Shown here: positions 1 to 9,856 of the stretch, in pieces
Layout: every line of letters begins with the position of its first letter
How positions within the stretch are numbered: the stretch's first letter is position 1
Virus record (IMG/VR): IMGVR_UViG_2695420526_000009
Direction: 5' to 3' (one strand)
DNA: 9,856 nucleotides
From: a virus
Taxonomy: Duplodnaviria; Heunggongvirae; Uroviricota; Caudoviricetes
Program-made: the position numbers and the translations under genes
The notes under the pieces: model-generated
What the model was told of the DNA's origin: nothing
What the model saw: only the letters and a program-made list of their open reading frames with translations
Database searches by the model: none

Positions 1-183
1 TACACTAAATCAGTAAGTTGGCAGCATCACCCCGCCACAGAACAATTATTGCTTTTGCCGTTGATGACAATAAAGTTTTTATCGCAGGCGTATACCACGG
101 TGGGCAAATCTATGAAACCGATTTTTTATCCAGTGCACCGTAAAACCCCCATCCTTCAGGGCGTGGCGGATATCAAACTTTGG

Positions 184-1266
184 TCATTTTCTCTGGCTGA
201 TCTTTACCGGATAACCATCCCGAAGATCAATTAAGTGCTCCGGTTCAGAAGCAAACCATGCATAAGATCCCCACGCCAATTCTGGTATTGCCTTTTTAAA
301 AGGCAGAGCACTTCTGTCCATAAATGCCGTAAGGAATGCAAGATTTTTCTCGCTGAACCCAGCGTCAATAGCCAAATGAGTGAGAGTAACTTTTCGTTCC
401 CTGTTTATAGGCCCATCTGTCGCAACTACTTCAGTGAAAACTACAAGCATGTCCGAACCCGTTCGGTCCTCTCCCAAATCAATCAAAATAATATCTGGAA
501 GTGCTTTTGAGGCATCAATATTCAGCCCCAATGCTTTTGCCAATACATCATCCTGAGCAACAACTTTATTCCCGGATTCAGACAACCAGAGCACAGTTGG
601 ATTCTTAAGAAAATTAGGAGCAAAAACTTCGATGACGGCCTTAGCTATTGTACTTGACGGGCCCGGAGCTAAAGTTCTCTTCTCTCCATTTGGGAAAGTG
701 ACGACTACGGCATCAGCAGCAATCACTGCCCCTGATTTCAATAAACGCAACCTAGCAAGAGCGGCTTTGTTCAAATGATTTTCTTGCCAGGAACTTATTG
801 CACTCAGCAGCGAATCTCCTTCAAGCCCGGCATCAAAGAGTGCTGCAAAAGAGCGATTCAAACTGTAACGAGGACGAGAGGATGTGGTGGGTATACCTTT
901 ACGCTCAACAATTGCATTGCAAGGTATTAGGCCATTTTTTATAGTTTCATCACGTATTGGCTCACGCGTATTTTCCGCATACCATGCATCAGCAGGCCTT
1001 ATCTTTTGTTTAGAGAAAGTCATCTTTACCCAGCTTTCTCTGGACGCATCATCAGTAAGAGCAGCCTGCGAATCTCCCATACTTACAACCTGGCTGGGCC
1101 TTATCCATCGCCCCAGCCCCTCAACCGCACCAGCATAAAACATGACAAAAATTGTTTTTGCAGCTATTTCCCGAATTAAATATCCACGATTCTCAGTCCC
1201 TTCAGGGAAAATTAATTGTAATCTTTCCCGGATAACATTCAATGGGGGAACAACAGGCAGATTCAT
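184..1266 (-). CDS. Putative Type II restriction endonuclease (BsuBI/PstI-like), 360 aa
   Basis: Uninterrupted 360-aa ORF. Its ATG (1266) overlaps the stop of the upstream methyltransferase in an ATGA junction (1263-1266), indicating translational coupling. Position immediately downstream of an N6-adenine MTase fits an M-R operon. BsuBI/PstI family assignment is from recalled similarity of the N-terminal region, not a search; no PD-(D/E)xK motif was positively identified by eye. Confidence 0.55.
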   Translation of the reverse strand: MNLPVVPPLNVIRERLQLIFPEGTENRGYLIREIAAKTIFVMFYAGAVEGLGRWIRPSQVVSMGDSQAALTDDASRESWVKMTFSKQKIRPADAWYAENTREPIRDETIKNGLIPCNAIVERKGIPTTSSRPRYSLNRSFAALFDAGLEGDSLLSAISSWQENHLNKAALARLRLLKSGAVIAADAVVVTFPNGEKRTLAPGPSSTIAKAVIEVFAPNFLKNPTVLWLSESGNKVVAQDDVLAKALGLNIDASKALPDIILIDLGEDRTGSDMLVVFTEVVATDGPINRERKVTLTHLAIDAGFSEKNLAFLTAFMDRSALPFKKAIPELAWGSYAWFASEPEHLIDLRDGYPVKISQRK

Positions 1267-3095
1267 GCAATCATCACTCCATAGAAACCAGCGATAGTTC
1301 TCTCAATAATCCGTCTGTGGACGCCAGCATCAATTAACGATTGAATCTCCATCACCTGCTCCAGAGAAGGCAACGGGATTGAATTCAATTCATAGGCCGA
1401 AACAGCAACACTTCCGCTTATACACCTGAACGCCCGATCGACAACATGCGAATTAAGTAGCATATCAATAACATCAGGGCGAACCGCAGAGAACAATCCG
1501 TTTGAATATACAATATTAATATGGTTTTCAACTACTACGCCACCAGTTTCATCTATAAATCCCTGAGGTAAAATTGCCGCTAAAATCCTTCTGTCCTGTT
1601 CCTTCGATGTTGTCCGCTGAACAAGCACACATTCAGATTTTGTCACAAGGAAACCCTGTTGTGGGGTTATATCGATATAGGGAACATGATTTTTTCTGTC
1701 TGCACTAAAACGAAAACCAGCTGAAGTTATTGATTCCGCCCAGACTAATGGGTAGCTATTTTTTCCTTTCGTCGTACGCAACTGCGACTTAAATCGATTC
1801 CAGACTAACTGACCTGTAGAGACTGAGTATCCCAGATCAGCTAAACGCGTAGACATCTGTTTTAATACATTAAGAAAACAGGCATCATCTTTAACGCGTG
1901 GCAAAAGCCACGTTGCTCCACCTTTTTCTATATCAACATTACCTATTTTCTCAATTTTTGCTTTGTTCAACCCCTTAGGGACAAGTGAGGATACCTGGGC
2001 CCGAACTTTATGTTCTCCCGCCTTGAATGCTGTCAACATTGTTTCCTGGAGAACATCGTCAAAGACCCCATCCCTGTCAGTGACGAAATCAAGGGCATAC
2101 GGAGTAGTTTTTTCGGTCAAAAGGGTTCGCAGCGCGGTGAAATACTGCCCACCAAGAAAAGAAGTTGGCGTAAGAAATGCAATAACTCCTGTTTTCTCTT
2201 TAACCATGCGAACAGCTAAGTCGGTGAACAATCCATATAGATTTGCATGACCAAATAACGAACGAGAATATTTTTCTCTCGTTTTAATATCGAGAGTGAC
2301 ACGTCCGTAAGGCGGATTCCCTACCACAAGATCATAACCAGAAAATTTATCTTGCTGAAGCGCATCAGCAACAATAATTGTATCTTCAGGCAATCTACGT
2401 TTTACCTTTACACATAGTGGCATTAGTACAGATTCGAGCAATACCAAACTCATCCAAGCCGCAAATGGATCGATCTCTATCCCCTTTAAACGACGACTGA
2501 TTCTCCTCAACATCCATTCAGGGGAAGACCCCTTGTCTTTTTTTAACATTCGAATGGCTACTGGTGCCAAAAATGCACCGCCACCACACGCAGGATCAAT
2601 AACCGATGCATGAGAAAAATCAACACCAGACTTTTCAGCCAGGTCCAAGAGACGCGCTACCAAAGGTGGGGGGGTATAGTAAGCCCCCAATTCCGAACGG
2701 TAAGCGGATGGCAGCATTACCGTATAAATTGACCCAATCAGATATCCAGCGTCCTCCGCCGGAAATTGAGCAATAAGCTCACCTGTTCGTTCAGCGAGCT
2801 CGCGTGCATCACATGGAATGTCTTCTATGTAAACAGTGTGCGGTACTGCCCTCATTTTAATGCTGCTTTTTTGCTTTTTTGCAAGGGTATCCCAATATGC
2901 AGCTACGATGCTGAAGCAGTATGAGCGGGCATGCATCAACCTTGACTGCCCGGTTTTGTAATTGCCCGCATAACCTTTGGCCATGGCTTTACAAGTTTGA
3001 TATCTTTCCAGATTAGAAAACTCATTATCTGTAAAAAAATCAAAATGTTGCACATTCATAATGTAAAATCCTAATGTATCAAACATGCGGGCCAT
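1263..3095 (-). CDS. N6-adenine DNA methyltransferase, gamma class (Eco57I/PstI-like amino-MTase), 610 aa
   Basis: Translation contains GAYYTP (aa ~137-142), SAM-binding motif I VIDPACGGGAFL (aa 165-176, nt 2577-2597 verified by back-translation) and catalytic motif IV VVGNPPYGR (aa 257-265, NPPY at nt 2307-2318 verified). Motif I preceding motif IV is the gamma-class order. Start is ambiguous: ATG 3095 has no clear SD; an in-frame ATG 12 codons downstream (MNVQ...) has AGGA 9 nt upstream. Confidence 0.85.
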   Translation of the reverse strand: MARMFDTLGFYIMNVQHFDFFTDNEFSNLERYQTCKAMAKGYAGNYKTGQSRLMHARSYCFSIVAAYWDTLAKKQKSSIKMRAVPHTVYIEDIPCDARELAERTGELIAQFPAEDAGYLIGSIYTVMLPSAYRSELGAYYTPPPLVARLLDLAEKSGVDFSHASVIDPACGGGAFLAPVAIRMLKKDKGSSPEWMLRRISRRLKGIEIDPFAAWMSLVLLESVLMPLCVKVKRRLPEDTIIVADALQQDKFSGYDLVVGNPPYGRVTLDIKTREKYSRSLFGHANLYGLFTDLAVRMVKEKTGVIAFLTPTSFLGGQYFTALRTLLTEKTTPYALDFVTDRDGVFDDVLQETMLTAFKAGEHKVRAQVSSLVPKGLNKAKIEKIGNVDIEKGGATWLLPRVKDDACFLNVLKQMSTRLADLGYSVSTGQLVWNRFKSQLRTTKGKNSYPLVWAESITSAGFRFSADRKNHVPYIDITPQQGFLVTKSECVLVQRTTSKEQDRRILAAILPQGFIDETGGVVVENHINIVYSNGLFSAVRPDVIDMLLNSHVVDRAFRCISGSVAVSAYELNSIPLPSLEQVMEIQSLIDAGVHRRIIERTIAGFYGVMIA

Positions 3096-3154
3096 AACAT
3101 CTCATGGTGGCGCATAGCAAACTGGCCCGAAGAATATCACGCACCAAGTCGATC

Positions 3155-3170
3155 TCATAACCCGTTATGA
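3155..3170. promoter_or_regulatory. Perfect inverted repeat TCATAAC-CC-GTTATGA upstream of the methyltransferase start
   Basis: 7-bp perfect arms with a 2-bp centre, about 60-75 bp upstream (minus-strand sense) of the M gene start within the 3096-3309 intergenic region. Candidate operator or promoter-associated site; no binding protein identified. Confidence 0.3.
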
Positions 3171-3309
3171 CAATAAATCTTTGTAGCTGAACTCACTTGG
3201 TGATTTGTCAATCATTCCTGGCCTCCAGTTCGTCCTGAATCTCTTTATCGAGTTCACCGTATTTGTTAGTCCTCATCACTCACGACTTGACTTCCAGAAA
3301 TAACCTTGA

Positions 3310-3666
3310 TTATTCGGGGCTATATTTTGTCACCCTGCGTATCCGCGCTTTCGCATTACGCTCAATCTGGATTAGCTTTTCTATATTTTTTCGCCTTTCC
3401 CGCTCCTCCTGGCGCAAGAGCCTTACATCATCTGCCAGTCTGGTTTCTCTTTTCGCCACAGAGAGCATCCAGTCAAATGGCTCCACAACTGCACCGCAAA
3501 TTTTACAGCGGACCTGACGCTCTTTTTCGTCAACCCGTACAGAGGCGTGATGGCAATATGGTCTTTCCGATGGCTCATAAAGAAAATTAACCTGATTACG
3601 AGGGTTATCCTCTTTTACCGGAAATAAAACAATATTGCTTAACTCATCTTCTGGTTTTATTTCCAT
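3310..3666 (-). CDS. Hypothetical Cys/His-containing protein, 118 aa
   Basis: ATG at 3666 preceded by strong SD AAGGAGAGGAGC. Contains C-H-H ... C-x2-C cluster (RPYCHHASV...RCKICGAV) and a basic, coiled-coil-like C-terminus (RLLRQEERERRKNIEKLIQIERNAKARIRR). The longer ORF from the track (to 3723) is rejected because the SD sits just before the internal ATG. Confidence 0.6.
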   Translation of the reverse strand: MEIKPEDELSNIVLFPVKEDNPRNQVNFLYEPSERPYCHHASVRVDEKERQVRCKICGAVVEPFDWMLSVAKRETRLADDVRLLRQEERERRKNIEKLIQIERNAKARIRRVTKYSPE

Positions 3667-3723
3667 GCTCCTCTCCTTTGATGCGAATGCCAGCGGTAAT
3701 TGAAGCCTGATAGCTAATTTCAC

Positions 3724-4113
3724 TCACAGTACCGCCTCCTGAAAATCACCCTGATAGAAAGCCGGTACACGCTGCATAACTTCACTCTTCCGGCACTCGC
3801 GACAGATTATGTTCTGATGTCTGTCGTAGCGGCGTATTTCTCCGTCCGGTAATGACCAGATAAGGTCCGGATCAACCACAGATGGTTTCTTCAGCTTTGC
3901 CCTCGAGAGTTTTTTGCGGGCGTTTTGCCAGTCCTTACGCGCCTGTTCAGACGGGAATAACCCGTAACCAGAGTTGTATACATCGCCACTGGCAACCAGC
4001 TCTCTGGCGAGAACACTCATCAGATATCTTGTCGCACCTGTCTTGGCTTCCAGTTGCCGCAACGTCTCGCGACCGCTCAGACGTACAAGTTCAACAACCT
4101 GCCCTTTAATTTT
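3724..4113 (-). pseudogene. 5'-truncated copy of a phage gene (paralog of 4249-4431), N-terminus replaced by an IS end
   Basis: Reading frame is open from the IS boundary (4113) to the stop at 3724; it encodes ...KIKGQVVELVRLSGRETLRQLEAKTGATRYLMSVLARELVASGDVYNSGY..., matching the N-terminal region of the gene at 4249-4431 but lacking its first ~11 codons, which are replaced by IS sequence. Confidence 0.6.
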
Positions 4114-4238
4114 TGAGGTAGCCTGAGTTTAACGGACACTCCTTCCTGAAATAGAATGGCATCAGAAGGAGCTAATAATGAGCAGAAAAACCCAACGTTA
4201 CTCTAAAGAGTTCAAAGCCGAAGCTGTCAGAACGGTTC
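4114..4238 (+). mobile_element. IS3-family insertion sequence left end (IS600-like), truncated by the scaffold gap
   Basis: Begins with TG (TGAGGTAGCCTGAGTTTAACGGACAC...), followed by an SD (AAGGAG) and ATG at 4178 opening orfA (MSRKTQRYSKEFKAEAVRTV...), which I recall as the IS600 OrfA N-terminus. The element stops at the N-run, typical of assembly collapse at a repeat. Confidence 0.75.
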
Positions 4239-4248
4239 NNNNNNNNNN
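4239..4248. other. Assembly/scaffold gap (10 N)
   Basis: Ten consecutive n characters in the sequence. Confidence 1.
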
Positions 4249-4431
4249 GTAGCCAGAGTTGTATACATCCCCACTGGCAACCAGCTCTCTGGCGAGAACG
4301 CTTATTAAATATCTTGTCGCCCCGGTTTTAGCTTCCAGTTGTCGTAACGTCTCGCGCCCACTCTGGCGTACGAGTTCAACAACCTGCCCCTTAATTTTTT
4401 CCCGCTCTTCCTGTGTAAATACTTTTGCCAT
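4249..4431 (-). CDS. Hypothetical phage protein, N-terminal 61 codons (partial; 3' end lost at gap)
   Basis: ATG at 4431 (MAKVFTQEEREKIKGQVVELVRQSGRETLRQLEAKTGATRYLISVLARELVASGDVYNSGY), GGGGG SD-like stretch upstream, 15 nt after the stop of the preceding gene. The track ORF 4198-4446 reads through the N-run and IS and is an artefact. Confidence 0.6.
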
Positions 4432-4446
4432 AAGCGCCCCCGGCAA

Positions 4447-5172
4447 TCACTTTTCCGACACAATACGACCGGAGGAATCGACAATCTGTCGAACAATATC
4501 CCGGTGCTTGTTCAGCTCCCGCAACGCGGCGCAGACACGCTCCCACTTCTGGACATGACTTTTCGCCCGACGCAGTTCGCGGTTTGCCATATGCAGCGAT
4601 GGTAAAACCAGGTCATCCGCTTGCGTTTCGGTGAACGATGGCAACGACTGCACAATGTCCGCCACAGTTTCTGTTTTAATTTCTTCCTGTGTTGCAGCTT
4701 CCTGTACCGGTAACGCAACACCTGCTGGCTGAGGAAAGACTTTACCATCCGTTTCCGCTATGGATGCGGCTTTCGGCTCTGCCGGTAAATCAGCGCCCGG
4801 TATGCAGTACCGAAATTTACCGCCCTGATTCACGCGAATCAGACGCCCTTTGCTGATTGCCATGGCCAGCGATGAATTCGCCCGGCGGGAGGTAATCCCG
4901 AACATCAGTGCCAGCTCATCCGCCGTTTGTGGGCCATGTTGTTCAATCGCCTCAGTCAGCATTTGCGCTGTCACTTTCGGTACCGGTGACACTGGTTCAC
5001 TTTCACCAGCCTGAATCAGCCACCACATCGAACCCTTGTTATCCGCTTCACCACGGCGCTTCAGTTTCCACAGTTCGTTGACCGCATCTTCACGGCTGAT
5101 TCCAAGGCGGGACGCCACCACATGTGAAGAGGCTCTTTTCAGTGCTTTCAGTGCGTCAAATACAGTTTCCAT
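4447..5172 (-). CDS. Hypothetical phage protein, 241 aa
   Basis: ATG at 5172 ([13 protein letters not shown]...) preceded by GGAGGATG SD; the track's longer start at 5190 is a TTG. Lies directly downstream of the DnaC-like gene in the same operon. No recognisable motif by eye. Confidence 0.7.
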
Positions 5173-5193
5173 TAAAACATCCTCCAACAAAAA

Positions 5194-5940
5194 TTACTTC
5201 ACAACTCCCGGAAAGCTGACATTTGAACGCCAGCTATCCCAGTTAAACGTCACCCACCGACAACCGTTCATGGTCATGCGGTCCATAATCCTCTCACCAA
5301 GAAGCGTGCTCATTGCGGCATGATTCAGGTTTGTTAACATCCCGACACTGCACAGTGATGCTGTCCGGCGATCAATTATCTGGTGCAATACCACCTGCTC
5401 GTTTTTCGTCTCCCGCTGAATGCCTATTTCATCCAGGACCAGCAAATCAACCCCGCAAAGCTCCTGTAAAAATTTTTCACCGGATTTGCCGTTGTCGTAG
5501 CTGTCATGCAACACGCTCATGACATCAGACTCGGTGACGATAATCACGCTGCGCCCCTTCGCCATCAGCCGGTTACCCATCGCCGCTGCAAGGTGATTTT
5601 TCCCGGTGCCGGTTTTACCGCTGAACACAAAATTCGTGCACCCGGTCATCAGTTCGTCAGCTATGGATTTGGCCTGGCTCAGCGCGTATTTTTGCCCGTC
5701 GTTCTGCACCTGATAATTCGCAAACGAGCATTTGCTGTGCAGAGGCTGGATGCCCGAACGATTCAGGATTTTTTCCACCCGCAACTGGCGATTCTGGCGG
5801 TTAATCTCCTCGCTGCGTTTTCGTCCTTCAGCAAGTTGCCATTCCCGCCACTCCTCCACCGTCCGGTACGGTGGAACCGCCCCCTGTGGTGCAAGTCTGT
5901 GAATACGTTCAAGAACCCCGGCTGCCGCAATGTTTTTCAT
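5194..5940 (-). CDS. DnaC-like replicative helicase loader (AAA+ ATPase; Rac YdaV-like), 248 aa
   Basis: Walker A FSGKTGTGKNHLAAAMG and Walker B DLLVLDEIG; near-collinear resemblance to E. coli DnaC as recalled (e.g. RSGI-PLH, FENY/FANY, GERVMDRM/GERIMDRM, FNWDSYRS/FNWDSWRS). Stop of the O-like gene is 6 nt upstream. Confidence 0.9.
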   Translation of the reverse strand: MKNIAAAGVLERIHRLAPQGAVPPYRTVEEWREWQLAEGRKRSEEINRQNRQLRVEKILNRSGIQPLHSKCSFANYQVQNDGQKYALSQAKSIADELMTGCTNFVFSGKTGTGKNHLAAAMGNRLMAKGRSVIIVTESDVMSVLHDSYDNGKSGEKFLQELCGVDLLVLDEIGIQRETKNEQVVLHQIIDRRTASLCSVGMLTNLNHAAMSTLLGERIMDRMTMNGCRWVTFNWDSWRSNVSFPGVVK

Positions 5941-5946
5941 GCCACA

Positions 5947-7011
5947 TCACCCCCTGAATCCCGGCGGAATTTCGGTATCCGGTTCAGAAATATGATTCAC
6001 ACAACGCTGGTTGTTCGTGCCGCTTACCGGGAGCAACCAGGGGTTTTCAAAATTCCGGTCCGGCCCAAAAAACGTCGTCGCTCGCTGAACAAATTCCGTT
6101 CCCGCTTTCCCGGTCGCCGCCAGGTATCTCGCGTAACGCCTCACACCATCCAGCATGGTCTCTGGTGGCACCCCCTCGCGCAATCTGGCCTTCCAGGCAC
6201 TGAATGCGGATTTCTTCGGGTTTGCCCCGGCACGCAACGGGTATTCCCGCCAGACCTGTTCGAACACATCCGGATAATCCACTCGTCCCACAGGCTGCCC
6301 GGTGTTTTCCGGGGCTACCCGATCGGCTTCCCGCTGAATGGCGGAATCGGCTTCAGGCTGCTGCAGTTGGAGTGATTGCTCCGGCCTTGCGGTCATCACC
6401 TGCTGCACAGCGCCCGAATCGGCTTTCAGCGCATACGCTGAATCGGCTTCCGGTGTCGAGCCTGCTGGCTGACCAGGATTGACGGTCTGAACATCCCCTG
6501 CCTGGTTCGTGGCGTTTTTTACGCCATGGACCATAGTGTTTTGATCTTCTTTATCTGTATCTTTATCTGTATCTGTCGTGACTCGTCGTGACATGTGCGT
6601 GACATTTCGTGACGCGCCGTGACAATCGCCATTTTGTTCCCGCTTTCTTTCCCTCTCTCGCTGCGCCCTCTTGCGCTCTGCAGGAGATTTTGCGGTTTGC
6701 GAAATATTGCCGTTGTCCTCTTTAAGCACCTGGCGTTTTTCCCATCCAGTGATTAAATCACCATCAAGTACCCGCCCCTGCATCGTCTGCAAAATTGAAT
6801 CAATTACCTCTTCTGTCACGTCGAGCGCACTTGCCAAATCTTCTGTCGTGACATCAATGTGACCTCGCGTGACATTTCGTGACGCGCTCACCAGGAGGTG
6901 GATATACACTGCCATCACTGTTGCAATTGGCTGCCCTGACACCCTGGCAATTGTTCGCCACTTAGGGTCATTTGGCATGTCATGCCATAATCTGAGCCAG
7001 GCGTTAGCCAT
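5947..7011 (-). CDS. Phage replication initiator, O-like (Rac YdaU-like), 354 aa
   Basis: Position between the YdaT-like gene and the DnaC-like loader. Iteron arrays lie inside the coding sequence, as with lambda O/ori. ATG at 7011 with GAGGTG SD-like sequence upstream; the track start at 7017 is GTG. The central region is low-complexity (TDTDKDTDKED) and encoded by the repeats. Confidence 0.75.
   Translation of the reverse strand: MANAWLRLWHDMPNDPKWRTIARVSGQPIATVMAVYIHLLVSASRNVTRGHIDVTTEDLASALDVTEEVIDSILQTMQGRVLDGDLITGWEKRQVLKEDNGNISQTAKSPAERKRAQRERERKREQNGDCHGASRNVTHMSRRVTTDTDKDTDKEDQNTMVHGVKNATNQAGDVQTVNPGQPAGSTPEADSAYALKADSGAVQQVMTARPEQSLQLQQPEADSAIQREADRVAPENTGQPVGRVDYPDVFEQVWREYPLRAGANPKKSAFSAWKARLREGVPPETMLDGVRRYARYLAATGKAGTEFVQRATTFFGPDRNFENPWLLPVSGTNNQRCVNHISEPDTEIPPGFRG
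6549..6623. repeat. Origin-like region: tandem 12-bp AT-rich repeat (CTTTATCTGTAT x2) followed by five CGTGAC iterons at ~10-bp spacing
   Basis: CTTTATCTGTAT at 6549-6560 and 6561-6572; CGTGAC at 6577, 6587, 6598, 6608 and 6618 (one helical turn apart), all within the O-like gene. Confidence 0.6.
6846..6887. repeat. Second iteron cluster (four (T/C)GTGAC copies), sharing an exact 21-bp block with the first
   Basis: CGTGAC/TGTGAC at 6847, 6858, 6868 and 6878; GCGTGACATTTCGTGACGCGC occurs at both 6597-6617 and 6867-6887. Confidence 0.5.
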
Positions 7012-7082
7012 ACTCACCTCTTCTGATACCGAATCTTTTTACTCACGAGTTGCCGGGAGCGATTCGATATGGCTATTGTCAG

Positions 7083-7508
7083 TCAATGTACTGCCACAGC
7101 ATTTCCTGCCGGGCCACCACGGTTCATCTGATTGAAACCGGCGATTGCCACTGCGACAAAATCATCAGCGTCTCTCACCAGTCGTTCATGCGTCTCCACC
7201 AGTTCCCGAAAATAAGCTGAACTGTGGCTGCGCATTCGAGCCACCAGCGGAGGTGGCATTGCCCTTTCGATCGCAGGTAACAACGCCTGAATTTTTTCAA
7301 CAGCGTCAGGGGTGTCTTTATCCAGCCAACGGAAAATCTTTTGGGTGTTGAGATAAAGCGTGTTGTGCTTGCTGTCGTTATGCAGAACCGGAAACGTCAT
7401 TCCCAGTTCGAAATAAACCCTGGTTATTTCAGCTGCCGGAACTTTTTCACCGTCCGGATGCGCCCAGGCTTTCATCGCCATGCGGATGTGTTCATGCTTG
7501 ATTTTCAT
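7083..7508 (-). CDS. YdaT-like protein (CII-position regulator of Rac-type prophages), 141 aa
   Basis: Immediately downstream of the Cro-like gene with ATGA overlap (7505-7508) and upstream of the O-like gene, the position and size of Rac YdaT. Assignment is by synteny and size, not a search. Confidence 0.65.
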   Translation of the reverse strand: MKIKHEHIRMAMKAWAHPDGEKVPAAEITRVYFELGMTFPVLHNDSKHNTLYLNTQKIFRWLDKDTPDAVEKIQALLPAIERAMPPPLVARMRSHSSAYFRELVETHERLVRDADDFVAVAIAGFNQMNRGGPAGNAVAVH

Positions 7509-7768
7509 GAATCAACCCCCGCCGATGGTTGTGTGTTAGCCTGAAACTCAGCAGGCAAGCCGTCAGTTGGGTTGGGGTAGGTTTTACTGTCAATCTCATG
7601 TGGGGTCACCACCCATCCCGTTGCTTCACACCAACGTAATATTTTTTCTCCTGTAAGTTTTGCACGCCCCGTTATAACGTGGCTGACCATCCCTTGGGAT
7701 GCGCCAACAATCTCAGCAAATGAACTCTGGGTTATATGAAAATGATGCAAATATTCTCCAAGATTCAT
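7505..7768 (-). CDS. Cro-like HTH protein (XRE family; YdaS-like), 87 aa
   Basis: HTH-like segment QSSFAEIVGASQGMVSHVITGRAKLTGEKILRW; divergently placed against the repressor gene. ATG 7768 chosen (MNLGEY...); the track's longer start at 7795 is a TTG. Confidence 0.7.
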   Translation of the reverse strand: MNLGEYLHHFHITQSSFAEIVGASQGMVSHVITGRAKLTGEKILRWCEATGWVVTPHEIDSKTYPNPTDGLPAEFQANTQPSAGVDS

Positions 7769-7803
7769 AATCCGCCCTATGTGATGTGTTACCAATGCAT
7801 AAT

Positions 7804-7845
7804 TAATAGCACTGTTATTTTTAAAAGTAAATAGTGATACTATTT
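7804..7845. promoter_or_regulatory. Divergent switch region with two operator-like palindromes
   Basis: Perfect palindrome AAATAGT-GAT-ACTATTT at 7829-7845 and imperfect TAATAGC-ACT-GTTATTT at 7804-7820, in the 111-bp AT-rich spacer between the divergent repressor and Cro-like starts. Confidence 0.5.
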
Positions 7846-7879
7846 CAAAGTGATTAGCAATCTTATTAGAATTGGATGT

Positions 7880-8380
7880 ATGAAAAGAAAATCATTGTCA
7901 GACACCGACCTCAACGCCGCCAGAAGACTGAAAGAAATCTGGATGGCAAAGAAATCTCAGTTGGGATTGACTCAGGAACGTGCGGCGGAAATTATGGGGT
8001 TTTCAACACAAGGGGCGGTAAGTCACTACCTAAATGGTCAAACCCCACTAAACCTTGAGGCTGTTCTAAAGTTTGCTGGCTTACTGAAAGTTCCCCCTGA
8101 GTCAATCAGGCCAGACATGGTAGATTTGCTGCAAATTGCAAGGATGTATTGTCGAGAACCACAGCAAGATAACATAGTCGCATTACCAGCAGACACAGAA
8201 CAAACAGAGGATGAACTACCGTTTGCCGTAGAGCCGATGGAACGAGATTTAATCCATACGTTCAGAGCTTTTCCGAAAGAAGATCAAGAACACATGCTTC
8301 AGGAGATGAAAGATAAAAAAGAATCAATGGATCGTACGGTTGCGCGGTGGTTAGCTGCACAAAAAGGCCGTCGCGCCTAA
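7880..8380 (+). CDS. Prophage repressor, XRE-family HTH (RacR-like), 166 aa
   Basis: HTH LGLTQERAAEIMGFSTQGAVSHYLNGQTPL near the N-terminus; no S24 peptidase (LexA-like) domain visible, consistent with RacR-type rather than cI-type repressors. ATG 7880 (MKRKSLSD...) preferred over the track's GTG at 7850. Confidence 0.8.
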   Translation: MKRKSLSDTDLNAARRLKEIWMAKKSQLGLTQERAAEIMGFSTQGAVSHYLNGQTPLNLEAVLKFAGLLKVPPESIRPDMVDLLQIARMYCREPQQDNIVALPADTEQTEDELPFAVEPMERDLIHTFRAFPKEDQEHMLQEMKDKKESMDRTVARWLAAQKGRRA

Positions 8381-8399
8381 ATCAGAGGAGATATGTAAA

Positions 8400-8594
8400 A
8401 TGAGTACAGTCCTTTCCCCAATGGTTTCAGAATTTGAGACAGTTGAGCAAGAAAATAGTTACAACGAATGGCTGCGGGCCAAAGTAGCAGCAAGCCTCGC
8501 GGATCCCCGCCCGGCGATTCCGCATGATGAGGTAATGGCGGAAATGGAACAAATTATTGCCCAAATTGCTGCTGCAACTCACAGAGGTGAATAA
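8400..8594 (+). CDS. Putative type II antitoxin (partner of the ParE/RelE-family toxin), 64 aa
   Basis: Small acidic ORF with SD GAGGAG 9 nt upstream; its TAA stop overlaps the toxin ATG (TAATG at 8592-8596). Antitoxin family (ParD/Phd-like) not determinable by eye. Confidence 0.6.
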   Translation: MSTVLSPMVSEFETVEQENSYNEWLRAKVAASLADPRPAIPHDEVMAEMEQIIAQIAAATHRGE

Positions 8595-8884
8595 TGTTAC
8601 CCGTTTTATGGCTACCATCTGCTCGTGATGATTTGCGCCAGATCGTAGCCTACATAGCTAAAGAAAATCCCGCGGCAGCACGCAGAATGAAAATTCGAAT
8701 TGAAACATCCGTTTTGCCGCTCACAGAGCATCCTTACCTGTATCCTCCAAGCGAGCGAGTTCTTGGTCTTCGTGAAATTGTAACTCATCCTAACTACATC
8801 ATCCTTTACCGAGTAACAGCATCAAGCATAGAAGTAGTAAATATTGTGCATTCTCGAAGACAGTATCCAGGCAAAAACAGTTAA
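8594..8884 (+). CDS. ParE/RelE-superfamily toxin, 96 aa
   Basis: Size, basic C-terminus and family-typical pattern (N-terminal W...ARDDLRQIVAYIA; C-terminal LREIV...YIILYRV...IEVVNIVHSRR) plus the overlapping upstream small gene. Confidence 0.75.
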   Translation: MLPVLWLPSARDDLRQIVAYIAKENPAAARRMKIRIETSVLPLTEHPYLYPPSERVLGLREIVTHPNYIILYRVTASSIEVVNIVHSRRQYPGKNS

Positions 8885-8898
8885 TTATTCCCGCCGAC

Positions 8899-8925
8899 AG
8901 AACCACCTTAGGGTGGTTTTTTCTT
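8899..8925 (+). terminator. Rho-independent terminator after the toxin gene
   Basis: Stem AACCACC (8901-8907) / GGTGGTT (8912-8918) with loop TTAG, followed by a T-run (TTTTTTCTT). Confidence 0.6.
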
Positions 8926-8939
8926 GCCCCAACAAAAAA

Positions 8940-8986
8940 CAATAGCGATGCTATTTACATCAAAAAAAAATAATGATGCTATTGTT
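8940..8986. promoter_or_regulatory. Second operator-like cluster (OL-like) with candidate rightward promoter
   Basis: Palindrome AATAGC-GAT-GCTATT at 8941-8955 and half-site copy AATAAT-GAT-GCTATT at 8969-8983, same consensus as the 7804-7845 sites. A TTTACA -35-like hexamer lies at 8954-8959; no convincing -10 was found. Confidence 0.45.
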
Positions 8987-9164
8987 TCAGGCGTCAACCC
9001 ACCCCGCCCCACAGAATGCAGGGCAATACTTCGAGTTACCAGACAGTGGTCAGGGGTTAAGTAGCCAGCCCGAGGCGTAAGAACATGACGGCAGGGTTCA
9101 ATCTTTAACTATGCAGCAGGTTTTTTGTTCCGCCACCCCGGCGTTAAGGGGAAATGAGGTCAGC

Positions 9165-9317
9165 ATGGATACTATCGATCTTGGCAACAACGAATCTCTG
9201 GTGTGCGGCGTGTTCCCTAACCAGGATGGAACGTTTACCGCCATGACGTATACCAAAAGCAAAACGTTTAAAACCGAATCTGGCGCGCGTTGCTGGTTAG
9301 CCAGAAACACTGACTGA
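9165..9317 (+). CDS. Small phage protein, 50 aa (YdaF-like by position)
   Basis: ATG 9165 with GAGG SD 5 nt upstream (MDTIDLGNNESLVCGVFPNQDGTFTAMTYTKSKTFKTESGARCWLARNTD). The track's longer start at 9111 lacks an SD. Confidence 0.55.
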   Translation: MDTIDLGNNESLVCGVFPNQDGTFTAMTYTKSKTFKTESGARCWLARNTD

Positions 9318-9328
9318 TGAGGCTGACG

Positions 9329-9694
9329 ATGGAATTTAAAGATTTACCGTCTGATGTACAGAAAACAGCAGCTCATACATTGCATTCTGTGCTGCGAGAA
9401 ATCGGGAAAGATATTGCAAGCGAGCCAGCAAAAGATCTGGCCCGGAAAATCAAGACCGCTTTCGTTGAGCTTTATAATGTTGGCACTGACTCTGAAACTG
9501 TCGAGACCAAGACCGTAAGTTCACCAATATTCTCACTTGAGCCAAGCGTATTATCAGGTGAAATATGCACCGAGATTTCCAGCGAACTGCTTCCGGTAAT
9601 ACGAGAAGCAATTCGCCGTCGCGGTTTGGATGGAAGTTATGATCATGACGTTCTGCAAGTTCTCAGGACAATGGTGACTTCACTGGGGATTTGA
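9329..9694 (+). CDS. Hypothetical acidic phage protein, 121 aa
   Basis: ATG 9329 with GAGG SD 6 nt upstream (MEFKDLPSDVQ...); the alternative ATG at 9317 overlaps the previous stop (TGATG). No recognisable motif. Confidence 0.6.
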   Translation: MEFKDLPSDVQKTAAHTLHSVLREIGKDIASEPAKDLARKIKTAFVELYNVGTDSETVETKTVSSPIFSLEPSVLSGEICTEISSELLPVIREAIRRRGLDGSYDHDVLQVLRTMVTSLGI

Positions 9695-9856
9695 TCCCTG
9701 CGTCCTCTAAGCTTTTGATATAGCGGTCCTCCAAGAAGCGGTAAATTTTGTCGAAATCATCTTTTCCCTCTGGTTTATTCAGAGGATTACAGGACCCGTA
9801 AGTAGCGGCATACATTTCAACCGTTTGGTAATGACTCCAACTTATTGATAGTGTTT

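Follow-up and report, generated by a model that had tools for sequence, protein, structure and literature searches.

The 9,856-nucleotide stretch of viral DNA analysed here (the window) is best explained as the carrier of a genuine two-gene Type II restriction-modification (R-M) cassette that very probably travels as phage cargo. Both genes lie on the minus strand and encode a gamma-class N6-adenine DNA methyltransferase (M; positions 1263..3095) and a type II restriction endonuclease of the BsuBI/PstI/SdaI family (R; 184..1266; 360 aa). Pfam, NCBIfam and PADLOC agree on the family assignments, with PADLOC matching MTase_II and REase_II across the full lengths of M and R, and the two activities are encoded by separate, adjacent genes as in orthodox Type II systems. 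A preliminary description of this region had read it as a Type II R-M operon carried as prophage cargo, and our analysis supports that interpretation. RefSeq already gives both genes their family names, and a prophage-borne R-M cassette of the PstI family is an ordinary, already catalogued system.

The M reading frame spans 610 codons and contains the three motifs originally ascribed to it. These are YYTP in the motif X region (aa 139-142; 2670..2681), DPACGGG in the SAM-binding motif I (aa 167-173; 2577..2597) and the catalytic motif IV NPPY (aa 260-263; 2307..2318), all on the minus strand and in the gamma-class order X - I - IV. In alignments, NPPY pairs with the same motif of M.TaqI, which is the best solved relative for motifs IV-VIII of the catalytic domain, and with that of the EcoGIII-type methylase. 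A predicted target-recognition domain follows these motifs at the C terminus, and the C-terminal 340 aa of M are colinear with the EcoGIII-type protein. The Pfam matches to Eco57I (1.7e-13) and N6_Mtase (2.1e-09) both exceed their gathering scores, and M scores 996 bits with the PADLOC model MTase_II PDLC03338, of whose 604 positions 2-602 are aligned.

The true start of M is probably Met13, encoded by the second ATG at position 3059 and yielding a 598-aa protein, because the homologues listed are nearly all 598 aa long, the first ATG of the window is ATA in the Citrobacter cassette, and an AGGA lies 9 nt ahead of the second ATG. The PstI and BsuBI methylases are about 500 aa in length and their nucleases about 316-326 aa. 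The greater length of M, from which a novel specificity had initially been suggested, is real and amounts to about 110 residues relative to PstI-type methylases. However, the additional residues form an N-terminal domain ahead of motif X and outside the target-recognition domain, and thus length is a weak argument for a novel specificity.

R matches both Pfam domains whose prototypes are PstI and BsuBI (CTGCA^G), namely PF17728 BsuBI_PstI_RE_N (aa 10-172; 1.2e-30; 106.6 bits) and PF06616 BsuBI_PstI_RE (aa 188-349; 9.3e-45; 152.2 bits), each against a cut-off of 27, and it scores 426 bits with PADLOC REase_II. The Pfam matches to BsuBI_PstI_RE for R and to Eco57I and N6_Mtase for M are the ones that had been predicted before any search was made. 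Among solved structures, R has a single relative, SdaI (PDB 2ixs), a 323-aa protein from Streptomyces that shares about 21% identity with R and aligns over aa 96-349 (1.8e-16, phmmer). SdaI is also the sole Foldseek match below 1e-3 (E=6e-12, probability 1.00) to a structure model of R that is of modest confidence, with a mean pLDDT of 68 and values below 50 in the C-terminal third. As in SdaI, the sequence and the model point to an N-terminal winged-helix DNA-binding domain followed by a C-terminal PD-(D/E)XK-type nuclease domain.

Within the N-terminal domain, the best-conserved stretch is NTREPIRDET (aa 99-108; 943..972, minus strand), which is common to R, the EcoGIII-type R and SdaI. Residues Y96, A97, R101, E102 and R105 are invariant in this region. 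By analogy with the SdaI structure, this stretch is a candidate recognition helix that would take part in base recognition. Tamulaitiene and colleagues reportedly found in 2006 that SdaI recognises the 8-bp site CCTGCA^GG. The NTRE..R stretch of R is compatible with recognition of CTGCAG or a longer version of it.

The catalytic core of R lies at 430..498 (minus strand), with P257-D258 at 493-498 and E279 at 430-432. D258 and E279 align with D233 and E248 of SdaI, and in the structure model D258 directly precedes strand 259-263, whereas E279 closes strand 274-279. Among 24 subfamily members and the EcoGIII-type enzyme, P257, D258, E279, V281, G285, P286 and R291 are invariant. Thus, the Type II identity first proposed for the pair stands, since R has both a family match and the conserved PD...E. 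R has Ala at the canonical Lys position, which SdaI fills with K251 three residues past the Glu, and the EcoGIII-type enzyme has Thr there. For the R.SdaI subfamily, migration of the catalytic Lys has been described (PMC2441816). K234 of R (565..567, minus strand) is invariant across the same 24 members and the EcoGIII-type enzyme, corresponds to the Lys in 'RGK' of SdaI, and is a candidate for the relocated catalytic residue.

The M stop and the R start overlap as ATGA at 1263..1266 on the minus strand (GCATGAAT), just as the preliminary description had it, and the R start is preceded, at a distance of 10 nt, by a GGAG. The same overlap occurs in the Kluyvera, Serratia and Citrobacter cassettes, and the gene pair with its overlap is kept in five genera. 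By contrast with this arrangement, the PstI genes are divergently transcribed. Homology places the edges of the compact, ~3.0-kb cassette at 179-3218 in comparison with Kluyvera and at 187-3169 in comparison with Citrobacter. A controller (C) protein was considered and rejected for the cassette, as M and R are all that 179-3218 encodes. A 137-aa open reading frame just upstream (3310-3723) is assigned to the phage backbone because it also occurs in a prophage that lacks the cassette.

A leader of about 160 nt ahead of M (3060..3218, minus strand) travels with the cassette, as judged by alignment by eye and by the extent of homology, and includes a conserved GAGATCGA that harbours a Dam GATC site. 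This leader presumably houses the promoter. A consensus scan for promoters and terminators in the leader and in the region after R gave nothing convincing, the leader being without a sigma-70 consensus promoter, and no palindrome that might hint at the recognition site is common to the M leaders of the S. sonnei, Kluyvera, Citrobacter and Serratia cassettes.

These features suggest how the pair might operate. M would use SAM to methylate the N6 position of adenine in the host copies of one short recognition sequence, and R, whose translation would be coupled to that of M through the ATGA overlap, would cut unmethylated copies of that sequence, such as those on incoming phage or plasmid DNA. 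With M ahead of R behind a common leader, and with translation coupled, methylation would get ahead of restriction on arrival of the cassette in a new cell, in a scheme that involves no C protein.

The same M-R pair recurs among Enterobacterales, in E. coli lambdoid prophages, in Kluyvera and Citrobacter, and in a P2-like prophage of Serratia, and homology between these carriers ends at the cassette edges. In lambdoid carriers, the slot lies between the replication genes and RusA/Q, and in the Serratia prophage it is flanked by gpA and the portal gene. In a related E. coli prophage, DUF551/hokD take up the slot instead. Because the ~3.0-kb cassette is found in unrelated prophage backbones and is missing from the slot of a related prophage, sequence comparison supports the proposal that it is cargo and was acquired horizontally. 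Base composition had been offered as an indication of such acquisition. The two hand-counted samples proved exact (43.3% GC in 241-300 and 63.3% in 6301-6360), and the block is indeed richer in AT than the replication module, although the difference is smaller over whole regions (43.6% GC in 184-3095 versus 53.6% in the replication genes at 4447-7017 and 49.1% in 3096-9856).

Relatives are encoded on 27 IMG/VR viral contigs. No nearly identical DNA occurs among 50,697 phage records, in which the matches at the protein level are of the distant EcoGIII type. Toxin-antitoxin modules adjoin the cassette in several prophages. The cassette resembles the accessory ('moron') R-M cassettes of P2-like and lambdoid prophages, in which a compact type II system fills a variable slot in a temperate phage genome. 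One parallel is EcoT38I, which Kita and colleagues reportedly described in 2003 on a P2-like prophage, although that system belongs to another enzyme family and its site is GRGCYC.

The carrier had been called Rac-like, and this holds for the replication module, which encodes proteins with Pfam matches to YdaT_toxin, an IstB/DnaC-like ATPase and DUF977; RefSeq labels the matching genes as replisome organizer and toxin YdaT family. It does not hold for the element or its site. A Rac element at the Rac site was rejected, since the remnant in Shigella sonnei has Qin-type neighbours. The intact prophage of E. coli FDAARGOS_943 adjoins potC.

The window is from S. sonnei, and its cassette matches a complete chromosome of this species with 100% identity. 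In complete genomes of this species, the carrier is a defective remnant located beside ydfI/ydfZ/ydfH/ydfG/dcp (the Qin site), which retains dicB, ydfA-like genes and DUF1391 and has no late genes. In several of these 4.8-Mb chromosomes, the cassette maps to about 2.15-2.19 Mb. Mapping to S. sonnei chromosomes identifies positions 1..31 of the window as the end of an IS1 element that cuts parE short at a distance of 152 nt from the R stop. Window position 1 corresponds to position 11266 of locus L004, 25 nt ahead of insA, and IS1 InsA/InsB genes directly follow R wherever IS1 was called (L004, L006, L009 and L010). Homology to the intact E. coli prophage begins at position 32. The last 36 codons of parE, a convergent toxin gene, remain at 33..143 on the plus strand, and their translation is identical to the ParE C terminus of E. 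coli FDAARGOS_943. The parE remnant is the edge of the surviving prophage. The carrier has decayed to a Qin-site remnant, from which IS1 has removed everything beyond R.

At least 1000 contigs that bear the name S. sonnei encode the exact M and R proteins, and for R the collection lists 4192 blocks. A published PADLOC survey covering 994 S. sonnei genomes arrived at 982 type II R-M systems (PMC13293514). M and R are intact in essentially the whole species, and the cassette appears to be the single type II R-M system in essentially every S. sonnei. In one assembly (L006), M is in two pieces while R is intact; a sequencing error is the likelier cause, because the adjoining genes are truncated there too. 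Compared with the E. coli VL7S7 and Kluyvera copies, dN/dS is 0.06-0.10 for M and R alike, and both genes are under strong purifying selection.

More tentatively, the cassette may owe its persistence mainly to a role as a selfish addiction module acting through post-segregational killing, a role that would be compatible with defence. Once the genes were lost, methylation would be diluted and residual nuclease could attack the chromosome, and this would stabilise both the cassette and the prophage remnant irrespective of any protection against phage. Such a role would fit the course of the IS1-associated erosion, which removed all of the late region together with the neighbouring ParDE module and halted 152 nt beyond R, as well as the intact state of M and R in about 99% of the genomes of a species undergoing gene decay. 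The proximity of toxin-antitoxin modules in several prophages points the same way, and type II R-M systems can act like toxin-antitoxin systems (PMC13293514). However, S. sonnei is a young species, in which clonal inheritance would suffice to explain near-universal presence, and purifying selection across genera suits either role. The halt of IS erosion just short of the cassette offers a natural illustration of an R-M module that outlives its carrier.

The closest functional precedent is EcoGIII, a prophage system that methylates and cleaves CTGCAG (PMC3893438) and protects against lambda-like phages (PMC6602927). EcoGIII is carried by Stx2a prophages of E. coli O104:H4, O145:H28 and O111:H-. 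Like the present cassette, it is prophage-borne in Escherichia/Shigella, has M followed by an overlapping R, and pairs a gamma-class m6A methylase with a BsuBI/PstI-family nuclease that shares the invariant PD...E, G-x-K and R residues. By analogy, the M/R cassette would be expected to confer a defence phenotype against phages, as the preliminary description had anticipated. The two systems differ in several respects. Identity is 25% for M and 26% for R, the EcoGIII-type M (489 aa) is without the N-terminal domain of about 110 aa, and the EcoGIII-type R has 317 aa compared to 360 aa here. Moreover, the EcoGIII-type genes are directly downstream of cI in the immunity region, whereas the present cassette lies between the replication genes and Q. 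An assignment as an EcoGIII orthologue was therefore rejected on the grounds of the 25-26% identity, the different prophage slot and the lack of a near match in the 50,697 phage records. The 360/598-aa subfamily has its own full-length PADLOC models (PDLC03589/PDLC03338), which score far above the models of its shorter relatives.

The EcoGIII comparison also bears on whether the S. sonnei nuclease is silent or inactive, such that the methylase would be an orphan with epigenetic effects only, or both genes would be unexpressed relics. This is unlikely. It would agree with the absence of the canonical Lys of PD-(D/E)XK from R, with the lack of a promoter consensus in the leader, with the defective state of the carrier prophage and with a literature search that found no S. 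sonnei methylome report. Yet the EcoGIII-type enzyme is likewise without this Lys, and its identical copy in strain C227-11 is reported to be biochemically active (PMC3893438). Furthermore, R has kept its invariant catalytic acids at a dN/dS of 0.06-0.10, and it is intact and identical in sequence across thousands of S. sonnei assemblies despite the gene decay of the species. We favour a functional pair, with M and R probably active as enzymes in S. sonnei.

The PstI, BsuBI and SdaI relatives of known specificity read CTGCAG or CCTGCAGG, and CTGCAG or an extended form of it is a candidate recognition sequence for M and R. A literature search on the protein pair or its RefSeq accession numbers (WP_000113425.1 and WP_001053102.1) found nothing, neither a methylome nor a cleavage or plaque assay nor a published recognition sequence for the pair. 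The window contains two CTGCAG sites and no GTCGAC site, and at 9,856 nt it is too short for inference from site counts.

GTCGAC, the target of SalI, is an improbable recognition sequence for the pair in place of a PstI-type site, even though an rmsFinder table lists M.Sso53GORFDP and Sso53GORFDP, each at 100%, for GTCGAC (PMC10359461 Supplementary Data S2). That REBASE pair comes from S. sonnei 53G, a species with about one type II system per genome, and the row refers to gene indices 2427/2428 of one genome, which would fit a cassette at 2.15-2.19 Mb. However, the table gives E. coli as the label of this genome code, and a search for a matching E. coli genome came up empty. SalI cuts S. sonnei genomic DNA into ribotyping fragments of 2-12.5 kb (PMC2740698), which argues against m6A on every GTCGAC, and the SalI nuclease is classed in a different family from SdaI/PstI (PMC2441816).

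Beyond good annotation, the present assignment carries little weight, as prophage-borne type II R-M systems are well documented. The specificity of M and R is nevertheless of some practical relevance to the genetic manipulation of S. sonnei, to phage therapy and to the flow of plasmids in this pathogen. We consider it doubtful, but of some interest, that the 598/360-aa subfamily reads a site other than CTGCAG and forms both a fixed, species-wide barrier and an addiction module in S. sonnei. If so, GTCGAC read by a PstI-type fold, for example, would represent a new specificity or cleavage geometry for the family, and the system would shape phage and plasmid uptake by S. sonnei and explain the survival of the prophage stump.

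The two genes lie on the minus strand of the window, where the ORF listing places a 610-aa frame for the methyltransferase M at 1263-3095 and a 360-aa frame for the endonuclease R at 184-1266. The stop codon of M and the start codon of R share the tetranucleotide ATGA (GCATGAAT), and GGAG precedes the start of R by 10 nt. The motifs YYTP, DPACGGG, and NPPY occur in M at residues 139, 167, and 260, an order expected from the sequence of a gamma-class N6-adenine methyltransferase. The preliminary description had pointed to these motifs, to the overlapping codons, and to an AT-rich block, and the observation is confirmed in all its elements. A recount of its two hand-counted samples gives exactly the same GC contents (43.3% and 63.3%), and the difference holds across entire regions, with 43.6% GC for 184-3095 compared to 53.6% for the replication genes at 4447-7017 and 49.1% for the remaining window.

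Based on these features and on the homologies described below, it is very likely that the two genes form an active type II restriction-modification (R-M) cassette of phage-cargo origin that survives in a dead prophage. M would methylate host DNA and R would cut unmodified incoming DNA, while the cassette would have been acquired as phage cargo and would now outlast its carrier. The type II interpretation proposed earlier was right, in that the predicted Pfam assignments and a catalytic motif in R are both borne out. M matches Eco57I (1.7e-13) and N6_Mtase (2.1e-09), and R matches BsuBI_PstI_RE_N (1.2e-30, residues 10-172) and BsuBI_PstI_RE (9.3e-45, residues 188-349). Among the full-length models of PADLOC, MTase_II matches M over model positions 2-602 of 604 (996 bits), and REase_II matches R over positions 3-350 of 364 (426 bits). 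The top NCBIfam matches for M are other adenine methylases, every one under its cut-off, and its best solved relative, across motifs IV-VIII, is M.TaqI. Given its RefSeq family names, its PADLOC model, and its survey counts, the system is an established database object, and the cassette is an ordinary example of a well-understood element type.

The only solved relative of R is the endonuclease SdaI (PDB 2ixs), which is recovered by sequence (1.8e-16) and by a Foldseek search with an AlphaFold model of R (E=6e-12, probability 1.00; the model has a mean pLDDT of 68 and a poorly defined C-terminal third). Two alignments, one of eight subfamily members plus the Stx-phage enzyme and one of 24 members of the subfamily, show residues K234, P257, D258, E279, V281, G285, P286, and R291 to be invariant. 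The SdaI counterparts of D258 and E279 are D233 and E248; in the model, D258 immediately precedes one beta-strand and E279 closes the following strand, an arrangement usual for PD-(D/E)XK nucleases. The canonical lysine is absent, with alanine opposite K251 of SdaI. Because this lysine is also missing in the EcoGIII-type enzyme, which has threonine and of which an identical copy in strain C227-11 is reported to be biochemically active, and because it has migrated within the R.SdaI subfamily (Orlowski and Bujnicki, PMC2441816), the alignments indicate that the motif is the family's normal variant and no defect. K234 is a candidate for the replacement lysine.

The true M product is probably 598 aa long, since this is the length of nearly all homologues among the matches listed, the Citrobacter cassette has ATA at the position of the upstream ATG of the 610-aa ORF, and the second ATG, at 3059, is preceded 9 nt earlier by AGGA. 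It had been suggested that the unusual length of M might signal a novel specificity. However, M aligns colinearly with the EcoGIII-type methylase (489 aa) over the whole stretch between motif IV and the C terminus (residues 240-584 versus 119-465, 25% identity). Therefore, the surplus of ~110 residues precedes motif X and is not part of the target-recognition domain, and length alone is uninformative on specificity.

The cassette, which comprises M, R, and a leader (~179-3218, ~3.0 kb), appears to have been acquired horizontally, as proposed earlier, and as a self-contained module. This is supported by its low GC content, its sharp edges, and its presence in several unrelated prophage backbones. 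Homology between the Shigella sonnei copy and copies elsewhere is limited to the cassette itself, as seen for a Kluyvera lambdoid prophage with lambda-P/DnaT-type replication (179-3218, 81% identity), a Citrobacter freundii lambdoid prophage (187-3169, 76%), and a Serratia marcescens P2-like prophage, where it lies between gpA and the portal gene (192-3059, 67%). A related Escherichia coli prophage retains the adjacent hypothetical gene, with homology picking up again at 3299, and carries DUF551 and hokD in the cassette slot. Relatives reside on 27 IMG/VR viral contigs (50-100% identity), and each protein has >3700 relatives; the ~360/598-aa subfamily ranges over Enterobacterales, Burkholderiales, Pseudomonas, Vibrio, and Aeromonas. 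For both genes, dN/dS is 0.08-0.10 compared to E. coli VL7S7 and 0.056 compared to Kluyvera.

No C-protein gene is present inside the cassette, and the 137-aa ORF upstream is a phage backbone gene. The leader of ~160 nt (3060-3218, minus strand) moves with the cassette, is conserved across three genera, and contains GAGATCGA with a Dam site. A block of the form GGGTTATGAGATCGA(C/T)...GCGTGATATTCTTC...TATGCGCCACCATGAG, including the Dam GATC site, is conserved in the S. sonnei, Kluyvera, and Citrobacter cassettes and may be a regulatory element. A consensus scan of the leader revealed no sigma-70 promoter. With M placed ahead of R and the two coupled through ATGA, R would be made only after translation of M.

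The exact M and R sequences occur on at least 1000 contigs named Shigella sonnei by their sources, 4192 blocks of the assembly collection include R, and the window cassette is 100% identical to that of one complete S. sonnei chromosome. Among 5426 complete E. coli genomes, it is present in just two (FDAARGOS_943, 99.9%; VL7S7, 99.2%), under the RefSeq names “HsdM family class I SAM-dependent methyltransferase” and “BsuBI/PstI family type II restriction endonuclease.” A PADLOC survey of 994 S. sonnei genomes reported 982 type II systems and highly uniform R-M content (PMC13293514); the system counted there, though unnamed, is very probably this cassette. In one S. sonnei assembly (GCA_040189005.1, 8209-10004), M appears as two separate ORFs of 133 and 428 aa next to an intact R. 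This split is likely a sequencing error because the adjoining YdaT and organizer genes are also shortened; if real, it would mean that R can be tolerated in the absence of M.

In the complete S. sonnei chromosomes, genes are arranged as dicB, DUF1391, ParE/PaaA2, cI-like repressor, cro, YdaT, replisome organizer, DnaC-like ATPase, DUF1627, DUF977, hypothetical, M, R, IS1, mannitol dehydrogenase (ydfI-like), ydfZ, GntR regulator, short-chain dehydrogenase, and dcp, with no late genes at the locus. The carrier is a defective lambdoid remnant. Its earlier description as Rac-like holds for the replication module, which is of Rac type, but the remnant occupies the Qin site, with ydfI-like, ydfZ, and dcp neighbors. 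An IS1 end (1-31) truncates a convergent ParE-family toxin gene whose last 36 codons remain at 33-143 (plus strand) and which the E. coli versions retain in full. The parD partner and the whole late region are gone from S. sonnei. E. coli FDAARGOS_943, VL7S7, and an NCTC strain carry a complete or largely complete prophage, in which ParDE, DUF968, RusA, Q, and genes for lysis and the head come after M-R. A second, intact toxin-antitoxin pair (8400-8884, plus strand), directly downstream of the cI-like repressor gene (7850-8380), encodes a 64-aa PaaA2-like antitoxin and a 96-aa ParE-family toxin, with Pfam labels taken from identical genes in S. sonnei loci. Thus, the remnant retains one toxin-antitoxin and one R-M module, its structural genes having been lost.

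A more tentative reading, which would be compatible with an active R-M system, is that the cassette persists as an addiction module. IS1-linked erosion took the ParDE module and all late genes and halted 152 nt from R, and about 99% of genomes in this species, which is noted for gene decay, keep both M and R intact. That R is a silent nuclease and M an orphan methylase is rather improbable.

Within the same host group, the relative studied most thoroughly is EcoGIII of Stx2a prophages, a system that both methylates and cuts CTGCAG, restricts lambda-like phages, and changes gene expression (PMC3893438; PMC6602927). EcoGIII belongs to the same two protein families, but its proteins are only 25-26% identical to M and R, are shorter (489 and 317 aa), and are encoded adjacent to cI. 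An N-domain stretch, Y-A-x-N-T-R-E-x-x-R, is common to R, the EcoGIII-type enzyme, and SdaI (as GSRE..R), which is compatible with a related TGCA-core site for R without proving one. No recognition sequence or S. sonnei phenotype for the M-R system was found in the accessible literature. The rmsFinder table of Shaw et al. (PMC10359461) assigns GTCGAC to the REBASE pair M.Sso53GORFDP/Sso53GORFDP, and this site would apply here if the cassette is that pair, a putative mapping that would suit both the presence of about one type II system per S. sonnei genome and the table's gene index of 2427, given the chromosomal position of the cassette. However, this specificity is doubtful, as SalI cuts S. 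sonnei DNA into 2-12.5 kb ribotyping fragments (PMC2740698) and the SalI nuclease is classed in another family (PMC2441816).

The window is a scaffold joining two contigs. An IS600 left end with the start of orfA (4115-4238, 99% identity to annotated IS600 copies) is directly followed by 10 N (4239-4248). The ~150 nt before IS600 (3965-4114) and after the gap (4249-4398) map to the same DUF977 stretch of the S. sonnei reference. Because only the first copy has mismatches (18, clustered at 3940-4105) and the second is identical to the reference, the contig end probably represents the IS600-interrupted DUF977 copy of another prophage. The link between cassette and replication module, which spans this gap, is confirmed in complete genomes. 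Finally, a 289-aa ORF (5506-6375, plus strand) lies opposite the DnaC-like and replisome-organizer genes, in antisense orientation, where the GC content of the window is highest, and is most likely spurious, created by composition.

Follow-up and report, generated by a model that had tools for sequence, protein, structure and literature searches.

Does a gene that appears twice, as two diverged halves on either side of a scaffold gap, record an event in a bacterial chromosome or a fault in its assembly, and are the genes beyond the two halves truly neighbors? The question is raised by a stretch of 9,856 nt (the window: the whole of the DNA that was analysed), in which a block of restriction-modification (R-M) genes and a block of replication genes are separated by the sole N run, 10 N at 4239-4248. 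The scaffold consists of two contigs, 1-4238 and 4249-9856.

Some 30 nt at each end of the window (1-31 and 9827-9856) are what we take to be IS1 terminal inverted repeats, and in closed genomes IS1 genes are found at the corresponding places (a transposase gene at 13120-13817 of locus L003 for the left end, IS1 at 2843-3540 of L006 for the right end). The window is thus an entire scaffold, from IS1 to IS1, in a draft genome of Shigella sonnei: besides these termini and their closed-genome counterparts, its methylase and DUF1627 match exactly proteins that bear the name Shigella sonnei or multispecies Shigella and occur on at least 1000 contigs. The closed-genome flanks are ydfI/ydfZ/ydfH/ydfG/dcp-like genes on one side and ynfF-H/dmsC-like genes on the other, which on the K-12 map corresponds to a Qin-like cryptic-prophage position.

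Within these ends, the R-M block, the 118-aa gene, both DUF977 copies and the replication block are read from the minus strand. The type II R-M block (184-3095) comprises a BsuBI/PstI-family endonuclease at 184-1266 and an N6-adenine methylase at 1263-3095, with Pfam matches PF06616/PF17728 and PF07669/PF02384. A 118-aa hypothetical prophage gene (3310-3666, between DUF977 and the methylase), the protein of which is identical to that of the closed-genome gene, always occurs beside this block. The replication block (4447-7017), assigned from Pfam matches and the homologous Escherichia coli locus L001, comprises DUF1627 at 4447-5172, a DnaC/IstB-like ATPase at 5194-5940 and a replisome organiser at 5947-7017. 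Beyond it lie a YdaT-family gene (7083-7508) and, at 8400-8884, a pair of PaaA2-type antitoxin and ParE-type toxin genes in the prophage remnant. All components of the locus are ordinary: a DUF977/YdaW-type gene, an IS600 end, a BsuBI/PstI-type R-M pair and a lambdoid replication module.

A repeat search over the whole window finds one direct repeat, in which 3964-4114 matches 4249-4399 (151 nt, ungapped, 88% identity, spacing 285), and no second repeat family of 40 nt or more; a separate alignment of the two arms gives 18 mismatches over 150/151 nt. The original prediction, of two ~150-nt homologous stretches with ~18 differences and ~88% identity, is borne out by both, and its coordinates were right within 1-2 nt. 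It also had both arms encode the same protein region, and codons 12-61 of a DUF977 gene do occur twice in the window. Codon position 3 holds 16 of the 18 differences, and only Q23L and I43M remain at the protein level; the prediction had seen the second of these (M/I) and missed the first (L/Q). Given the excess at third positions, the arms are two natural alleles under purifying selection and not sequencing or read errors. That the copies are different alleles of the same gene, and not one sequence read twice, is upheld by the synonymous bias of the differences and by the 100% match of each arm to a different natural allele.

The left DUF977 copy (3724-4113, minus strand) holds codons 12-140 and the stop, its 5' end being cut by IS600; the right copy (4249-4431, minus strand, with its ATG at 4431-4429) holds codons 1-61. 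Both score above the gathering cut-off of 22.1 bits for Pfam family PF06163, which places them in the YdaW/LygF-type DUF977 family: the left fragment with 84.4 bits (E=9.8e-24, profile positions 13-134) and the right with 41.1 bits (E=2.3e-10, profile positions 1-60). YdaW is a prophage-borne putative transcription factor that varies among strains (PMC9308461). DUF977 lies downstream of lambdoid replication genes both in the closed S. sonnei loci and in the E. coli prophages L001, L002, L023 and L024.

The sequence that cuts the left copy, at 4114-4238 on the plus strand, is the left end of IS600: its terminal repeat and the first 20 codons of orfA (ATG at 4178), cut in turn by the gap. It is identical at 125/125 nucleotides to Shigella plasmid copies that carry the annotation ‘IS600 ORF1’ or ‘IS3-like element IS600 family transposase’, and to the IS600 elements of the closed S. 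sonnei loci L017 and L020. The full element is ~1.26 kb long. Its right end is found nowhere in the window, the 10-N run cutting the element off after 125 nt, and the gap-side end of the right contig holds no IS sequence. As in known insertion polymorphisms of IS600 (IS3 family) in Shigella, an annotated left end interrupts a prophage gene, here at codon 11/12; the case differs in that only the left end is seen, with the right junction and any target duplication hidden by the gap, and in that the insertion site is matched in no other sequence searched.

Finished genomes show how the locus is arranged in the species. When the exact methylase and the 118-aa gene are looked up, the same locus is found at no fewer than 25 places on megabase-scale S. 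sonnei contigs (for example CP104423, CP032523, CP049185, CP022672 and CP010829). All share one order: YdaT, replisome organiser, DnaC-like ATPase, DUF1627, an intact 140-aa DUF977, the 118-aa gene, methylase and endonuclease. Without 3964-4248 (285 nt in all: 151 nt from the foreign allele, 125 nt from IS600 and the 10 N), the window is left with 9571 nt that are collinear with closed CP049185 apart from 3 mismatches and a single homopolymer indel, A8/A9. This indel, the only one in 9.6 kb, is intergenic, with A9 at ~8953-8961 of the window and A8 in CP049185. Compared with closed genomes, the right contig (4249-9856) has 99.96-99.98% identity; the left contig shows no difference over 1-3537 and departs from them at 3538, 3544, 3940 and the 18 repeat-arm positions. 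Foreign sequence on the left contig is limited to the last 151 nt of the gene and the 125 nt of IS600, and no departure from S. sonnei is seen elsewhere in the window.

Judged by these matches, both contig bodies are parts of the same IS1-bounded prophage remnant, in which the closed genomes show a single intact DUF977 between the blocks. The idea, put forward to explain the repeat, that the scaffold joins contigs from different paralogous prophages does not hold. It had further been said that whether the R-M and replication blocks are adjacent was unknown. For the species this no longer holds, the two being adjacent in the same order and orientation in the megabase contigs. Since every megabase-scale S. 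sonnei contig examined has the blocks side by side, the same is very likely true of the window's strain.

The alleles differ in origin. The right copy (183 nt) agrees at 100% with the one DUF977 that each closed S. sonnei locus has, and the right allele is the one native to the locus. The left copy is split: 3724-3963 is collinear with closed genomes, and 3964-4113 is a foreign (‘left’) allele. The segment 3930-4114 is a 100% match to DUF977 genes in the prophages of many complete E. coli genomes; among the fetched loci, E. coli L023 carries the left-type allele and L024 differs from it by one base, and the allele is absent from every S. sonnei locus fetched. Over the longer segment 3600-4113, the best E. 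coli match among closed genomes is 95.9%. A gene of this hybrid make-up, native in its 3' part and left-type in its 5' part, was found nowhere else searched. In a collection of 15 billion proteins there is no intact hybrid or truncated DUF977 protein of this kind: exact look-ups were negative for the 112-aa and 98-aa truncated forms, for three possible intact hybrids and for four 3'-cut DUF977 forms expected on k=31 contigs.

These comparisons bear directly on the plainest account of the locus, a simple insertion of IS600 into the resident DUF977 gene with the right-hand copy misplaced. IS600 is abundant and mobile in Shigella, and the left fragment ends exactly at an IS600 terminus. Such an insertion, however, cannot produce a duplication of 151 nt that is 12% diverged; the sequence that adjoins the IS differs from the resident allele, and the right contig runs 150 nt beyond the insertion point as a perfect match to the resident gene. 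The scenario, which had been named in advance as one that would refute the original reading, is contradicted by the comparison of alleles, and we regard it as very improbable.

The reading that we prefer is that both half-copies are real sequences joined by short-read mis-assembly, with the scaffold order itself correct; we hold this to be probable. With about the same confidence, the 276-nt tail of the left contig (foreign allele plus IS600) is likely to come from another, IS600-disrupted prophage copy and to have been mis-joined here. The window would then be a short-read scaffold of an IS1-bounded lambdoid prophage remnant in the Qin-like position, and the real chromosome would have one intact DUF977 at the locus, with the R-M and replication blocks adjacent as scaffolded. 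Somewhere else, the genome or the read set would hold a second, E. coli-prophage-type DUF977 allele, cut at codon 11/12 by IS600. The native gene (with C at 3940) would share an identical stretch with this second allele, at least 3923-3966, through which the assembler would leave the native 3' half, enter the 5' half of the foreign allele and dead-end in multicopy IS600. The true continuation, now the right contig, would be left starting at the fork, and the scaffolder would re-link both contigs with a nominal 10-N gap.

Two results are what mis-assembly of this kind predicts: removal of the suspect segment restores collinearity with finished genomes, and the break falls where the alleles diverge, after a shared identical stretch. 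The right contig starts at 4249, which is 3 nt before the first allele difference (3967/4252). A start so near the first mismatch suggests a fork in the assembly graph and not a random point of the 183-nt fragment; nothing would lead one to expect a real biological breakpoint at this point. Over 3923-3966, the native gene of the C3940 haplotype is identical to the left-type alleles of L023 and L024, a stretch long enough to merge both paths at small k. The left contig's remaining differences (3538T, 3544G, 3940C) are also found in further S. sonnei drafts, and in one of these, L039, the DUF977 gene is uninterrupted and passes from C3940 into the native allele; they are not signs of chimerism.

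Mis-assembly at near-identical paralogous prophage modules is a known pattern, and the window resembles it in several ways. The alleles share a short identical stretch, removal of the spur restores collinearity, one contig dead-ends in a multicopy IS as the other starts at the fork, and related scaffolds have comparable defects. It differs in that the paralogous locus that would supply the spur has not been located in the collections searched. Three further points count against an assembly error. No break separates the unique R-M block from the foreign allele on the left contig, and a true recombinant would look alike. A plain k-mer contig, moreover, normally keeps k-1 shared bases at a fork and the right contig keeps 3, so that a trimming or gap-processing step must be assumed. 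At the outer scaffold ends, finally, there are 30-31 nt of IS1, and at the gap edge there are 125 nt of IS600; for this asymmetry, too, an additional step must be assumed, perhaps one of gap filling that lengthened the contig at the gap.

A left-type DUF977 interrupted by IS600 was sought widely as the second locus. BLAST searches with the left arm and IS600 detect no DUF977/IS600 junction in 5,426 complete E. coli genomes or in phages and plasmids; an exact 44-mer spanning the junction has no match in IMG/VR, GTDB representative genomes or JGI metagenomes; and none of the 57 fetched loci contains it. The second locus was accordingly found in none of the E. coli genomes, phages, plasmids, IMG/VR, GTDB representatives, JGI metagenomes or fetched loci. 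This absence is weak evidence against an assembly error, because a truncated gene would be an unannotated pseudogene and because the DNA-level search covered S. sonnei through the fetched loci and not through whole chromosomes.

Several candidates for a second copy were considered and set aside. A second copy of the 118-aa gene was rejected as a paralogue, both of its start variants occurring only beside the R-M block. Its N21D variant (P0270) likewise sits at the locus or in E. coli prophages and never on a contig >1 Mb. A divergent partial S. sonnei protein (P0169) turned out to belong to this same locus, as its L001-type allele. The prophage downstream of P0066 (L047-L057) was dropped as a source of the left allele, its DUF977 being 93.9% identical to the left arm. 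Partial DUF977 proteins at the contig ends of other drafts were not used as evidence of a common fork, several of them coming from N-riddled scaffolds (L033).

The arrangement could also be real. Part or all of a second lambdoid prophage, with a left-type DUF977 that IS600 had already disrupted, might have recombined inside the resident DUF977 of the isolate, by homologous crossover or by Campbell-type integration via the shared stretch. The true layout would then run from the R-M block through the foreign allele into IS600, with the native 5' half and the replication block lying beyond whatever fills the gap. A left contig in which unique sequence, foreign allele and IS600 follow one another unbroken is what such an event would leave behind; a homologous crossover would put the switch at the first mismatch, as observed; and the junction, being unseen elsewhere, could be specific to the strain. 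On the other hand, the intact arrangement is present in all closed genomes examined, the right contig lacks an IS end, and the scaffolder placed the contigs as they lie in closed genomes, in order and in orientation, across a minimal gap, although a full IS600 plus extra DNA is normally unbridgeable by short-insert pairs. We consider a real rearrangement unlikely.

A mixed or contaminated sample is a further alternative, in which the left-type allele and its IS600 junction would come from a co-sequenced Escherichia or Shigella and would have been grafted on via shared k-mers. It would account for the perfect match of 3930-4114 to DUF977 genes of many E. coli genomes and for the lack of the left allele in any fetched S. 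sonnei locus, and a draft labelled S. sonnei (L047, described below) does mix native sequence with a prophage whose marker protein is mostly named E. coli. Yet the IS600 junction is in no E. coli genome searched either, the low-coverage branch of a contaminant is usually clipped by the assembler, and the rest of the window is S. sonnei throughout. Contamination therefore seems improbable to us.

Other drafts of the locus are informative here, since related S. sonnei assemblies show the same class of defect in the DUF977 gene. In L035, the right end is as in the window, and a run of 17 N at ~3942 separates contig ends that overlap by 3 nt. In L040, a single N lies between ends with ~190 nt of diverged overlap. 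L036 (Logan SRR26411652_489) corresponds to 2837-3939 of the window and ends one base before the SNP site 3940; its left break, at 2837, is inside the methylase gene. In L047/L050 (CXCS01000143.1, 4750-6033; labelled S. sonnei), the native DUF1627 and the first ~240 nt of the native DUF977 run into the 3' part of the DUF977 of another prophage, which is seen intact in L048-L057. The prophage joined in L047 has DnaB-type replication, a 253-aa DUF1627, an M78 peptidase and Hok, and its 76-aa marker protein is rare (about 11-19 contigs, mostly named E. coli).

The drafts also vary at single positions. Five SNP sites in the 118-aa gene and DUF977 (3538, 3544, 3606, 3631 and 3940) occur in at least six combinations among S. 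sonnei drafts (L012, L033, L035, L039, L040 and L042-L046 were compared); the closed genomes examined share one haplotype. The combinations reflect either mixing of paralogues by assemblers or repeated gene conversion or recombination. In L039 (CXFV01000038.1), a second module of DUF1627 (253 aa) and DUF977 (138 aa) at 68-1261 is scaffolded beside the IS1 that bounds the locus, which implies that S. sonnei genomes carry further DUF977 paralogues; the same scaffold has an 11-N run at 1347-1357.

Among lambdoid prophages at large, DUF977 is a mosaic joint. Its alleles switch in mid-gene between prophage lineages, at ~4002 for the L001 type, at 3940/3967 for the left type and at ~3907 for the L047-L057 type, and the switches separate a variable N-terminal part (with a weak HTH_24 match in some alleles) from a conserved C-terminal part. 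The window fits the known mosaicism of Rac/Qin-type lambdoid prophages, with their ydaT-ydaU-ydaV-ydaW-like arrangement, both in its gene series (HTH, YdaT, replisome organiser, DnaC-like ATPase, DUF1627 in some, DUF977) and in having allele switches within DUF977, between the variable N-terminal and conserved C-terminal parts. It differs in that its apparent joint is beside a scaffold gap and was probably made by the assembler and not by the cell.

Together, the mosaic joint and the variety of SNP combinations make recombination at DUF977 plausible, and both can be entered in favor of a real rearrangement, the SNP haplotypes of the 118-aa-gene/DUF977 segment suggesting recombination or conversion. 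Assembly mixing, however, explains the haplotype diversity and the related chimeras equally well. A stronger form of the argument is that real recombination with a second, IS600-disrupted lambdoid prophage separated the blocks, and that the SNPs and switches seen in drafts reflect frequent exchange at a DUF977 hotspot; to us this is rather doubtful. Were it true, DUF977 would be a hotspot of phage-prophage exchange in an otherwise clonal pathogen. A real rearrangement in this isolate by itself would be one more ordinary IS- or prophage-mediated variant of Shigella.

Under the preferred reading of mis-assembly, the main value of the result is in the quality control of draft-genome annotation, and the finding is best placed among matters of assembly quality, not among biological features. 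The original caution that the join across the gap is unsafe at face value is well founded. Without reads, neither the doubled half-genes nor the truncated ‘pseudogene’ nor what looks like an IS600 insertion should be annotated or counted as gene content, pseudogenisation or rearrangement of the isolate. The 118-aa-gene/DUF977 segment is unreliable in short-read assemblies of this S. sonnei remnant, and SNPs in it should be masked in phylogenetics.

The R-M pair of the window also occurs outside Shigella. In E. coli FDAARGOS_943 (L001/L022), a fuller lambdoid prophage carries it with 99% identity over 32-4002, placed between a ParDE pair and the genes of a related replication module, and the R-M block is a prophage cargo common to E. 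coli and Shigella.

Follow-up and report, generated by a model that had tools for sequence, protein, structure and literature searches.

Two conserved iteron arrays within a phage initiator gene as a putative two-part intragenic replication origin

What does a second array of iterons do inside a phage replication-initiator gene? The initiators of lambda (O) and SPP1 bind repeats inside their own genes (PMC6022878; PMC6316719). In the stretch of phage DNA analysed here (9,856 nt, in the following called the window) the initiator gene carries two separate arrays of the same short repeat, and both could be binding sites of one origin; alternatively, one of them could serve control or no purpose on the DNA level, or both could be bound by another protein.

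The motif CGTGAC occurs nine times in the window, where 3.3 +/- 1.7 copies were expected and 0 of 200 shuffled sequences reached nine. All nine copies are confined to 6577-6883, and by a simple calculation the probability that nine random sites in 9856 bp fall within 307 bp is about 1e-11. On the plus strand, five copies are located at 6577, 6587, 6598, 6608 and 6618 (steps of 10, 11, 10 and 10 bp) and three at 6847, 6868 and 6878, with the one-mismatch variant TGTGAC at 6858; the ninth copy, at 6815-6820, is inverted. One exact copy of the 21-mer GCGTGACATTTCGTGACGCGC occupies 6597-6617 and another 6867-6887; the chance expectation for such exact repeats in a window of this size is about 1e-5 (simple calculation). 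Tandem Repeats Finder detected a 10-bp periodic array at 6575-6624 and an AT-rich 12-bp repeat at 6548-6574 (2.2 copies, 100% match), which can alternatively be described as 4.8 copies of a 6-bp unit. The iterons are thus arranged directly, head-to-tail and with a period of 10-11 bp, and their 6-bp core is non-palindromic. The counts, shuffles and repeat search confirm the clustering and the exact shared 21-bp block that the first-pass annotation of this DNA had described, and Tandem Repeats Finder reproduces its five copies at helical-turn spacing and its tandem 12-bp AT-rich repeat; the two clusters, placed there about 270 bp apart, are separated by 260-270 bp. The gene and its repeat elements are as follows.

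5947..7011, minus strand: replication-initiator gene, 354 aa, ATG at 7011 and stop at 5947-5949 (ORF list and translation)
6847..6883, minus strand: array A, four direct iterons, coding-strand copies 10, 10 and 11 bp apart
6815..6820, plus strand: single inverted iteron, gene nt 192-197, codons D64-V65-T66
6577..6623, minus strand: array B, five direct GTCACG copies at gene nt 389, 399, 409, 420 and 430, 10, 10, 11 and 10 bp apart
6540..6576, no strand assigned: AT-rich hexamer/12-mer repeat, (GATACAGATAAA)n on the coding strand, encoding (DT/DK)n and abutting array B

The best PHROG for the initiator is 3729, 'replication initiation protein' (E = 3e-250), which is no family of lambda O, and weak PHROG matches lead to replisome organiser and DnaD-like families. 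The search against Pfam gave no match at E <= 0.01 and no Rep_3 or primase-helicase signature. On these grounds the earlier label 'O-like gene' had to be given up, as the protein is not a homologue of lambda O. The profile Phage_rep_org_N (PF09681) was hit below threshold (E = 0.015, 15.7 bits, cut-off 23.3) in an alignment that runs end to end, from residues 5-123 to profile positions 1-119 of 121, and BLASTP against SPP1 gp38 yielded no significant similarity. The modules of the protein follow each other in the order N-terminal winged-helix domain, basic helix, disordered linker and C-terminal module. In the AF2 model helices are found at residues 2-14, 16-25, 29-45, 56-63 and 67-77, followed by a wing and a helix at 110-127; residues 130-156 are disordered, with pLDDT < 50 for the linker. 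When the modelled N-domain was compared to the PDB with Foldseek, only generic winged-helix regulators (E > 0.1) and no specific fold were obtained.

Array B encodes part of the disordered linker (residues about 130-145). Array A, with GTCACG at gene nt 129, 139 and 160 and GTCACA at gene nt 149, encodes residues 43-55 (ASRNVTRGHIDVT), in the AF2 model the loop joining helix 3 to the helix-turn-helix. The inverted iteron follows 32 bp past array A in gene orientation and falls in the turn of the helix-turn-helix. The intervening ~230 bp are the DNA that encodes the initiator's own DNA-binding domain.

The lowest GC content of the gene (30%) is reached at 6540-6579, and the AT-rich repeat at 6540-6576 is probably the DNA-unwinding element. 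Its GAT and AAA codons are retained in homologues even where the locus has 66-69% GC. The length of the repeat varies, with 42 additional bp in one homologue (L001) and 18, 24 or 30 nt among 80 IMG/VR copies; as the IMG/VR scan gave near-identical E. coli copies only, the latter numbers describe polymorphism, not diversity. Next to array A the GC profile has no AT-rich element. Searches with the DnaA-box and IHF consensus returned 0 sites within the initiator gene, and a bent or looped complex therefore receives no such support. A scan for promoters and terminators gave sites no commoner than in shuffled sequence.

In lambda a palindrome is a further element after the AT-rich region. In the window an inverted repeat is found close to the AT-rich repeat as well:

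6503..6533, no strand assigned: imperfect inverted repeat with a 13-bp stem, 7 nt from the AT-rich repeat and within the C-terminal module

This stem folds as DNA with -10.9 kcal/mol (z = -5.3). Among the homologues a comparable stem scored <= 0.05 versus control windows in 2 of 26 loci. Strong in the window and not general, it was dropped as a conserved third origin element; with low confidence, it may be an accessory element of the origin.

Conservation was analysed in 49 homologous loci from species-representative genomes (about 33-69% GC; beta- and gamma-proteobacterial prophages). The arrays are carried by 38 of the 49 loci, at a locus GC of 34-69%, with A and B at constant gene positions. 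Neighbouring copies are spaced 10-11 bp apart in 85 of 107 cases in array A and in 81 of 104 in array B. The distance between the arrays is loose, about 190-350 bp from first copy to first copy across loci; as it is not tightly fixed, it gives no evidence for a strict helical phasing of a loop. Across the family A and B either co-occur or are jointly absent. Both are missing in the relatives L030, L032, L041-L043, L045 and L051, which retain the protein loop (xEERG) on non-repetitive DNA, so the protein fold does not require the arrays. The first-pass annotation had considered that only one cluster might be conserved in homologues; instead both are kept at equivalent gene positions and change their motif jointly. 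Phage Tritos, whose complete genome has 46 kb, contains no GTCACG clusters apart from these two arrays, and the 16 copies outside the initiator gene are scattered singly, without a remote cluster.

The constraint acts on the DNA itself, as the freezing of synonymous sites coincides exactly with the hexamers. Residues that are invariant but located outside the arrays are encoded by 4-6 codons, invariant residues under hexamers by one. For array A a single codon each is used in 22 homologues for V47 (GTC), T48 (ACG), G50 (GGT), H51 (CAC), D53 (GAT) and V54 (GTC), whereas the spacer residue R49 has four codons among 22 homologues. Under array B the same is true across homologues for H131 (CAC), S141 (TCA) and V144 (GTC). 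The inverted iteron is kept at the equivalent gene position in 14 of 24 other GTCACG-class loci, a count that allows a 12-nt register shift for loci matched from residue 5, and V65 beneath it is GTG in 19 of 19 sequences. In L026, which belongs to the GTAACG class, this position reads CGTTAC and hence changes with the class. All three reading frames are used by the iteron copies (codon phases 128/82/80), and successive copies differ in frame. As coding sequence and iterons share the same nucleotides, selection acting on the DNA determines the codons and with them the residues SRNVTRGH..VT and, in the linker, CH..SRNVT. These data support the earlier proposal that a low-complexity linker is forced by the iterons, and codons are fixed also inside the folded DNA-binding domain.

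The array-bearing loci fall into three iteron classes, GTCACG (24 loci), GTAACG (5) and CGAACG (9). Classes were assigned by class counts; de novo calling of periodic hexamers is confounded by the AT-rich repeat. In 38 of 38 loci A and B share one class. When the residues encoded by the arrays are left out of the tree, the classes are scattered on it, and the clearest example is L028 (12 copies of GTCACG) beside its sisters L024 and L026 (7 copies of GTAACG each). Among the hosts, which include Erwinia, Pantoea and Enterobacter, close relatives in related hosts differ in class. In a mutual-information scan, where class is partly confounded with phylogeny, neither the predicted recognition helix nor the predicted wing yielded residues specific to a class; most of the columns associated with class belong to the loop that the array encodes and to residues 96-110. 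Within the GTCACG class the longest string shared by A and B has a mean length of 11.8 nt within a locus versus 10.2 nt between loci.

These data bear on the view that array A is a by-product, left by an in-frame duplication or gene conversion, or reflecting an SRNVT peptide that is conserved for protein function. It is true that the ASRNVT peptide is encoded at both places in the same frame, that the 21-bp block is identical, and that S44, V47, T48, R49 and G50 are invariant in 73 proteins. However, synonymous sites are frozen below the hexamers, whereas the spacer codon varies freely, successive copies stand in different frames, the class changes jointly in A and B, and the array-less relatives keep the loop on DNA that is not repetitive. 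Frozen codons, joint motif changes and mixed frames largely refute this reading, which we regard as highly improbable. Recent gene conversion as the source of the 21-bp identity was rejected as well, since A and B share about as much between loci as within them. The recombinational duplication that the first pass had suggested is, if meant as a recent event, unlikely: the layout is old and the A/B identity within a locus is not clearly higher than that between loci.

The arrays are inherited in a mosaic context, for which two further features have to be considered:

6542..6554, no strand assigned: mosaic junction, where partial E. coli matches end at query positions 596 or 608
5194..5940, minus strand: DnaC-like helicase-loader gene, immediately downstream of the initiator gene

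The N-terminal module, both arrays and the AT-rich repeat recombine as one unit with alternative C-terminal modules. L002 and L003 have the same N-module and arrays combined with a DnaT-domain C-module and a lambda-P-like loader, and in L055 the same C-module is joined to an unrelated N-module. The loader gene of the window matches Pfam IstB_IS21 and Bac_DnaA, PHROG 50 'DnaC-like helicase loader' (E = 2e-79) and NCBIfam PRK12377 (E = 2e-150), and its product is presumably the partner of the C-terminal module of the initiator. Across loci the downstream gene encodes a DnaC-like loader, a P-like loader, a DnaB-like helicase or an unknown protein. Upstream of the initiator gene of the window, cro-like and CII/YdaT-like genes and a divergent repressor gene are found. 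As the upstream genes vary among loci too, the arrays are constantly accompanied only by the N-domain in which they are contained.

The hexamers might be bound not by the initiator but by a host protein or by a phage regulator (CII/YdaT-like or Cro-like). As direct repeats 10 bp apart, the arrays resemble the sites of lambda CII-type activators. However, the flanking genes differ among loci that keep the arrays, and the hosts include both beta- and gamma-proteobacteria, where closely related loci from related hosts can belong to different classes. In E. coli, arrays and N-domain are passed on together as a single unit. The arrays are also positioned like the sites that lambda O and SPP1 gp38 bind in their own genes (PMC6022878; PMC6316719). 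We therefore consider a binder other than the initiator to be improbable, if less so than the by-product.

From the arrangement and conservation described above we infer the initiator as the binder, the region as the origin, and the role of array A. On the evidence of the sequence comparisons, both arrays are very probably functional initiator-binding sites of one intragenic origin. The N-terminal winged-helix domain would be the most likely part to bind the iterons with their 6-bp core, and given the period of 10-11 bp all copies lie on one face of the helix. Initiator bound to array B would melt the adjoining AT-rich DNA, and the helicase would be recruited by the C-terminal module via the DnaC-like loader encoded next to it. 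In position and function, array B with its AT-rich repeat would then correspond to the lambda iterons and their AT-rich region, and array A (four copies and one inverted), ~230 bp upstream of B, would form a second set of sites for the same protein. The two arrays may cooperate by a loop or wrap of the intervening DNA or by a raised local concentration of initiator, and either form would help complex assembly and origin opening. A loop or wrap as the role of array A is a possibility that we hold with some reserve. The whole reading, a two-part intragenic origin in which the initiator binds both arrays and A cooperates with B, appears to us moderately probable.

For array A the main competing proposal is that its copies are real initiator sites used for control (roadblock or autoregulation of transcription across the initiator and loader genes, titration of the initiator, 'handcuffing' of two origins) and not for firing. 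Control arrays and 'handcuffing' against re-initiation are known from iteron plasmids such as P1 and F. The conservation and motif changes of array A fit this proposal equally, and the variable distance between A and B suits a role without precise geometry. Array A is not next to any AT-rich element, and many related genes have a linker array and AT-rich repeat alone, so that B may suffice for firing. Several other initiator families have one array only; since they work with one array, array A may be dispensable or regulatory. Against this, a limitation of copy number is of little use to a lytic or induced phage, array A is ~700-800 bp downstream of the divergent region with the repressor and cro-like genes and hence far from the promoter region, the joint presence or absence of A and B suggests a single machine, and a similar spacing of ~256 bp recurs with an unrelated N-module. 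A pure control function thus seems rather unlikely, although it is by far less remote than a foreign binder.

A stronger version of the cooperative reading would make A and B one obligatory looping or wrapping machine, in which the initiators bound to A and B associate and the resulting geometry melts the AT-rich repeat. In a further reading, the loop encoded by array A would help to read the iteron. Site and reading head would then be located in the same nucleotides and be forced to change together, which would explain why the class-differing residues are concentrated in the loop and not in the recognition helix. We consider these readings tentative and on balance doubtful. Most likely, the locus is a lambda-like origin with an extra upstream set of putative binding sites.

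The initiator is widespread: its gene DNA matches 2,504 of 5,426 complete E. coli genomes, with at least 80% of the gene in 1,647 of them, and relatives are present in many other proteobacteria. The design, a lambda-like core and an upstream array in one gene, recurs in an unrelated initiator module. It also implies dual coding, as a putative binding site under selection at the DNA level dictates 'invariant' residues in a DNA-binding domain; functional inference from conservation and dN/dS would misread such residues. The frozen hexamers and the three classes allow a simple annotation of origins and a prediction of replication-specificity groups of prophages, including Stx-phage relatives. In addition, array A can be destroyed by synonymous recoding, leaving the protein untouched.

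In lambda the origin is located inside the initiator gene, between the parts for N-terminal DNA binding and for C-terminal recruitment of the loader (PMC6022878). The putative origin here is placed likewise, with the mosaic junction just past array B and the AT-rich repeat. The lambda iterons are at nt 349-433 of the O gene; array B is at gene nt 389-435, or 389-470 with the AT-rich repeat. In both cases the iterons are directly followed by the AT-rich region and the origin, putative in the window, encodes a protein linker. However, the four lambda iterons form a single cluster of 18-bp inverted repeats, and an O dimer binds to each of them, whereas the repeats here are direct, 10-11 bp long and built on a 6-bp core, and a second array is located within the part coding for the DNA-binding domain. 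Homology to O is not detectable here, and the loader is DnaC-like, while that of lambda is P. The analogy to the lambda ori drawn in the first pass holds for array B with the AT-rich repeat.

SPP1 gp38 (G38P) binds direct repeats by an AT-rich unwinding element in its own gene, and it does so in two discrete regions (PMC6316719). In gene 38 the repeats and the AT-rich run are found at gene nt about 360-450. Direct repeats together with an AT-rich element inside the organiser gene (oriL in gene 38) are thus shared with the locus studied here. The second SPP1 region, oriR, is intergenic and ~13 kb away, whereas the second array here is ~230 bp off and in the same gene.

Two separate initiator-binding arrays near the initiator gene are also known as incC/incA of P1, incB/incC of F and ori/crr of phage P4. 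In these systems one of the arrays is next to the unwinding region, and the second has an accessory or control function. Like in the iteron plasmids, two arrays of one repeat are present here, one at the AT-rich region and one apart. However, the P1 and F arrays are intergenic with longer repeats, the P4 pair is kilobases apart, and the initiators belong to other families; here both arrays are overprinted on coding sequence, and the protein lacks the Rep_3 signature of iteron plasmids.

The closest parallel comes from the 'MRDYAKVSPRFWLG...' initiator module. In a literature search neither this module nor GTCACG arrays were found described, and no binding or replication data for any member of the initiator family were retrieved; a paper on the Stx replication region mentions neither iterons nor an origin of replication. 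The module is present in E. coli O157:H7 prophages, the Stx1c phage phiSTEC1589 and a Klebsiella phage. Its N-terminus is unrelated by BLAST, its AAGGGGCTT motif is different and quasi-palindromic, its proximal array is located in a later segment of the domain, and its hexamer repeat is GAACAG versus GATAAA here. It shares the same C-terminal module and has two AAGGGGCTT arrays with copies 11 bp apart, one at about nt 177-207 of the gene and the other, before the hexamer repeat, at about nt 441-474. In L055, L063 and L059 an N-module unrelated in sequence is thus combined with the same two-array layout, with the AAGGGGCTT arrays ~256 bp apart.

The iteron core CGTGAC (GTCACG on the coding strand) occurs nine times in the 9,856-bp window, where 3.3 copies are expected, and all copies lie within 6577-6883. 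None of 200 shuffles contained as many, so the arrays described in the first-pass annotation are real. The proximal array (array A) consists of GTCACG at nt 129, 139 and 160 of the initiator gene and GTCACA at nt 149, the distal array (array B) of GTCACG at nt 389, 399, 409, 420 and 430, and a single inverted copy is found at nt 192. The 21-bp block that the annotation had given as common to both arrays is indeed identical at 6597-6617 and 6867-6887, and Tandem Repeats Finder detected the 10-bp array and, at 6548-6576, the AT-rich 12-bp (or 6-bp) repeat that had also been reported as a tandem. Here the GC content drops to 30%. Within the coding sequence, 7 nt from the AT-rich repeat, an imperfect inverted repeat (6503-6533; 13-bp stem; DNA fold z = -5.3) is terminator-like, with a T-run on the + strand; it is part of the C-terminal mosaic module and not general among homologues.

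According to the ORF list and translation, both arrays are part of the initiator gene, which is surrounded by the following genes:
7011..5947, minus strand: initiator gene, 354 codons, holding both arrays
7795..7505, minus strand: cro-like helix-turn-helix gene
7508..7083, minus strand: YdaT/CII-like gene, between the cro-like gene and the initiator gene
5940..5194, minus strand: DnaC-like helicase loader gene, directly after the initiator in gene order
7850..8380, divergent to the initiator operon: repressor-like gene
4447-5190, 3724-4062 and 3310-3723, all minus strand: DUF1627, DUF977 and zinc-ribbon genes, after the loader gene

The set identifies the region as the early-right operon of an E. 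coli prophage of the lambdoid, Rac-like type. Many E. coli prophages (L001-L003, L055) likewise have these last three genes after the loader. In the early region of the prophage, downstream of its replication genes, lie genes for a BsuBI/PstI-family restriction endonuclease (184-1266, minus strand) and an Eco57I/N6-type DNA methylase (1263-3095, minus strand); the pair has the look of a restriction-modification cassette carried by the phage. Sequence of the initiator gene was matched in 2,504 of the 5,426 complete E. coli genomes searched, and seven sequenced E. coli phages contain it as well, Tritos and Evi among them. In phage Tritos (L053, 32105-33638) the initiator gene shares 97.6% nucleotide identity with that of the window. 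As it is followed by a 140-aa hypothetical gene and has no adjoining DnaC-like loader gene, the initiator might work with loading factors of the host.

Over its entire length the initiator product matches PHROG 3729, 'replication initiation protein' (E = 3e-250), and a Pfam scan gave no family at E <= 0.01. When residues 1-156 were scanned alone, the best Pfam match was PF09681, the N-terminal domain of SPP1-type replisome organisers, aligned end to end at E = 0.015 and 15.7 bits, below the cut-off of 23.3. The last 24 codons (5947-6018; ...EPDTEIPPGFRG) match the C-terminal end of DnaT, a primosomal protein (NCBIfam NF002770, E = 0.0016). AlphaFold modelled residues 1-156 (mean pLDDT 73.7, core >90) as three helices, a loop (46-55), a helix-turn-helix (56-63, 67-77), a beta wing, then a basic helix (110-127), and a tail (130-156) that is disordered; a Foldseek search with the model returned only generic winged-helix regulators, none significant. 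In this predicted structure array A encodes A43-T55, where helix 3 ends and the loop follows, the inverted copy encodes D64-T66 in the turn of the helix-turn-helix, and array B together with the AT-rich repeat encodes the disordered tail.

For a comparative set one genome per species was scanned, yielding 49 loci that encode relatives of the N-domain (43-97% identity; GC 33 to 69%) in Escherichia, Serratia, Rahnella, Pseudomonas, Bordetella, Acidovorax, Aquitalea, Chromobacterium, Gilvimarinus, Janthinobacterium, Sphingomonas and others. Both clusters are conserved at the same gene positions in 38 of the 49. They tend to occur or be missing as a pair, since several of the relatives lack both; the loop is still kept in these. 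In the Serratia and Pantoea relatives (L042, 3001-4191; L051, 3001-4305) the same N-domain is without arrays and attached to a different middle region, which by eye looks like a GIY-YIG-like segment and holds TACTACGTAG-type repeats. Among 80 near-identical IMG/VR copies the 4 + 5 arrangement is found in 74, and the AT-rich run measures 18, 24 or 30 nt. This repeat is longer by 42 bp in the homologous locus L001, and in L002 and the E. albertii locus L005 array A has gained two additional copies by an in-frame 21-bp insertion.

Of the distances between neighbouring copies, 85 of 107 for array A and 81 of 104 for array B measure 10-11 bp. The copies are spread over all three codon phases (128/82/80) and are therefore not a peptide repeat. 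In 22 genes of the GTCACG class, invariant residues outside the arrays (R7, L8, P13, T20, V32, G89, R93) use four to six synonymous codons, whereas V47, T48, G50, H51, D53, V54, V65, H131, S141 and V144 use one codon apiece; R49, a spacer residue between two hexamers, uses four. GAT and AAA codons are kept in the AT-rich repeat even at a locus GC of 66-69%. These patterns, with codons frozen under the hexamers, show that selection acts on the DNA itself.

Three motif classes were found, GTCACG (24 loci), GTAACG (5) and CGAACG (9), and the class is the same in both arrays in all 38 array-bearing loci. On a neighbour-joining tree of residues outside the array-encoded positions, a short alignment with only indicative topology, the classes are scattered; the cleanest case is Erwinia L028 (GTCACG x 12), whose sisters in Pantoea (L024) and Enterobacter (L026) each have GTAACG x 7. 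Overlapping inverted copies form palindromes in these three loci (GTAACGTTAC, GTCACGTGAC). In the GTAACG class (L024, L026, L035, L039, L040) no copy stands in the codon phase that reads a TAA stop, and outside the Pantoea/Enterobacter pair array A has two copies only; both features directly reflect the coding constraint. Array A could also be a by-product of duplication, as the annotation had considered, or of a conserved peptide. This is disfavoured, because the codon, reading-frame and co-variation data speak against it and A/B identity within a locus is not elevated.

The arrays could be bound by some other factor than the initiator, but the neighbouring genes and hosts vary among loci: the initiator is followed by a DnaC-like loader, a lambda-P-like loader, a DnaB-like helicase or an unknown gene, and preceded by regulators, an HNH endonuclease or unknown genes. 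Recombination in E. coli exchanges the N-module together with both arrays and the AT-rich repeat as a single block (junction at ~6542-6554), and in L002 and L003 this block is fused to a C-module that has the actual DNA-binding domain of DnaT and comes with a lambda-P-like loader. As flanking genes vary and the block moves as a unit, the sole constant partner of the arrays is the domain containing them, which disfavours another factor.

The best-supported reading is thus that both arrays are putative binding sites of the initiator winged-helix domain and parts of one intragenic origin. From array B, bound initiator would start to melt the adjoining AT-rich repeat, and the C-module would recruit the helicase via the DnaC-like loader. 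We infer that array A may cooperate with array B, either by looping or wrapping of ~230 bp of DNA or by a higher local initiator concentration; the A-B distance ranges from ~190 to 350 bp among loci, and searches for IHF and DnaA consensus sequences gave no site in the initiator gene. The main rival, also compatible with these data, is that array A is a control element acting by roadblock, titration or handcuffing. Origins built of iterons and an AT-rich region within initiator genes are textbook knowledge. A literature search, which covered open-access papers and so may miss older subscription papers, gave no description of the origin in this initiator family, of an additional array overlapping the coding sequence for the DNA-binding domain, or of the frozen codons.

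The C-module is common to many phage initiators (Stx phages, phiP27, SfV, Vibrio and Burkholderia phages). An unrelated N-module that begins 'MRDYAKVSPRFWLG...', without BLAST similarity to that of the window, is fused to the same C-module in three loci:
L055, 2501-3592, minus strand: E. coli O157:H7 prophage
L063, 925-1833: Klebsiella phage
L059, 889-1965: Stx1c phage

This module carries two arrays of AAGGGGCTT with 11-bp spacing (gene nt ~177-207 and ~441-474), ~256 bp apart; a (GAACAG)n repeat comes next. The Stx1c phage has its distal copies in inverted orientation. The other modules examined (Stx1_499, DC1, phiP27, SfV, two Vibrio phages, SPP1 gene 38) have the linker array only. The two-array layout is thus neither universal nor a one-off.

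In SPP1, direct repeats inside gene 38 are bound by gp38 (PMC6316719), and in lambda, iterons inside O are bound by the N-terminal part of O, while the C-terminal part binds P (PMC6022878). The putative binding of the initiator to repeats in its own gene matches both. In difference to SPP1, the complete Tritos genome has no remote oriR-type cluster: its 16 GTCACG copies outside the initiator gene are all scattered singly, so no remote second origin of this kind is present. The likeness to the lambda ori proposed in the annotation holds for position but not for repeat type, as lambda iterons are 18-bp inverted repeats, whereas those of the window have a short core and run head to tail with a period of one helical turn. 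In the lambda GenBank record a single cluster is annotated: four iterons (O nt 349-433), with an AT-rich region after them. The window has array B and the adjoining AT-rich repeat at a matching place in the gene (nt 389-470), so that array B would correspond to ori-lambda, with array A as an extra element.

Follow-up and report, generated by a model that had tools for sequence, protein, structure and literature searches.

The closest described counterpart of the locus considered here is the immunity region of the prophage CP-933P (Sp12) of Escherichia coli O157:H7, which carries paaR2-paaA2-parE2 and ydaS-ydaT, and for which EMSA, DNase I footprinting, 5' RACE and gfp reporters have established a CI/Cro/CII-like bistable switch with OR- and OL-type operators (PMC8630535). 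The paaR2 mRNA of this prophage is leaderless by 5' RACE (PMC8630535), and its promoter PL933P, analogous to the PL-like promoter discussed below, is active and repressed about 100-fold by PaaR2 and by YdaS (PMC8630535, Jurenas et al.). Further, a recognition box for the CP-933P YdaT has been defined by footprinting (PMC9986795). Despite the footprints the exact recognition sequences of the switch were left open (PMC8630535), and the precedent is therefore incomplete in this respect. A second related arrangement is found in the Rac prophage of E. coli K-12, a cryptic lambdoid prophage in which RacR is divergent from ydaS-ydaT (PMC5700373), as are the corresponding genes here. Rac is likened to the present locus by description; it lacks PaaA/ParE cargo, RacR is not among the relatives found for the repressor described below, and the YdaS and YdaT proteins of CP-933P are themselves only 26% and 31% identical to those of Rac (PMC8630535).

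The locus lies in a stretch of viral DNA of 9,856 nucleotides (IMGVR_UViG_2695420526_000009), hereafter the window, within which a lambdoid (Rac/Qin/CP-933P-like) cryptic prophage has its immunity region at 7083-9317. The divergent repressor and Cro-like genes assumed in the original prediction are present, the former coding for a CI-like protein (plus strand) and the latter for an HTH protein (minus strand). Next to the cro-like gene lies ydaT, and the 111-bp divergent intergenic region, 7769-7879, separates the cro-like ATG (7768, minus strand) from the repressor ATG (7880). The RefSeq annotation of a 98%-identical E. coli locus agrees with the genes of the window, which, with their associated elements, are:

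7083-7508, minus strand: ydaT, encoding the CII-analogue regulator (Pfam YdaT_toxin; PDB 3c4r and 8bt1, E 4e-79 and 3e-70)
7498-7515: YdaT box TTGATT-N6-AATCAA (TTGATTTTCATGAATCAA), perfect and the sole match in the window, spanning the end of the cro-like gene (stop codon) and the start codon of ydaT
7505-7768, minus strand: Cro-like HTH protein of 87 aa, with a weak HTH_3 match, occupying the position of ydaS in CP-933P
7880-8380, plus strand: repressor of 166 aa, with a lambda-CI-like N-terminal arm and HTH, an acidic linker and a PaaR2-like C-terminal module
8400-8594, plus strand: paaA-like antitoxin (Pfam PaaA2; PDB PaaA2, E 1e-23)
8594-8884, plus strand: parE-like toxin (Pfam ParE_toxin; PDB ParE2, E 7e-37)
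8899-8927, plus strand: intrinsic terminator of the repressor operon (stem 8899-8907/8912-8920 with a U-run; MFE -15.1 kcal/mol, z -3.0; inverted repeat I20)

Gene order and orientation are as in CP-933P, and PaaA, ParE and YdaT are close homologues of their counterparts there. With a gap of 19 nt between repressor and paaA and an overlap of 1 nt between paaA and parE, the toxin-antitoxin cargo is predicted to be co-transcribed with the repressor. The terminator is conserved as CCACC..GGTGGTTTTTT in the five related loci that share this cargo (L001-L005), and a DUF1391/ydfA gene lies beyond it. The intergenic regions, 97 bp in CP-933P against 111 bp in the window, both present several dyads over back-to-back promoters, and in both the -10 element stands 6-7 nt before the repressor ATG. 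Likewise, both have a second operator cluster and a PL-type promoter just past parE, followed by the same flank (CAACCCACCCCGCCCCACAGAA...), and both have a YdaT box at the junction of the cro-like gene and ydaT; since its place is that of the footprinted OM site in CP-933P, by analogy the box in the window probably marks a PRE-like establishment promoter region.

The resemblance does not extend to the parts that recognize DNA. The DNA-binding domain of PaaR2 is unrelated in sequence to that of the window repressor, the Cro-like protein shows no sequence similarity to CP-933P YdaS, and the operator words of CP-933P are of the type GTTTAGTAA, as against AATAG-N5-CTATT in the window. The possibility that the window sites are simply the published CP-933P operator set was thus rejected, with both the DNA-binding parts of the regulators and the repeats being unrelated; it follows from these differences that the immunity specificity should differ, i.e., that the two prophages should be heteroimmune.

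Residues 2-81 of the repressor instead match the DNA-binding domain of lambda CI, including the basic N-terminal arm (1lmb, E 2.9e-9), the homology covering residues 3-81 of CI; the recognition helix reads TQGAVSHYLNG in the window and QSGVGALFNG in lambda. Pfam returned no Peptidase_S24 match for the repressor, whose final 44 residues show 52% identity to the PaaR2 C-terminus, so that it is not a full member of the CI/LexA family; in the absence of an S24 autoprotease, or RecA-cleavable, C-terminal domain, classical SOS induction is not expected. The protein is identical in sequence to Shigella sonnei proteins present in thousands of assemblies, and the phage collection searched holds no named phage with this repressor, the best match being lambda cI at 31%. 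Unlike in lambda, the HTH of the Cro-like protein is paralogous to the repressor domain, a situation known from phage 434 or P22: the two HTHs are 35% identical over 51 aa (E 2e-7) and have in common the recognition-helix core QGxVSH. The Cro-like helix, SQGMVSHV[IL][TN]GR, is conserved in eight related loci (L001-L008) and is replaced in L009, so that the Cro-like proteins co-vary with the sites described below. On account of these homologous HTHs with their common core, it is plausible that both proteins read the same half-site, much as repressor and Cro do in phages 434 and P22.

The candidate binding site is a 15-bp dyad, A[A/T]TAG(Y)-N3-(R)CTATT, of which the window has five copies, three in the intergenic region and two downstream of the repressor operon. 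The original prediction had pointed to a perfect 17-bp palindrome in the intergenic region, AAATAGTGATACTATTT at 7829-7845, and its sequence is as described, with perfect 7-bp arms flanking GAT; the conserved unit is, however, 15 bp with a freely variable centre rather than the full 17 bp. The imperfect copy that had been noted alongside it is present at 7805-7819, 25 bp away start to start, as is the recurrence near 8940-8986, which resolves into two sites (8941-8955 and 8969-8983). The earlier list of two intergenic sites, both of which hold up, was incomplete, as it lacked a third, weaker site at 7853-7867; the overlaps with promoters and the toxin-antitoxin cargo had likewise gone unnoticed. 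The five sites and the promoters with which they overlap are given below, scores being those of a weight matrix built from 24 sites in six related loci, with the window and its near-identical copies left out:

7805-7819: O1, AATAGCACTGTTATT, 20.8 bits, overlapping the -10 of the predicted PR-like promoter, in a place analogous to lambda OR1
7830-7844: O2, conserved 15-mer core AATAGTGATACTATT, a perfect dyad, 17.1 bits, in a place analogous to lambda OR2
7853-7867: O3, ATTAGCAATCTTATT, 10.2 bits and fifth in the window, between the -35 and -10 of the repressor promoter
8941-8955: OL-type site a, AATAGCGATGCTATT, a perfect dyad, 21.5 bits and the best in the window, overlapping the -35 of the PL-like promoter
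8969-8983: OL-type site b, AATAATGATGCTATT, 17.6 bits, overlapping the PL-like -10
7803-7831, minus strand: predicted PR-like promoter of cro-like/ydaT, with -35 TTTACT (7831-7826), 17 nt, and TGC plus -10 TATTAA (7811-7803)
7844-7872, plus strand: PRM-like promoter of the repressor operon from the promoter scan, with -35 TTCAAA (7844-7849), 17 nt, and -10 TAGAAT (7867-7872)
8954-8985, plus strand: putative PL-like promoter, facing the ydfA/dicB-type early-left genes, with -35 TTTACA (8954-8959) and TGC plus -10 TATTGT (8977-8985)

Searching the window with the pattern AATAGYGATRCTATT, allowing up to 3 mismatches, returned 7 strand-matches at 4 places against 0.67 expected, a count reached by none of 200 shuffles. 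Ranked by the relatives-only matrix, the sites starting at 8941, 7805, 8969, 7830 and 7853 take the first five places in that order, and the sixth-best score across the 9.9-kb window is 4.3 bits. Shuffled windows contain a mean of 0.27 matches scoring at least 10.2 bits, for which reason the score of O3 does not by itself reach significance; in its favour are its placement 23 bp past O2 and its conservation across loci, with stronger copies at the same position in L006-L008, L019 and L021. Around 8900-9050 nothing else exceeds 4.3 bits with this matrix, i.e., no third OL-type site was detected.

The layout of these sites resembles that of lambda. In both, three tandem dyads lie over the PR -10 (a predicted promoter in the window), over the PR -35 and upstream of PRM, and inside PRM, with a second cluster at PL; the starts of O1, O2 and O3 (7805, 7830, 7853) give spacings of 25 and 23 bp, the lambda operators being spaced at 24 and 23 bp. 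O2 shares bases with the PR-like -35 and borders on that of the repressor promoter; it is centred at about -43 from the repressor ATG/TSS, and O3 takes the place of OR3. The slot between repressor gene and OL that is filled by rexAB in lambda corresponds to the accessory cargo slot in the window. Differences from lambda are that only two OL-type sites were detected in the window, that the CII analogue is YdaT, and that the sites, of the form AATAG-N5-CTATT, depart from the 17-bp lambda operator consensus TATCACCGCCAGTGGTA. Lambda-type 17-mers (TATCAC..GTGATA), tried in view of the lambda-like repressor domain and of the GTGAT words at 7781, 7835 and 7850, gave no consistent fit, and these GTGAT words are unconserved in relatives.

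The promoters differ in how they were recognized. The PR-like promoter is put forward as a prediction, since the consensus scan, which requires a T at position 6 of the -10, did not pass it; the same TTTAC[A/T]/TGnTATT.. arrangement recurs in the intergenic regions of relatives. Its TATTAA and the TATTGT of the PL-like promoter are both imperfect -10s, and the scan called neither, with TT[TG]AC./TATTGT being conserved in the aligned OL regions of relatives. The two promoters have a common site/-35/site/-10 construction. In the case of the repressor promoter, the -10 ends 7 nt upstream of the ATG, and a TA[GA]AAT-type -10 is invariant at 6-7 nt before the ATG in nine aligned loci; at the same distance L019 has TAGAAT, L021 has TAAAAT and L020 has the variant TATGAT, and CP-933P paaR2 has GATAAT 6 nt before its ATG. 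With the -10 so near the start codon, and given the paaR2 precedent, the repressor mRNA is predicted to be leaderless, which is likely by analogy and would be a further point of agreement with the leaderless repressor mRNA of lambda. A promoter-like match returned by the scan on the minus strand at 8997-8970 (TTGACG-16-CATTAT) was not adopted, as its -35 lies in the flank common to heteroimmune prophages and is variable there (TTGATG, TTGGTA). A role of the dyads as RNA elements was also set aside: no Rfam match falls under the sites, and their 6-bp AT-rich arms are too weak for a hairpin.

Examination of related loci places these sites in an evolutionary setting. Loci with the N-terminal domain of the window repressor number 11, namely L001-L008 together with L019 (Citrobacter), L020 (Yersinia) and L021 (Rouxiella), which were kept out of the weight matrix; their sources are E. 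coli, E. albertii, Salmonella, Citrobacter, Yersinia, Rouxiella and metagenomes. In all 11, two sites precede the repressor ATG, at -73 to -75 and at -49/-50, and there is usually another at -26/-27; all 11 also have a second pair beyond the repressor operon, 24-26 bp apart (26-28 bp in S. sonnei-type assemblies). Among generic HTH control loci, a paired site was found in none of 12 and no match at all in 10 of 12; nor does the matrix find any match in L009 or in the CP-933P locus (L018), both of which have the C-terminal module and PaaA/ParE with another HTH. Alignment of the intergenic regions of nine loci shows the outer 4 bp of each half-site (A[A/T]TA ... TATT) of O1, O2 and O3 to be invariant, these being AATA/TATT in O2 and ATTA/TATT in O3, while the central 3-5 bases vary freely (GAT, ATC, ATT, AAC, AAT, TAT) and the 36 nt adjoining the cro-like gene have only 2 invariant columns. 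Between the window and the 98%-identical L001, where O2 (8429-8443) equals AATAGCGATGCTATT, the change is symmetric, AATAGT..ACTATT against AATAGC..GCTATT; the substitutions fall at dyad positions 6 and 10 (T..A versus C..G), and a one-sided intermediate occurs in L011. In sum, the presence of the sites is established and goes beyond chance, their positions are conserved, and they occur together with the DNA-binding domains.

The remainder of the repressor and of its operon is far less constant. The repressors of these loci are 154, 156, 166 or 244-255 aa long with differing C-termini. Database relatives with the same N-terminal domain fall into size classes of 166 aa (75-90% identity), of 153-156 aa, with another C-terminus, in Salmonella, Yersinia and Rouxiella, and of 244-255 aa, with a second HTH inserted. 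The C-terminal module of the window repressor, in turn, recurs in PaaR2 and in 132-aa proteins, all of which carry other HTH domains. The 244-255-aa repressors (P0013-P0023; L007 3001-3735, L008 3001-3768, L019 2501-3240) combine a CI-like N-terminus, a second HTH and the common C-terminal module, and the second HTH resembles the N-terminal part of PaaR-like proteins of 132 aa, such as that of L009; such tandem-HTH repressors might recognize two operator families or carry two immunity specificities. The cargo between repressor and second pair of sites is PaaA/ParE in L001-L005, HigB/HigA in L006, a HipA-like kinase pair in L007 and none in L008 and L019-L021 (L006 3612-4339 for HigB/HigA; L007 3787-5360 for HipA_2 plus DUF3037; window 8400-8884 for PaaA/ParE).

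Further, megablast against E. coli genomes reveals many prophages whose match to the window is limited to ydaT at the left and to sequence beyond about 8997 at the right, the regulators in between being different; in CP-933P the same right flank follows directly after its own PL. As similarity with heteroimmune prophages resumes at about 8997, past the downstream pair, both clusters of sites lie inside the exchangeable immunity cassette, as expected of specificity determinants. The block conserved across heteroimmune prophages (8997-9100; L018 3476-3560) starts right after the PL-like -10 (CAACCCACCCCGCCCCACAGAA..GGGCAATACTTCGAGTTACC..) and would form the 5' leader of the early-left transcript; it could be a nut-like or other RNA element, and it has no Rfam match.

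These observations and the analogy with the described switches make it very probable that the palindromes serve as operators in the immunity switch of a lambdoid prophage, being read by dimers of the CI-like repressor, and in all likelihood by the Cro-like protein too. The operator reading of the original prediction is thereby supported, in that the sites follow the DNA-binding domains, retain a conserved layout and have a precedent in CP-933P. As repressor and Cro-like protein always co-occur, comparative data cannot tell the binding of one from that of the other. It could be that only one of them uses the dyads and that the other binds different sequences in the region, in line with the proposal, made for CP-933P, of two types of repeat that overlap, for PaaR2 and YdaS (PMC8630535), and both HTH types do accompany the motif in every case. 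This is nonetheless improbable: the two HTHs are homologous down to the QGxVSH core, and conservation in the intergenic region is confined to O1-O3 and the promoter hexamers, so that a further set of operators could hardly be accommodated there.

Considerably less probable still is that the palindromes are autoregulatory operators of the PaaA-ParE complex in the manner of canonical type II systems. The sites do stand upstream of an operon containing paaA-parE, and type II toxin-antitoxin complexes usually bind palindromes in their own promoters (PMC8630535). However, the motif is kept without PaaA/ParE in L006 (HigBA), L007 (HipA-like) and L008, L019, L020 and L021 (no toxin-antitoxin genes), and is absent from L009 and L018, both of which do have PaaA/ParE; this distribution effectively refutes autoregulation by the complex. 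Additionally, PaaA matches only the 33-residue toxin-binding motif of PaaA2 and has no DNA-binding domain, and three-component systems encode DNA binding separately (PMC3141249). That the repeats arose by chance in AT-rich promoter DNA, or are host nucleoid protein sites with no specific regulator, finds some footing in the AT-richness of region and half-site and in the part of the site that doubles as a promoter element (TGCTATT, extended -10), but chance origin is excluded by the shuffle statistics, and the reading as a whole is highly implausible given that positions are conserved across genera while neighbouring bases drift, and that the sites move together with the immunity cassette, prophages with different regulators having other repeats in their place.

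If the dyads are indeed operators of the immunity switch, its working can be outlined; we infer binding, site preference, cooperativity, activation, looping, the exact transcription starts and the leaderless mRNA from sequence and analogy. Repressor dimers, and very probably Cro-like dimers, would bind the 15-bp dyad. With O1 covering the -10 and O2 the -35 of the PR-like promoter, which would serve cro-like, ydaT and the replication genes, these overlaps imply that binding of repressor to O1 and O2 would silence the lytic-side operon. O2, centred near -43, would also adjoin the weak -35 of the repressor promoter on its upstream side, and lambda CI bound at OR2 activates PRM from about this position; repressor so bound could stimulate its own leaderless transcript, which would include paaA-parE. 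Occupancy of O3, inside the repressor promoter, by the Cro-like protein or by excess repressor would shut off the repressor operon. As the downstream pair covers the -35 and -10 of the PL-like promoter, the repressor would silence both early operons, and OR-OL looping through the PaaR2-like C-terminal oligomerization module is possible.

The downstream part of this layout is affected by a homopolymer. An A-run between the two downstream sites (8962-8970) is A9 in the window and A6 in the E. coli locus L001; among assemblies with an identical repressor (L010-L017) it is A7, A8 (five assemblies) or A9 (two assemblies). Its length sets both the spacer of the PL-like promoter (17-20 nt) and the spacing of the downstream sites (25-28 bp). 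In the window, on account of the A9 run, the spacer is 20 nt, as against 17 nt in L001, and the sites are 28 bp apart. Such a spacing and spacer would impair cooperativity and promoter function, and the downstream part of the switch may therefore be decayed in the window. The variation could reflect promoter decay, slippage, or homopolymer sequencing error or noise. An unlikely proposal is that the A-run is a slippage-prone tuning element; as the run sets the spacer and operator phasing, changes in its length could then switch or attenuate the early-left ydfA/dicB-type genes independently of the repressor. Separately, one DNA-binding domain is freely shuffled within the family among at least three C-terminal architectures.

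Elsewhere in the window, the prophage carries on the minus strand a BsuBI/PstI-family restriction endonuclease (184-1266) and an Eco57I/N6-adenine methylase-like protein (1263-3095), which together (184-3095) look like a restriction-modification moron. Additionally, a run of 10 N (4239-4248), an assembly gap, interrupts a partial duplicate of a DUF977 gene (3724-4446). The peptide RQLEAKTGATRYL..SVLARELVASGDVYNSGY is present in both 3724-4062 and 4198-4446, and its duplication around the gap suggests a collapsed repeat or an insertion there.

Taken on its sequence features, the window switch would be functionally of the lambda OR/OL type and architecturally of the CP-933P type (PaaR2/YdaS/YdaT), with an operator specificity that appears new; in the literature surveyed, coverage of which is incomplete, no description of this DNA-recognition specificity was found, including for paaR1 or the Shigella homologues. 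The element is of an ordinary kind and does not reveal a new kind of regulation. It does provide a defined operator sequence, together with an arrangement of promoters, for a prophage switch present in thousands of Shigella sonnei assemblies and, among complete E. coli genomes, in about 72 of 5,426, with a sister type in about 70 more; this switch would control a ParE-family gyrase-poison module. The locus further offers a clean natural example of operator specificity tracking the DNA-binding domain of the repressor while oligomerization domains and toxin-antitoxin cargo are swapped, and its layout predicts which of these prophages are homo-immune or hetero-immune.

Follow-up and report, generated by a model that had tools for sequence, protein, structure and literature searches.

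The window, by which we mean the whole 9,856-nt stretch of DNA that was analysed, is a ~9.6-kb IS1-bounded remnant of a decayed lambdoid prophage at the Qin locus of Shigella sonnei. The remnant is full of IS scars, and a second ParE-type toxin gene at 33-143 is truncated by IS1. It keeps a segment that is bracketed by a restriction-modification pair and a toxin-antitoxin pair, the latter located in the immunity region directly after a repressor gene. The features of this region are as follows.

7083-7508, minus strand: ydaT-like gene, CII analogue (Pfam YdaT_toxin 5e-9; PHROG 163)
7505-7768, minus strand: ydaS/cro-like HTH gene, 87 aa, divergent from the repressor gene (Pfam HTH_3; PHROG 35)
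7805-7819, 7830-7844 and 7853-7867, no strand assigned: OR-like operator cluster with spacings of 25 and 23 bp (repeat family D1)
7844-7872, plus strand: PRM-like promoter TTCAAA-17 nt-TAGAAT (consensus match only, from the promoter scan)
7880-8380, plus strand: repressor gene, 166 aa, likely start ATG 7880 (HTH_3; CI-like N-terminus)
8384-8390, plus strand: Shine-Dalgarno sequence AGAGGAG for paaA, read from the sequence inside the 19-nt spacer
8400-8594, plus strand: paaA-family antitoxin gene, 64 aa (Pfam, NCBIfam and PDB matches)
8594-8884, plus strand: parE-family toxin gene, 96 aa (Pfam and PDB matches)
8899-8925, plus strand: intrinsic terminator ending the repressor-paaA-parE unit (RNA fold; inverted repeat I25)
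8941-8955 and 8969-8983, no strand assigned: OL-like operator pair, the same palindromes as in OR
9165-9317, plus strand: ydfA-like DUF1391 gene, first of the PL-side operon (Pfam DUF1391 3e-28)

Repressor, operators and transcription unit

Residues 12-91 of the repressor match the N-terminal domain of lambda CI (1lmb, E 2.5e-9) with ~32 of 80 residues identical (~40%), and over its last ~45-65 residues the protein aligns to PaaR1, PaaR2 and DicA, with the NCBIfam DicA model matching positions 74-130. No peptidase S24 (autocleavage) domain was found in the Pfam search. The protein thus appears to be a lambda-CI-like HTH fused to a PaaR/DicA-type C-terminal domain and, apart from the allele itself, this predicted fusion is all that is new at the locus. 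Such a combination implies a different immunity specificity. It also gives direct support to the view of PaaR as a CI analogue, which had been argued without sequence similarity, because here a CI-homologous HTH joins a PaaR/DicA C-terminus.

The ORF finder started the repressor gene at GTG 7850, a start that we rejected because ATG 7880 fits the PGAP annotation, the alignment to CI and the position of the promoter; PGAP annotation of locus L001 contains the same 166-aa protein. The -10 element of the PRM-like promoter lies 7 nt upstream of ATG 7880, placing the start of transcription at about the ATG itself, so that the repressor mRNA is probably leaderless. Translation without a leader has been demonstrated in the case of paaR2, and lambda cI is a known example (PMC8630535). 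The pattern scan of 7400-9400 for sigma-70 promoters and terminators returned no more sites than expected by chance. An antisense promoter at 8997-8970 (minus strand, directed toward parE) was discarded as a bare consensus match of a kind whose count is at chance level.

The 15-bp palindrome AATAGYNNTNCTATT occurs at 7805, 7830 and 7853 in the spacer between the repressor and cro-like genes and at 8941 and 8969 after the terminator. When up to 2 mismatches were allowed, the pattern gave 10 strand-matches where 1.27 were expected, and 0 of 200 shuffles reached 10. The second operator cluster that had been called in the first-pass annotation is therefore real in the sense that two copies of the OR palindrome follow the terminator. 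The OL-like pair flanks a -35-like TTTACA (8954-8959) accompanied by a weak -10 element, which suggests a putative PL analogue at 8941-8983. This stretch is immunity-specific, and homology to other immunity types restarts at ~8993. The HTH-coding part of the ydaS/cro-like gene likewise falls inside a non-homologous 'imm' block (7580-8254).

The neighboring genes are those of a lambdoid immunity region. The YdaS/Cro-like protein matches the PHROG 35 transcriptional repressor (8e-17) and is found as an exact copy on at least 1000 contigs under Shigella names, while the ydaT-like product matches the PHROG 163 'CII-like transcriptional activator' (1.7e-39). The ydfA-like gene has its counterpart in the same place in every related locus and, behind dicA, in K-12 Qin. 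Folding gave no excess stability (z +0.74) for the conserved non-coding stretch at 8993-9165, a candidate for a nut-like or leader RNA; it varies too little among loci for a covariation test, and no Rfam family was detected anywhere in the window.

According to the first-pass annotation, the gene pair starts 20 bp after the repressor stop with no intervening terminator. The second part of this statement stands, and the gap is 19 nt (8381-8399) from the repressor stop TAA at 8378-8380 to paaA. No terminator-like site was found in this gap by the pattern scan, and folding of the junction gave no significant hairpin (-10.1 kcal/mol, z -1.1). The two genes of the pair overlap by 1 nt in a TAATG that was correctly placed in that annotation, in which A8594 is both the last base of the paaA stop TAA (8592-8594) and the first base of the parE ATG (8594-8596); we read this overlap as probable translational coupling. 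A terminator at 8899-8925 had also been proposed. The simple pattern scan missed it, but folding revealed a 9-bp stem (8899-8907 / 8912-8920) closed by a UUAG loop and followed by a run of U up to 8925; its folding energy is -15.1 kcal/mol (z -3.0), and a fold of equal stability arose in only 1 of 200 shuffles. With a terminator only after parE, the sequence is compatible with co-transcription of repressor, paaA and parE.

Identity and conservation of PaaA and ParE

The 64-aa protein matches Pfam PaaA2 (PF21217, 3e-23) as its sole domain, NCBIfam NF050103 with 94 bits against a cut-off of 50, and the PaaA2 structure 3zbe in the PDB (1.4e-23). Neither Pfam nor NCBIfam reported a DNA-binding domain or a match to ParD or ribbon-helix-helix families in it. 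The 96-aa protein matches Pfam ParE_toxin (PF05016, 1.8e-17) and the ParE2 crystal structure 5cw7_B (6.7e-37). These homologies of both proteins rule out that the genes are chance ORFs, and the profile search that had been suggested for the pair, earlier described as a ParE/RelE-family toxin-antitoxin pair, identifies a ParE-family toxin with its antitoxin.

PaaA and ParE are each 67% identical to the crystallised PaaA2 and ParE2 of prophage CP-933P, and 78% and 83% identical, respectively, to a second copy in E. coli O157:H7 EDL933 that we take to be PaaA1/ParE1. Both ORFs are intact and full length when compared with the crystallised proteins. dN/dS values of 0.08-0.18 for paaA and 0.055-0.07 for parE, obtained from comparisons in which synonymous sites are near saturation, show purifying selection on both genes. 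Within the sequence collection, 6211 blocks carry the exact ParE protein in their index, and identical copies of PaaA, of ParE and of the repressor each occur on at least 1000 contigs under S. sonnei names.

Comparison with known loci

A three-component paaR-paaA-parE system has been published (Hallez 2010; Jurenas 2021, PMC8630535), and the sequence argues that the pair and repressor described here have this architecture, a result that is supported but not novel. The toxin is related to ParE1 and ParE2, and a PaaA antitoxin lacking a DNA-binding domain is encoded directly upstream of it. A same-strand HTH regulator precedes both, its homology to PaaR being partial (C-terminal only), and the surroundings are those of a lambdoid immunity region with divergent ydaS/ydaT, shared OR/OL palindromes and conserved synteny. 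The locus is an uncharacterised relative of the system described and tested in E. coli O157:H7.

The paaR1-paaA1-parE1 locus of EDL933 (CP-933M; Hallez 2010) was equated by inference with our locus L012, from strain ATCC 43894; an L002-type locus was rejected as the source of ParE1 because it is absent from O157:H7 genomes, whose second copy is L012. This paaR1 locus shares with the window the order ydaT-ydaS-repressor-paaA-parE-ydfA-ydfB...dicB, the 1-nt start/stop overlap and similarity over the C-terminal ~65 residues of the repressor. The two also fall in one specificity class, with VMAEME..IAQIA at the antitoxin C-terminus and PSARDDLRQI..YIAKEN at the toxin N-terminus. In contrast, the repressor HTHs are unrelated (a protein of 133 aa there, the CI-like one of 166 aa here), the operators and the terminator/OL stretch differ in sequence, and the host of the window is S. 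sonnei, in which it is a Qin-site remnant. Synonymous sites are saturated between the two loci (dS ~1.3-1.7), which indicates that they are old alleles.

Like the window, paaR2-paaA2-parE2 (CP-933P/Sp12; PDB 5CW7/5CZE/5CZF/3ZBE, Sterckx 2016), which is also present in Escherichia phage Evi, has the three-gene architecture in an immunity region with divergent YdaS/YdaT, a PL/OL analogue after the pair, an antitoxin without a DNA-binding domain, and a repressor that is a CI analogue with a probable leaderless start. It belongs to the other specificity class, PaaA2 ending in ERRMAERFAKMRKER and ParE2 beginning with ESADTDLDDITSYIARFD, and its operator consensus is of the GTTTAGTAA type as opposed to AATAGnnnnnCTATT in the window. 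Similarity to lambda CI is detected for the window repressor, whereas none is detectable for PaaR2, a protein of 123 aa starting MQKKE (PMC8630535). Because its repressor N-terminal domain and operators differ from those of PaaR1 and PaaR2, details of regulation at the window locus may differ as well.

Much is known of the CP-933P system from experiment. PaaR2, YdaS and YdaT are the analogues of CI, Cro and CII, respectively; PaaR2 represses PR and PL and regulates PRM, and the downstream PL933P analogue is repressed by both PaaR2 and YdaS (PMC8630535). The three genes are co-transcribed from a promoter upstream of paaR (PMC4803016). PaaA2 is degraded by ClpAP/ClpXP, and toxicity and cognate neutralisation have been demonstrated for the O157:H7 homologues (PMC8630535; PMC4803016). 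The locus is addictive and matches ccdAB in stabilising an unstable mini-F; in neither transcriptional state was ParE2 found to be activated, and the physiological role is debated (PMC8630535).

The gene order ydaT-ydaS-repressor-paaA-parE-ydfA...dicB is identical in E. coli loci with three other repressor types and in phage Evi, and the cassette stands behind at least 4 different repressor N-domains. The antitoxin C-terminus covaries with the N-terminal helices of the toxin in the 12 loci compared (11 assigned by motif, and L019 by eye after the motif misfired), giving two old, co-varying specificity classes. The reported lack of cross-neutralisation between PaaA1 and PaaA2 (PMC4803016) fits this covariation. 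The two classes are also represented, as stand-alone modules of two genes, in alpha-, beta- and gamma-proteobacteria; a contig scan by exact peptide words, informative on context outside enterics and not on prevalence, found 8 distant loci.

Outside this family, lambda cI-rexA-rexB has a parallel layout, in which accessory genes expressed in the lysogen likewise follow the repressor directly, in the same orientation, and end before OL/PL. The pair does sit in a rexAB-equivalent slot, as had been proposed, between a CI-type repressor gene and a terminator followed by OL-like operators, and the N-terminal domains of the two repressors are homologous. Unlike lambda, the window encodes no RexA/RexB homologue at this position, since PaaA and ParE show no such homology in Pfam, NCBIfam or PHROG, and its repressor is without the S24 autocleavage domain. 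The equivalence with rexAB is positional only.

Canonical ParD-ParE systems (RK2, Caulobacter, Vibrio) have in common with the window a BECR-fold ParE toxin and a small antitoxin encoded upstream, and the window toxin shows weak sequence matches to their solved ParE structures. There, however, ParD is a ribbon-helix-helix autoregulator, whereas PaaA has no ParD match and autoregulation in this clade is delegated to a separate regulator. Among K-12 prophages, Qin occupies the chromosomal site of the window, between ydfI and ynfG-ynfL. With these K-12 immunity regions the window shares a DicA-type repressor C-terminus and a downstream ydfA/DUF1391 gene, and in Rac the stretch corresponding to 8979-9310 is 85-88% identical. 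The first-pass annotation was right that K-12 Rac has no such pair, as none lies between racR and ydaG/ydaF; none lies between dicA and ydfA in Qin either. Qin (dicA-ydfA), not Rac, is the better K-12 comparator.

Proposed function and significance

We conclude that the locus is very probably a toxin-antitoxin system of type II and of the PaaR-PaaA-ParE kind, within the immunity region that belongs to a cryptic prophage at the Qin site of S. sonnei. Our sequence analysis shows which genes these are and how the locus is laid out, its operators and terminator, the purifying selection and the synteny; the structure of the operon, its control by the repressor, the lability of the antitoxin and post-segregational killing come from experiments with the CP-933P homologue, and we infer that the window allele would behave likewise. 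The CI-analogue repressor gene (7880-8380) would be transcribed from the PRM-like promoter, probably as a leaderless mRNA, and the transcript would run through the 19-nt spacer into paaA and the coupled parE, ending at 8899-8925. By analogy with the homologue, PaaA, having no DNA-binding domain, would wrap and neutralise ParE, and transcription would be controlled in its stead by two proteins that act on the OR/OL palindromes, the repressor and the divergently encoded Cro-like YdaS. ParE is predicted to have the BECR fold, to affect DNA topology as a toxin and to trigger the SOS response. Since PaaA is presumably proteolytically labile, loss or replacement of the locus would free ParE, and cells that lose the immunity region may then be killed or arrested. 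The net effect would be addiction that stabilises the immunity region or the prophage remnant.

A different target for the toxin, that of a RelE-like ribosome-dependent mRNA interferase in place of a topoisomerase-directed ParE, might be suggested by the NCBI names 'RelE/ParE toxin' and 'RelB-family antitoxin'. Pfam PF05016 does not separate RelE from ParE (bioRxiv 10.1101/2025.01.28.635273), the NCBIfam model TIGR02385 RelE_StbE matches with 29.3 bits, just above its cut-off of 27.9, and ParE2 itself has been reported to be without gyrase inhibition in vitro. We nevertheless consider this very improbable, as K-12 RelE gives no detectable BLASTP alignment to the window toxin, whose two strongest matches among solved structures are ParE2 chains. 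Its other structural matches are weak or ambiguously named: 6x0a and 5ceg, labelled just 'plasmid stabilization system', rank above the next-best clearly named relative, Caulobacter ParE1 (3kxe), which has an E of only 0.29, about the same as that of the RelE/StbE chain 7etr (E 0.3). It is very improbable, moreover, that the pair is a decaying, inert relic whose toxin is attenuated or unexpressed. Its host element is an IS-scarred remnant, related toxin genes have been inactivated (the IS1-truncated gene at 33-143, and parE2 in L008, interrupted by an IS91-family element), and ParE2 activity went undetected in CP-933P under steady state (PMC8630535), yet the full-length ORFs, the low dN/dS, the intact Shine-Dalgarno sequence, coupling overlap and terminator, and the abundance of the exact ParE sequence all speak against decay.

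The pair follows the repressor gene in the same orientation and precedes OL/PL, which also raises the idea that it is expressed in the lysogen for abortive infection or phage exclusion, as a functional counterpart of rexAB; such a role would be compatible with one in addiction. Infection by another phage would silence transcription of the host or from PRM, or would set off the degradation of PaaA, and the ParE thereby freed would bring the cell to arrest ahead of progeny production. Lysogen expression by read-through has been demonstrated for the homologue (PMC4803016), and RelE/ParE-superfamily modules have been discussed as anti-phage systems, for example HigB activated by a lambda tail protein (bioRxiv 10.1101/2025.01.28.635273). 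We regard exclusion as unlikely, given that the phenotypes published for PaaA-ParE homologues are plasmid stabilisation and addiction (PMC8630535), that our literature searches turned up no report of a PaaA-ParE phage-defence phenotype, and that RexA/RexB homology is lacking. PADLOC likewise has no model for PaaA, ParE or the repressor, and matched only the restriction-modification genes. There is a slim chance that the cassette is a lysogen-expressed defence or guard device and a true functional counterpart of rexAB, in which case PRM shut-off by a superinfecting phage, a heteroimmune imm recombinant or an IS-mediated deletion might conceivably free ParE as the labile PaaA is lost. If so, this might explain why the S. 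sonnei remnant retains exactly the segment bracketed by restriction-modification and toxin-antitoxin genes.

For the PaaR-PaaA-ParE system that we favor, the discovery value of the locus is small because the architecture, regulatory logic, structures and addiction have been published for the O157:H7 paralogues. The cassette is a natural system for the study of toxin-antitoxin specificity and of capture by phage regulatory circuits. The minimal IS1-bounded remnant of S. sonnei is present in thousands of sequenced isolates, and it offers a simple test site for how toxin-antitoxin and restriction-modification addiction may shape the survival of prophage fragments during genome decay.

Anatomy and family of the gene pair

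The repressor gene is followed by two genes on the same strand:

8400-8594, + strand: paaA-family antitoxin gene (ORF, 64 aa)
8594-8884, + strand: parE-family toxin gene (ORF, 96 aa)

An ORF search placed both reading frames exactly where the first-pass annotation had put them, with the paaA stop TAA (8592-8594) and the parE start ATG (8594-8596) sharing one base in TAATG. The repressor stop TAA lies at 8378-8380, leaving a spacer of 19 nt rather than the 20 bp first proposed, with AGAGGAG at 8384-8390. The proposed absence of a terminator from this gap held, as a terminator pattern scan found no terminator-like site in or near the spacer and RNA folding gave no significant hairpin at the repressor-paaA junction. 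The terminator claimed at 8899-8925 was recovered by folding as a 9-bp stem (8899-8907 / 8912-8920) and a trailing U-run, with a stability of -15.1 kcal/mol and a z-score of -3.0 that was equaled in 1 of 200 shuffles. Spacer length aside, every element of the first-pass observation was confirmed, and its interpretation as a toxin-antitoxin pair in the slot that lambda uses for rexAB is supported.

HMM searches yielded the expected antitoxin and ParE families. For the 64-aa protein the hits are Pfam PaaA2 (PF21217, 3e-23) and NCBIfam NF050103 (94 bits against a cut-off of 50), and among solved structures PaaA2 (3zbe, 1.4e-23); for the 96-aa protein they are Pfam ParE_toxin (1.8e-17) and, among solved structures, E. 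coli O157 ParE2 (5cw7_B, 6.7e-37). Placement within the toxin family matters because PF05016 mixes ParE and RelE families (bioRxiv 10.1101/2025.01.28.635273). Solved relatives other than ParE2 are all weak: Caulobacter ParE1 (3kxe, E 0.29) and a RelE/StbE chain (7etr, E 0.3) have nearly equal scores, and 6x0a and 5ceg are labeled only 'plasmid stabilization system'. No alignment with K-12 RelE was detected. Mainly from its similarity to ParE2 the toxin is placed on the ParE side, and a RelE-like RNase activity is unlikely.

An exchangeable immunity region around a common cassette

The pair is embedded in an array of regulatory genes and sites:

7083-7508, - strand: YdaT/CII-like gene, upstream of the repressor
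7505-7768, - strand: Cro-like HTH gene, upstream of the repressor
7844-7872: promoter-like TTCAAA-17-TAGAAT ahead of the repressor ATG 7880 (consensus match only)
9165-9317: ydfA-type DUF1391 gene, downstream of the OL-like sites

Beyond the Cro-like and YdaT/CII-like genes lie replication genes, namely a DnaC-like ATPase gene and an O-like gene. The repressor most likely starts at ATG 7880 to give a product of 166 aa, which is also the PGAP call. Its residues 12-91 align to the lambda CI N-terminal domain (E 2.5e-9, ~32/80 identical) and its C-terminal ~45-65 residues to PaaR1, PaaR2 and DicA, while a Pfam search found no peptidase S24 domain. The promoter-like match would set the transcription start at ATG 7880, implying a leaderless repressor mRNA like that of cI.

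The 15-bp palindrome AATAGYNNTNCTATT occurs in three copies (7805, 7830, 7853) in the spacer that separates the divergent regulator genes and in two copies directly past the terminator (8941, 8969), where a second operator cluster had been claimed. Its 10 strand-matches compare with 1.27 expected by chance, a count that no shuffle reached. A minus-strand promoter-like TTGACG-16-CATTAT (8997-8970), which overlaps the OL sites and is directed toward the parE 3' end, is probably not meaningful because the scan count is at chance level. Conservation of the adjoining non-coding stretch 8993-9110, which separates the OL-like sites from ydfA, extends to every immunity type examined and to the racR-ydaG spacer of K-12 Rac, but not to K-12 Qin. 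Rfam gave no match for this stretch and folding no excess stability; it could represent a conserved leader or a nut-like region.

Compared with other loci, DNA homology is lost over 7580-8254 (Cro-like HTH, operators and repressor N-domain) and again from the parE stop to ~8992 (terminator and OL sites), after which it resumes. This pattern is the 'imm' mosaic in its classical form. The compared loci have the toxin-antitoxin cassette and the repressor C-terminal domain in common and differ by exchange of the DNA-recognition parts, and the cassette sits behind at least four repressor types of 166 aa (the window), 133-135 aa, 153 aa and 123 aa (PaaR2). One E. coli locus (L006, 2977-3840) carries two tandem repressor-like genes ahead of paaA-parE, a 123-aa PaaR2-like and a 153-aa PaaR1-like one whose 3' end overlaps paaA, apparently the scar left by recombination of two immunity types.

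An allele of the PaaR-PaaA-ParE system

In E. coli O157:H7, paaR2-paaA2-parE2 maps to the immunity region of the cryptic prophage CP-933P, where PaaR2 is a functional CI analogue made from leaderless mRNA, YdaS and YdaT are the Cro and CII analogues, and PaaR2 and YdaS repress a PL/OL analogue past the toxin-antitoxin pair; the bistable locus matches ccdAB in stabilizing a mini-F (Jurenas et al. 2021, PMC8630535). Hallez 2010, as summarized in PMC4803016, found that a promoter upstream of paaR drives co-transcription of all three genes, that PaaR is required for full repression, and that the antitoxins of the two paralogous O157:H7 systems do not cross-neutralize. We recovered PaaR2 from an E. 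coli locus (L008) as 123 aa with the N-terminus MQKKE sequenced in the paper, 100% identical in O157:H7 genomes, and a second O157:H7 copy from strain ATCC 43894, which we infer to be the CP-933M system PaaR1-PaaA1-ParE1. Identity to this second copy is 78% for the window PaaA and 83% for the window ParE, as against 67% and 67% to PaaA2 and ParE2. The window pair is an uncharacterized allele of a known, experimentally studied system. In the L008 contig (1109-2889) an IS91-family element splits parE2 right after paaA2 and alters the toxin ORF 5' end, an instance of a toxin inactivated in nature.

The pair has homologues in 842 of the 5426 complete E. coli genomes, always annotated as a RelE/ParE toxin with a RelB-family antitoxin, and in one isolated phage, Evi. 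In O157:H7 genomes (e.g. NZ_AP018488.1 2125213-2125796) RefSeq/PGAP labels the experimentally characterized PaaR2 'hypothetical protein', and in some of them PaaA2 too. Across 12 loci, 11 assigned by motif and a Pseudomonas locus by eye after the motif search misfired, the antitoxin C-terminal ~18 residues and toxin residues ~8-35 form two co-varying classes; these segments presumably touch each other in the complex. Both classes are found in Bartonella, Paracoccus, Acetobacter, Komagataeibacter, Pseudomonas and metagenome-assembled genomes, where the pair stands alone with no PaaR-, YdaS-, YdaT- or YdfA-like neighbors. These solitary pairs support the proposal, already in print, that a phage immunity operon captured a free two-gene module, and suggest that the two classes predate that capture.

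By analogy, repressor, paaA and parE would form a single transcription unit to 8925, as shown for the homologue and compatible with the sequence here, and the repressor and Cro-like protein would control it through the OR-like and OL-like palindromes. Given the 67% identity to PaaA2-ParE2, PaaA would bind and neutralize ParE, as structures show for that pair, and with a labile PaaA loss of the locus would free ParE and cause cell death or arrest, as shown for paaR2-paaA2-parE2. The least secure step is the molecular target: when overexpressed, ParE2 associates with the nucleoid and induces SOS (PMC8630535), yet it is reported neither to bind GyrA59 nor to inhibit gyrase in vitro.

An abortive-infection role like that of rexAB, which could coexist with addiction, is attractive from the position of the pair. 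Neither PADLOC nor the literature searched supports it. That the pair is an inert relic is unlikely because its signals are intact, both genes are under purifying selection (dN/dS 0.05-0.18 against relatives with near-saturated synonymous sites), and conservation is strict, the exact ParE protein being indexed in 6211 blocks of the collection.

A prophage remnant at the Shigella sonnei Qin locus

The exact PaaA, ParE and repressor proteins are each on at least 1000 contigs under Shigella sonnei names, and S. sonnei chromosome CP146292.2 matches window 4249-9856 at 100% identity. Complete S. sonnei genomes carry the element as a ~9.6-kb segment bounded by IS1 copies, flanked by ydfI on one side and ynfG-ynfH-dmsD-clcB-bidA-mlc-ynfL on the other, as at the K-12 Qin locus. 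Terminal inverted repeats of IS1 form both window ends (1-31 and ~9826-9856). The window is the entire inter-IS1 segment of this remnant, which lies between ydfI and ynfG. Qin is a closer K-12 comparator than Rac. Unlike the window, Qin has dicA then ydfA with no toxin-antitoxin pair at the corresponding place, and Rac has racR then ydaG/ydaF, also with no pair, as the first-pass annotation had stated.

The complete genomes are colinear with the window except for 4114-4248, with 21 mismatches in the left part (1-4114) and 0-1 in the right part. This junction holds an IS3-family element end (orfA start MSRKTQRYSKEFKAEAVRTV), which we take to be IS600-like, then 10 N at 4239-4248, and 151 bp of a DUF977 gene on either side give duplicated ORFs (3724-4062 and 4198-4446). 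In the draft assembly this represents either a scaffold join or an IS copy that was collapsed.

The left part encodes a prophage-borne restriction-modification pair whose genes share 4 nt:

184-1266, - strand: BsuBI/PstI-family type II restriction endonuclease (PADLOC REase_II, 3e-128)
1263-3095, - strand: N6-adenine methyltransferase (PADLOC MTase_II, 2e-300)

Beside it, at 33-143 (+ strand), the IS1 end truncates a second RelE/ParE-family toxin gene, leaving a 3' stump of the last ~32 codons; a related E. coli prophage (L001, 3613-3912) has a ParD/ParE pair whose toxin shares 84% identity with this stump.

Two addiction-type modules, the restriction-modification pair and paaA-parE, thus bracket what survives of the prophage. 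Addiction by paaA-parE and by the neighboring restriction-modification pair may explain the survival of this particular fragment in S. sonnei.

Follow-up and report, generated by a model that had tools for sequence, protein, structure and literature searches.

Operators predicted to form an OL/PL region beside the parE gene of a lambda-like Escherichia coli prophage

Downstream of the toxin gene of a lambdoid E. coli prophage, a short dyad recurs that also occupies the divergent switch region on the far side of the repressor gene, which raises the question of whether one repressor could control two divergent early promoters from these two places, as had been suggested in a first-pass annotation by comparison with lambda. 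The window, that is, the whole 9856-bp stretch of DNA that was analysed, is the immunity region of this prophage (Table 1). Its rightward order is CI-like repressor, PaaA2, ParE2, terminator, motif pair and ydfA, and its leftward genes are those for a Cro-like protein and YdaT, together with an O-like gene and a DnaC-like replication gene. The motif pair therefore lies upstream of the rightward genes at 9165 (ydfA) and 9329 (an ORF of unknown function, 9329-9694), in the order that had been proposed. We conclude that 8941-8983 is very probably the OL/PL region of an E. coli lambda-like prophage, in which the operators are interwoven with the early promoter PL.

The layout itself is already established for lambda, Qin and CP-933P, and our understanding of lambdoid switches is unchanged; the new part is the immunity specificity. 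What we present is a sequence-level prediction of an undescribed E. coli prophage immunity specificity, consisting of the operator AATAGY-N3-RCTATT, its repressor and three controlled promoters. The operator sequence found no match in the literature searched.

Table 1. Positions of observed and predicted features in the 9856-bp window
Feature	Position	Strand	Remark
YdaT (CII-equivalent)	7083-7508	leftward	PDB 8bt1, E = 3e-70
Cro-like HTH protein, 87 aa, in YdaS position	7505-7770	-	
OR1, predicted operator	7805-7819		overlaps predicted PR -10 (TATTAA, 7808-7803, minus strand)
OR2, predicted operator	7830-7844		overlaps predicted PR -35 (TTTACT, 7831-7826, minus strand); abuts PRM -35 (TTCAAA, 7844-7849)
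Weak candidate OR3, ATTAGCAATCTTATT	7853-7867		3 mismatches; inside PRM spacer and -10
CI-like repressor, 166 aa	7880-8380	+	
PaaA2-like antitoxin	8400-8594	+	PDB 3zbe, E = 1.4e-23
ParE2-like toxin	8594-8884	+	PDB 5cw7, E = 6.7e-37
Intrinsic terminator of repressor-antitoxin-toxin operon	8899-8925	+	9-bp stem followed by T run
OL2, predicted promoter-distal operator	8941-8955		perfect palindrome, 23.1 bits; last bases overlap -35 hexamer
Predicted PL -35 hexamer TTTACA	8954-8959	+	sequence prediction
A9 homopolymer in PL spacer, between the two operators	8962-8970		longest homopolymer in window
OL1, predicted promoter-proximal operator	8969-8983		19.4 bits; one arm mismatch; overlaps extended -10 element
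Predicted PL extended -10 element TG-c-TATTGT	8977-8985	+	sequence prediction; conserved in relatives
Untranslated leader between PL and ydfA, 169 nt	8996-9164	+	conserved; common to heteroimmune prophages
ydfA (DUF1391), first gene of predicted PL operon	9165-9317	+	E = 1.3e-28

Four copies of one dyad

Downstream of parE, AATAGCGATGCTATT (8941-8955) reads exactly as the perfect 6-3-6 palindrome AATAGC-GAT-GCTATT that the first-pass annotation had reported, and the -35-like hexamer TTTACA noted beside it is present at 8954-8959. The neighbouring sequence AATAATGATGCTATT (8969-8983; AATAAT-GAT-GCTATT) is a further copy of the motif, as had been noticed, but the description of this copy as a half-site does not stand, since it is a complete 15-bp site with a single arm mismatch (G5 to A). 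Within the switch region lie AATAGCACTGTTATT at 7805-7819 and AATAGTGATACTATT at 7830-7844, and all four sequences fit the 15-bp dyad AATAGY-N3-RCTATT, so that the consensus thought to be shared between the two loci is borne out. We scanned the whole window with the degenerate pattern AATAGYNNNRCTATT, allowing at most one mismatch, and recovered only four matches, at 7805, 7830, 8941 and 8969, whereas 300 first-order Markov simulations yielded 0.06 on average and 1 at most. With a position weight matrix (PWM) applied to the whole window, these sites score 19-23 bits, whereas the best score per simulated window has a 95th percentile of 12.8 bits and a highest value of 17.2 bits, a test that is partly circular because the matrix was built from the same four sites and their homologues.

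Confinement of the motif to two loci, as the first-pass reading had anticipated, holds in the window and, for the exact motif, in 50 kb of a 98%-identical prophage (L055), where the exact motif is restricted to the OR and OL positions and the single further site with one mismatch lies isolated in a tail gene. The start-to-start distance between operators is 28 bp at OL in the window and 25 bp at OR. A sequence at 7853-7867, 23 bp from OR2, is at best a weak candidate for a third OR site: its 10.8 bits are the fifth-best PWM score in the window but fall within the null range. Neither the pattern scan nor the PWM found a third OL site near 8941-8983.

Between the two loci, the PaaA2/ParE2 pair lies directly downstream of the repressor gene and is co-transcribed with it. 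The hairpin beyond parE at the end of this operon was missed by the terminator scan and revealed by direct folding (-15.1 kcal/mol, z = -3.35), and it is kept in relatives.

Repressor type and operator type among relatives

The comparison covered 51 IMG/VR loci that a search with the repressor had retrieved, together with several loci from E. coli genomes. Among these, 45 relatives have the DNA-binding domain found in the window, comprising 10 loci whose repressors are ~99-100% identical and 35 loci at ~78% identity (the 78% group). The motif is present at both loci, in four fixed places, in every one of the 45: the OR sites lie 75 and 50 bp upstream of the repressor ATG, and OL2 and OL1 lie 52-60 bp and 77-88 bp past the parE stop, respectively. 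It is absent at both loci from L003, a relative of the CP-933P type, and from L048-L054, all of which have other DNA-binding domains but still encode the ParE toxin and the C-terminal module of the repressor, several of them also retaining YdaT and the leader. Operator sequence thus tracks repressor specificity across heteroimmune relatives, with the operators at OR and OL both being swapped together with the repressor DNA-binding domain. In a set of 30 distinct sites, no variation occurs at positions 1-4 and 12-15; positions 5-6 and 10-11 show a strong bias, and the centre is variable. The HTH region of the repressor (residues ~28-59) is the same in both groups except for M39L, while the whole protein is only 78% identical. 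One of the heteroimmune relatives (L048, 2821-3625) has tandem PaaR-like repressor genes, encoding 123 aa and 157 aa, upstream of paaA/parE.

The repressor itself is a chimera. Its N-terminal HTH domain is a homologue of the lambda CI N-terminal domain (E = 3e-9): both have a basic arm at the N-terminus, and acidic residues line up with E34 and D38. This domain is followed by a C-terminal module of ~45-60 aa common to PaaR2 and DicA. The last 44 aa are 52% identical to PaaR2 of CP-933P, and the DicA model NCBIfam NF007257 scores 32.4 bits against a cut-off of 101, with the C-terminal part of the model alone matching. We rejected the repressor as a whole-length homologue of either PaaR2 or DicA, since only C-terminal portions match. 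In relatives, this C-terminal module occurs with three or more unrelated DNA-binding domains, which means that the PaaR2/DicA-type module pairs with interchangeable DNA-binding domains, here a lambda-CI-like one. Pfam gives only HTH_3 and HTH_31 and no S24 peptidase domain in the repressor and, with no S24/LexA-type C-terminal domain, RecA-driven self-cleavage is not expected. None of the deposited phages carries this repressor, the best match being lambda cI at 31%.

The Cro-like protein is 85% identical in the 78% group and gave no alignment with CP-933P YdaS. No recombinants were seen among the relatives in which the Cro type is separated from the repressor type and, because the two types never separate, this comparison cannot assign the motif to either protein or to both.

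The window is 98% identical to a region in two complete genomes and ~81-82% identical to ~70 others; a close copy of the region is present in 72 of 5426 complete E. coli genomes, two of which have the exact subtype. When we searched for further copies of this OL subtype, a pattern scan of viral contigs gave the same 9 contigs again, and neither metagenome contigs nor a protein scan of genome contigs yielded any. The prediction should be useful for the annotation and study of paaR-paaA-parE addiction modules.

Predicted promoters and the A run between the left operators

The predicted promoters PR and PL are built alike: at both, the distal operator leads into TTTAC(T/A) and the right arm of the proximal operator gives TGcTATT. 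PR has the extended -10 element TG-c-TATTAA with a 17-bp spacer, and the TTTACA hexamer of PL, which corresponds to TTTACT of PR, is invariant in all relatives of the same repressor type whose OL region was printed. The predicted PL -10 lies ~175 bp upstream of the ydfA start at 9165. A consensus promoter scan of the window did not call PL; it found 3 sites in total, compared with 3.1 expected from shuffled sequence.

We propose that the HTH domain of the adjacent CI-like repressor reads the two 15-bp dyads at OL and that, by analogy, the Cro-like protein may read the same sites. Because OL2 overlaps the -35 hexamer and OL1 the extended -10 element, repressor bound to both would keep RNA polymerase off PL; when unrepressed, PL would transcribe rightward through the conserved leader, ydfA and dicB-type early genes. 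The same repressor on the two OR sites would block PR, and hence the cro-like and ydaT genes, and at OR2, whose centre lies at about -43 relative to the repressor ATG, it would probably activate its own promoter PRM. Lambda CI activates its own promoter from about -43. We infer binding and repression from these arrangements, as we would any cooperativity or OL-OR loop.

The putative PRM (TTCAAA, 17 bp, TAGAAT; 7844-7882, found by the promoter scan) ends 7 nt upstream of the repressor ATG, and the gene start lacks a Shine-Dalgarno sequence, so the repressor mRNA is predicted to be, and probably is, leaderless. Leaderless mRNA has been shown for lambda cI and for paaR2 (PMC8630535). On the leftward side, an exact match to the published YdaT operator, TTGATT-N6-AATCAA (PMC9986795), runs from the end of the Cro-like gene into the start of ydaT (7498-7515), which implies a putative PRE-like site, as in CP-933P.

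The spacing of PL in the window is unusual. Owing to the A9 run, its -35/-10 spacer is 20 bp, outside the usual 16-18 bp, and its operators are 28 bp apart. A6 alleles, the two complete genomes and every member of the 78% group have a 17-bp spacer, and the operator spacing of the A6 alleles and the 78% group is 25 bp, matching that at OR. Such spacing may mean a weakened promoter in the window. Among near-identical relatives the run is A5, A6, A8 or A9; no other indel separates the window from L059, L060 and L066 (0-2 substitutions over 5.6 kb), and the run differs by 3 bases from the window in two further contigs (0-4 substitutions). As the run is the longest homopolymer in the window, length-dependent slippage, real or technical, is the simplest reading of this variation. 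The count of nine could also be an assembly error, because the window is a draft scaffold with an N run at 4239-4248. This scaffold gap comprises 10 N, and the matching IMG/VR contigs begin exactly at 4249. The A run might have a role in tuning PL. We consider it rather doubtful, though worth stating, that a slippage-prone A tract shifts the promoter spacer (16-20 bp) and the phasing of the operators (24-28 bp) so as to provide promoter-spacer phase variation inside a phage operator; if this were true, otherwise identical prophages would differ heritably and reversibly in the expression and repression of the toxic ydfA-dicB early operon.

The same spacing bears on an alternative to a working OL/PL region, in which the operators are genuine but A9 and the 20-bp spacer cripple PL in this prophage, leaving the sites as a partner of OR (for looping or PRM control) or as a decaying remnant. 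Beyond the departures of both spacer and operator distance from the values in relatives and at OR, the visibly defective state of the relative L055, with its IS insertions and frameshifted integrase, would suit such decay. The operator arms are nonetheless intact, the A9 count may itself be a product of draft-scaffold assembly, and a sigma-70 promoter with a TGn extended -10 can function even when its -35 is poorly placed, so we regard a crippled PL as unlikely, though deserving of attention. A leftward promoter over OL1, producing RNA antisense to parE, can be drawn on the minus strand from TTGACG (8997-8992), a 16-bp spacer and CATTAT (8975-8970), which together matched 9 of 12 consensus positions in the promoter scan. 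That scan yielded no more sites than shuffled sequence, however, and the leftward -10 is lost in the 78% group (ACTATT), in which the rightward TTTACA and TATTGT are conserved; moreover, the homologous promoters PL933P and dicBp read toward ydfA and the shared leader. The minus-strand match over 8970-8997 is probably due to chance, and we find a functional leftward promoter highly improbable.

Whether the motif belongs to the repressor at all can be asked in two further ways. The Cro-like protein alone might read it, the CI-like repressor using another sequence, and the constant co-inheritance of the two types in relatives would suit either protein. Repressor and Cro share operators in lambda, CP-933P (PMC8630535) and Qin, however, no second repeated motif is apparent by inspection of the two regions, and conservation of the repressor HTH coincides exactly with that of the operator arms, making exclusive use by the Cro-like protein very unlikely. 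That the resemblance to the switch-region sites is due to chance, or to a functionless duplication, draws what plausibility it has from arms that are short and A+T-rich; against this, four sites stand where 0.06 were expected, they form two pairs with operator-like spacing, their arms, unlike the variable centre and flanks, are conserved at both loci over ~20% DNA divergence, and heteroimmune relatives lack the motif. We judge this possibility to be negligible.

Comparison with lambda, CP-933P and Qin

The reading of 8941-8983 as OL/PL places the prophage within a known family of arrangements. As in lambda, one dyad operator recurs at OR and ~1.1 kb away, past the repressor operon and its terminator, and OR2 lies near -43 of a predicted PRM whose transcript is probably leaderless. 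If the predicted -35 and -10 of PL are correct, the sites would also overlap both elements of an early promoter reading away from the repressor gene, as at lambda OL/PL. Unlike in lambda, the operator is 15 bp with the sequence AATAGY-N3-RCTATT, the best consensus matches are the promoter-distal sites, the repressor has no S24/LexA-type C-terminal domain, and a toxin-antitoxin pair replaces rexAB, with no N gene or nutL in the window. The number of sites also differs: OL has two in the window and three in lambda, Qin and CP-933P, and OR has two clear sites and the weak candidate at 7853, where lambda operators have three.

CP-933P of E. coli O157:H7 (paaR2-paaA2-parE2 / ydaS-ydaT) has the same gene order, homologous PaaA2, ParE2 and YdaT proteins, an exact YdaT operator at the ydaS/ydaT junction (PMC9986795), a PL between parE and the common leader, and homology over the C-terminal 44 aa of the repressor. 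The DNA-binding domain of the window repressor is unrelated to that of CP-933P, the Cro-like protein is not similar to YdaS, and the CP-933P operators are GTTTAGTAA-type repeats without the AATAGY motif. In CP-933P, PL933P occupies the same position beside parE2 and is repressed ~100-fold by PaaR2 and by YdaS, the footprints of the repressor and the Cro-like protein overlap, and both proteins repress this promoter (PMC8630535). The plasmid described for that system has the order PL933P-parE2-paaA2-paaR2, and the PL933P operators resemble those of PR/PRM (PMC8630535).

In Qin of E. coli K-12, the counterpart of PL is dicBp, a promoter upstream of ydfA that DicA represses 22-fold, and copies of the DicA operator lie at both dicA-dicC and dicBp (PMC10448788); we read TGTTAG-type operator repeats at the corresponding places in the K-12 sequence. 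The window resembles Qin in having a predicted promoter directly upstream of ydfA, a neighbouring short repressor without RecA-type cleavage, operator copies both in the divergent switch and by the ydfA promoter, and a repressor C-terminal region that is DicA-like. It differs in that no toxin-antitoxin pair separates the repressor from the promoter in Qin, which uses a TGTTAG-type operator, and in that the window repressor falls outside the DicA family NF007257. Taken with the gene map and the co-occurrence of motif and repressor, the CP-933P and Qin experiments support, by analogy, the earlier suggestion that a single repressor may act at two divergent early promoters in the manner of lambda.

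The leader that separates PL from ydfA also follows heteroimmune PL regions (CP-933P, phage Tritos and others), where its conservation is 88-95%, and a 75%-identical copy is present in a phage deposited as an Actinobacillus phage, while K-12 Qin keeps only the last ~40 nt. The junction at which the leader starts, CAACCCACCCCGCCCC, is shared by the window, L002, L003, L048 and L053. We rejected the leader as a structured RNA of the put-like or nut-like kind: its folding energy is no better than that of shuffles (z = +1.0), and RNAalifold on 13 variants, including the 75%-identical copy, gave a covariation term of 0.03 and one compensatory pair. An Rfam scan of the whole window returned two chance-level matches only, none near the motif pair or the leader. 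Elsewhere in the window, CGTGAC direct repeats spaced ~10 bp apart form two clusters (6572-6623 and 6842-6883) inside the O-like replication gene; these clusters resemble origin iterons and show indels between relatives.
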